Made by a program: the position numbers and the translations under genes. The notes beneath the pieces are model-generated. The model saw only the letters and a program-made list of their open reading frames with translations. It was not told where the DNA came from and did no database searches. This document shows positions 1 through 32,000 of a stretch of DNA of 32,000 nucleotides, one piece after another; within the stretch, counting starts at the first letter, position 1, and each line of letters opens with the position of its first letter. The DNA is from Candidatus Thorarchaeota archaeon (GTDB taxonomy: Archaea > Asgardarchaeota > Thorarchaeia > Thorarchaeales > Thorarchaeaceae): positions 1 to 32,000 of the forward strand of contig SHMX01000012.1 in assembly GCA_008080745.1 (NCBI GenBank). Reading direction: 5' to 3'.

Positions 1-15
1 AAAACATACATCCAT
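1..15 (-). CDS. Possible 5' end of a gene running off the window (MDVCF...)
   Basis: ATG at 15 preceded by AGGTGG SD-like sequence and open to the edge; only 5 codons visible. Confidence 0.25.
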
Positions 16-140
16 TACAGACTTCCACCTATTCAATGTCTAACTTTGTCCAGATATTTCGTATCAGTTTGCAACCCATGAATAAATATCGACGTTTGCT
101 TAAAGGCACCTAGCAAAAATTCATTGTCTGATGGTAAGTG

Positions 141-193
141 TTATAAGTCTACCAAAAAGAAGCGAACTAGCCTCAAGCCAGTCAAAATGAGGT
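141..193 (+). promoter_or_regulatory. Putative TATA box (TTATAA, 141-146) and SD (GAGGT, 189-193) of the rps13 operon
   Basis: Archaeal TATA-like hexamer upstream of the gene; SD-like motif 8 nt before ATG 202. Confidence 0.45.
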
Positions 194-201
194 AATCAAC
201 C

Positions 202-669
202 ATGTCCGAGCAAGAATACAAACACATTGTACGATTAGCAGGCCACGATATTGATGGTCAGATTAATTTACTCCAAGGTATAACAAACGTCCGTGGAGTG
301 GGCCTTCGAATGTCAAAGGCATTAATTAGAAAGCTTAACCTAGATCCAAGTATGCGGCTAGGATTTCTTGATGATGATAGTATCGCAGAGATAGAAAATA
401 TTCTCAAGAACCCCCTAGAATCGGGTATACCTGAATGGTATGTCAACCGCCCAAGAGACAGAATGACTGGCAAAATGGTTCACTTGATAGGTGCAGACCT
501 AGAATTTGCTCATCGCTCGGATATTGACCGACTAAAACGGATACGATCTTGGCGTGGAGTTAGACATGCTCTTGGTCTTAAAGTACGTGGACAGCACACC
601 AGAACAACTGGTCGTGGTGGCGTTGCTGTGGGTGTATCAAGAAAGAAACTTGCAAAGAGGTCTGAATAA
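202..669 (+). CDS. rps13: 30S ribosomal protein uS13
   Basis: IVRLAGHDIDG, GVGLR and SWRGVRHALGLKVRGQHTRTTGR motifs. Confidence 0.98.
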   Translation: MSEQEYKHIVRLAGHDIDGQINLLQGITNVRGVGLRMSKALIRKLNLDPSMRLGFLDDDSIAEIENILKNPLESGIPEWYVNRPRDRMTGKMVHLIGADLEFAHRSDIDRLKRIRSWRGVRHALGLKVRGQHTRTTGRGGVAVGVSRKKLAKRSE

Positions 670-1250
670 TGGGAGATCCACGTCGTCAGAAAAAGCGTTA
701 TGTCGCTCCAAAGAAACCCTTTGACAGTGAAAGATTTGAGCAAGAACTTGAGCTTGTTGGCGGGTATGGAATGAGAAATAAGAGAGAGCTCTGGAGGCAT
801 AGAACTGAGCTTTCACGAGTGCGAAGACAAGCAAGAAACCTTCTCGCAATTCCAGCTTCTGAAAGAGCACAGCTTGAGAGAGATTTAATCAGTAAACTCA
901 CACGAGAAGGTATTCTCTCAGATGAGCCCACTCTCGATAGTGTTCTTGACTTGACGCTTGAAGATGTGTTAGAGAGACGATTACAGACCCTTGTTCTAAG
1001 AAAGGGACTGGCATGTTCACCACACCACGCACGACAACTAGTCACTCATGGGCATATTGCTCTTAATGGTTCACGAATTACTACCCCCAGCAGAATCATT
1101 ACTCTCGCTGAGGAAGACAGAATTACTTATGCTGCTGGCTCACCTCTCAATGATGACACTCATCCTGCACGTATAGCAGCTTCAAGCGCAGCACAACGCG
1201 CTGGAGAAATGGGAGAGTCTGGAGAGGACGAAGATGAGAGGGAGGACTAA
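669..1250 (+). CDS. rps4: 30S ribosomal protein uS4, with short acidic C-tail
   Basis: MGDPRRQKKRY, YGMRNKRELW, LERRLQTLV, ARQLVTHGHI; start overlaps the rps13 stop. Confidence 0.98.
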   Translation: MGDPRRQKKRYVAPKKPFDSERFEQELELVGGYGMRNKRELWRHRTELSRVRRQARNLLAIPASERAQLERDLISKLTREGILSDEPTLDSVLDLTLEDVLERRLQTLVLRKGLACSPHHARQLVTHGHIALNGSRITTPSRIITLAEEDRITYAAGSPLNDDTHPARIAASSAAQRAGEMGESGEDEDERED

Positions 1251-1253
1251 AAC

Positions 1254-1655
1254 ATGAGCAAGAAAGAAGAACGCGATAAATGGGCAATTGCTCATATTTA
1301 CGCATCATATAATGATAGTATCATTCATATCACAGACATCACTGGTGCTGAAACTATTGCAAGATATAGCGGTGGAATGATGGTTAAAGCTGACAGGAAT
1401 GAGTCGTCACCACATGCTGCTATGCAGGCAGCATTCCAAGCCGCTCGTGAGGCAAAAGATAAAGGAGTATATGGGATTCACATCAGAGTCCGAGCTCCTG
1501 GCGGACACGGTCCTAAGACACCAGGTCCTGGAGCTCAAGCTGCTATTCGAGCACTGAGCAGAGCTGGACTACGAATTGGAATCATTGACGAAGTAACTCC
1601 AATTCCACATGACGGTACAAGAAAACCCGGCGGTCGCCGTGGTCGAAGAGTATGA
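1254..1655 (+). CDS. rps11: 30S ribosomal protein uS11
   Basis: [48 protein letters not shown]. Confidence 0.98.
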
Positions 1656-1686
1656 TTCGATAATCGAATCTACTCCATTTCTGTTT

Positions 1687-3018
1687 TTATTCTGAATGCC
1701 ATCTAGGTATGAGAGATATACTTCTTCCATCATTGTATCTGCCTATTCGTGCTATGGGACGTGTCAGATGACGGTGAGCTCGTAGCGGAGGAAGATAGAG
1801 TCCAGTCGACACTGTTCTGAGTTCAATAGATTCAATCTTTCTCATGTTTGTGGATCTGTATCCACATTTTTCACACTTGAATCCCTTATTTCTTCCCGCA
1901 CTTTTCAAGCGTTTTCCACAATCAGGACAAATAGGATTGAAATACGAAATGTTTTCTGCAAGATGAAGAACTTCTAGTCCTTCGACGTTTAGAGTCATTC
2001 CGTGAGTACGTGAGGCGGGCTTTACTCCTGTATGAAGCAACACTTTGTCACCAGGAATCAAGCTGCGAACGATATTGCGAAAATCACCCGTTGGCTCATA
2101 GGCTGCACATTCAATGGATCCAGTGCTATCACGGATGGTGAAAATGACATGACCGCCTTCGATGATTCTGGGGGACTCTATAACCTGGCCCTCCACTACA
2201 GCAGCCATATATGGACGAAGTTCTGCAATCATAACCTTATGCTGAAGATGTTCACCCGTACCTTGATTACTACGAAATATACACCATCTTTGGATCTGCT
2301 GGCCAGCATATACAAATCCACATGCAATTCGGAGTGAAACGGGATATTCACCTCTTATTCCAAACAAAACCGGATCGGGGCCATGAGGTTCAATAAGAAT
2401 CTGTCCTGTTTGAGGATCTACATTTGAGAAGGTATGTCTTGGGAATTTTGAGTCCATGTCATAGACAGACTCAGGATCAACATCTCTATCAAGATAGCAT
2501 TCGTTCGGATTTCTATAAGTAATCAATTCGTAAGTATGGTCGCCCACAAGAGTATTCCCAACCGCAGCAAGTGCTCCAATTATGCCCCGTCCAGTTCCAG
2601 TCCGAAGATGGTTCCAATCATATTTTTGCAAAATTCGTTCTGCGTAGTCAACAGGTACAGCACGCCATATCGCAGTCTGTGAGAAGTTTAGTAAGATCTC
2701 CGGAATCTCGTTGGGAACAATAACAATCCCTGGATTTGTATTGTGATGATTCTTTTGAACATATGATGAAACAGCTTTGTTCAAGACAGCTAATATTTCC
2801 GTAGAGCTACATTCTGTTGATATCCTTAGAGCAACTGCACCATTACCCCGCGTTCTAAAGGGAATGTTGGGGTTCAACCGAATCAGATTTGGATAATCAC
2901 ACCATTCCACACCAAGATTTTCAAGTTTGTTGACCATAAGACTCACAAAATGAGTTGTACAGCCACCTTGGGGGCTATCAATATCATCCATCCCAATATG
3001 AAGAACCTGAGAATCCAC
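1687..3018 (-). CDS. tiaS: tRNA(Ile2) agmatinylcytidine synthetase TiaS
   Basis: IGMDDIDS..GGCTT, LIRLNPNIPFRTRGNGA, OB-fold YEPTG, C-terminal CPDC/CEKC zinc ribbon, HLTRP. Likely start is GTG 3018, overlapping the upstream TAG (track start 3036). Confidence 0.95.
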   Translation of the reverse strand: MDSQVLHIGMDDIDSPQGGCTTHFVSLMVNKLENLGVEWCDYPNLIRLNPNIPFRTRGNGAVALRISTECSSTEILAVLNKAVSSYVQKNHHNTNPGIVIVPNEIPEILLNFSQTAIWRAVPVDYAERILQKYDWNHLRTGTGRGIIGALAAVGNTLVGDHTYELITYRNPNECYLDRDVDPESVYDMDSKFPRHTFSNVDPQTGQILIEPHGPDPVLFGIRGEYPVSLRIACGFVYAGQQIQRWCIFRSNQGTGEHLQHKVMIAELRPYMAAVVEGQVIESPRIIEGGHVIFTIRDSTGSIECAAYEPTGDFRNIVRSLIPGDKVLLHTGVKPASRTHGMTLNVEGLEVLHLAENISYFNPICPDCGKRLKSAGRNKGFKCEKCGYRSTNMRKIESIELRTVSTGLYLPPLRAHRHLTRPIARIGRYNDGRSISLIPRWHSE

Positions 3019-3287
3019 TATGAATCCCTCACACATCTATCGCATATAGTAGCCTCATGGATTTTTTCACCATGATCTTCACACACAAGATTCCCACATC
3101 TGTTGCAGGCACGAGATGCCAAGTACTCTTTACAGATGTAACACAGAGTTTCAGAGCAAACAAGACACAAATCAGATTCAACAATACAATCACGGCATAC
3201 AGAGGCATCACAGATCCTACATTCCTTCAATGAGCTAACTGATGAGCATATCTCACATTTGGACTCTGAATGGTATGATATTGTCAT
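3018..3287 (-). CDS. Small Cys-rich protein with two tandem zinc-finger units (B-box/AN1-like)
   Basis: Eight CxxC/CxxH pairs in about 89 aa; stop overlaps the tiaS start; ATG 3287 preferred over TTG 3296. Confidence 0.8.
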   Translation of the reverse strand: MTISYHSESKCEICSSVSSLKECRICDASVCRDCIVESDLCLVCSETLCYICKEYLASRACNRCGNLVCEDHGEKIHEATICDRCVRDS

Positions 3288-3351
3288 AATACACAAAAAT
3301 GCTTCATGGGAAGCCTGAAATCTGTTACGACCTGTCGGTTATTGAGAGAAA

Positions 3352-3888
3352 ATGAGAAAACAGGTCGACTCCAAGATATTCGTGTATCACGCATCCCAAT
3401 GTGACCCGAAAAAATGTACTGGATTGCGACTTGGAAAATGGAATTTCGCTACGATTATCAAAGATATGCGTAGAATTCCTCGAGCATCTGTTGTGTTAAA
3501 TCCTGTATCAAGAAAAGCGTTTTCACAACAAGATAGAGAGGAAATCGAAAGACAAGGGATTGTTGCGTTAGATTGTTCATGGAAGCAAGCTGAAGATATT
3601 TTTCGAGCTTCTACATATGGAACACAAAGAGCGTTACCGTACCTATTGGCTGCAAATCCAATCAATACATACAAACCTATCAAATTATCCACAGCTGAAG
3701 CCATAGCAGCTGCTCTTTGGATTGCAGGATTTGAAAGAGATGCTAGAGAGATTATGTCCATATTCAAATGGGGTTCTGCGTTCATTACACTGAATCAAGA
3801 ACTGCTAGAAGCCTATGCAGCATGCAAAAATAGTACAGAAGTTGTAAAGGTACAATCAGAAATAATGGAGAACCAATCACATGGTTGA
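3352..3888 (+). CDS. tsr3: SSU rRNA aminocarboxypropyltransferase Tsr3 (DUF367)
   Basis: HASQCDPKKCTG, LDCSW, RALPYLLAANPINTY, LSTAEA, FKWG. Confidence 0.96.
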   Translation: MRKQVDSKIFVYHASQCDPKKCTGLRLGKWNFATIIKDMRRIPRASVVLNPVSRKAFSQQDREEIERQGIVALDCSWKQAEDIFRASTYGTQRALPYLLAANPINTYKPIKLSTAEAIAAALWIAGFERDAREIMSIFKWGSAFITLNQELLEAYAACKNSTEVVKVQSEIMENQSHG

Positions 3889-3909
3889 ATTCTATGATTG
3901 AAATTCTGA

Positions 3910-4257
3910 TTAAAATGAGATAGATGAATCAGAGGAAGTTACCATTTCTACAAACATTGGCATGGATCCAATCTCAGCATCTGGATGAATCATAGTTGCA
4001 TCAATACCCCGAGATTTCACACAAGTCCCACAATAAACAACTCGAGCACCACCAGAAATAACGGATTCTAGAAGTTCATAAAGATTGGGCATATTATTGG
4101 GTGATTGTCTACTCAAAGCACAGAATACACCACTTTGAACAAGAAAGACATCAACTGAATGACCATTTTCCAATGCACTTTTTATAAATTTCAATCCCGT
4201 ATAAGCAGATTCGTCGGAATATGGCTCGGATTTTATTACTACGGTAATTTTCACCAA
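3910..4257 (-). CDS. DsrE/TusD-like family protein
   Basis: SEPY, VFLVQSGV and YCGTCVKSRG pattern; 115 aa; TTG 4257 or GTG 4254 start. Confidence 0.88.
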   Translation of the reverse strand: MVKITVVIKSEPYSDESAYTGLKFIKSALENGHSVDVFLVQSGVFCALSRQSPNNMPNLYELLESVISGGARVVYCGTCVKSRGIDATMIHPDAEIGSMPMFVEMVTSSDSSISF

Positions 4258-4338
4258 TTACTTTTCACCCAATATCATAATTATTGAATTGGTGGCAATA
4301 TTCACTATATTTAGGATTTATGAAATCGCACTTTGATC

Positions 4339-4357
4339 TAGTCACAAATTGTGACTA
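4339..4357. promoter_or_regulatory. Perfect inverted repeat TAGTCACA-AAT-TGTGACTA, candidate operator
   Basis: 8-bp arms with a 3-nt spacer, in the divergent intergenic region. Confidence 0.55.
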
Positions 4358-4387
4358 CATTGTGTGTCCTATAATCGTGGCTTTCCA

Positions 4388-4394
4388 TTATATA
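4388..4394 (+). promoter_or_regulatory. TATA box (TTATATA) for the small-ORF array
   Basis: About 33-39 nt upstream of ATG 4427. Confidence 0.55.
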
Positions 4395-4426
4395 CTAACT
4401 TGGAGTAGTATATGTTGTGAACAATC

Positions 4427-4531
4427 ATGGCGTTTGCAAAGAACTCCCACACCCGAACCGAGAAGAAGAACATCACCCGTAAGCCCCAGAGCACCAAGGC
4501 TCTGTCCTATGCTTACACCTATCGGAGGTAA
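4427..4531 (+). CDS. Small basic peptide A, 34 aa (MAFAKNSHTRTEKKNITRKPQSTKALSYAYTYRR)
   Basis: ATG..TAA below the track cutoff; TATA upstream; C/G-ending codon bias; paralogous to peptide B. Confidence 0.65.
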   Translation: MAFAKNSHTRTEKKNITRKPQSTKALSYAYTYRR

Positions 4532-4536
4532 TCTCA

Positions 4537-4620
4537 ATGGCAGTATCCAAGACCAAGATCATCAAGGACACCAAGTCCCCCTCAACCAAGGCTATCACCC
4601 ATGCTTACTTCAGGAGATAG
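4537..4620 (+). CDS. Small basic peptide B, 27 aa (MAVSKTKIIKDTKSPSTKAITHAYFRR)
   Basis: GGAGGT SD overlapping the end of peptide A; shared STKA-x-x-[YH]AY-..RR-stop motif. Confidence 0.65.
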   Translation: MAVSKTKIIKDTKSPSTKAITHAYFRR

Positions 4621-4625
4621 TCCAC

Positions 4626-4730
4626 ATGAACTCAAGCGTTCAAGATAAGCAATCGACTCCAAAACACCAAGACTCTAGCAAGAGTGGTGAACTCACGCCC
4701 CATGAAGTGCTCGCGTTGGAAGCAACCTGA
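4626..4730 (+). CDS. Possible third small ORF (MNSSVQDKQSTPKHQDSSKSGELTPHEVLALEAT) or frameshifted third repeat unit
   Basis: GGAG SD-like sequence before ATG 4626; ACCAAG-CT core present but in a different frame. Confidence 0.3.
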   Translation: MNSSVQDKQSTPKHQDSSKSGELTPHEVLALEAT

Positions 4731-4749
4731 GCACTCATTTTTCTTTTTA
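4702..4749 (+). terminator. Hairpin (AGTGCTC/GAGCACT, inner GTTG/CAAC) followed by a T-tract
   Basis: Stem 4706-4712/4729-4735 and TTTTTCTTTTT immediately after. Confidence 0.6.
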
Positions 4750-4763
4750 TGAAACAAAAAAAT

Positions 4764-5107
4764 GGCTCTGGTCCGAAGAGTAGCCCCGATTTTGTTCCGA
4801 ATTCAAGGTTACCCGATGAATTCCTTGCAACATCAAACTAAGCTTCCTACCCTAGGTTTCACGTCGACAGATCATCAACCTATTCTTGGAATTGCTACCT
4901 AGTGATGGACCGTTTCATCGAATCCGAATAGGTCCTCAACAGGTGGTCCTGTATCATAGTCATATCCTATCCGGGCGTGTCGTTTCTGTTTCCAGAGCAT
5001 GGTTCTCACCATTCAGCTCGCGCTGAACTAGCATCGACAAGTAGTCGGGATCTTCCTCAGCCTCTACGAGAAGTAGATACCGTCGGTTGCGCTTTCGCTC
5101 CAGAGCC
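4764..5107 (-). ncRNA. rnpB: Ribonuclease P RNA, about 344 nt
   Basis: Terminal P1 helix GGCUCUGG/CCAGAGCC; conserved regions GAGGAAGAUCCCG, GAAACAGAAAC, UGAAACGG and ACAAAAUCGGGGCUAC in the right order; T-tract after the 3' end. Confidence 0.93.
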
Positions 5108-5153
5108 AGTATGAATTTGAATCATTTGTATAAAGGATTTCTGTAAAAGGAAA

Positions 5154-6158
5154 TCAATCAGAGCGAGACTTCCAAAGTTGGGGGTATCTATCTCGCTCCA
5201 TAAGTACTCTCTGTATATCAGCAACAATACCTGTATTTGCCTTTGCAATTCTATCCGAGATATCTTTGCTGACCCCTATGGCAATTGCCTCACCTTTGAG
5301 GGTCTTGAGCGCAACGAGGTCGCCCTTATTAATGCCAGAACTAAGATTGAGAACACCGTTGGCAGCTAAAGGTGCGCCATGACAAATGGCTGCAACCGCG
5401 CTATCACGAACTACGATTTCAGGAAGATGTCCAATAGCAAATTCCATGGGTAGTAGATATTTTCGTAACTCAGTGTCGTCCTTGTCCTCAATCCAGAAAT
5501 GATATGCGTCTTTCAAATCATATAGGGAACACATGTGTATATTTTCCTTAAAGTTCCCTACCCGAGTCCTACGAAGCTCGCGCATATGCGCTCCAACACC
5601 CAAAGCCTCTCCAATATCAAAACAGAGTTTTCGGATGTAGGTGCCAGCTTGACATCCCACCTTAAAAAGGACCTGTCTGCCTTTCATTTCGATGATTTCG
5701 TTATAATAAATTTCTCTCACTCGTAGAATTCTACGAACAGCAGATCTGAGTGGCGGCTTTTGGTATAGTTTACCAGTAAACTCTTGAACAATGTCCCGGA
5801 TATCATCTTCAGGTGCTCTTCGGTGTAATTCCATGATGCAAACATATTCCTTTCCTGCAGGAAGTAATGCCTGCATAGCCTTGGTCGCATTATTAACACC
5901 TAATGGAAGAATACCAGTAACGCCTGGGTCCAAAGTTCCCCCATGGCCTACTCGCTCAGAGTCAAAAATCCTTCTTACCCATGTGGCAACTTCATGGCTT
6001 GTCGGTCCTGCGGGTTTGTCTAAAGCAATTACACCATTTTCTAAGAGAAAATCAATAGGAAGCTCTGTAAGGGAGGAGAAACCATAATCTGGATCTGTTG
6101 TATCCACAGCCCGGATTATAGTCTCACGGGGCTGATCAGCAGGTAGAATTCCTGGCAT
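5154..6158 (-). CDS. cbf5: H/ACA RNA-guided pseudouridine synthase Cbf5 (TruB family)
   Basis: LDKPAGPTSHEV, GHGGTLDP (catalytic Asp), GTYIR, ELRRTR, C-terminal PUA domain. Confidence 0.97.
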   Translation of the reverse strand: MPGILPADQPRETIIRAVDTTDPDYGFSSLTELPIDFLLENGVIALDKPAGPTSHEVATWVRRIFDSERVGHGGTLDPGVTGILPLGVNNATKAMQALLPAGKEYVCIMELHRRAPEDDIRDIVQEFTGKLYQKPPLRSAVRRILRVREIYYNEIIEMKGRQVLFKVGCQAGTYIRKLCFDIGEALGVGAHMRELRRTRVGNFKENIHMCSLYDLKDAYHFWIEDKDDTELRKYLLPMEFAIGHLPEIVVRDSAVAAICHGAPLAANGVLNLSSGINKGDLVALKTLKGEAIAIGVSKDISDRIAKANTGIVADIQRVLMERDRYPQLWKSRSD

Positions 6159-6181
6159 GATTTCGGCCCTCTAAAATCCCT

Positions 6182-6469
6182 TTATTCAGGAATGCGAATC
6201 TTGGTACGAACTTGCTCTAGAAGCCCAGCTTCATCCAAGGCTTTCTGAACATCTTCATCACTGGCATCTTCTTTAATCGAAATTACAGTCTTAAGTGGTT
6301 CAAGATGTCGAATATTGCACTTTCGTCGACGAACACTTGTGATGTTTTTGGGACCTGTAACCTTGACAAAACTATCATTGTCCTCAAATACATCAATAAT
6401 AACACAATAACTTCCCGCTTCACGTCCCATAGTCTTTACACAGACTCTTCCGATTTCGTACAGTTTCAT
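6182..6469 (-). CDS. rpl14e: 50S ribosomal protein eL14
   Basis: EIGRVCVKTMGREAG, RRRKCNIRHLEP. Confidence 0.97.
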   Translation of the reverse strand: MKLYEIGRVCVKTMGREAGSYCVIIDVFEDNDSFVKVTGPKNITSVRRRKCNIRHLEPLKTVISIKEDASDEDVQKALDEAGLLEQVRTKIRIPE

Positions 6470-6580
6470 AGTTTACACCTCAACGTTTCATTGGTCCACT
6501 CTCGAGTCACCTCGATAGTATCATCCTTTAGATGTGAGATAAATCAGTAGAGCAAAAATAGTCCATATCAGGCTTGCGCT

Positions 6581-7126
6581 TTAACCAATATTTCGCGAAA
6601 AGACGATTTCAATAGCATGTTGAACCAGGGAAATGACCTCTTCAAGGGTATATTTCTCAGTGTTGATGATTAGGTCATAGATGCTGAGGTCTGTAACATC
6701 AATATTGTAGTATTGCATGTATCGTTCCTGTTCACTCTGTTCTCTAGCTCTTGTTTCTTGAAGAGCAAAGTTGTAATCGGTATTATCTCGATCTGCAATT
6801 CGTTGAACACGTACCTTTAGAGGTGCTGTAAGAAAGATATGCAAATCCGCATTCTCTCCAGCCATCCAAGCTGCTAATTGGCCATCCAAGATTGCGTTTC
6901 CTTTTTGGGACTCTGACCGCAATGTATCATCCAGAAGTCTATCAATGGCCTCGTTTCCCTCAGCGAATTGGCTGAATTCCTCCAGACTCATATTACGTTC
7001 TTCAGCCATCTGCCGGAAAATTTGTCCTGCAGATACTCGTCTAAGACCAAAAATCTCTGCAATACCATCTGCAACTGAACTCTTCCCAGTGCCGTGCAGT
7101 CCACTCAGGGTGATGACCCTTTTCAT
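6581..7126 (-). CDS. cmk: Cytidylate kinase, archaeal type
   Basis: ITLSGLHGTGKSS P-loop, SAGQIFR, YDLIINT; start taken as ATG 7126, just after the rpl34e stop. Confidence 0.93.
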   Translation of the reverse strand: MKRVITLSGLHGTGKSSVADGIAEIFGLRRVSAGQIFRQMAEERNMSLEEFSQFAEGNEAIDRLLDDTLRSESQKGNAILDGQLAAWMAGENADLHIFLTAPLKVRVQRIADRDNTDYNFALQETRAREQSEQERYMQYYNIDVTDLSIYDLIINTEKYTLEEVISLVQHAIEIVFSRNIG

Positions 7127-7127
7127 C

Positions 7128-7397
7128 CTACAACTCTCTAGTAGCTCGCAATATTCCTCTTCGAACTGCCTCAGACGAGAGTTTGCCCCCATATGGTCTA
7201 TTGGGACGCTTTGAGGATAGACTTGCCTTCTTTCGCAGGCCATGCTTTGCTTCTCTGGGAAGTTGTAACTTCTTTCCAGTCATCGAACAAGTTCCTTTTG
7301 GCGAGTAGAATTTTCGTCGATGGACCTTGTGTCTACCACCAGGAGTAATAATGGTACGTTTTGCTCGTGAATTTGTCAGCTCGCTGGGTCGTGGCAT
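7128..7397 (-). CDS. rpl34e: 50S ribosomal protein eL34
   Basis: TPGGR, KRPNRPYGG; conserved position between DUF106 and cmk. Confidence 0.9.
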   Translation of the reverse strand: MPRPSELTNSRAKRTIITPGGRHKVHRRKFYSPKGTCSMTGKKLQLPREAKHGLRKKASLSSKRPNRPYGGKLSSEAVRRGILRATREL

Positions 7398-7550
7398 TAG
7401 TCTTCACCTAATTATCAATAAATGACTCTTCGTGGCAACAAAGTTTTGCCCTTAAAAGCAAAGCGGTGTGCCTAGGTTGGTACATCACAATCACATTTTA
7501 GTTTTCTCAAATATATTCACACACGCCCAAATAACGGGAGATTTCACACT

Positions 7551-8438
7551 ATGGAACTTACTGTAGTCGGTCATATCTACAGAGACCTCAGGGTCACTAA
7601 AAAGGGAGTAAAGGAGACTATAGGAGGTGCTCCAGCTTATGCCTTGTCTGGACCGACCCTTGAAGCAAATGGTACATCAATAGTTTCCTGTATTGGTGCC
7701 GACTTTCCAGAATCAACTTTGAGTAGACTTACTCAGTCTGGTGTTGATACTTCAGGTCTATATCAAATGGGACCAAAATCGACCACACTAATAACTACAA
7801 TTGATGAAGAAGGAAAGAAAACGAGGTCACTTCAGAGTCTAGCTCCCAAGATTACAAAGGAATTCATTAGTCCACATCATCTTGAATCTACAATTATTTA
7901 CTTCTCACCCGTCTATCGAGAGATTGACAAATCTTGCTTTACTGCAGCTGCATCAACAGAAGCTATCCTTGCATTGGACTTGAAGGGAATTCTATATGAA
8001 GAAGAGAATAATGAGATACAAATTGCCTCGTGTAAAGACCTCGATTTTTACCTAGGATATATCAATGTGTTATTGTTAGATGAGATCGAGCTTTCTCTGA
8101 TTACAGAAAAAGTCACTGAACAGGATTCAGTGGACGAGGTTCTAAGAAGAGGTCCTTTTATTGTGATTCTACTAAAAGGAGAGGTTGGTTCATCCATCTA
8201 CACCCATCATGGAAAAGAAGATATTCCCTATGTCATACCATCACGATTTCGTGATGATGCTGGATTTGTACAGATGTATATGATGGGATTTCTACTAGAA
8301 TTCCTCAGAACAGGAGGAAACATCTCATCATCAGGGCATTTTGGTGCAGTCTGCGCATCGGCAAGTATGGAGTCATTTGGCCCAGGATCACTAATCTCTC
8401 GCTATCAAGTAGAACGAAGGTTACGAACACTCTACTAA
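7551..8438 (+). CDS. PfkB/ribokinase-fold protein with a degenerate catalytic motif
   Basis: VVGHIYRD, IGGAPAY, IGADF and LKGEVGS motifs; DxxGAGD replaced by DDAGFVQ. Confidence 0.8.
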   Translation: MELTVVGHIYRDLRVTKKGVKETIGGAPAYALSGPTLEANGTSIVSCIGADFPESTLSRLTQSGVDTSGLYQMGPKSTTLITTIDEEGKKTRSLQSLAPKITKEFISPHHLESTIIYFSPVYREIDKSCFTAAASTEAILALDLKGILYEEENNEIQIASCKDLDFYLGYINVLLLDEIELSLITEKVTEQDSVDEVLRRGPFIVILLKGEVGSSIYTHHGKEDIPYVIPSRFRDDAGFVQMYMMGFLLEFLRTGGNISSSGHFGAVCASASMESFGPGSLISRYQVERRLRTLY

Positions 8439-8470
8439 AAAATAAGGATGAAAGCGCCTGAAACAGGCGC
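8438..8470 (-). terminator. Hairpin GCGCCTG-AAA-CAGGCGC between convergent genes, T-rich tail on the minus strand
   Basis: 7-bp GC-rich stem at 8454-8470. Confidence 0.6.
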
Positions 8471-8479
8471 TCATAAAGA

Positions 8480-9031
8480 CTAGGTTAATTGAGTACCCAT
8501 GACTCTCTGAAGAATCTGACCTAATCCAAGACCCACTAGAAAATAGAAGGACCAGAAATACATACCAAATCCAACAACAGTGGGTTCACCAATAAATCCA
8601 ACCAGAAAGGGTAGTGCTTTTGACACACTGAACGGAATAACAGCTACAACCAGTTGAGTGATTCCATCAGCGGCGGTATACCATCCTCGGAGAAGCGAGA
8701 AGATTAAGACAAATGGAATGAAAAACAGGAGAGATGGTTTGCATCTTTCAGTCATCATTTCTCGTTGAATTCGGTCAATGTAGGCTTTCCTTCGTCGAAC
8801 CTTCCTAAGCAGTTTTTCATTCTGGGTTTTTTCTGCCTTTCTCTGCATTTCTTGATGCTGTTTGATTTCAGCCTGATATCGCTTAAGTCGGCGCATGTCT
8901 GCAAAGCGACGCATGGCCAGATTACTGATAGACGTAACAGTCACAGATACGAGTAATATGAAAACTCCTGACCAGGGAGGTGTTCTGAATATCTCAAACA
9001 TGATGGCAAGGTCAGCCAGAATGTCCTGCAT
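8480..9031 (-). CDS. DUF106 / EMC3-TMCO1 (Oxa1 superfamily) membrane protein
   Basis: TM1, Lys/Gln coiled coil, KPSLLFFIPF, WSFYFL; canonical position after adk. Confidence 0.9.
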   Translation of the reverse strand: MQDILADLAIMFEIFRTPPWSGVFILLVSVTVTSISNLAMRRFADMRRLKRYQAEIKQHQEMQRKAEKTQNEKLLRKVRRRKAYIDRIQREMMTERCKPSLLFFIPFVLIFSLLRGWYTAADGITQLVVAVIPFSVSKALPFLVGFIGEPTVVGFGMYFWSFYFLVGLGLGQILQRVMGTQLT

Positions 9032-9037
9032 TGTTTT

Positions 9038-9628
9038 CTACTCCATTAAGGATTCAGCCAATTGTTTAGCTGCCTCTTCTACTTTGCCCTCGCGGTTCTT
9101 GATTATTCTAACGGTTGCCCCAGTAAGAGTTCCAACTGAAACCGCTGCTGAACGACACATTTTCTGATGTGTATCAATCGCCTCAGCCATTTGAACATCA
9201 CGCGTTCGAGTTTCATCTGAACTTCTTCGGCCTGCAATCTTCTCTGGATCAGCTTCAACAAGTACCACTGTCTTGGGGTTTATAGCCCGAGCTACCCATT
9301 CAGGGAGGCCAATCAGAAATCCATTATTGGTCTGGATAAGTGCATGTGTATCCACAATGACTTTGGAGGTCTTTGCTTTCTCAGCGATAGCCTCTCCAGC
9401 TGCTTGTTGAACTTCTCGTTGTTTGATAATTGGCATCTTTCGCATCTCATCTCGGTCCTTAACATAGCCCTTCTCAGATGCGGTCTCGAACATAGCTGTA
9501 CCAAAATTCAAAACAAGTACTTCCGTATCATGTTCCTTTTTTACAAAATCGATGGCGGTGGTAATCACAGTGGTTTTACCAACACCGGGAATACCCGTTA
9601 CAATCACAATATCCCTTGGTTCTTTCAT
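9038..9628 (-). CDS. adkA: Adenylate kinase, archaeal type
   Basis: VTGIPGVGKTT, NFGTAM, DRDEMRK, DTHA, GLPEWV; ATG 9628 has an AGGTGA SD (track start GTG 9640). Confidence 0.96.
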   Translation of the reverse strand: MKEPRDIVIVTGIPGVGKTTVITTAIDFVKKEHDTEVLVLNFGTAMFETASEKGYVKDRDEMRKMPIIKQREVQQAAGEAIAEKAKTSKVIVDTHALIQTNNGFLIGLPEWVARAINPKTVVLVEADPEKIAGRRSSDETRTRDVQMAEAIDTHQKMCRSAAVSVGTLTGATVRIIKNREGKVEEAAKQLAESLME

Positions 9629-9718
9629 GGAGGGTGTCACCTTTCATCAATACTAATGCGAAAAACACTTGCCCATTTTATAATTCCTTCTGTAAGGGGA
9701 TGCAACAGCTGGCGAAAT

Positions 9719-9998
9719 CTTGGACAAGCTTGGATATATACCAATTGACTCTTTGATATATTGACCTGTATACGGTAGCACCGGCAGCTCGGCCACCGGG
9801 AGTGTGTGCAGATACCATCAGAAGAGGGGGGTATTAGGAATCATGTCTAAGATAAGTATGCCGCCGTGAGTTGCACGGAGGCATAAAACGCCTGTGAAGA
9901 GGAAGTAAGACATCATCAGTCCTCTGTGATCAGTGATGCAGCCTCGATGAAGCAGGAAATAGACAGCAGATGAGGACTCATGTCCACCTTTGTCCAAG
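9719..9998. ncRNA. Candidate structured RNA of unknown class
   Basis: ORF-free region with several nested helices (see findings). Confidence 0.35.
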
Positions 9999-10021
9999 TA
10001 TTGTGCAACGGGATGGATTCT

Positions 10022-10058
10022 GAAAGAAAAGAGAAAGAGTGGGAGAGTAGTCCCACTC
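10022..10058 (-). terminator. secY terminator: GAGTGGGA/TCCCACTC hairpin plus U-tract
   Basis: 8-bp stem at 10037-10058 followed on the minus strand by TTTCTCTTTTCTTT. Confidence 0.75.
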
Positions 10059-10066
10059 GATAAGAC

Positions 10067-11572
10067 TTACAGTATTCCAAGAAGGCCTGAAACGCCTTCT
10101 CCGCCCATTCCAGCTAATTGTTCCTTAGCTAGCTGTTCGTAATACTGCTTGATGATGGAAACCATTAGTAGAATTCCCGTACCACTTGCCAGTGCGCCCA
10201 TAACATCTGCCGCAGCAGCTAATACACCGACTAAGAAACCACCAAGACCAGCGACAATGGGGATGTATCGTTCGAGCAATCGCTCAAGGACCTTTTCGCT
10301 TCTTCTGAAACCAGGTACAATGTAACCAGAACTTAGAAGCTGTCGAGAAACATCTCTTGGTGCAATCCCGGATATATCGACCCAGATTTTACTAAAGCCC
10401 CAACATAGCAGAATCATCATTCCAGAATATATCACGATATGTAGTAATCCATCAGGTTGGGCTAATACATTGAATATTCCTTGCGGGGGAGTAATATATC
10501 GCGCCAATCCAGAAGTTGCAATCATTCTGCTGGACCCCGGATCTTGTTCAAATATCCCAATCCAATTGAGGAAAGGATTGTTACCTAGAGGGTTCCACGA
10601 AGTAAACACAATTTGTCCAAAGAATAGAATGTTTGCAAAGAGTGCCTGAGCCAGAATAACAGGTATGTTTGATGTATAGAGGAGTTTGATAGGATATCGA
10701 GCTTTCATACCTCTATACTTGGCATACTGGAGAGGTATCTCCACACGTACACCTTCCATGTACAGTACACCCATGAAGATGCCAATTGTGATTATCAGTG
10801 ATAAGATACTAGGATTGAAGTTATCACGAATTAGGAACCAGCTCCAGTCAACAACTGGACCCGCATCTGTTCCAATTCCAAAGACTCTGAGAAGGTTGGA
10901 AATTAGAGCAGCAATGATACCTTTTGGAAGATTTGTACCTCCCGTACCGGGGTATCCTTCTGGTGCAGCTGATTCAAGCTCGATGATATTAAGAGAGTTA
11001 TACATGACCTGACCAGCAACATTGGTCATAATGAACAATGAAACACCAGACCCAAGTCCCCATCCCTTCTGGATAAGCTCGTCCATTAAAATGACAATAA
11101 TGCCAGAAATGAATAATTGAACAAATACAAGAACTTGGCGTTCTGGTGTCAGAACTCCATAAGCATTACCAGCTATGTATGCAATAGCCTGAAGTGCGGT
11201 CATAATCATCGCCAGAACTTTCTGACCACCAGTGAATAATGCTCGATCTTCAGGATTACCAAAGTCAACATCAATAATTTTAGACCCTTGTAGGAGCTGC
11301 ATTACAAGTCCTGCAGTGACGATTGGTCCAATTCCTAGCTCCATCAAAGTACCACGTGTACTGGCGAGTATAACTCGCATAGCCCATAGATAGTCTGTTC
11401 CAGCTTGCCTATCCACACCATATAGAGGAATGTGTGACATCAGCAAGAAAACAACCAGCACAATTAGAGTCCAAATTGCCTTTTCTCGGAAAGAAACCTC
11501 TCTATCGGGTGTCTTTACTTCCGGCATGATTCGGACCATTGGTGAGAGTGCTCTCAAGAATATTGAAGTCAT
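10067..11572 (-). CDS. secY: Protein translocase SecY/Sec61alpha
   Basis: GTLMELGIGPIVTAGLVMQLL, KGWGLGSGVSLF, YPIKLLYTSNIPVIL, PGFRRSE, GTGILL. Confidence 0.99.
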   Translation of the reverse strand: MTSIFLRALSPMVRIMPEVKTPDREVSFREKAIWTLIVLVVFLLMSHIPLYGVDRQAGTDYLWAMRVILASTRGTLMELGIGPIVTAGLVMQLLQGSKIIDVDFGNPEDRALFTGGQKVLAMIMTALQAIAYIAGNAYGVLTPERQVLVFVQLFISGIIVILMDELIQKGWGLGSGVSLFIMTNVAGQVMYNSLNIIELESAAPEGYPGTGGTNLPKGIIAALISNLLRVFGIGTDAGPVVDWSWFLIRDNFNPSILSLIITIGIFMGVLYMEGVRVEIPLQYAKYRGMKARYPIKLLYTSNIPVILAQALFANILFFGQIVFTSWNPLGNNPFLNWIGIFEQDPGSSRMIATSGLARYITPPQGIFNVLAQPDGLLHIVIYSGMMILLCWGFSKIWVDISGIAPRDVSRQLLSSGYIVPGFRRSEKVLERLLERYIPIVAGLGGFLVGVLAAAADVMGALASGTGILLMVSIIKQYYEQLAKEQLAGMGGEGVSGLLGIL

Positions 11573-11706
11573 CTCATATGTCTCCTGCAGGTATTTTTGG
11601 CGCTCAGCGTGACTGTACCTTTAAAGATAGTGGTTCTACTAAGATTGTGTAGATACTCGTGAGAAAGATTGGATTCTCTAATGATATCAACAGACTTCGA
11701 ATTATT

Positions 11707-11753
11707 AAAAATAAAAAACAAATGAGAACCGAGTGCTCGGAGGCACTCAGTTT
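11707..11753 (-). terminator. rpl15 terminator: GAGTGC/GCACTC hairpin plus U-tract
   Basis: Stem at 11731-11748 followed on the minus strand by TTTGTTTTTTATTTTT. Confidence 0.7.
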
Positions 11754-11768
11754 CGTGTTCATGTAGGC

Positions 11769-12215
11769 TTATTCAAGTAGTTCTACTGAACCGCCCGCCT
11801 CGGTAATCTTCTCTTCTGCACCACGGCTAATAGATTTGACACCAATTAGGTTAATCTTCTTGGTGATTTGACCACTACCTAATATCTTATCAAAATCTAG
11901 ACGTGTCATATCGACAGTGTAGGTTTTACCCTTCTTTTCAGCAAGCCCCTTTTCAACAAGCTCGTCTATGGTCTCGTCTAGATCGCGAACATTAACGATC
12001 TTGGTCTCTTCTACTAATTGTTGTGGTCGTTTAAATCCGTGCTTTCCAAAATATCGTGGGTCTTCTTGCATGACTTTGATATAATGGTGTTTTTTGGAAC
12101 CGGCCATACCCTTACCACCCCTCTGTCCAGAGGCCCTATGACCAGCACTGAAGCCATATCCAGCGGCACGTCTACCTCTCATTTTGTTAATCTTTTTCGA
12201 TTTTCGTTTTCTCAT
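11769..12215 (-). CDS. rpl15: 50S ribosomal protein uL15
   Basis: GHRASGQRGGKGMAG, YFGKHGF, KILGSG, AEEKITEAGG. Confidence 0.98.
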   Translation of the reverse strand: MRKRKSKKINKMRGRRAAGYGFSAGHRASGQRGGKGMAGSKKHHYIKVMQEDPRYFGKHGFKRPQQLVEETKIVNVRDLDETIDELVEKGLAEKKGKTYTVDMTRLDFDKILGSGQITKKINLIGVKSISRGAEEKITEAGGSVELLE

Positions 12216-12229
12216 CTTGTATCTCTCCT

Positions 12230-12766
12230 CTATGCTTTCTTGAGTCGGACTTCGAGTATTCCGTTTCGTATAGCTGACCTAGCCGCATCCTTCTGGACTT
12301 TTGACGGCAATCTGATTTCTTTGTGATAGGGACGAGAGGGATTATCAACATGTATCGTTAGAGCCTGGCCTTTGATGCGTACTTTAATCTCATCACGCTC
12401 AACACCAGGGAGCTCAGCGACAACGACAATCTCATCTGCTTCCTCTATAACATCCACAAGCGGTTCGAGGGCTGGCCCGCTGGGAATTTCACTTTCATCA
12501 GCAGGAACATTTCCGAACCGTTGAATGATTGGTTTTCCATCGGGACCCATCTGCATTTTTACACCGAACACAAAGGGGTTTGTAGAGGATGGGTCACCCA
12601 TCAAATCCTCCATAACTGAAGGATCAAACATAGTACCATCACCAAAACCAGATAGCATCTGGTCAAGCATAGCTTCTATGTTTCTTAGCATCTCTTCTGG
12701 AAGGAACTCACCGAACCATCGGCGGAGTTTTCTTCTGCGTTCGTCAGCATCATCGTCCCAAGACAT
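12230..12766 (-). CDS. hsp20: Archaeal small heat-shock protein Hsp20
   Basis: PFVFGVKMQMGPDGKPIIQRFGNV; alpha-crystallin domain EPLVDV..AELPGV..NGILEVRL. Confidence 0.95.
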   Translation of the reverse strand: MSWDDDADERRRKLRRWFGEFLPEEMLRNIEAMLDQMLSGFGDGTMFDPSVMEDLMGDPSSTNPFVFGVKMQMGPDGKPIIQRFGNVPADESEIPSGPALEPLVDVIEEADEIVVVAELPGVERDEIKVRIKGQALTIHVDNPSRPYHKEIRLPSKVQKDAARSAIRNGILEVRLKKA

Positions 12767-12775
12767 GGAAACACC

Positions 12776-13258
12776 TCATATCATTCTCTGAGCGAGGTCG
12801 TTTATACCCTCGCCTCTGTATCCTGTTACACCACCCATTCCGATGGGTAGTTTTGTCTTTCCGCGATATCCTTTGCTGGGAGGGGTCAATCTGAAGATAG
12901 GTTTTAGATCCTTAACATCAGATATTTTCGCTTCACCCTTGACTAAGGCTTTTGCAAAGGCCTTGATTGACTTGTAGTCAGAATTCGCCTTGACATATTC
13001 ATCTGTTAGACGACGATTCCCAGGAAGTCTACCACGCTTTGTCAACAGTTGCTCAATAAGTTCAAGGCTGGGTTCACCCCAGGTAATGTAATCCTTGACC
13101 TTTGTTATCATTCCAGACATGCTTTGGTTCATCGTAATTAACCGTGCATGATGGAGTCTGATGAGCAATAGATTATCCAAAGTTGTTTCAATCTGAGGAC
13201 GTACCCGTACTTGACCTCTTACACGAATTGCAAGTATTGTCTTCTCATCATCACTCAT
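12776..13258 (-). CDS. rpl30: 50S ribosomal protein uL30
   Basis: AIRVRG, KVKDYITWGE, FRLTPPSKG, GYRGEGIN. Confidence 0.97.
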   Translation of the reverse strand: MSDDEKTILAIRVRGQVRVRPQIETTLDNLLLIRLHHARLITMNQSMSGMITKVKDYITWGEPSLELIEQLLTKRGRLPGNRRLTDEYVKANSDYKSIKAFAKALVKGEAKISDVKDLKPIFRLTPPSKGYRGKTKLPIGMGGVTGYRGEGINDLAQRMI

Positions 13259-13932
13259 TATTCACCCACTCCTGACATTGACCATTCTTGAGGAGGTAGC
13301 ATCTTGAAAGTCTGCACGAGGGCATCCACAAATGCCTTTCCAAAATTGGAGGAGGTTCGAGACCGTCCCTTTCTGATAGACCAGACATCTTTGATGCCTG
13401 CAATTCTAAGTACTGTCTTACCAACATCAGCTGTGACAAGACCGGTACCCTTTGGGGCGGGTCTCAAGGTAACACTAACTGATCCTGCATGTCCTTGTAC
13501 TTGGAAGGGTAAGCTATGTTCCTCACCACATCTGCATTCCCAAGAACCACAACCACGTCTAAACATGGTAAGATTCAATTTTGCTCTTGTTTCAGCAGAA
13601 CGTATAGCAGGAACGAACTCTGGAGCTTTTCCAATGCCAATACCGATAACACCCTCGCCATTTCCAACTACCACCGTAATACGGAAACTCTTCTGTTGTC
13701 CGCTGTCAGACTGGCGTTGGACCAGGCTTACATCTACAATCTCCTGACGAAGATCAGGGAATAGTACATCAACAATCTCAGATTCACGAATGTTATAGTT
13801 CTCTTCGATAATGGCTTCAAGACTACTAATGTGTCCTTCCTTCACCATGTGACCAAGGTGGGTTTTAGGATCCCAATCATCAAGAGGGTTTCTGTCTTGA
13901 CGTGACCTGCGACGTTTTCTTCTTTTACTCAT
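13258..13932 (-). CDS. rps5: 30S ribosomal protein uS5
   Basis: WDPKTHLG, VQRQSDSGQ, GNGEG, RGCGSWEC, PAPKGTGL. Confidence 0.98.
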   Translation of the reverse strand: MSKRRKRRRSRQDRNPLDDWDPKTHLGHMVKEGHISSLEAIIEENYNIRESEIVDVLFPDLRQEIVDVSLVQRQSDSGQQKSFRITVVVGNGEGVIGIGIGKAPEFVPAIRSAETRAKLNLTMFRRGCGSWECRCGEEHSLPFQVQGHAGSVSVTLRPAPKGTGLVTADVGKTVLRIAGIKDVWSIRKGRSRTSSNFGKAFVDALVQTFKMLPPQEWSMSGVGE

Positions 13933-13945
13933 AATAATTCATCCC

Positions 13946-14683
13946 CTATTTTTTACGCCTTTTGCCCTTTCCTTTAGCAATAAGCTTCTTTGGCTTAGGC
14001 TTTCTGGGCTTTGCACGAGGTGGTTTCTCCTCGAGTTTCTCACGTTTCTTCTTAGTTTTCTCAGGTACGGTCACTTCGACCTTCTTTGGTTTCTTAAGCT
14101 GGGATTTGGTAAGACCCTCCAACTCTTTTTTAACAGACTCAAATTGTTTGGGCAGAGTTGTGATGTTGGTCTTTTTCTTTCCAATCTCAGAGAACATGGT
14201 GGATTCCTTCTCATCCTGCAGATGCTTGAAGGATGATACAATATGCTCACCAACGAGTCTGTCTTCATCTGGGAAGACGCCGTCGCCATGAGGGATATCT
14301 AATCCTGCATCTACTGCACCTTTCAATGCAGCATAAATTTTGGATCCCTTCACTGGAGGGTGAAGTCCAATATCCAGAATGGCATTGTCAACACCGTTTG
14401 CTTTTGCACGTAATCCTGCAAGTAATCCAGTTAGGTATGCAGAAGGTAGATTACAGGTTCCACCCTTCCATCCATATGCTGCTAATTCGCGAGAATCAGC
14501 TGCACTCTTAGTGAAATCACCAATAATCTTAGCGTTCACTATCTGCACTATAACTCTACGATTGGTCTTTCTGACCACTAATCTGGGACGCCTTGAAACA
14601 AGTAGCCGTCGACGACGATAGTAGTTTGTTTTGCCTTCCCGGCGTCTTCTGAACTTAACTCTATAAGTTGGTCCTTGTGCCAT
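13946..14683 (-). CDS. rpl18: 50S ribosomal protein uL18 with Lys/Pro-rich C-terminal extension
   Basis: GPTYRVKFRRRREGKTNY, RLVVRKTN, AYLTG, GLDIPH; start taken as ATG 14683. Confidence 0.97.
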   Translation of the reverse strand: MAQGPTYRVKFRRRREGKTNYYRRRRLLVSRRPRLVVRKTNRRVIVQIVNAKIIGDFTKSAADSRELAAYGWKGGTCNLPSAYLTGLLAGLRAKANGVDNAILDIGLHPPVKGSKIYAALKGAVDAGLDIPHGDGVFPDEDRLVGEHIVSSFKHLQDEKESTMFSEIGKKKTNITTLPKQFESVKKELEGLTKSQLKKPKKVEVTVPEKTKKKREKLEEKPPRAKPRKPKPKKLIAKGKGKRRKK

Positions 14684-14684
14684 T

Positions 14685-15134
14685 TCATTTCGCCTCCAGC
14701 TTTTGCTCCTTAATGTAGGTTCGGAGGTGAGCAGTATTTCTAAACGCATTACCTTTTGCTTTCAAATAGAGCATTCTGTAAACTCTAGGAGTGATAATTC
14801 CTTCACTTCTGAGTTTCTTTAGCTCCTTACGTAAAGGACGTATTTTTCGAATCCATCGGTCCTTACCGCTCAAGACAGATGTTGCTTTGCCTTTCTTAGT
14901 ACCAGGACCTCTCCGCTGCCCTTTCCGCTTCTGCTTTATTACGTGACGGGCTCTTCCACGACTAACGCCCTGTTTCTGTTTTGCTTGAATTGCACCTTCG
15001 TCAATGAGTCGGCGTATATCGTCTTTTGTGATAGCAAGTGAGATCTCATCAATGAAATCAGGATCACACCATACACGGGACATTCCAACTTTGAGAACTT
15101 GTGCAGCTAATCGTTTTTGTGTGGTGAGCTTCAT
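14685..15134 (-). CDS. rpl19e: 50S ribosomal protein eL19
   Basis: QKRLAAQVLKVGMSRVW, RRGPGTKKG, YLKAKG; start ATG 15134. Confidence 0.97.
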   Translation of the reverse strand: MKLTTQKRLAAQVLKVGMSRVWCDPDFIDEISLAITKDDIRRLIDEGAIQAKQKQGVSRGRARHVIKQKRKGQRRGPGTKKGKATSVLSGKDRWIRKIRPLRKELKKLRSEGIITPRVYRMLYLKAKGNAFRNTAHLRTYIKEQKLEAK

Positions 15135-15135
15135 T

Positions 15136-16188
15136 CTAGTCAACCTCCAAGTCTTCCAAACCATCAAGTTCTGAGAAGATTTCCTCCTCGTCTAGTATCT
15201 CTGAAACACCCGGGTTAAGCACACGGAGTAACATTGCATCAGCTTTCTCAATGATAGCTTGACGCTTTTTACCCCCAACTGTTGCGCCAATTCTGATTGC
15301 GTGTATGTCAGGGTTGATTTCTTTCTCATCAATATCTTCAGGACGCTCAACACGTACCTCGATGTATCCCGAGGGATGAAGTCCTCGCACAGCCTTTGGT
15401 GTTCGATATCCTGATGACACCATTGCAATGCGACCTTTCTTCTTCTCACGTGTGGCGCTATCGATACCACGAACTTTTCTCCAGGAATCACTAACTCGCT
15501 TCCATCGATGAGCTTGCTCATGACGGAAGGCAGGTTTCCGCTTTTTCATTTCGGCAGAGATTCTTCGAAGTCTAGGATCATGAAGGGTTTCCCTGGTTGG
15601 AAATTCGGGTTCTTCCTTCTTTTTCTTCTCTTTCTTCTTCTTCTTTGGTTTGGGTTTTGGTGTGGGTTCAGCCTTTGGTTCCTTCTTTGGCTTTTCCTTT
15701 GGTTTAGGTTTAGCCTTAGGTGCTTCTTCCTCTTCTTTGGGAAGCATCTTCTTAGCTGCTGCTATCATCTTCTTTGCAGTAGCAGCGCCAACACCATCCA
15801 CTTTTTCTGCCAATTCTTTAGGATCTGCTTGAGATACCTTCAAGACCGATTTGTATCCAGCTGCTTTCAGACTCTCTACAGTAGAGGGTCCAACACCTGA
15901 AATATCTTGGAGTTCAGGCTTCTTTGTCTTCTTCGGCTCTTTCTTGGTTTTCTTAGCAGACTTTTTCGCTTTGGGCTTTGTATCTTTAGACTCTTCAGGA
16001 AGTAGCTTCTTTGCTGCTGCTATCATCTTCTTTGCAGTAGCAGCGCCAACACCTGAAACCTTCTCAGCCAACTCTTTAGGGTCAGCACGAGAGAGTTTCA
16101 GCACAGTCTTGTATCCAGCCTCTTCGAGGCTTTCAGCTGTGGAGGGGCCTACTCCCGGAATATCTGAAAGTTTGGGCTTCTTTGACAA
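15136..16188 (-). CDS. rpl32e: 50S ribosomal protein eL32 fused to two N-terminal helix-hairpin-helix modules
   Basis: eL32 core FRHEQAHRWKRV..WRKVRGIDS..GYRTP..RGLHPSG; two IxGVG..VxGVG repeats; TTG start with GGAGG SD. Confidence 0.95.
   Translation of the reverse strand: MSKKPKLSDIPGVGPSTAESLEEAGYKTVLKLSRADPKELAEKVSGVGAATAKKMIAAAKKLLPEESKDTKPKAKKSAKKTKKEPKKTKKPELQDISGVGPSTVESLKAAGYKSVLKVSQADPKELAEKVDGVGAATAKKMIAAAKKMLPKEEEEAPKAKPKPKEKPKKEPKAEPTPKPKPKKKKKEKKKKEEPEFPTRETLHDPRLRRISAEMKKRKPAFRHEQAHRWKRVSDSWRKVRGIDSATREKKKGRIAMVSSGYRTPKAVRGLHPSGYIEVRVERPEDIDEKEINPDIHAIRIGATVGGKKRQAIIEKADAMLLRVLNPGVSEILDEEEIFSELDGLEDLEVD
15742..16176 (-). repeat. Intragenic tandem duplication of the HhH module, period 258 nt
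   Basis: 41-nt perfect identity between 15755-15795 and 16013-16053. Confidence 0.9.
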
Positions 16189-16201
16189 TTATCTCGCCTC
16201 C

Positions 16202-16765
16202 TTATACTATCGATTTCACACTTTCGCCCTTTCTCTTCCTGATGACATAGATACCATCCATGAAGACACGTCGGTCTTTATCACGAATCTTACAGGCAAG
16301 CTGAATATTAGCAGCACTCTGAGATACATGTTCAATATCGATGCCACTGATTATGACATCATCTTCGGTGATCTCTAATTTGACATCACCAATTAGACGG
16401 GCGGTTCTAACACCTCGTTCACCGATGAAGTTCTTAATCAGGACCTCCTGGCCTCTTTGTTCTACAGTAATTGGAAAGTGACTATAGACAATCTTCATTT
16501 CATAGGTATAACCATGGGTCACGCCAACGAACATATTTCTCAAGTGTGCGATTATTGTTCCAACAAGAGCTCGAGTCTTCTTTCTACTAATGAAAGTAGT
16601 AGCTACAACCTCGTTATTCTCGATTTCTATTCGAGTCTGTGGTTCAGGGAAGGATCGCTCCAATGTACCAAGAGGTCCACTGACAGTCAACTTACTTCCT
16701 TCTAAGACTACTTTACAGTCTTCTGGAATTTCAATCCGTTTTTCGTAAACCGCTTTATTAGACAT
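16202..16765 (-). CDS. rpl6: 50S ribosomal protein uL6
   Basis: VSGPLG, MKIVYSHFPI, NFIGE, KDRRVFMDGIYV. Confidence 0.98.
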   Translation of the reverse strand: MSNKAVYEKRIEIPEDCKVVLEGSKLTVSGPLGTLERSFPEPQTRIEIENNEVVATTFISRKKTRALVGTIIAHLRNMFVGVTHGYTYEMKIVYSHFPITVEQRGQEVLIKNFIGERGVRTARLIGDVKLEITEDDVIISGIDIEHVSQSAANIQLACKIRDKDRRVFMDGIYVIRKRKGESVKSIV

Positions 16766-16779
16766 TTGTCAGTTCTCCT

Positions 16780-17172
16780 CTAATACACATATGCGAGCAA
16801 TCGGCCTCCGATTCCTCGGCTCTTTGCATCATTATGGGTCATTACGCCTTGGGGGGTCGTAACTATCAGTATACCATAGTTGTAGGCTGGAAGATACCGC
16901 TTCTCAAACCTCTCAAATCCATCACGTTTGACAGGATATCGAGGCTTGATGACTCCACACTTGTTGGTGCGGCCCATAAGCTGTATTCGAAATCTGCCCG
17001 ACTTCCCATCGTCTATCTGCTCAAACTCGCCAATATATCCCTTCAACTGCATAACCTGCAGCACTCGTTCAATCAGGCTAGAAGCTGGAGCAATGATAAC
17101 TTCCGGCTTACCCACTAATTCACTATTATAGATGCTAGACATTGCATCTGCCAATGGGTCTAGTAATGTCAT
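16780..17172 (-). CDS. rps8: 30S ribosomal protein uS8
   Basis: [40 protein letters not shown]. Confidence 0.98.
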
Positions 17173-17187
17173 TCTTGTTAGACCTCC

Positions 17188-17358
17188 CTAGCTATATTTC
17201 TTGAAACCTATCTTCTCTGCTGTTTCTCTAAAACAGCGTCGGCACATATACAGGCCATAGGAACGGATGATGCCTCGGTGTGTTCCGCAGCGGATACAGG
17301 ACCTGCTGCCCTTTCCCATCTTTTTGCGTTTCTTTCCACGTTCTTTCTTACTCATCAT
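17188..17358 (-). CDS. rps14: 30S ribosomal protein uS14 (zinc type), 56 aa, not in the ORF track
   Basis: Manual translation [56 protein letters not shown]; GAGGTGA SD. Confidence 0.97.
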
Positions 17359-17366
17359 CGTTCACC

Positions 17367-17951
17367 TCAAAATAGATAGGTCCTCTCACGTTCTTTCTCA
17401 AGGATCTCTATTCCGAACTTTTCCTTGATGAAGACCATTGATTCTTCTGGTGTCATTCTGTGTCTCCAAGGGACTTTCTGTCTCCTGCGACGTCTACGTT
17501 TCACTCTGAAACCAGGACGCTCAACACAGACTGTGATATTCATTCCTTGAATTCCTAATTGTGGATCGTACTTGACATCGGGAATGTCAATATGCTCACT
17601 AATACCGAAAGCAAAATTGCCATCATCGTCCCAATTCTTGAATAACAGTATGTTATCCTTGGCTTCCAAGGCTTTCTTGAGAAACTCTTCCGCCAAATCG
17701 TCTCGAAGGGTAACTCGGACGGCAATTGGCTCTCTTCGACGTATACCGAAATCACGTACAGTTTGTTTTGCACGGGACACTACTGGAGTTTGACCTGTTA
17801 GGTCTTCCAAGATAGTAGTAGCTCTTTCAAGGACACCTCCGCCACCTGTACACATATCAACTACGACTTTCTCAATCTTGGGTTTTCTCATCGGAGAGTA
17901 TTCCCATTCTTGGACGTATAGATCAGCGTTAGGTAACTCAATCTCACTCAT
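17367..17951 (-). CDS. rpl5: 50S ribosomal protein uL5
   Basis: RKPKIEKVVV, LTGQTP, RDFGIR, GNFAFGISEHIDIP, YDPQLGIQG. Confidence 0.98.
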   Translation of the reverse strand: MSEIELPNADLYVQEWEYSPMRKPKIEKVVVDMCTGGGGVLERATTILEDLTGQTPVVSRAKQTVRDFGIRRREPIAVRVTLRDDLAEEFLKKALEAKDNILLFKNWDDDGNFAFGISEHIDIPDVKYDPQLGIQGMNITVCVERPGFRVKRRRRRRQKVPWRHRMTPEESMVFIKEKFGIEILEKERERTYLF

Positions 17952-18703
17952 TAGCTAGAGCCTCCTTCGGGACCAAGACTCACAACAGGCTTGTCCTTGC
18001 CGATAACAAAGACATAATCAAGTGCTGTTTGAAGGCGATTGCCTTCAGAGTCTTGTATTGTAACAGTACTTGCATGGGTCCCGTATCGTTTCTCAATCTC
18101 TACAATACGACCTTGTATACCAACGTTCTTACCTTGTGTAACTAATGCATGCACACCAGTATCAAGAGATATCGACTCGCTGACATCCTGGTCAGGAATT
18201 GTAATCTTCAATGTATCAAGAGTTTTGTAATCTGATGCATCATGTCCTTCAGGAAGAAGGATATTTCTGCCATCATGAAGGGTAATCTGCAATTTACCTC
18301 CTGATACCATCATCTTCCTTTCAATTCTGCAGAGCTTGAATTTTGCCTCTGCTTCATCAATAGGAACCAATAGGAATCCGCCACGGTGTTTTGGCAATAA
18401 ACGATATTTCTCACCCGAGTTTTCAATCTCAATCACATCCATCAGACCAACAGGATAGCGACCATCTTTTCGGGTTCTTCCGTCAACGGTTACTTGACCA
18501 CTGGAGAGTATTGCTTTGACTTCACGCATATTCTCTGCGTATCCAAGGATTTCCCGAAGAACAATAGCTAAAGTTAGACTATTTTCTTTAGGATGAGGAC
18601 CGGGAATCGGTCTGGTTATGAACTTCCCGTGTTTCCTTTTTATTGGCCAATGCCTTGGCGCAGGTAGGCGCTTTAGATGTTTTTTCTGGCCTCGTCGTAC
18701 CAT
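17951..18703 (-). CDS. rps4e: 30S ribosomal protein eS4
   Basis: KHLKRLPAPRHW, PGPH, YPVGLMDVI, LHDGRN, YVFVIG. Confidence 0.98.
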   Translation of the reverse strand: MVRRGQKKHLKRLPAPRHWPIKRKHGKFITRPIPGPHPKENSLTLAIVLREILGYAENMREVKAILSSGQVTVDGRTRKDGRYPVGLMDVIEIENSGEKYRLLPKHRGGFLLVPIDEAEAKFKLCRIERKMMVSGGKLQITLHDGRNILLPEGHDASDYKTLDTLKITIPDQDVSESISLDTGVHALVTQGKNVGIQGRIVEIEKRYGTHASTVTIQDSEGNRLQTALDYVFVIGKDKPVVSLGPEGGSS

Positions 18704-18705
18704 AA

Positions 18706-19092
18706 TTATTCACTCTCCGCAATTTCAAGTATTTTCTTCTCGATTATCGCTCTGCGATCATCGTCTAATTCTAATTTCACCAGCATCAAATTGGACGGAT
18801 GAATTGGAATTTGGACCTCCTTCCCATCTGCCTTTGTTGTACTAGCGTTGTCCAAATAGACTAGGGCTTTAGTATAGTCGATTCGTACAATCTTTCCTTC
18901 TGTATCTCTGAATTGTCCCCGCATGACTCGTACGAGGTCGCCTTTCCTTGCAACAAGAGATCTAAGACCATATTCCTCACGAAGGAATTCATCCAATCGG
19001 CAACGTAGTAGTTTCTTATGCTCATGAATGGATGATTTGCGTAGGAATCGCCTCTGTTTGCGTGGGGATTTTGAACTTGGTTTCTTTGCCAT
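18706..19092 (-). CDS. rpl24: 50S ribosomal protein uL24
   Basis: SKSPRKQRR, RKGDLVRVMRG, IHPSNLMLVKL. Confidence 0.98.
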   Translation of the reverse strand: MAKKPSSKSPRKQRRFLRKSSIHEHKKLLRCRLDEFLREEYGLRSLVARKGDLVRVMRGQFRDTEGKIVRIDYTKALVYLDNASTTKADGKEVQIPIHPSNLMLVKLELDDDRRAIIEKKILEIAESE

Positions 19093-19103
19093 CTATATCA
19101 ACC

Positions 19104-19526
19104 TCATACAATTTTCGATGCAATAGCAGCAACACGTGGATACTTCAGAGTGACTTCACGGGCCATGGGGCCTCGAAGTTCGGACCCTTGGGGTTCTCCA
19201 CCAGGCTTCACCAATACTGCAGCATTATCTTCGAATTGCATCCACGTCCCATCTGGTCTGCGGAAAATCTTTCTCTGTCGCACGATAATTGCGATGAAGA
19301 CTTGTTTGCGTAATTCTTGTTTTCCTTTTGTAACTGCAACGCTAACTGTGTCACCAATACCAGCTTTTGCAAGTCTGCGTAGACGTCCTTGGTATCCCAT
19401 AACACCAATAATCTGGAGTTCTTTTGCACCAGAGTTATCTGCACAAGTAATCTTTGCTCCAACAGGCAGACCACGTGCAATTCGTGGAACGAATTTTCTA
19501 ATACCTCTTCCAACTTTTCTCGACAA
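19104..19526 (-). CDS. rpl14: 50S ribosomal protein uL14
   Basis: CADNSGAK, IVRQRK, FEDNAAV, GPMAREV; TTG start with AGGAGG SD. Confidence 0.98.
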   Translation of the reverse strand: MSRKVGRGIRKFVPRIARGLPVGAKITCADNSGAKELQIIGVMGYQGRLRRLAKAGIGDTVSVAVTKGKQELRKQVFIAIIVRQRKIFRRPDGTWMQFEDNAAVLVKPGGEPQGSELRGPMAREVTLKYPRVAAIASKIV

Positions 19527-19529
19527 TGG

Positions 19530-19892
19530 TTATTCCTCCTTTATCTCCGCAGGGGTGACATGGATTACGACCGAAGAGATTGTCTTGCTTATTGGTCTGC
19601 ATTCTGCGACTCGTACATAATCTCCAGCCTTGACATCAATACAAGATGGGAGATAGGCATGTTTTTTCGTTCTGCGTCGTTCGTACCGCATGAATTTCTT
19701 TACCAATGCAATGTAGTCAGTCTGGTACGTGATTGCTTTATGCATCTTAGTGCTTGTCACAATACCTTCCATGAGTCTACCGCGTACTGGTAGATTACCA
19801 TGAAATGGGCAATTAGGGTCATCACATATTTTCTCTGGAGGATTGACCCCAGCAATACCGATGTTACGAACTTTCTGTTTATCCTTCGCCAT
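19530..19892 (-). CDS. rps17: 30S ribosomal protein uS17
   Basis: CDDPNCPFHGNLPVRG, RYERR, ECRPISKT; ATG 19892 fits SD spacing (alternative 19901). Confidence 0.98.
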   Translation of the reverse strand: MAKDKQKVRNIGIAGVNPPEKICDDPNCPFHGNLPVRGRLMEGIVTSTKMHKAITYQTDYIALVKKFMRYERRRTKKHAYLPSCIDVKAGDYVRVAECRPISKTISSVVIHVTPAEIKEE

Positions 19893-19894
19893 CT

Positions 19895-20179
19895 TTACCA
19901 TCTCCTACTGAGGCGTTTCTTCAATCGATCCTCAGGGCGTCCCTGTAGATACTCGCCATCAACGCGGACGACGGTTCTATCAGGTAGTGTAATATCAAAG
20001 ACACAGACACTCTTTGGCAACAATACATTACCAGTGTCGGTATCTAGTGTAATCATCTCTTTTGACTCACCAATGATTTTTCCAGACCTACAGATGAGAG
20101 TAGGGTCCCGTGAATCACAGACATGGGCCTTTAGGCCAACAAGCTCGTGGCCAATTAGATTTCGTGGAGTAATTGTCAT
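19895..20179 (-). CDS. rnp1: RNase P protein subunit 1 (Rpp29/Pop4)
   Basis: NLIGHELVGL, GKIIGES, PKSVCVF, RPEDRLK. Confidence 0.95.
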   Translation of the reverse strand: MTITPRNLIGHELVGLKAHVCDSRDPTLICRSGKIIGESKEMITLDTDTGNVLLPKSVCVFDITLPDRTVVRVDGEYLQGRPEDRLKKRLSRRW

Positions 20180-20388
20180 CTCTCAAGCCCCAGTTCTTCT
20201 TCTCGTTGGACGGTGAGTATTCTCGCGATTGCTTTCTTAATGATTCGAGTTCGATAGGGGTTCTCAGTACCGCCGCCGGTTGCTAGAGAAATTCTCTCGC
20301 TAGAGAGCTCATCATATAGTTCCTCAAGCCTCTTCTGACGTTCTGCAGGAGTGAGTTTTCGAATATCTTTGGCTGTTAGTTGTGGCAT
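20176..20388 (-). CDS. rpl29: 50S ribosomal protein uL29
   Basis: DIRKLT, GGGTENP, IKKAIARILTV. Confidence 0.96.
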   Translation of the reverse strand: MPQLTAKDIRKLTPAERQKRLEELYDELSSERISLATGGGTENPYRTRIIKKAIARILTVQREEELGLER

Positions 20389-21248
20389 TATTCTTCGCCT
20401 CCATCAGATTCTACTGATTCAGCCGACTCGGCTGATTCTTCATCTTCATTCGATTCCTCAGTGCTCTCTTCTGCTACTTCCTCTTCTTCCTCGATTAGTT
20501 CAAGACCATCAAGTTCTTCGAGTTCTCGAAGCTCATCAATGTCGGTTATACCCTCAAGGGTTTCCTCAACTTCGTCCTCTTCTGCGGCTTCAGCCTCTTC
20601 TTCCTCTTCTTCTGGAGGTTTGACAAGAGTTGGTTGAGGTTCTTTACGAGGCTTTGGTTTCTTGACTGTAATAACCCCAGGTAACTTTGTTTCAGGACGC
20701 ATAATGCGAACCTTGATACCAATAACACCTGGTTTTAGTACAGCAATATCATCGGACTCGTCAACAAAGGTTGTTGCGGGTTGTCCAGTCTTTGCGATAG
20801 TACCCTGTTTGAACTTCTGATACCTTGCACGTCGGCTTGAGAGCTTTCCTTTTACGATAATCTCGCATCCGATTGCACCAGCACGCATGACCCGTCGAAG
20901 CACCCAATAAGCCATCCTTCTGAATCGAACGCCACGTTCGAGTTGTCTAGCAAGGCGAGATGCCATAACTTGAGCACTGAGCCAGGGGTTATCGATTTCG
21001 TTGACTTCAACCTGAACATTCTCAATTCCAAATTCGGTTTCAAGAATATAGGTCAGTTCACGAATCTTTGATCCTCGTCGTCCAATCACAACACCCGGAC
21101 GAGATGCATGTATGACAATCTCGGTTCTCATGGGCATCTTTCTAATCTCGCATCCACCATATCCAGCCGAGTTGAGTTCTCGCGTGAGAAATTCATCAAT
21201 CTTGAGGGTACGAGTGTTCTGCTCGATAAAGTACTTGATTGCCGACAT
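20388..21248 (-). CDS. rps3: 30S ribosomal protein uS3 with long acidic C-tail
   Basis: KH domain RPGVVIGRRG, GCEIIVKGK, GVIGIKVRIM. Confidence 0.98.
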   Translation of the reverse strand: MSAIKYFIEQNTRTLKIDEFLTRELNSAGYGGCEIRKMPMRTEIVIHASRPGVVIGRRGSKIRELTYILETEFGIENVQVEVNEIDNPWLSAQVMASRLARQLERGVRFRRMAYWVLRRVMRAGAIGCEIIVKGKLSSRRARYQKFKQGTIAKTGQPATTFVDESDDIAVLKPGVIGIKVRIMRPETKLPGVITVKKPKPRKEPQPTLVKPPEEEEEEAEAAEEDEVEETLEGITDIDELRELEELDGLELIEEEEEVAEESTEESNEDEESAESAESVESDGGEE

Positions 21249-21713
21249 TTAGGCCACCTCTTCTAGTACAATCTCTACGTGTGTGGTGTTCTCAAAATAT
21301 GGAGAACTTCTACCAAAGGCTCGTTCAATGAACGCCTTGTAGGTTCGTCCACGGTGTGCAGCTGCGTGCATGACTCTTAACCTGTCAATATCCAGGCCTT
21401 TGTTGTCAGCATTAGCCTCAGCATTCCTGACGATTTTTAGGATCATCTGAGCGGGCTTCACCGGATGTCCACCTGAAGGCCATTTCTTCATTCCTGAATG
21501 GTGACCTCTCTTTTTCTTGTGGCGTCTGTAAGGAACCCATGCTTTTTCCTCAATTACGGCCTCAAGATAGTCTATTGCCTTGTCCAGCATCATTCCTTTG
21601 ATGGCCTTACATACCTCTCTCGAGAACTTTGGGGAACAACGCATATTCCTACCGCTAGCTATAGCGGTCCTATCTGGGTCAATGCCTATTATTGAATATC
21701 TATACGATGGCAT
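21249..21713 (-). CDS. rpl22: 50S ribosomal protein uL22
   Basis: SPKFSREVC, GHPVK, NAEANA, RAFGRSSP. Confidence 0.98.
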   Translation of the reverse strand: MPSYRYSIIGIDPDRTAIASGRNMRCSPKFSREVCKAIKGMMLDKAIDYLEAVIEEKAWVPYRRHKKKRGHHSGMKKWPSGGHPVKPAQMILKIVRNAEANADNKGLDIDRLRVMHAAAHRGRTYKAFIERAFGRSSPYFENTTHVEIVLEEVA

Positions 21714-21920
21714 AGTGCCTCACTTCCGGTTATCTTGACTTGTGTGCGCTCACTTTCTGAGCAAGTCTTAGTCAAATGGCACCCTCGGACTAACCACTTC
21801 GAATCAGGACCCGGCACGCGTCTGCAGACGGTTCTCGCGAGCAGAACTAGCTGTCTGCACTGCTCCGTTGATTCTGAAACAGTCGTCTTTAGAGAGCAAC
21901 TACTCAAAGCCCGACGAACT
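21714..21920 (-). promoter_or_regulatory. Long structured leader upstream of rpl22 (candidate cis-regulatory RNA)
   Basis: Four predicted hairpins; TTAAAT TATA-like box at 21925-21930; GAGG SD. Confidence 0.45.
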
Positions 21921-22025
21921 TCACATTTAAGGCTTACGAAAGAACAGGAAAAATCAACGATTTTTGGAATGAGTTACCAAGTTCTCTGTATCGTTGGCTT
22001 TTTTGACGGAAAAACGGAGATGAAG

Positions 22026-22141
22026 TGGCGCCCAGGATGGGATTCGAACTCATGCCTCCAAAAGGAGAGCAGCTGCCTGATCGTAAAGCCACTAGGCAAT
22101 TCGATTCCAGGCTGCCGCCGTAACCGCTTGGCTACCTGGGC
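22026..22141 (-). tRNA. tRNA-Ser(GGA) with a 30-nt intron at 37/38 (22075-22104) and encoded CCA
   Basis: Acceptor GCCCAGG/CCTGGGC, G discriminator, anticodon stem GCAGC/GCTGC, long variable arm CTCC-TTTT-GGAG, TTCGAAT loop. Confidence 0.93.
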
Positions 22142-22200
22142 ATTTTGACCCCAACAAACAAGTGAAGATATAAGCATGACGCTGTTGCAAGAAATTAATA

Positions 22201-22220
22201 TTTAGAACACGTGTTCTAAA
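22201..22220. repeat. Perfect 20-bp palindrome TTTAGAACACGTGTTCTAAA
   Basis: Exact self-complementarity; lies between the asparaginase stop and the tRNA promoter. Confidence 0.9.
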
Positions 22221-22258
22221 AAACCTGGATGAAGATTCACATAATCCAACCGTTGAAA

Positions 22259-23308
22259 TTAGATCTCGTAGACGTTGGACCCACCAAGAGCTGATAGTTC
22301 ACCAACATAGTCCTTAGACATCATCTCGTGAACAATATCGGGATCCCGGGTATGGCCCAGTACCCATGCCAGTTTTACCATAGCAGCTTCTGATGTCATG
22401 ACATGAGCACTCATAGCTCCTGCCTCCAATGCTGCCCGTCCCACTTCATAGAGAGATAAATCTGCCTGCCCAAAGGCACACTGAGAACTAACAACAACAA
22501 AACATCCCTGATTGACTGCTTGACGGATAGCACCAGTTAAAGAATTCTCTACGGTGGGGATATTGCCTAAACCAAACCCCTCGATGACAATTCCATGATA
22601 GCCCATATCCACAATCCGAGAGAGTATTCCAGGGGGAAGACCTGGAAAAACCTTCAGAAGAAAAACACGAGAGTCAAGACGAGTATCAAATTTCGGAACA
22701 AGATTGTGTCTTCGTCGCCTTGTTTCATAGAGGACTATATCTCTAGTCAATACGCCAATAGGAATGGGATCCATCGAGTCAAAGGCATCGTATGAGTTGA
22801 CACGTAGTTTTCTGGTTCTAGTAGCACGGTGAATCTCACCATTGAACACAATACAGGTCTCGCCAATATCTCCAAAGGCTGCAACGCGCATAGCATCAAG
22901 AAGATTGCGAGGGGCATCACTCCAGGGCATAGAGGCAGGAATCTGGGACCCTGTAAAGACAATCGGTTTACCAAAGTCTTGTACCATGAATGAAACAGCC
23001 GAGGCAGAATAGACCATTGTATCGGTACCATGTGTTATGACAATTCCCTCTATATCGGGCATCTCATCATAGATGGTCTTGATAGCACCAGCGATATCTT
23101 GCCAATGATGTGGTTGGGCATTAGCCGAGTCAAGGAGGAACAATTCCCTTTGAATCACATCGATGCTTCCCAATTCTCTAGGGAGAGTTCCCAATAGCAT
23201 ATCCAATGAAAGGCCAGGACGGAGTCCCTTGGTGACCGGGTCTGTTATACTTGATATGGTACCGCCAGTGGCCAGAAGGCAGACTTTCGCAACCTTGTCA
23301 GTCTTCAT
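22259..23308 (-). CDS. ansA: L-asparaginase, type I (AnsA-like)
   Basis: ATGGTISS, ITHGTDTM, FTGSQIP, EGFGLGN, SSQC; no GatD N-terminal domain; start taken as ATG 23308. Confidence 0.88.
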   Translation of the reverse strand: MKTDKVAKVCLLATGGTISSITDPVTKGLRPGLSLDMLLGTLPRELGSIDVIQRELFLLDSANAQPHHWQDIAGAIKTIYDEMPDIEGIVITHGTDTMVYSASAVSFMVQDFGKPIVFTGSQIPASMPWSDAPRNLLDAMRVAAFGDIGETCIVFNGEIHRATRTRKLRVNSYDAFDSMDPIPIGVLTRDIVLYETRRRRHNLVPKFDTRLDSRVFLLKVFPGLPPGILSRIVDMGYHGIVIEGFGLGNIPTVENSLTGAIRQAVNQGCFVVVSSQCAFGQADLSLYEVGRAALEAGAMSAHVMTSEAAMVKLAWVLGHTRDPDIVHEMMSKDYVGELSALGGSNVYEI

Positions 23309-23374
23309 GCTATACACCTGTTTACATGACAAGAAGATAATATATTGGTGTTGCTCAAACAGGCTTAGTGAGAA

Positions 23375-24583
23375 GTGATGCACGACCTTATTGTTGTTGG
23401 TGGAGGACCCGCTGGAGCAGTCTGTGCGAGAACCGCAGCTGAGGCAGGATTGGACGTGCTTCTGCTAGAAAAGGAAAAACACCCCCGATTCAAACTCTGT
23501 GGAGGTGCCCTTAGTAAAAGAGTTGAAGACTTGCTTGATATTGACATCTCACCTGTTATTGAACGACGAGTCAAAAGTGTAAAGATATCAGCAGGATATG
23601 ACCAATCTACTACGTGGACCCGTGATGATACTACAGGAATTCTAGTAAGAAGAAGCGACTTTGATCAGTTGCTTGTGAAACATGCGAGGGATGCGGGAGC
23701 TGAAGTAATTGAGCAGTGTAAGGTGCTCCGAGTGGAGCAAACTCGAAAAGGAATACGTGCATTGGCAATAGGAGACTCCTTCAAAGGAAGACTGGTTGTG
23801 GGAGCTGATGGCGTTAATAGTACAGTAGCAAGAAGTCTAAAAATTAGAGAAAGGTGGGATTTGAAGTCTGTTGCTCTTTGTATAGGTGGAGATGCAATAC
23901 TGAATCGGGAGTCCATGAATAAAATCATGAAAGATAGCGAGGGAAATCTAAATCCCGCATTAGAGCTATATTTCGGCTTGGTAAAGTGGGGCTATGCTTG
24001 GTGCTTTCCTCATTCTGATCGATTGAACATAGGTATAGGCTGCAGAATGGATCAATCCATAAGCCTGAAAGAAGAATGGGAGAAGTTCCTGAGTCATTTC
24101 AAAAAAATGAGGGGCGTTGATTTTGTAATTCAAAATCAGTCTTCGTTCAGAGTTCCTTTTGGAGGGGAAAAAAGAAGATTAACTGCACGCAGAGCTGTAT
24201 TGATTGGAGATGCTGCTGGTCTGGTATCCCCAGTAACTGGTGAAGGCATATACTATGCTCTGAAATCAGGAATGCTTGCGGGAAATTTAGCTGTACAAAC
24301 TGTAAGAGAGAAGAATCCCCTTGTGTTTAGAACGTATCAGGAAAGAATAGAGAGAAGTATAGTAGAAGAATTGTCTGTTGCGAAATTTCTCGCTGAAATG
24401 CTTTTCAAATCGAAAAATAACATCTCAATGGCTGTCGAGATAGCTAAAGATGATCTGACTATTCGGAATTACATGATAGATTTTGTAACAGGGTTCAGAC
24501 CAGCATCTGAGATGAGAAGAAAAATGATGAAACATATGCTCAGGTATCATCCACTTAAGGCTATAAGAATAGGATTACGATGA
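23375..24583 (+). CDS. Geranylgeranyl reductase family FAD-dependent oxidoreductase
   Basis: VVGGGPAG, EK..PRFKLCGG, GADG, GYAWCFP, IGDAAGLVSPVTGEGIYYA. Confidence 0.92.
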   Translation: MMHDLIVVGGGPAGAVCARTAAEAGLDVLLLEKEKHPRFKLCGGALSKRVEDLLDIDISPVIERRVKSVKISAGYDQSTTWTRDDTTGILVRRSDFDQLLVKHARDAGAEVIEQCKVLRVEQTRKGIRALAIGDSFKGRLVVGADGVNSTVARSLKIRERWDLKSVALCIGGDAILNRESMNKIMKDSEGNLNPALELYFGLVKWGYAWCFPHSDRLNIGIGCRMDQSISLKEEWEKFLSHFKKMRGVDFVIQNQSSFRVPFGGEKRRLTARRAVLIGDAAGLVSPVTGEGIYYALKSGMLAGNLAVQTVREKNPLVFRTYQERIERSIVEELSVAKFLAEMLFKSKNNISMAVEIAKDDLTIRNYMIDFVTGFRPASEMRRKMMKHMLRYHPLKAIRIGLR

Positions 24584-24585
24584 TA

Positions 24586-25527
24586 TCAATCGTCTGACTG
24601 CGTGATGGAAATGTTTCCATCCAGAGAGAGATTAATCTTCATGAGATCACGAGCCAATACGGTATTTGAAAAGGTTTCTTTGGCTTCTGATATAATCTCA
24701 GATCCATCACCATATCGCGGACTATAGTGAGTCAAAACTAGAAGATCGACATTGGCTTTCTTTGCCAGTTCAGCCACATCTTTGGCTGTTGAATGGCCTC
24801 TTTTATCTGCTAAATCAGAATGACTAGAAGAATACATAGCTTCATGAATCAAGACATTGGCGTTCTTTGATGCCTTACGAATCACATCGCAAGGTCTGGT
24901 ATCACCAGAATAGATTATACGAATAGGAGCTGGTTTTGGCTCAGTCACATCAATAGGAGATATTTCCCGACCATCTTTTAGAGTCACACTTTCGCCCCCA
25001 GCAAGTTTTCCCCAGAGAGGGCCCTTAGGTATGTTCAATTCCTTTGCCTTATCAACCAGGAAGGTTCCTGTGGGACGTTGATATTCAACCTTGTATCCAA
25101 AAGCGATTCCTCGGTGATCCACCTCAAGAGCTTCAACCTGTAAATCATCAAAGGAAAATACAGTTCCACTTGAAATACCATACACGGTAGATTCGAATGT
25201 TGTACCCAGATGAATAGTATCCTGACTAACTCGAATAAAGTCAACTATGCCCGGAGGACCATACACATCCAAAGGACGCATCCGATCCAAGAGTGACATA
25301 CGTAGAAGCAAGCCTGGTAACCCAAGAATATGATCTGCATGCATGTGAGAAATAAAAATAGCAGTCCGTTTATTCAATCCTGCGTTTACTCGTTCATATT
25401 GGCGCTGTACATCCTCACCTGCATCAAATAGTAGGTTCCAACCTTCAAACCTTACTAGGACTGCAGGATGATTACGGCCTTCAACAGGAATTGAACCACC
25501 ACTACCCAGTATGATTATCTCAAACAT
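24586..25527 (-). CDS. rnz: Ribonuclease Z
   Basis: LGSGG, FDAGE, SHMHADHILG, exosite IPKGPLWG, YSGDT, HEA, GHST, LTHYSPRY. Confidence 0.96.
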   Translation of the reverse strand: MFEIIILGSGGSIPVEGRNHPAVLVRFEGWNLLFDAGEDVQRQYERVNAGLNKRTAIFISHMHADHILGLPGLLLRMSLLDRMRPLDVYGPPGIVDFIRVSQDTIHLGTTFESTVYGISSGTVFSFDDLQVEALEVDHRGIAFGYKVEYQRPTGTFLVDKAKELNIPKGPLWGKLAGGESVTLKDGREISPIDVTEPKPAPIRIIYSGDTRPCDVIRKASKNANVLIHEAMYSSSHSDLADKRGHSTAKDVAELAKKANVDLLVLTHYSPRYGDGSEIISEAKETFSNTVLARDLMKINLSLDGNISITQSDD

Positions 25528-25570
25528 GTAGAAACCCAACTAATCAGTAAGAGAGATATGCTCATATCAG

Positions 25571-26974
25571 TTATGCAAGGTCAAACGGTGTTGTATGGGG
25601 AGTACATTCACTGCGCACTACACTAAGCGCACGAAGATCGAAAAATCTCAAGTCCCATTTCCATCCATCAAGTCGCGTATCAAACATCGATAAGATTGGA
25701 ATGTGTTCATCGCGTCCTGTTGAAACGACATGGGCCATCCATTCATTTACAAAAGACACCTCCTCACCCAATACTTGGAGTATCTCTCCACCTGAACCTG
25801 CAGGAACGGAGGTTAGAAGTAAAACTTTTGACTCTCCATTACGACCGTCAGTAATCCTATCAATACGAGAGATATAAGTCAGAGGGAGAAAGTTCCAAGC
25901 GTTTATGACCTCACCAGCGCTCTCCGAGTCCAGTACAGCAATCACTCGTTCATTAAGTAGAGGAATATCGATTCGAGCACGAGGAAGGACATATTCGTTT
26001 TCAATAATTTGGATTCTACGTCGGAATATCGTTGATTCTGAGAGCCCAGTCGATTCCATAATCTCATGGGTAGTAGCATCAAAGTTACGTGTCATGTGAT
26101 CAATTATCTTTAGGTCGCTTGGAGCCATGGTTACTTTTGTTCGTGACTGGGAGGGCAATTCACCCAGTATCAGAGGTTCATCGCTGTTTCTAAGAAGCAG
26201 TCTGAAGTGAAACAGATTCGGCTTCCAATCTGGCCGGTTATATGAGAAATGGTGTGGACTGAATCGAGGATGTCCCTCTGAAAGGTGCCACGCAGTAACA
26301 GAGCTGGCCACATTGCGCAGAGAGGGCATCAAGACCAAGAAATCATCGATGTGTATGCTTGGAATGGCGGCTACCAGAAAGGCAAAAGTTGTGGCACCAT
26401 CAACAATCAGAGTCTTATAGATATAGGGGCCGCTCAAAACAAGAGAGGGATTTTCTAAAATTAATAGAATTCTTTCCAAACCAAGTTTTTGGAGATTAAG
26501 CAAGCCTTCTACAGAGAATACTTTGGAGTCCTTAAGACGTTGCATAGCCCTTCTACATTGGGCATAGGTCATATCACTCAGATCTGCAAGTTCGCTCAAA
26601 TTCGCATCGGGTTTTTTCAGAACTGATTCTAACGCACTAAGTTCGGTTTTGGATAAACGTGATGCGTTATAACTCCACAGTGCCTCAACCTCACGTAACA
26701 CATCAGGTTGGGAAATAAATCGTATATAACCAAGTTTGATTACATCAGTAAGCCTCTCTTTCAAATCCTCATAGAGACTACCCCGATAGGTATTCACCAT
26801 CATAAAGAGCCGTTCGCTCTCGGAAGATGTCTGGAAGAGATCTAATCCAACTCCGTCCTCGATGGACTGGAGAGATTGAACAACAGCAAGCGCACTAGGA
26901 CTGAGTTTCGATTCAATAGTTGGTTCTTCTTGCTCGTCTGACATATGCAGAACTTCTTCTCCATCGGTGGTCAT
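25571..26974 (-). CDS. Large regulator with two Lrp/AsnC-like winged-HTH units
   Basis: HTH1 ELSALESVLKKPDANLSELADLSDMT; HTH2 DLKIIDHMTRNFDATTHEIMESTGLSESTIFRR. Confidence 0.65.
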   Translation of the reverse strand: MTTDGEEVLHMSDEQEEPTIESKLSPSALAVVQSLQSIEDGVGLDLFQTSSESERLFMMVNTYRGSLYEDLKERLTDVIKLGYIRFISQPDVLREVEALWSYNASRLSKTELSALESVLKKPDANLSELADLSDMTYAQCRRAMQRLKDSKVFSVEGLLNLQKLGLERILLILENPSLVLSGPYIYKTLIVDGATTFAFLVAAIPSIHIDDFLVLMPSLRNVASSVTAWHLSEGHPRFSPHHFSYNRPDWKPNLFHFRLLLRNSDEPLILGELPSQSRTKVTMAPSDLKIIDHMTRNFDATTHEIMESTGLSESTIFRRRIQIIENEYVLPRARIDIPLLNERVIAVLDSESAGEVINAWNFLPLTYISRIDRITDGRNGESKVLLLTSVPAGSGGEILQVLGEEVSFVNEWMAHVVSTGRDEHIPILSMFDTRLDGWKWDLRFFDLRALSVVRSECTPHTTPFDLA

Positions 26975-27074
26975 AGATTACCCTTCACATACAATCTCTT
27001 GTATTACTCAATTTAAGCTCATAAGTGAATTAGTACCATGGCGCGTTTCTGTGATAGTTTTTCATTTAGCTATA

Positions 27075-27824
27075 CTAAACAGATTCTGAATCAGACCAAA
27101 GACTATCAAAGTATGCTGATGCCATTGCTGCAAATACAGGGGCTGAAGCGTAAATGCCCAAGAACTCTTCTTGCTCATTACCAGCCAACATTATTAGAGT
27201 TTCACGTCTGTCAATAACTAGACCCGCTCCAAAAACACGTGACCGAGTACGTACTTCAAAATTCGAAGGAATGAGGTTCTTCATATCCGATGGGAGATTG
27301 GATGTGAGTAGCATAACCTTAGCTTTCACACTAAAGGCACGTTCTATTAGCTCAGAAATCTCTTCAGTGGGCATATCAAGACTGGGGAGAGATAGCAATA
27401 CCTCTTCCTTTGATACTTCTAACATCTCGATAGCTTTAGCAAGAATAGAATGTCTTCCGTGTAGAAGCCAAACATCTCGTGTGGTAGCAGGTGTTTCACG
27501 TTCAAATCTAGGTTGTAATTCTTCAACAACATGTTTGCTAGCCCGTTCTAATCGTTCCTCCCATTCCAATCTAACTAGGCGCATTACCTCAGTGGGGGAT
27601 TTTGCACGGTATTGTGTAGGTCTTCCTTTCCTAGTCTGGATAAACCCTTTTTCCCCAAGACGCCCTAGTACGTCATATATTCGCGAATAAGGAACCTGTG
27701 ATTTTGTGCTAGTATCCGAAGCGGACATTTGACCATGATCAACTAGTGCGAGATAAGCAGAGGTCTCGTATTCTGTGAGACCAATCTCTTTCAGTGCTTT
27801 GAGAGTAGCTTCGCTAATTGTCAA
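27075..27824 (-). CDS. TrmB-family transcriptional regulator
   Basis: LKEIGLTEYET..YLAL, SQVPYSRIYDVL, GRPTQYRA; C-terminal effector domain; TTG start. Confidence 0.92.
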   Translation of the reverse strand: MTISEATLKALKEIGLTEYETSAYLALVDHGQMSASDTSTKSQVPYSRIYDVLGRLGEKGFIQTRKGRPTQYRAKSPTEVMRLVRLEWEERLERASKHVVEELQPRFERETPATTRDVWLLHGRHSILAKAIEMLEVSKEEVLLSLPSLDMPTEEISELIERAFSVKAKVMLLTSNLPSDMKNLIPSNFEVRTRSRVFGAGLVIDRRETLIMLAGNEQEEFLGIYASAPVFAAMASAYFDSLWSDSESV

Positions 27825-27862
27825 CGGGATACAACCTCATCGTATTTGAGAAAGTATGGAAC

Positions 27863-28429
27863 TTAAGATTTGTCAGATGTGTACCAGTCCAAAAATTTTG
27901 TAAATGCCTTCGTTCGATGTGAGAAGGCAATCTTCTCCTCAAAGGTCATCTCTGCATAGGTACGTGTTTCGCCTCGTGGAATGAAGATGGGATCATATCC
28001 AAAACCACCTGCCCCCTGAGGTTCATGGGCTATTGTTCCGTGCATCTCTCCAACAAAAGTGTAAACTCCAGAACCATCTGCGAATCCTACTGAACAGACA
28101 AATTTGGCTTGGCGTAGTTCAATATCTTGCATAAGTTTCAATATCCCCTCAAGTCCAATGGTTTGAAGAACAAATGCGGGATATGCCTGAGGAAAGCCCC
28201 CAAGTGAGTCGATATACAGACCTGTATCATCCACTACCACAGAGCAGTCCAATGAAGAATATGCCCTAAGAGCAGCCTCAAGAGCAATTTGCTCAGTGCT
28301 TGTAGACCGAATCTCCTGTTTCTCCAGAGAGGATGTTTGAAAAGATACGCCGTATCTCTGAAATAAGGGAGATAATTCTTCAAGTTTATGCTTATTTTGT
28401 GTTACAAGAACAAGTTTATCCTTTGACAT
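27863..28429 (-). CDS. rdgB: Non-canonical purine NTP pyrophosphatase (RdgB/HAM1)
   Basis: TQNKHK, VDDTGL, GFGYDPIF, SHR. Confidence 0.95.
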   Translation of the reverse strand: MSKDKLVLVTQNKHKLEELSPLFQRYGVSFQTSSLEKQEIRSTSTEQIALEAALRAYSSLDCSVVVDDTGLYIDSLGGFPQAYPAFVLQTIGLEGILKLMQDIELRQAKFVCSVGFADGSGVYTFVGEMHGTIAHEPQGAGGFGYDPIFIPRGETRTYAEMTFEEKIAFSHRTKAFTKFLDWYTSDKS

Positions 28430-29540
28430 ACTGGAGTACTTCCTTCATTATTTGGTAGGATGGTCGGGTCTTGTTTAAATCGAACATTCCTGTAGCATTC
28501 CATAAAATAACATGTTGGAGCCCTTCATTTACATATTCTTCCAGACGTTTAATGATGGCTTCAGCATCACCCATGATGTAAAATTCCTGAAGAATTTCTG
28601 GGGGAACTTGCTGTAGAGCATCCAGAACTGCTTCACGTCCATAATTCATAGGAATGTAATCACGAAGAGAGTAAAAATCTTCACCAAATGGATGTTCAAA
28701 TCCTTTTTTACTCCACTCTGACGCAGGATAGAGAAGAGCAAAGGCACGGGCTATTGAGGTATCAGCCATGCGCATGCATTCGGACAAGTCATCATCCAAG
28801 ATACACCAATTCCATAGCGCTGCTGTGAAACGATTGGTTTTGCCCATCTTCATACGGTGCTTTTGTATCTCTCTGAAGCGTTTACCATAATCCTGTGGAA
28901 GTAGATGAGTTGGAATCCATCCATCACCAAACTCTGCTGCGATTTTGAGCATCTTTGGTCCATGTGCGGCAATCCATATAGGAGGAGGATTATCCTGAAC
29001 AGCAGGTCGTAGTGACATCACTGCATTCTTCAATTGCCAGAATTTTCCCTCATAATTGAATGGTTCATGTGTACTCCAGACCAACCTAATAATCTCAAGT
29101 GCTTCTCGTAATTTACCAACTTGCCCCGAATAGTTCAAACCATAAGGAGCTATATTTTCTATCTCTCCAGCACCTATACCCATAATGGCTCGTCCTTGAC
29201 TAATGTGGTCAAGGGTCAAAAAAGTCTGAGCCAACAGAATCGGATGTCTACGAAGTGGTTCTGTAACAGCAGAAATGAGTCGGACATTCTCAGTGACTGC
29301 TGCACAAGCAGCCATGATACTACCCAATTCAAAATATGTGTGCGGTGATTGTTGTAGAATTGCCAGGGGTGTTATATCAGGAGTCCAGATGCTTTCGGGA
29401 ACGAATCCTGCAAAATGATCTGGAAATGCCATACTATCGTATCCAAGAGAATCAATGAGCTTTGCATTCTTCGCAGCATTATCCCAAGGAGGGAGGAAAG
29501 GACCAGGAGCTCCTATTTCTAAATCATGAATATCGGTCAT
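28416..29540 (-). CDS. LLM-class (probably F420-dependent) oxidoreductase
   Basis: PDH, TLDHISQGRAIMGIGAGE, IWIAAHGPKML, FGDGW. Confidence 0.9.
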   Translation of the reverse strand: MTDIHDLEIGAPGPFLPPWDNAAKNAKLIDSLGYDSMAFPDHFAGFVPESIWTPDITPLAILQQSPHTYFELGSIMAACAAVTENVRLISAVTEPLRRHPILLAQTFLTLDHISQGRAIMGIGAGEIENIAPYGLNYSGQVGKLREALEIIRLVWSTHEPFNYEGKFWQLKNAVMSLRPAVQDNPPPIWIAAHGPKMLKIAAEFGDGWIPTHLLPQDYGKRFREIQKHRMKMGKTNRFTAALWNWCILDDDLSECMRMADTSIARAFALLYPASEWSKKGFEHPFGEDFYSLRDYIPMNYGREAVLDALQQVPPEILQEFYIMGDAEAIIKRLEEYVNEGLQHVILWNATGMFDLNKTRPSYQIMKEVLQYVKG

Positions 29541-30725
29541 CTATTCGCACGTCTCAGCGAAATGGATAAGCGCAGCTTTTACGCTCTCATAGGTCTTAAT
29601 GGATAACCATTCATCAATCCCATGAAAATTGCTATCTTCTTCAATAGTGCCATAACAAGCAGTAGGTATACCTACAGCTGTGAAGTAATGTCCGTCATTC
29701 CCACCCAAATCTGCTGCGATTGGGATGTTCGGGTCGACAGCTTTCTTCACCGCGGAATGAAAAGCTATGACAAACTCGTTTTCTGCGTCAGAGCCCCACC
29801 CACTTACCGCCTGTTTGAAAGTCAAAGAGGCTTCAACACATGTTTCTTCTTTAGCTTTCTCTACATATTCTTCAATAGATTTTACAACTTCTTTTGGATC
29901 CTCTTCAGGAATTGCTCGACAATCAAAGGAAAAAGCTGCCTTTCCCGGTATTACATTTGTTTTGCTTCCAGCCTGATAGACGGTCATTGAAAAGCGGCCC
30001 CAAAGATTCTGGTGAGGGCTTCCTGGGGGTGCAGGTAGTTGAGACTGAACCTTTGCTCGAACATCAATAAATCCTAACATGTAGTTGAGAAGAGGGATGG
30101 ACAGATGTATAGCATTATTGAAAGCAAATGGATATCCAGCATGTCCTTGAGTGCCATGAACTGTGATTGTCCCGGCGATAACTCCGCTTGCACCAATACT
30201 AACATAGGTGGGTCCCGAATCAACAACAATTCCAAAGTCACCCCGAATCTGTGGAGGACCATTTATCAAATAGTCGATGCCATATTCTCCTCCAATCTCC
30301 TCATTAGGTGATATGAGAATCTTGAGGTTCACTTTCGATGAATTGGATTTTGCAAGTTCTTTAGCGGCTGCAACAGCTGCAACCACATTTCCTTTGTTAT
30401 CAGTAACACCACGGCCATAGATTTTATCACCTTCGATGGTCAGTTTAAATGGGGGATGAGTCCATGCATCTGTGTCACCTGCGGGTACAACATCATAATG
30501 AGTGCAGAGTAGAATTGTCTTATCAGCACCAACATCTAAGGAAGCAACAATATTAGGTTGAGGAATGCCATCCTGTTTTGAATCAAAGACCTCAACTTGT
30601 AGACCAGCCTCCTCACAATATCGTTTAATTACACCAGCACATTCAGCATAGTTCTTCTTTTCTTCGCTGTTTGTATCTAGTTCAACAATCGCTCGAAGAA
30701 AAGTTTCTTCCCAATCATCCATCAT
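29541..30725 (-). CDS. M20 family metallo-hydrolase (ArgE/DapE-like)
   Basis: HYDVVP, YGRGVTDNKG, NEEIGG, QGHAG, HGIDE. Confidence 0.93.
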   Translation of the reverse strand: MMDDWEETFLRAIVELDTNSEEKKNYAECAGVIKRYCEEAGLQVEVFDSKQDGIPQPNIVASLDVGADKTILLCTHYDVVPAGDTDAWTHPPFKLTIEGDKIYGRGVTDNKGNVVAAVAAAKELAKSNSSKVNLKILISPNEEIGGEYGIDYLINGPPQIRGDFGIVVDSGPTYVSIGASGVIAGTITVHGTQGHAGYPFAFNNAIHLSIPLLNYMLGFIDVRAKVQSQLPAPPGSPHQNLWGRFSMTVYQAGSKTNVIPGKAAFSFDCRAIPEEDPKEVVKSIEEYVEKAKEETCVEASLTFKQAVSGWGSDAENEFVIAFHSAVKKAVDPNIPIAADLGGNDGHYFTAVGIPTACYGTIEEDSNFHGIDEWLSIKTYESVKAALIHFAETCE

Positions 30726-30951
30726 AATCGTACTCCAAAGAAATCAAGTCAAAATATGTCGTATCAAACAGATTAGTCTTGTGTTAATACATCATGATTG
30801 AAATAAATCAATGCTGGCGTGTCTGAAAGTAATTTATCTTGAGTTTGATAACGAGTACTTGAAGTTATGGAAGTTCTGGCATATAGTATCACAATTGAAT
30901 AGGAAATATATCAACACAGCACTTAAGCGCAATGCCGTATATTTTCTAAGC

Positions 30952-31554
30952 ATGTCAGAACCAACTGTATACCACATTCAAAAAGGTAATCTTGTCTTGA
31001 TGCCAGACCCCGGAGCTTTTGGTAAAGGGGACTGCTATCTTGTCGATGCAGGTCCAAAAATCTACATCTGGATTGGGCCGAATAGCTCTGTTGATGAGAA
31101 GTTTCTTGCAGCTGCAGAAGCGGTTTTCAAAGACACAGCCAGGAAGGGTCATGCAGATATAGATCACATCGATGGAGGCAACGAACCAGAAGAATTCAAG
31201 GCACTCTTTGATGATTTTCATCTTACTGATGAGGATACCGCAGGTATTCTAAAGAAAGTGCAGATGGAAAAACACGAATACAAGCTCTGGAGAGTACATC
31301 GCGATGCAGATAACGATGAAACCTTCTTTGCAGAGGTTCCATTAGAACGTTCTTCCTTGAGAAGCGATGATGTCTATATCTTAGATGCGTGGGAAGACAT
31401 CTATGTTTGGAGAGGAAAAGATGCTACTGCCAGAGAGAAATTTGACGCAACTATTCTTGCACGACGATACGATGCAGAACGTGTGGGAACACAGGATATC
31501 GATCTAATTGAAGAAGGAGACGAACCGGAAGAGTTCCTTGAAAAAATAGTGTAA
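30952..31554 (+). CDS. Two-domain gelsolin (Asgard 2DGel type)
   Basis: Two gelsolin repeats: GDCYLVD..IYIWIG..EK..GNEPEEF and DDVYILD..IYVWRG..EK..EGDEPEEF; start ATG 30952. Confidence 0.92.
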   Translation: MSEPTVYHIQKGNLVLMPDPGAFGKGDCYLVDAGPKIYIWIGPNSSVDEKFLAAAEAVFKDTARKGHADIDHIDGGNEPEEFKALFDDFHLTDEDTAGILKKVQMEKHEYKLWRVHRDADNDETFFAEVPLERSSLRSDDVYILDAWEDIYVWRGKDATAREKFDATILARRYDAERVGTQDIDLIEEGDEPEEFLEKIV

Positions 31555-31582
31555 TTACAACCAAACGGGGTTGCGGGTGGTT

Positions 31583-31999
31583 CTATACCAAACGATAATG
31601 CCCCGTTCTTGGTTCATATACTACACTTGCTAGCTTCATTTCTTCAAGAGTCTTTGCAGTTATGTGAGTTGGTACATCTGCCTCTTGGGCAATTTCTTGT
31701 AACGTCGGCCCCAATGACCTTGTAGTACCATCATCAAGTTTCCGTAGTGCACGCAAGACTCTGGTATTGAATTTATGATACTTGGAGTCCGCCCCCCATT
31801 CCTCCTCCACTTCTGCTTTTAGTTCTGTTAGCTCTAAAAATTCTTTAAGAGCAGGCTCGAGAACTCGATCCCATGCTTTTTTGATATCACCTGCATTCAC
31901 CTTACTCTTCCACTTGGACCGAGCAGAAGAACGCGCAAGTTTGATAGTACTCAATGGTCTTCCTAGAGCATCTGCATCAAGAATATGTCCACGCCCTAA
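31583..31999 (-). CDS. 3' part of an MCM-like AAA+ protein (lid plus C-terminal winged helix), running off the window
   Basis: Frame is open to the window edge (LGRGHILDADALGRPLSTIKLARSSAR...); lid-like IKLARSSAR..V...DIKKA; C-terminus VYEPRTGHYRLV. Confidence 0.6.
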   Translation of the reverse strand, partial: LGRGHILDADALGRPLSTIKLARSSARSKWKSKVNAGDIKKAWDRVLEPALKEFLELTELKAEVEEEWGADSKYHKFNTRVLRALRKLDDGTTRSLGPTLQEIAQEADVPTHITAKTLEEMKLASVVYEPRTGHYRLV

Positions 32000-32000
32000 G

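Follow-up and report, generated by a model that had tools for sequence, protein, structure and literature searches.

A multicopy operon of three micro-proteins in Thorarchaeota and its link to an MFS transporter

Organisation of the cassette and its products

We found that positions 4341-4748 of the window (the whole stretch of 32,000 nucleotides that was analysed; its genome is called G000 below) are one copy of a self-contained operon encoding three micro-proteins, P1, P2 and P3. The cassette is about 400 bp long and comprises a palindromic operator, a TATA box, the three genes and a terminator hairpin. The features are listed below together with the neighbouring RNase P RNA.

4341-4355, no strand assigned: palindromic operator GTCACAAATTGTGAC; extended form TAGTCAC-N5-GTGACTA at 4339-4357
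4358-4387, plus strand: promoter-proximal block conserved in an upstream alignment of more than 10 genera, with GTGAC/GTGGC half-site-like repeats (..TTGTGTGTCC..CGTGGCTTTCC)
4388-4395, plus strand: TATA box TTATATAC, with TTATATA at 4388-4394; nearly invariant across genera (at least 85% of alignment rows)
4427-4531, plus strand: P1 (ORF1), 34 aa, basic, pI 10.7; C-terminal STKAL-x-YAY-x-Y-RR conserved
4523-4529, plus strand: Shine-Dalgarno site of P2, CGGAGGT, within the Arg-Arg codons of P1, 7-9 nt 5' of the next ATG
4537-4620, plus strand: P2 (ORF2), 27 aa, a basic paralog of P1 ending in STKAITHAYFRR
4612-4616, plus strand: Shine-Dalgarno site of P3, AGGAG, within the Arg-Arg codons of P2, 7-9 nt 5' of the next ATG
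4626-4730, plus strand: P3 (third ORF), 34 aa, acidic, pI 5.4; C-terminal [ED][VI]LALEAT-stop nearly invariant
4706-4735, plus strand: terminator hairpin, stem AGTGCTC/GAGCACT, inner stem GTTG/CAAC, GAAG loop
4738-4748, plus strand: terminator T-tract following the hairpin, where the cassette repeat ends
4769-5102, minus strand: RNase P RNA (Rfam match), convergent with the three-gene unit

A preliminary description of the locus had proposed a duplicated small-protein family, probably highly expressed and served by a promoter, Shine-Dalgarno sites and a terminator of its own, and the analysis upheld this, finding no match to known families. Both peptides that it quoted are encoded exactly as given by ORF1 and ORF2, the DNA stretches ACCAAGGCT and ATGCTTAC are shared by the two frames, and the TATA box, the double use of the Arg-Arg codons as Shine-Dalgarno sites, the closing hairpin with its T-tract and the convergence on rnpB were all found as described. 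The unit had been presented as a gene pair; there are three genes, the third ORF having been missed. The idea of a complete expression unit stood as far as promoter, Shine-Dalgarno sites and terminator are concerned, and had overlooked the upstream palindrome and the multicopy nature of the locus.

Going by the usual archaeal spacing between TATA box and start site, transcription would begin near 4417, and the P1 leader would therefore be only about 10 nt long, that is, near-leaderless and without a Shine-Dalgarno site. At the other end, the terminator hairpin overlaps the last codons and the stop codon of P3, and in relatives its stem carries compensatory changes (GTACTC/GAGTAC, GTGCTT/AAGCAC). 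When Rfam was searched over the window, only the RNase P RNA and one tRNA reached the gathering score; the cassette has no Rfam family. Two other readings of the same DNA were rejected. An ORF of 148 aa (4284-4730) overlaps all three genes, and its frame is broken in copies B and D of the cassette by a 1-nt spacer indel. The segment 4621-4730 had been considered as a frameshifted third copy of the basic peptide; instead, the frame starting with the ATG at 4626 encodes an acidic peptide of its own, and this peptide is conserved.

Across relatives, P1 and P2 are 27-38 aa long, start at Met, have a pI of 8.1-11.8 (mostly 9.4-11.8) and a net charge of +1 to +8, and are very hydrophilic (GRAVY -0.3 to -1.6). 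The net charge of P3 is -1 to -10, and its N-terminal part is hypervariable among genera. No signal peptide or transmembrane segment was found in P1 or P2, and Cys is absent from the peptides. AF2 predicted P1 to be a disordered chain, K/T/S-rich in its N-terminal part, with a single helix at residues 24-32, and P3 a disordered chain with a single helix at residues 25-32 (helix pLDDT about 80 in both cases). Prediction of a complex of P1, P2 and P3 with alignments gave scores of 0.05 and 0.10, and no verdict was taken from this method.

P2 matched the P1 profile with 18.6 bits. In a set of 1.84 billion representative proteins, P1 is represented by 36 stand-alone clusters; the search for proteins homologous to P3 used an alignment led by a 40-aa member, and some of the proteins retrieved are entered as Ca. 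Thorarchaeota hypothetical proteins. Searches of Pfam and NCBIfam with the peptides gave zero matches at E values up to 1, the family searches revealed no similarity to chromatin, ribosomal or RNA-binding families, and the ESM Atlas returned no usable match for P1. A description of such an operon was not found in a literature search.

Selection, copy number and distribution

The ORFs were checked in roughly 60 loci from related genomes, where they remain open; this frame-preserving conservation bears out the proposal by the very test that the preliminary description had set for it. Between the genome of the window and its congener G001, dN/dS was 0.42 for P1, 0.12 for P2 and 0.27 for P3, and the overall ranges were 0.25-0.42, 0.05-0.12 and 0.27-0.36, respectively. 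Off-frame controls for P2 gave 3.6 and 0.79. The P2 protein is identical in all five copies of the cassette despite synonymous DNA changes, and the ALEAT motif of P3 is synonymously recoded in genome G012. Indels among the copies comprise a 6-nt in-frame change inside P1 and a 1-nt change, the latter only in the P1-P2 spacer. Across genera the ORFs stay open at 65-75% DNA identity. Judged from these substitution patterns, purifying selection acts on each of the three frames. The unit is far more than a chance assembly of reading frames, because it occurs in five copies with 90-98% identity and its ORFs are open in roughly 60 related loci, and we are close to certain that P1, P2 and P3 are real genes.

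Third-position GC content was 0.76 for ORF1 and 0.74 for ORF2, whereas 1547 long ORFs of the genome average 0.35 (sd 0.08), a difference that bears out the earlier remark on C/G-ending codons; AAG, ACC, AAC, ATC and TAC are strongly favoured. The genes of P1-P3 are probably among the most strongly expressed of the cell, as far as codon choice can tell. In a sequencing-run search, the stretch was present in two DNA runs, both from one marine-sediment study, and none of the runs listed was an RNA run containing it.

The cassette is present in five copies in G000 and four in G001. The order between dsrE and rnpB is kept in the congener, and the four G001 copies share their flanks with four of the G000 copies. 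All five copies in G000 align sharply from position 4341, the operator, which marks the left edge of the cassette. Their neighbours are unrelated housekeeping or membrane genes, and the other four copies sit in contexts unrelated to this one, so that the cassette is not tied to the RNA-processing neighbourhood in which it was first described. In the phylogeny, cassettes group by genome and not by orthologous site (support 100/100). This clustering of cassettes from orthologous sites by genome indicates that the multicopy family is homogenised by gene conversion.

We used the EVLALEAT-stop pattern of the P3 tail to define the range of the family. It was present in 46 of the 86 genomes searched in the Thorarchaeota family (f1) and in none of 314 other Asgard genomes, and the reversed control pattern gave 0. 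A wider scan with one genome per species (185,579 species) yielded 46 archaeal records and one bacterial record at chance level. The named archaeal records were all Thorarchaeota/Promethearchaeota, and the rest are filed as uncultured archaeon. Three matches were obtained in viral contigs, none with the operator upstream; two of these have TGG (Trp) at the stop position and one is without a start codon. The cassette was thus found in one Thorarchaeota family only. In every Thorarchaeota locus examined, the basic peptide or peptides precede the acidic P3, usually as P1-P2-P3, and some P3 genes in relatives start with GTG or TTG.

A shared operator and linkage to MFS genes

The operator site is conserved across genera. 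Allowing 2 mismatches, 11 sites were found in G000: those of the five cassettes, those at the bactofilin and MFS promoters, and four sites with 2 mismatches that have no promoter block. A third, more degenerate operator site lies upstream of a paralogous MFS gene, and the sequence GTGGCTTTCCATTATATAC occurs in this genome only at the cassettes and at two MFS promoters. Reversed, the operator pattern gave 0 matches in five relatives. Operator and promoter together precede a small ORF followed by an MFS gene (on C4), the paralogous MFS gene (on C1) and the bactofilin gene, and the arrangement at MFS and bactofilin genes recurs in G001, G002 and G007.

The operator, (TA)GTCAC-N5-GTGAC(TA), resembles the Thermococcales glycolytic motif TATCAC-N5-GTGATA, which is bound by TrmBL1/Tgr (PMC4706686). 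Both are 6-N5-6 palindromes with a TCAC-N5-GTGA core, although they differ by one base per half-site; the organisms are unrelated, and the likeness is in sequence only. In Thermococcales, TrmBL1 binding upstream of BRE/TATA activates transcription (PMC4706686). TrmB-family proteins are encoded in G000. A winged-helix gene (HTH_45/Sso10a-like) adjoins the bactofilin operator, and its product is an equally good candidate for the regulator.

The strongest functional link, which lay beyond the view of the preliminary description, is co-regulation and operon linkage with the MFS transporter. In at least four genera, matches to the P1 profile stand immediately 5' of the MFS ortholog and in its orientation (G004, 58 and 55 bits; G006, 46 and 30 bits; G015, 38 bits; G002, 20 bits). 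The distance from these P1-type ORFs to the MFS gene is 37-250 nt, and no T-run precedes the MFS start in G004 and G006. In several genera, the MFS unit begins with P1-type genes as its first cistrons. The search also gave MFS matches of greater distance, none of which had a P1-profile match upstream, and the small ORF 5' of the MFS gene in G000 gave no score with the P1 profile. Apart from the MFS gene itself, nothing but small ORFs was found at the MFS-linked loci, and P3 is absent from them; the stand-alone cassettes have no adjoining transporter. The MFS family itself was present in 13 of 15 f1 genomes and in 0 of 9 others, and searches of the PDB, NCBIfam and the Atlas assigned it only to generic MFS_1. 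These kin genomes are not independent, and one event in their ancestry may account for the MFS linkage.

Possible functions of the peptides

We propose the following mechanism. A factor binding the operator would switch on the whole gene set, probably by activation, since the operator is placed 5' of the TATA box. The cell would then produce large amounts of P1 and P2 as cationic peptides that have no leader and undergo no processing; each would consist of a disordered tail and a short C-terminal docking helix, and the co-regulated MFS protein would handle them, most likely by export. The acidic P3, from the same mRNA, would pair with P1 and P2 or neutralise them inside the cell via its conserved C-terminal helix. 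This mechanism is our best guess, but as a whole it is tentative and rather less likely than not. The partnership of P3 with P1 and P2 is conjecture, because the MFS-linked loci are without P3. Against export weigh the hydrophilic composition of P1 and P2, their want of a signal peptide and the stand-alone cassettes that have no transporter beside them; bulk production of small basic peptides would fit intracellular nucleic-acid binding equally well. To our knowledge, peptides exported without a leader have an amphipathic or hydrophobic character and leave the cell through ABC exporters, not MFS exporters.

If this mechanism applies, the cassettes could represent a Thorarchaeota-specific peptide system with no described archaeal counterpart, in which leaderless hydrophilic cationic micro-peptides and an acidic partner are produced in bulk from gene-converted multicopy operons and exported or deployed by a dedicated MFS protein, under one operator that also controls a bactofilin. 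We regard this fuller picture as somewhat unlikely. If it is true, the prokaryotes most closely related to eukaryotes would possess a novel type of peptide secretion, serving communication, antagonism or the envelope. Micro-proteins below 40 aa are largely invisible to annotation, and we know of very few that are understood in archaea and of none in Asgard archaea. The present family stands out by clear selection, up to five gene-converted copies and probably very strong expression, and it belongs to a small conserved regulon that also takes in a cytoskeletal protein and a lineage-specific transporter. Thorarchaeota physiology can be probed through this transporter, through the defined operator and through the three peptides, which can be synthesised, and the seemingly empty intergenic gaps of Asgard genomes can evidently hide core lineage-specific genes.

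Two groups of bacterial peptides resemble this arrangement. In the operons for leaderless multi-peptide bacteriocins of Firmicutes (aureocin A70, enterocin L50, garvicin KS), too, two to four paralogous genes, each about 30 codons long, stand in tandem, and their cationic products lack a leader, signal peptide or modification enzymes; a gene for a dedicated transporter is linked or co-regulated, a part that the MFS gene may play here. The bacteriocins, often Trp-rich, are mostly helix, have an amphipathic or hydrophobic character and use ABC exporters, whereas P1 and P2 are strongly hydrophilic with a helix of only 9 residues, unlike membrane-active amphipathic peptides. Bacteriocin loci normally hold dedicated exporter genes of the ABC type or immunity genes; the transporter linked here is an MFS protein (following P1-type genes in G004, G006, G015 and G002, sharing the promoter in G000 and absent beside the stand-alone cassettes), the third peptide is acidic, the host is an Asgard archaeon, and there is no sequence similarity. 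The psm-alpha operon of Staphylococcus aureus, a single-copy locus, has four tandem paralogous micro-peptide genes of the kind overlooked by annotation, one regulator-bound promoter with extremely high expression (predicted here from codons) and a dedicated transporter, the ABC system Pmt, that exports the phenol-soluble modulins without a signal peptide (export being proposed here). In contrast to the Thorarchaeota peptides, the modulins are surfactant-like amphipathic helices over their whole length.

Alternatively, P1 and P2 might stay in the cell as abundant nucleic-acid, nucleoid or ribosome binders that coat DNA or RNA under a particular condition via Lys/Arg/Thr-rich disordered tails, with P3 as a chaperone or antagonist; the MFS and bactofilin genes would then simply belong to the same regulon, one for stress or nutrients. 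High pI, strong hydrophilicity, conserved Tyr and Arg residues and the lack of export or membrane signals suit such binders, as do a codon bias typical of very high expression, gene-converted copies like those of dosage-driven genes, and an mRNA that yields basic and acidic products in a fixed ratio. In this they recall the alpha/beta-type SASPs of Bacillus and Clostridium, whose dispersed genes form a family under one regulator and encode small proteins of very high abundance (abundance being predicted here); SASPs are monocistronic, 60-75 aa long and bind DNA as folded helix-turn-helix-like dimers, and the Thorarchaeota peptides match no Pfam family, that of the SASPs included. Intracellular binding does not explain why, in at least four genera, the MFS unit begins with P1-type genes, and is at odds with the range of one family and the missing similarity to chromatin, ribosomal or RNA-binding proteins, and we consider it unlikely. 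The ribosomal-protein option of the preliminary description in particular fits poorly with a multicopy family confined to one archaeal family and unmatched in Pfam and NCBIfam. Less probable still is that P1-type peptides modulate the MFS protein from its cytoplasmic face, the stand-alone cassettes adding modulator, or that they are leader peptides whose translation gates MFS expression. Their position shortly 5' of MFS genes, the missing T-run in G004 and G006, the common promoter and operator, and a predicted C-terminal helix that may resemble a docking motif all point this way. SgrT-PtsG and MntS-MntP of E. coli and sP36-AmtB1/GlnK1 of Methanosarcina mazei are precedents, in which soluble proteins of 30-60 aa, co-regulated with a transporter or encoded beside it, act through a short binding motif (here predicted). 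Those regulators are single-copy and modestly expressed, whereas G000 has five codon-optimised three-gene cassettes, and their ten basic peptide genes are in large excess over three MFS genes for 1:1 modulation. The stand-alone cassettes cannot act as leaders because a terminator ends them with no downstream gene, and the amino-acid motif is conserved well beyond the needs of most leader peptides.

That the peptides are RiPP precursors, their C-terminal Tyr/Arg motif (P1, P2) or LALEAT (P3) being modified by an enzyme encoded elsewhere, appears quite improbable. Tandem paralogous small ORFs with a short shared motif, several dispersed copies as in prochlorosin precursors, and a transporter in the regulon would agree with it. 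The earlier suggestion of modified-peptide precursors found no neighbouring enzyme, neither at any of the five copies nor at the MFS-linked loci; Cys is lacking, Pfam and NCBIfam gave no precursor or leader family, the putative core is conserved instead of hypervariable, and copies within a genome are kept nearly identical. A basic and acidic pair in one operon, dispersed copies and an upstream palindrome recall a toxin-antitoxin-like module, with toxic P1 and P2, a labile P3 as antidote and copies kept by addiction. We think this very improbable: the operator is common to bactofilin and MFS genes and is therefore no private autoregulatory site, the copies lie at conserved chromosomal positions and not in mobile contexts, the MFS-linked P1 genes have no P3, and no such family was matched in Pfam or NCBIfam. 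A repeated structured RNA or small non-autonomous mobile element with incidental ORFs can hardly be credited at all. Five copies with sharp edges, a GC content above that of the surroundings, a fold z-score of -2.25 and the compensated 3' hairpin would speak for it. Against this, no Rfam family was matched, and neither terminal inverted repeats nor target-site duplications were seen in the flank alignment; purifying selection is frame-specific, indels fall in frame or between ORFs, ALEAT is recoded synonymously, the ORFs stay open across genera, and the positions of the cassettes are conserved between species.

The cassette and its coding content

Comparison across genomes established, at the level of sequence, that the two small ORFs of the preliminary description belong to a genuine operon for three micro-proteins, which is under selection, exists in multiple copies, carries a switch of its own and is confined to a single family of Thorarchaeota. 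When the sequence was re-read, both ORFs (P1 and its paralog P2) were exactly as claimed, and the words ACCAAGGCT and ATGCTTAC were common to them. The TATA box, CGGAGGT and AGGAG within the terminal Arg-Arg codons, and a closing hairpin with T-tract (by folding) were likewise present. We found that P2 is followed by a third ORF (P3). A frameshifted third copy at 4621-4730 was considered and is contradicted, as 4626-4730 encodes the distinct acidic P3.

Features of the window copy
4341-4355: palindrome GTCACAAATTGTGAC, the operator; start of the five-copy alignment
4388-4394: TATA box, TTATATA
4427-4531: P1, basic, 34 aa
4537-4620: P2, basic paralog of P1, 27 aa
4626-4730, plus strand: P3, acidic, 34 aa, after the same 5-nt spacer as between P1 and P2
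4706-4735: hairpin, a two-tier fold of the 3' end overlapping the last P3 codons and stop codon
4738-4748: T-tract, after the hairpin
4769-5102, minus strand: RNase P RNA (Rfam), convergent with the cassette

Codon usage supports the high expression that had been proposed from the C/G-ending codons: GC3 was 0.76 for P1, 0.74 for P2 and 0.50 for P3, against a mean of 0.35 (sd 0.08) for 1547 long ORFs, and AAG, ACC, AAC, ATC and TAC are used near-exclusively. In the alignment of five copies from the window's genome (G000), P2 differs at several synonymous positions yet gives an identical protein, a 6-nt indel within P1 preserves the frame, and the sole 1-nt indel is in the P1-P2 spacer. Between these copies and those of a congener (G001), dN/dS was 0.42 for P1, 0.12 for P2 and 0.27 for P3 (Nei-Gojobori; pairs not independent), while the P2 region read in the other two frames gave 3.6 and 0.79. 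The direction of these ratios is unambiguously toward coding. A 148-aa TTG-started ORF (4284-4730, plus strand) spans the three genes in the P3 frame and was rejected as spurious, since two of the five copies have the spacer indel, which disrupts it. Gene-calling software may report this ORF instead of the three true genes.

Rfam matches in the window were limited to the RNase P RNA and one tRNA elsewhere (22029-22141, minus strand; 113 nt, 43 bits). The latter is absent from ARAGORN output and probably contains an intron.

Copies, gene conversion and range

G000 has five copies of the stretch 4380-4760, and G001 has four. The five-copy alignment starts sharply at the palindrome and ends just past the hairpin, and these bounds define a cassette of ~400 bp comprising operator, promoter, three ORFs and terminator. 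The window copy is preceded by genes of the DsrE family and of the Tsr3 ribosome-biogenesis type. The other four copies have unrelated neighbours, among them a P-type ATPase and membrane proteins, an FtsX-like permease, a PolX-like gene, and a ribosomal protein and elongation factor region (named by reading ORF translations, not by family search). The placement among RNA-processing genes pointed out earlier is therefore incidental.

Each of the four G001 copies has flanking genes in common with one of four G000 copies; two of these pairs match on either side and two on a single side, and the window site, where dsrE-to-rnpB synteny had been proposed as a check, is among them. The multicopy state is therefore older than the divergence of the two species. 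Despite the shared flanks, the nine cassettes group strictly by genome (support 100/100), with identities of 90-98% within and 81-85% between genomes. Gene conversion thus evidently keeps the copies alike, and this homogenisation argues for selection on the dosage of identical products.

Loci from about 14 genera, with DNA identities as low as 65-75%, retain the order of basic peptide(s) and then acidic P3, usually as P1-P2-P3. P1 (33-38 aa) starts MAL(A/T)xN and ends STxA(L/I)xxAYxYxR; P2 (27-32 aa) starts MALAK and ends STxAIxxAYFRR; P3 (33-45 aa) is acidic, with a hypervariable N-part, the ending (E/D)(V/I)LALEAT-stop and, in some of its genes, a GTG or TTG start. The hairpin stem shows compensatory changes in relatives (GTACTC/GAGTAC, GTGCTT/AAGCAC) and the ALEAT loop codons are synonymously recoded (e.g. 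GCC CTT GAG GCA ACA), so both RNA and peptide are constrained at the 3' end. In some genera the cassette is expanded and has three basic peptide genes ahead of P3 (loci L029 in G015 and L023 in G012), and G015 has two tandem cassettes ~700 bp apart.

A degenerate P3-tail pattern matched 46 of 86 family genomes (14 of 16 genera) and none of 314 other Asgard genomes; the reversed control gave 0. In a set of 185,579 prokaryote species, each represented by one genome, the pattern matched 46 archaeal records, those named being Ca. Thorarchaeota or Promethearchaeota and the remainder filed as uncultured archaeon, plus one bacterial record, within chance expectation. Viral contigs gave chance matches only. 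The P1 profile retrieved 36 clusters from 1.84 billion representative proteins, all stand-alone small proteins, and no relatives were found in Pfam, NCBIfam or Atlas. Databases already contain some P3 homologs, entered as "hypothetical protein" of Ca. Thorarchaeota.

Operator, regulon and the MFS transporter

The upstream order is fixed across genera: palindrome, GTGAC(C) repeat, GTGGCTTT, TTATATAC, then TTGTGAA ~25 nt further on and the ATG. From the TATA-to-ATG distance we infer a P1 leader of ~10 nt with no Shine-Dalgarno site; such sites are clear ahead of P2 and P3. Beyond the cassettes, the operator and promoter block was found in only three places in G000.

Non-cassette operator sites in G000
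Contig C3: precedes a 411-aa bactofilin (PF04519)
Contig C4: precedes a 33-aa small ORF, then an MFS transporter
Contig C1, degenerate: precedes a paralogous MFS

The operator-bactofilin arrangement also occurs in G001, G007 and G002. In G000 (C3 523376-525044, L033) a winged-helix gene (HTH_45/Sso10a-like, 104 aa) ends ~20 nt before the bactofilin operator. The same adjacency is kept in G002 and G007, the protein being 79-89% identical between genera; it is a candidate regulator of the regulon. The operator also shares its architecture with the Thermococcales glycolytic motif (TATCAC-N5-GTGATA), through which TrmBL1 activates transcription when the motif is located upstream of the TATA box (PMC4706686). 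TrmB-family genes exist in G000, and by this analogy TrmB-type control is a lead. The genome's best TrmB-family HTH match is in the same window (27594-27794, minus strand; 84 bits), inside a 253-aa ORF.

At E of 1e-40 or better, the transporter of the C4 type was found in 13 of 15 family genomes and in none of 9 others; by this measure the MFS family is itself lineage-restricted. In four genera P1-family small ORFs lie upstream of its ortholog on the same strand.

P1-type small ORFs upstream of the C4-type MFS (bits against the P1 profile)
G004 (g4): two, 58 and 55 bits; operator present
G006 (g6): two, 46 and 30 bits; operator present
G015 (g15): one, 38 bits, 37 nt before the MFS start; operator not found in the 581 nt available
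G002 (g2): one, 20 bits; operator present

In G004 and G006 no T-run separates the small ORFs from the start of the MFS, and P3 is absent from MFS-linked units. In g1, g8 and g11 the position is taken by the operator and a divergent Tyr/Arg-rich small ORF. The same search found no P1-type small ORF upstream of more distant MFS matches. G003 (g3) and G005 (g5) have neither a C4-type MFS at this threshold nor a cassette match; G011 and G014 have the MFS and no P3-tail match. Co-occurrence of MFS and cassette across these genomes, which are kin, is suggestive. Comparison of these loci established that the operon is co-regulated with this lineage-specific MFS, with predicted co-transcription in several genera. 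That P1-type peptides and the C4-type MFS belong together, as gene order indicates, is the strongest functional clue available.

At the G000 C4 locus (about 63943-65715; L034/L108) operator and promoter are followed by the 33-aa Tyr/Arg-rich ORF (ending ENLYYEYRWGV), a spacer of ~220 nt, which could hold a regulatory RNA structure, and the MFS, probably with a non-ATG start. The G001 layout is the same.

Possible roles of the peptides

With peptide genes directly before a transporter gene, and stand-alone copies under the same promoter, the arrangement is most simply, if tentatively, read as P1-type peptides being the substrate and the MFS their exporter. Leaderless multi-peptide bacteriocins and phenol-soluble modulins follow the same logic. 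However, those peptides are amphipathic and use an ABC transporter, whereas P1 and P2 are hydrophilic and the transporter is an MFS, so the present system would be at most a new variant working similarly, not a member of those families.

The net charges (+1 to +8 for P1/P2, -1 to -10 for P3) would also suit intracellular nucleic-acid binders with P3 as acidic partner, a possible but less favoured account; that P3 pairs with P1 or P2 is conjecture. Action on the MFS, as leader peptides or as small-protein modulators, would fit the linked units, and we regard this as unlikely given the stand-alone cassettes. RiPP precursors, for which the conserved C-terminal motifs might speak, are improbable, and a toxin-antitoxin-like module, despite its basic and acidic partners, is very improbable. 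A non-coding element, to which the constrained hairpin might point, is scarcely credible beside the dN/dS ratios.

AF2 with family alignments predicted P1 and P3 to be disordered, with one C-terminal helix each (P1 residues 24-32, P3 residues 25-32; pLDDT near 80 within the helix and 55-60 outside it). In both, the helix coincides with the conserved motif, and the predicted shape is that of a flexible tail bearing a short docking motif.

Follow-up and report, generated by a model that had tools for sequence, protein, structure and literature searches.

Ribosomal protein eL32 of a Thorarchaeal genome with two RadA-type helix-hairpin-helix modules on a putative nucleic-acid-binding arm

Why does a ribosomal protein carry two copies of a helix-hairpin-helix (HhH) module in front of its ribosomal core, and what could such an arm do? 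The question was raised by the eL32 gene of a Candidatus Thorarchaeota archaeon (assembly GCA_008080745.1). The window, i.e., the whole stretch of DNA that was analysed, comprised 32,000 nucleotides (contig SHMX01000012.1, positions 1 to 32,000). The gene was located in a ribosomal-protein operon between uL6 and eL19, with uL5, uS14, uS8 and uL6 upstream and eL19 and uL18 downstream. These neighbours were named by reading their translations rather than from family models. The Shine-Dalgarno-like motif of eL32 immediately adjoined the stop codon of uL6 (16202-16204). The same-genus orthologue P0003 (350 aa) was annotated from the position matching the TTG start. The identity as eL32 was given by Pfam PF01655 (Ribosomal_L32e; 110.5 bits, cut-off 25), covering model positions 1-108 with residues 218-325, and by the plain eL32 model NF006332 of NCBIfam with 135.2 bits (cut-off 120). 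PF01655 had a single match in the genome, so each ribosome should carry the two-module eL32. The fused frame was open and was kept in more than 100 homologues. From the N- to the C-terminus, the protein consisted of an (HhH)2 module, linker 1, a second (HhH)2 module, linker 2, the eL32 core and an acidic tail:

15136..16188, minus strand: eL32 gene, 350 codons plus stop, TTG start, sole PF01655 match in the genome
16197..16201, minus strand: GGAGG Shine-Dalgarno-like motif, read from the sequence, 8 nt upstream of the TTG
15997..16173, minus strand: HhH module 1 (aa 6-64), hairpins GVG and GVG, pLDDT 87-92
15916..15996, minus strand: linker 1 (aa 65-91, 27 aa), 13 K/R and 4 D/E, net charge +9, predicted disordered
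15739..15915, minus strand: HhH module 2 (aa 92-150), hairpins GVG and GVG, pLDDT 83-89
15574..15738, minus strand: linker 2 (aa 151-205, 55 aa), Lys/Pro/Glu-rich, net charge +8, predicted disordered
15199..15573, minus strand: eL32 core (aa 206-330), Pfam match aa 218-325 at nt 15214-15537
15139..15198, minus strand: acidic C-terminal tail (aa 331-350), net charge -10, family-conserved motif

The N-terminal arm before the core thus held about 205 residues. A first-pass annotation of the region 15742-16188, which takes in the two modules and linker 1, had described two modules of about 60 aa at a distance of 86 codons, followed by a charged, KPKE-rich linker ahead of the core. Both descriptions were borne out. 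The modules comprised 59 codons each and lay 258 nt apart from start to start, and linker 2 contained 21 K/R, 13 D/E and 12 P. The Pfam family HHH_5 (PF14520) matched two stretches of the protein with a total of 99.9 bits (cut-off 27), and all four hairpins across both modules had the canonical G-hydrophobic-G form. The acidic tail contained the conserved motif EE(D/E)LF(S/T/A/E)(E/D)L(D/E), and a tail with this motif terminated every eL32 of this Thorarchaeal family. A short helix was predicted in the tail at aa 334-344 with low confidence.

The structure prediction proposed in the first-pass annotation was carried out with AlphaFold2 on an alignment of 18 rows. It returned two well-folded helical modules (block pLDDT 83-92) and disordered linkers, with residues 66-88 and 152-189 below pLDDT 50. 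Each module was modelled with four helices of at least four residues plus a short N-terminal helical turn. The pTM value was low (0.24), as expected of beads on a string. Foldseek matched the modules to the N-terminal domains of RadA/Rad51 with an rmsd of 0.9-1.0 Å and 43-47% identity over 55-56 residues, and the core to its eL32 counterparts in archaeal ribosomes. The RadA models of NCBIfam aligned to residues 3-71 with 80-81 bits. The earlier identification of the modules as (HhH)2 domains was thereby specified as the RadA/Rad51 N-terminal type (PF14520), in agreement between score, predicted fold and the two hairpins.

Several known systems resembled this architecture in part. In RadA/Rad51, the same fold with a close sequence sits on a recombinase ATPase core, whereas here it was placed in tandem on a ribosomal protein. 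Over the two-module region, the best Foldseek match was the tandem HhH unit AR1-AR2 of Escherichia coli NusA (8y5l_NA, 149 columns), and the tandem HhH of topoisomerase V was also among the matches. Like this eL32, NusA and the topoisomerase V of M. kandleri carry repeated (HhH)2 units per chain, but those units are packed together, while long, basic and disordered linkers kept the eL32 units apart. With TIGR01954, the model of the NusA repeat, the score was 27.9 bits, below the cut-off of 48.15, which rules out membership of that repeat family; as judged from the predicted model, the resemblance to NusA is structural only. The closest counterpart was found in haloarchaea. In Haloarcula marismortui L32e (PDB 1JJ2, 1S72 and 4V9F), the order of HhH, linker and eL32 core is the same, and module 2, linker 2 and the core aligned to positions 6-230 of 9l94_Q and 14-237 of 1s72_Y. 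The E-values of these alignments ranged from 8.5e-34 to 3e-32. The haloarchaeal protein has one module and an acidic linker, in contrast to two modules and a Lys/Pro-rich linker here. In the genetically tractable Haloferax, eL32 likewise has a single HhH. The statement in the first-pass annotation that some euryarchaeal eL32 have a single N-terminal HhH was thus confirmed for haloarchaea by H. marismortui and by the NCBIfam model NF009401 (PRK12766; HhH-eL32, 238 positions). Module 2, linker 2 and the core covered positions 7-233 of this model, yet the score of 189.9 bits stayed below the cut-off of 239 and excluded membership of the equivalog. Judged by this score, the protein has the NF009401 architecture with a sequence outside the curated equivalog. 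Only 142-144 of the 240-241 residues in the H. marismortui L32e chains were modelled, and the HhH part was absent from the crystal models. The homologous HhH is therefore not fixed on the mature 50S subunit. Searches of the literature on eL32 or L32e in Asgard archaea, Thorarchaeota and Haloarcula returned no description of an HhH arm on eL32.

The two modules formed a direct repeat on the DNA level. Positions 15734-15926 and 15992-16184 were 77% identical at a spacing of 258 nt (86 codons). Over the 59 codons of the modules, identity was 76% for DNA and 81% for protein, and 22 of the 48 codons for the same residue differed synonymously. The excess of amino-acid over DNA identity and the many synonymous differences indicate purifying selection on each copy. 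Misassembly of a repeat was considered and is unlikely, given copies of only 76% identity, a longest common run of 41 nt and a two-module gene in G001. This independent genome of the same genus, which was recovered again as locus L080, encodes an eL32 of 350 aa with 85% identity to the one studied here.

The first-pass annotation had further suggested a recent duplication or gene conversion. A recent duplication did not hold. Module 1 shared 86% nucleotide identity with module 1 of G001 and 76% with module 2 of its own gene; module 2 was also 76% identical to module 2 of G001. In a tree of modules, the two module-2 copies clustered with a support of 87/91. Because module 1 was nearer to its orthologue than to its own neighbour and the module-2 copies clustered, sequence comparison places the duplication before the split of the two genomes. 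Gene conversion fitted the data. The perfectly identical stretch of 41 nt that had been noticed earlier was located within both modules:

16013..16053, minus strand: 41-nt exact run, copy in module 1, candidate gene-conversion tract
15755..15795, minus strand: 41-nt exact run, copy in module 2

The run corresponded to 13 consecutive identical codons. When the codon states were shuffled 200,000 times, runs of this length or longer arose with a frequency of 8e-5. In G001, the same tract showed five synonymous and one non-synonymous difference between its two modules. These six differing codons rule out a genus-wide constraint on the nucleotide level as the cause of the run. One tract position was GCT (Ala) in both modules here and CCT (Pro) in both modules of G001. 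Taken together, the rarity of the run, the differences in G001 and the shared GCT versus CCT are best explained by gene conversion over a short tract in this lineage. In four other genomes, the modules of multi-module eL32 genes likewise had identical stretches of 29-44 nt in common.

A survey of HhH copy number in Asgard eL32, likewise proposed at the outset, revealed 0 to 4 copies. In Thorarchaeota, the arm is a trait of the whole family, and its copy number spanned this range in the sampled genomes. Among the 120 best database homologues, counted without the window's own protein (P0002), 98 had one module, 20 had two and 2 had four. The family survey covered 24 genomes of 16 genera, of which 23 were scored since the eL32 of G022 was cut off at a contig end. 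Modules were absent from 6 genomes (four genera); one module was found in 11, two in 3, three in 1 and four in 2. With 7 further genomes of the family, copy number differed within genera (one versus two in g3, two versus three in g12). The 46 species representatives of the Thorarchaeota type whose N-terminus was complete (in two more loci it was truncated or incomplete) had one module in 37 cases, two in 6, three in 1 and four in 2; they were ranked by a two-module query, which misses forms with no module. A double HhH is hence not the standard of the lineage: one module is usual, and two or more were present in about one fifth of the representatives retrieved. On a quick tree of the core and tail without the arm (145 columns), at least 10 changes in copy number were required, at least 5 of them between one or fewer and two or more. 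In the module tree, this genus, G015, G007 and G012 showed lineage-specific expansion or homogenisation, as did modules 2-4 of the four-module genus. Other Thorarchaeal eL32 with one, three or four modules share the gene, its operon slot, the acidic tail and the module family with the two-module form and differ in copy number. The two-module eL32 is a copy-number variant of a known HhH-eL32 fusion.

Related arms were also detected beyond Thorarchaeota. Among the representatives of clusters at 50% identity, 26 eL32 had one N-terminal module, including one labelled Methanoperedenaceae; several others were strongly acidic. Two acidic, halophile-like eL32 had two (P0133, 346 aa) and three (P0128, 418 aa) N-terminal HhH modules, and multiplication of the module is thus not confined to Thorarchaeota. 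In two other Asgard families, f7 (L027, L028, L050, L051) and f19 (L043-L045), all seven eL32 carried a C-terminal HHH_5 behind an acidic linker, with a best E-value of 1.4e-10. A protein labelled Candidatus Freyrarchaeum guaymaensis belongs to one of the two families. Their C-terminal domains were acidic and the glycine hairpins degenerate. From its sequence and position, this domain appears to have been acquired independently, with the same fold joined to the opposite end of eL32. Recurrent attachment of HHH_5, N-terminal in Thorarchaeota and haloarchaea and C-terminal in the two Asgard families, suggests a selectable function at this spot of the ribosome.

In this genome, the module was not restricted to eL32. 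The genome ORFs were searched with a profile of the two eL32 modules, and the matches were identified by Pfam. Eight ORFs were obtained: eL32, eS25, Rpo6, topoisomerase VI-A (Top6A), two HEAT-repeat proteins, RadA and a DUF4332 protein. The HhH was C-terminal in eS25 and N-terminal in Rpo6, and Top6A contained four. In 23 of the 24 genomes of the family, Rpo6 carried its HhH, also where eL32 had none. An N-terminal HhH-like fragment of Thorarchaeota Rpo6 was mentioned in a paper of 2026 (PMC13257274), whereas no paper was found on an HhH arm of eS25. The attachment of HhH arms to core information-processing proteins is a Thorarchaeotal habit that is wider than eL32 and undescribed. In eS25 (L033; G000, contig C1:72328-73209, minus strand), the HHH_5 followed an extension of about 150 aa and had the highest score to the eL32 profile among the modules outside eL32. 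Many, though not all, genomes of the family had the eS25 fusion, and G007 and G022 seem to have two modules.

Taken with the single gene and the basic disordered linkers, the RadA-type arm is putatively a non-specific binder of duplex nucleic acid, a reading to which we assign a probability of roughly 60%. The most likely function of the arm would be flexible, multivalent and non-specific nucleic-acid binding. The eL32 core would anchor on the solvent side of the 50S subunit at rRNA domain II, as in other eL32, and the N-terminal arm would swing free of the ribosome. Each module would grip the phosphate backbone of a duplex via its two G-hydrophobic-G hairpins, the basic linkers would supply additional non-specific affinity, and two modules would provide avidity above that of one. 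Since the same module is present on RadA, topoisomerase VI-A and Rpo6, double-stranded DNA or structured RNA near the ribosome is most likely the putative ligand, and by analogy this company favours DNA. Some observations restrict how far the reading extends. Four genera of the same family lack HhH on eL32, so the modules are dispensable, and variation in copy number may be nearly neutral. Simple backbone binding is disfavoured at least in f7 and f19, because their C-terminal HHH_5 is acidic and without glycine hairpins. A bolder extension would have DNA-binding HhH modules on eL32, eS25, Rpo6 and topoisomerase VI hold ribosomes on or near the chromosome, as a factor-free and avidity-tuned coupling of transcription and translation or as nucleoid-anchored translation, with the eL32 copy number setting the strength of the tether; we regard this as quite unlikely.

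The arm might instead be directed to rRNA, chaperoning or clamping nascent or expanded rRNA helices as an assembly or stabilising element that does not reach DNA or mRNA. The position of eL32 is suitable for this: in eukaryotic ribosomes the protein is bound to rRNA domain II next to eL6, eL33 and eL14 and is incorporated early during assembly (PMC12825303, PMC8860606), and in yeast no other protein is added to domain II before it (PMC12825303). Long Lys/Thr/Pro-rich N-terminal extensions are also kept on the eL32 of Thorarchaeal genera that lack HhH, so that the basic tail appears to be the constant part and the HhH an add-on. However, the mature 50S subunit of H. marismortui shows no ordered HhH on L32e, with the residues modelled as given above, the modules are closest to the DNA-binding N-domains of RadA/Rad51, and a rapid change in copy number is unexpected at a fixed rRNA site. 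An rRNA-directed role is thus considered unlikely.

HhH domains can also make protein contacts, and AR2 of NusA binds the C-terminal domain of the RNA polymerase alpha subunit. The modules on eL32, eS25, Rpo6 and the HEAT-repeat proteins could accordingly be docking units that bind each other or a shared partner and link ribosome and polymerase. The NusA structure that gave the top Foldseek match belongs to a transcription-translation coupling complex, eL32, eS25 and Rpo6 have the module in common, and the C-terminal HHH_5 of the two Asgard families lacks nucleic-acid hairpins. Canonical G-hydrophobic-G hairpins were nevertheless kept at both sites of both modules, and the NusA repeat model remained below its cut-off. 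The HhH of Rpo6 also occurred where eL32 has none, so the two do not form an obligate pair. Protein docking is very unlikely on this balance. A complex prediction for the eL32 arm (aa 1-150) and the HhH region of Rpo6 (aa 1-95) scored 0.00 and carries no weight either way. Nor is it probable that the second module has no function of its own and is a transient state of near-neutral duplication, loss and conversion on a disordered tail. The differences in copy number within g3 and g12, the recurrence of exact runs between modules in other multi-module genes and the genera without any copy would be expected from such turnover. Against it, the two modules and all four of their hairpins were in place before the two same-genus genomes diverged and have remained intact, and the higher identity of protein than of DNA, with many synonymous differences, points to purifying selection on each copy. 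Such turnover without function appears highly improbable for the second module.

On the preferred reading of a nucleic-acid-binding arm, all ribosomes of this Asgard archaeon should bear an arm that is long and flexible and probably binds nucleic acid. The arm has been repeatedly gained, multiplied and lost. To our knowledge, such an arm is absent from most archaeal and all eukaryotic eL32. Should the ligand be DNA, the arm would bear on where translation is placed with respect to the chromosome in the lineage nearest to eukaryotes. Should it be rRNA, the arm would be a protein counterpart of rRNA expansion segments.

The hairpins differed between single- and multi-module forms. Single-module Thorarchaeal eL32 mostly had a degenerate second hairpin (GLS), while both modules of this genus had two canonical ones. 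Among the modules of L080-L127, the second hairpin was degenerate (GLS and similar) in 31 of 38 from single-module eL32 and canonical G-hydrophobic-G in 20 of 23 from multi-module eL32, a pattern rather than a statistic as the rows are related. The eL32 frames also varied in length. Among the matches listed for 200 genomes of the phylum, all frames of family f1 had at least 264 residues, and those of other families mostly had about 136-250, with longer frames of up to 305 residues in f4, 266 in f19 and 277 in f27; 48 further matches lay outside this list. The eL32 without HhH carried long histone-H1-like tails of Lys/Thr/Pro/Ala repeats instead. These tails were N-terminal in g5, g10, g13 and g14 (L017, L018, L021-L024, L055) and C-terminal in family f27 (L040-L042). 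To judge from these sequences, a basic disordered tail seems to be more constant on eL32 than the HhH.

Follow-up and report, generated by a model that had tools for sequence, protein, structure and literature searches.

The main ribosomal protein operon and its upstream region

The window, by which we mean the whole stretch of 32,000 nucleotides analysed here, encodes on its minus strand an operon of 19 genes that runs from uL22 to SecY. After uL22 come, on the same strand, uS3, uL29, Rpp29, uS17, uL14, uL24, eS4, uL5, and uS8, and then uL6, eL32, eL19, uL18, uS5, uL30, Hsp20, uL15, and SecY. The cluster includes Hsp20 and lacks uL3-uL4-uL23-uL2, in keeping with the gene order already known for Thorarchaeota, and the Hsp20 insertion has been described in the ribosomal protein operons of both Thorarchaeota and Odinarchaeota (PMC10833476). 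The genes and RNAs of the locus that concern us are:

21249..21713, minus strand: rpl22 (uL22), the first gene of the operon (Pfam Ribosomal_L22, E = 4.5e-27)
20388-21248, minus strand: uS3, with a strongly acidic C-terminal tail of ~80 residues (runs of E and D)
19895-20179: Rpp29 (RNase P protein), inside the operon
15136-16188, minus strand: eL32, with ~200 extra N-terminal residues and helix-hairpin-helix domains (Pfam HHH_5, E = 1e-28)
12230-12766, minus strand: Hsp20/alpha-crystallin gene between uL30 and uL15, within the ribosomal protein operon
4769-5102, minus strand: archaeal RNase P RNA (163 bits), on the operon strand, ~5 kb past SecY
22029-22141, minus strand: tRNA-Ser(GGA), upstream of the leader, with a long variable arm (Rfam tRNA, 43 bits)

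The tRNA-Ser(GGA) gene has a 32-nt intron in the anticodon loop, and ARAGORN, which reported no tRNA over the window, missed it. A run of five T's lies 3' of the gene (22014-22010), and an asparaginase-family gene is also found upstream of the leader in the window. The tRNA precedes rpl22 in this genus only, and the other genera have different upstream genes followed by the same promoter and leader. The genes found upstream in most genera encode a ~130-aa protein of unknown family and a DUF1922-like protein with a zinc ribbon; in this genus both genes are on another contig, adjoining a TnpB-like ORF. A rearrangement in this genus has swapped the upstream genes and kept the promoter and leader with rpl22, which indicates that the element belongs to rpl22 and not to the genes upstream of it. 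The TnpB/OrfB-like zinc-ribbon ORF (22-558, plus strand, of L135, G000:C5:1-2939) is beside the conserved ~130-aa gene, at the position where the leader and rpl22 come next in other genera, and is likely to mark the IS-associated breakpoint of this rearrangement.

The original prediction had proposed that a long structured leader heads the operon, with transcription starting either at a TATA-like box at 21925-21930 or by read-through from the tRNA. The features relevant to the initiation of transcription and translation are:

21924..21931, minus strand: TATA box of the promoter, which reads CTTAAATG in the window and TTTAAAT in most relatives, directly preceded by a BRE-like, A-rich stretch
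21900..21901, minus strand: predicted transcription start, A21901 or G21900, deduced from the position of the TATA box
21714..21901, minus strand: complete 5' UTR of the operon headed by uL22, ~187 nt from the predicted start
21718..21727, minus strand: Shine-Dalgarno region GGAAGUGAGG, within the conserved block CCGGAAGUGAGGCA, nearly invariant in relatives

The TATA-like box turned out to be a conserved box present throughout the family. When matched as a pattern, it was found 22-27 nt, mostly 25-26, ahead of the start of the structural model in 32 of the 43 loci; the remaining 11, this window included, have TTAAAT/TTTTAA variants at an unchanged position. The distance from the box to the CAGT motif is 65-72 nt in the loci with enough upstream sequence, and the spacer between box and start is variable in sequence and constant in length in the alignment of the relatives. 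Since the distance between archaeal TATA boxes and transcription starts has a median of 23 bp (PMC4247193), the start is predicted at ~21901/21900, i.e., 1-3 nt before the first conserved pair. The conserved box puts the start ~187 nt upstream of the ATG and not close to it. Read-through from the tRNA is unlikely to matter, given the T5 run that follows this gene and its presence upstream of rpl22 in this genus only. Between the conserved core and the ATG, there are no runs of five or more T's in 43 relatives, and no TATA-like stretch was apparent by eye in these regions, so that rpl22 apparently must be transcribed through the element. The Shine-Dalgarno region is complementary, with one mismatch, to the 3' end of the 16S rRNA (...GAUCACCUCCU).

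Structure of the leader

We took the uL22 homologues of 40 relatives and aligned their upstream regions. The alignment of the family reads, in this order, TTTAAAT box, spacer, conserved core of ~125 nt, variable segment of ~60 nt, CCGGAAGUGAGGCA block, and ATG, and RNAalifold recovers from it a long-range helix and the P2 hairpin. The comparison of these relatives shows that the first ~125 nt of the leader have a conserved predicted fold, a rod made of the helices P0, P1, P2a, and P2b. From the base upward, the rod consists of P0, P1, an asymmetric internal loop of invariant sequence, P2a, and a P2b capped by a tetraloop. Its elements, together with an alternative to its base and the hairpin that follows it, are:

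21898-21892 with 21786-21780, minus strand: P0, outer helix of 7 bp (3 G-U in the window), 83-88% of cells paired
21884-21876 with 21800-21792 and 21874-21870 with 21805-21801, minus strand: P1, long-range helix of 14-15 bp, A21875 bulged
21860..21869, minus strand: 5' strand of the internal loop, with invariant CAG at 21862-21860 (at least 97% conservation, 69 distinct sequences)
21866-21865 with 21814-21813, minus strand: GG/CC clamp of 2 bp, 97.8% of cells paired
21859-21853 with 21829-21823, minus strand: P2a, 99.6% paired, 3-4 covarying pairs
21847-21843 with 21835-21831, minus strand: P2b, with the apical tetraloop G[CUCG]C at 21842-21837 and G21836 bulged
21806..21822, minus strand: 3' strand of the internal loop, with invariant A.ACG..UGCC at 21823-21813, GACGCGUGCC in the window
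21882..21900, minus strand: alternative 5'-terminal hairpin, GUUG 21900-21897 with CGAC 21885-21882, proposed from covariation
21734..21776, minus strand: P3 hairpin, between the rod and the ribosome-binding site, of unrelated sequence among relatives

The helices at the base of the rod vary in sequence and keep their pairing, with changes on both sides in all 7 pairs of P0 and compensatory changes in 10 of the 15 pairs of P1, where 94.5% of cells are paired. P1 also carries a conserved run of G-U and U-G wobble pairs; these would be A-C mismatches on the opposite strand, which points to an RNA made from the rpl22 strand. At least 97% conservation is seen for the CAG before P2a, for UUCUGC.CGC, for A.ACG..UGCC after P2a, and for the GU/UG of the wobble block. 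The UUCUGC.CGC stretch corresponds to the 5' face and the apex of P2b, a helix whose 5' arm is invariant and whose 3' arm varies, with a register shifted in several genera. At the junction near P1 (alignment columns 41 and 102), we observed a UU to AA covariation that is not of the Watson-Crick type. Some 25 invariant nucleotides are unpaired or specific to one face, in an architecture that is fixed across 16 genera. Invariant unpaired nucleotides lying between covarying helices are typical of the sites of ligands or proteins.

In a MAFFT alignment of 24 sequences, 91.1% of the pair cells hold standard pairs, against 40-45% when the partners are slid by 1-3 columns, both-sided changes affect 18 pairs, against 6-10 in the slid controls, and the observed values were reached by none of 500 shuffles. 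Model-guided alignments gave 93.3% of cells paired with 22 both-sided-change pairs in 100 cells (41 distinct sequences) and 92.6% with 21 such pairs in 153 cells (69 distinct sequences); these alignments are biased towards the model, the relatives are non-independent, and the covariation controls (37-45% of pair cells paired overall in the slid ones) leave some phylogenetic relatedness in, and the MAFFT result and the slid controls agree in direction with them. Folding of the single sequence at 21700-21935 is no better than that of dinucleotide shuffles (z = +0.24), and the stability of the predicted transcript (21711-21901) does not exceed that of shuffles either (z = +0.75). The case for the structure therefore rests on the comparison with relatives.

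Seen in this light, the original idea that the operon begins with a long structured leader is borne out by a conserved upstream promoter and a conserved, covarying structure, and the suggested covariation analysis of Asgard rpl22 upstream regions reveals, where a lack of conserved structure would have told against the idea, a fold conserved in the Thorarchaeota family with 21 pairs showing compensatory double changes. The stems that had been drawn fared unevenly. All four of the inverted repeats are on the minus strand where they had been located; as structure, two of them are conserved and two are not, and as a single sequence they fold no better than shuffles. UGCAGAC/GUCUGCA with its inner GUUCU/AGAAC (21859-21823) is the conserved and covarying P2a/P2b. 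GACUUG/CAAGUC (21767-21737) falls within P3, where a hairpin exists in all relatives with a variable sequence. Conservation is lacking for the first stem: GUCG at 21915-21912, which is its 5' arm, is in the variable spacer between the TATA box and the start, upstream of the predicted start, and its CGAC arm (21885-21882) pairs instead with GUUG at 21900-21897 or, at long range, with 21794-21791. The fourth, UUAGUC/GACUAA (21793-21768), clashes with P3 and the covarying P1. The dominant element, the long-range helix P1, and the outer helix P0 had been overlooked.

The alternative hairpin at the 5' end cannot coexist with P0's outer pairs or with the base of P1. It is paired in 86% of cells, against 7-70% in slid controls, and a Watson-Crick swap from GUCG/CGAC to GCUG/CAGC is found in 16-17 sequences. 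The long-range partner of CGAC in P1 (21794-21791) absorbs the same changes mostly by G-U wobble. Essentially every sequence retains an intact P1 base; the local 5' hairpin is intact in 50 of the 69 and broken in about 10. In constrained folds of the 69 full leaders, the two states are iso-energetic on average, and no consistent difference in the accessibility of the Shine-Dalgarno region was found between them, so a switch acting through this accessibility is unsupported by constrained folding. The covariation of the alternative hairpin suggests that the closing of the rod may be regulated or kinetically guided; the second pairing might be a switch, an intermediate of folding, or part of a pseudoknotted junction.

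P3 is a hairpin in every relative (mean z = -2.66 over 68 distinct relatives, 96% of them with z < -1), and in the window it contains both GACUUG/CAAGUC and CUCA/UGAG. We considered two further pairings. A fold in which the GUUCUG repeats swap partners is contradicted by the covariation of P1, during which P2b remains invariant. A pairing of the invariant GUGCCGG with CCGG or GGCA near the Shine-Dalgarno region has no compensatory pattern, and GGCA is missing in ~9 of 43 sequences.

Distribution of the element and relation to known RNAs

Genomes were searched with a covariance model of the leader (R1). The model has a single match in this genome (99 bits) and exactly one in 81 of the family's 86 genomes, with every one of the 23 high-quality genomes among them; the five genomes without a match are all incomplete (60-88% complete). 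It has no match in the only genome of the sister family, and across a phylum-wide sample of Asgard archaea it matches 26 of 26 genomes of the leader's own family and none of 124 genomes in 26 other families. When one genome per species was scanned for the exact motif (185,579 species), 69 records matched, whose titles are mostly Thorarchaeota, the rest being Promethearchaeota, uncultured archaeon, archaeon, and one Hermodarchaeota. The exact motif is also present in 43 metagenome contigs and has no match in viral contigs. Of these 112 loci, 107 have uL22 on the same strand with its start 89-110 nt past the motif, and the other five are too short to tell. The element is single-copy and strand-specific, is invariably followed by rpl22, and does not extend beyond one family/class.

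No distant homologue was detected with the covariance model in the sister-family genome or in other Asgard classes. Upstream of rpl22 in the former (L026:1957-2190, minus strand) is a different long rod of ~25 bp (z = -2.66), which has the same apex as the leader, G[CUCG]C, and which may be its diverged counterpart. In several other Asgard families, rpl22 also starts an operon, with TATA boxes of its own and leaders of ~35-90 nt of unrelated sequence. In five such loci (L027-L031), inspected over 260 nt upstream of rpl22, TATA-like boxes occur 38-120 nt before the ATG, and in one of them (L031) rps19 and rpl22 are 160 nt apart.

The leader was predicted to be a new RNA, and indeed it matches no known RNA family in Rfam. 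A scan of 21000-23000 with Rfam 15 (cmscan, E up to 10) returned only the tRNA and a spurious miRNA match, both outside the leader, and a scan of the whole window at gathering thresholds returned nothing in the leader. Several classes of RNA were considered individually and rejected. For a C/D box sRNA, RUGAUGA is found in 1 of 69 sequences, and no sequence combines it with box D in the order that the class requires. For an H/ACA sRNA, the A-N-A after P2a is inside the internal loop and not 3' of a lower stem, and there is no K-loop. For a K-turn of the kind used in L7Ae leaders, neither the variable P0/P1 loop nor the conserved loop strands (..GGAnnCAG, nACGuGUGCC) fit, and the conserved loops lack a 3-nt bulge with adjoining tandem G.A/A.G. 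The apical loop is a tetraloop of the YNCG type. A small coding ORF or leader peptide is excluded by indels of 1-2 nt in the core among relatives and by a conservation devoid of three-base periodicity; ORFs of 72 and 137 aa in the region extend over P3 and the spacer, both of them variable.

The genome's own 5S, 16S, 23S, and RNase P RNAs were compared with the leader by BLAST, Smith-Waterman with shuffles, covariance model, and scans of the invariant motifs, and the similarity is at chance level. One exact match deserves mention. The invariant motif A.ACG.GUGCC (9 specified nt) recurs at 23S 1073-1083 as AGACGGGUGCC (L032, G000:C9), which by homology with E. coli is the H38/H39 junction; about 0.03 such matches are expected by chance, four motifs having been tried, and the topology of pairing differs from that of the leader. 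The 23S motif is kept in ~35 genomes of the family and becomes GUACC in one genus (g12) where the motif of the leader is unchanged, and no co-variation between the two was found in the 86 genomes. The match is probably coincidental. Two other likenesses were rejected: the one to loop C of the 5S rRNA (CAGAAC..GAAG) is located in a paired and covarying segment of the leader, and common C-GCGA-G tetraloop hairpins account for the complementarity of GCUCGCG to CGCGAGC of the 5S, 23S, and RNase P RNAs, the loop of the leader itself being a closed G[CUCG]C tetraloop. As a side observation, the 16S rRNA match of this genome (G000:C2:589938-592348, L033) spans 2411 nt against the 1478 positions of the model, which implies roughly 900 nt of insertion, with at least one intron, in the SSU gene.

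Possible functions and comparison with known systems

The reading we favour, with moderate confidence, is that this would be an autoregulatory ribosomal protein leader of the main ribosomal protein operon of Thorarchaeota, transcribed from its own TATA promoter. It draws on the conservation pattern and, being the reading with the best precedents, on known cases: leaders of this type exist in bacteria and four candidate motifs in archaea (PMC7247131), L7Ae controls its own synthesis from its 5' UTR (PMC5539422, PMC6298567), and archaeal ribosomal protein mRNAs with long 5' UTRs have been described (PMC4247193). The invariant loop, the G-U block, and the face of P2b would form the putative protein-binding site, and the most likely candidate ligand would be a ribosomal protein encoded in the operon and present in excess of free rRNA. 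Its binding might lower the initiation of translation at rpl22, the stability of the mRNA, or both, thereby closing a feedback loop. With 60-70 nt between the rod and the downstream Shine-Dalgarno region, a direct occlusion of the latter is not obvious.

A more specific version, which we put forward tentatively, is that the leader acts as a bistable sensor in which a ligand at the invariant loop decides whether the 5' hairpin forms or the rod closes, thus setting the output of the 19 genes. The ligand could then be a ribosomal protein of the operon, possibly a binder of domain II of the 23S rRNA such as uL30, uL18, or uL22, if the match to H38/H39 were meaningful.

The rival explanations are, in decreasing order of probability, a constitutive element, a sensor of a ligand other than a protein, a processed small RNA, and a DNA operator. 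The first, which seems to us rather unlikely, is that the leader is a constitutive mRNA element devoid of feedback, be it a protection of this very highly expressed polycistronic mRNA, by the rod and by P0 or the 5' hairpin, against 5'-end-dependent decay, a platform for ribosome standby or folding, or a processing signal. P0 and the alternative hairpin do start 1-3 nt from the predicted 5' end, most folds are predicted to leave the Shine-Dalgarno region accessible irrespective of the rod, and convincing mimicry of rRNA was not found. However, a protective stem would need neither ~25 invariant nucleotides that are unpaired or face-specific nor an architecture fixed in 16 genera, and other Asgard families do with unrelated leaders of 35-90 nt.

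An improbable second is a riboswitch-like sensor of a metabolite, an ion, an uncharged tRNA, temperature, or another RNA, with the invariant internal loop as the pocket and the two exclusive pairings of CGAC as the switch. This would account for an invariant asymmetric loop flanked by covarying helices and for two alternative pairings that both covary and are iso-energetic on average. Yet no aptamer of Rfam is matched, the single copy implies that there is no regulon of other genes, and neither a terminator nor an expression platform sequestering the Shine-Dalgarno region was found in the leader. We know of no riboswitches on ribosomal protein operons.

The third is that an independent small RNA of ~125-130 nt is processed from the 5' end of the operon, with rpl22 only sharing the promoter, and we regard it as quite doubtful. 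Archaeal small RNAs made from 5' UTRs are known, the conserved core stops ~60 nt before the ATG with variable sequence in between, and a rod with paired 5' and 3' ends resembles a stable RNA. But the core is not followed by a T-run terminator in 43 loci, no separate rpl22 promoter could be seen by eye in the same regions, features of C/D box, H/ACA, or K-turn RNAs and Rfam matches are lacking, and the element is strictly linked to rpl22, which follows it in 107 of 112 loci, with no locus shown to lack it.

Finally, it is hardly credible that the invariant GTTCTGCTCGCGAGAAC inverted repeat at ~+55 is a DNA operator serving as a transcription-factor roadblock, with the RNA structure incidental, because the near-palindromic nature of the segment and the contrast between the invariant 5' arm and the variable 3' arm of P2b, which might suggest it, are outweighed by a palindrome that is imperfect and shifts the register of its 3' arm in several genera, by the covariation of P0, P1, and P2a as their sequences change, and by G-U pairs that exist only in the RNA of this strand.

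If the leader is an autoregulatory one, the closest parallels in location are the bacterial S10 and spc leaders, i.e., the S10 leader bound by L4 and the S8 site of the E. coli spc mRNA, which are likewise in the mRNA of the homologous cluster (in E. coli, the genes from uL22 to uS17 are in S10 and those from uL14 to uL15-secY in spc). The presumed logic is shared, an operon product that exceeds the rRNA binding its own mRNA. The likeness stops there: no similarity in sequence or structure exists between these leaders and that of Thorarchaeota, whose operon lacks L4. The E. coli S8 site is internal, near rplE, and mimics h21 of the 16S rRNA, and rRNA mimicry of that kind was not found in the Thorarchaeota leader. 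Among Archaea, the classic case of feedback by a ribosomal protein on a polycistronic mRNA is the L1 operon of Methanococcus vannielii, where L1 recognises its mRNA at a mimic of the site that it occupies on the 23S rRNA; both operon and protein are different, and the short rRNA mimic is close to the start codon, whereas the rod is 60-70 nt upstream and was not found to contain a mimic. L7Ae autoregulates via a K-turn in its own 5' UTR in Sulfolobus and others (PMC5539422, PMC6298567). The theme of an archaeal ribosomal protein controlling translation through a structured 5' leader would be common to both, as a candidate in our case, but neither a K-turn nor a K-loop fits the conserved loops of the Thorarchaeota leader and L7Ae is not in the operon.

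The nearest relatives in kind are four candidate archaeal r-leaders, L4-Archaeoglobi, eL15-Euryarchaeota, S15-Halobacteria, and S15-Methanomicrobia, which were identified in 5' UTRs by comparative genomics and whose ligands were assigned by inference (Eckert and Weinberg 2020, PMC7247131). Like the leader described here, they are lineage-restricted and supported by covariation; they concern other genes, phyla, and structures, and none is upstream of rpl22 or in Asgard archaea. At ~125 nt plus P3, the Thorarchaeota leader is also far larger, and a covarying alternative pairing sets it apart. No published leader upstream of rpl22, or in Asgard archaea, was found in the literature that we searched. 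The element is outside every described RNA family and would resemble bacterial and archaeal ribosomal protein leaders in its way of working.

Known archaeal cis-regulatory RNAs are few: some riboswitch classes, the L7Ae and L1 leaders, and the four candidate r-leaders. If the bistable leader is real, it would be the first structured cis-regulator described in Asgard archaea, the nearest known prokaryotic relatives of eukaryotes. The operon that it heads encodes about a third of the ribosomal proteins, SecY, and a subunit of RNase P, and a leader that heads, and perhaps controls, such an operon would offer a direct handle on the balance of ribosome synthesis in this lineage. It is also well suited to experiment, being short, strongly supported by comparison, and endowed with defined invariant nucleotides and a finite set of candidate protein ligands, which can be produced in recombinant form although the organisms are uncultured, and its pair of covarying, mutually exclusive helices might be used to study how archaeal RNAs switch or fold co-transcriptionally.
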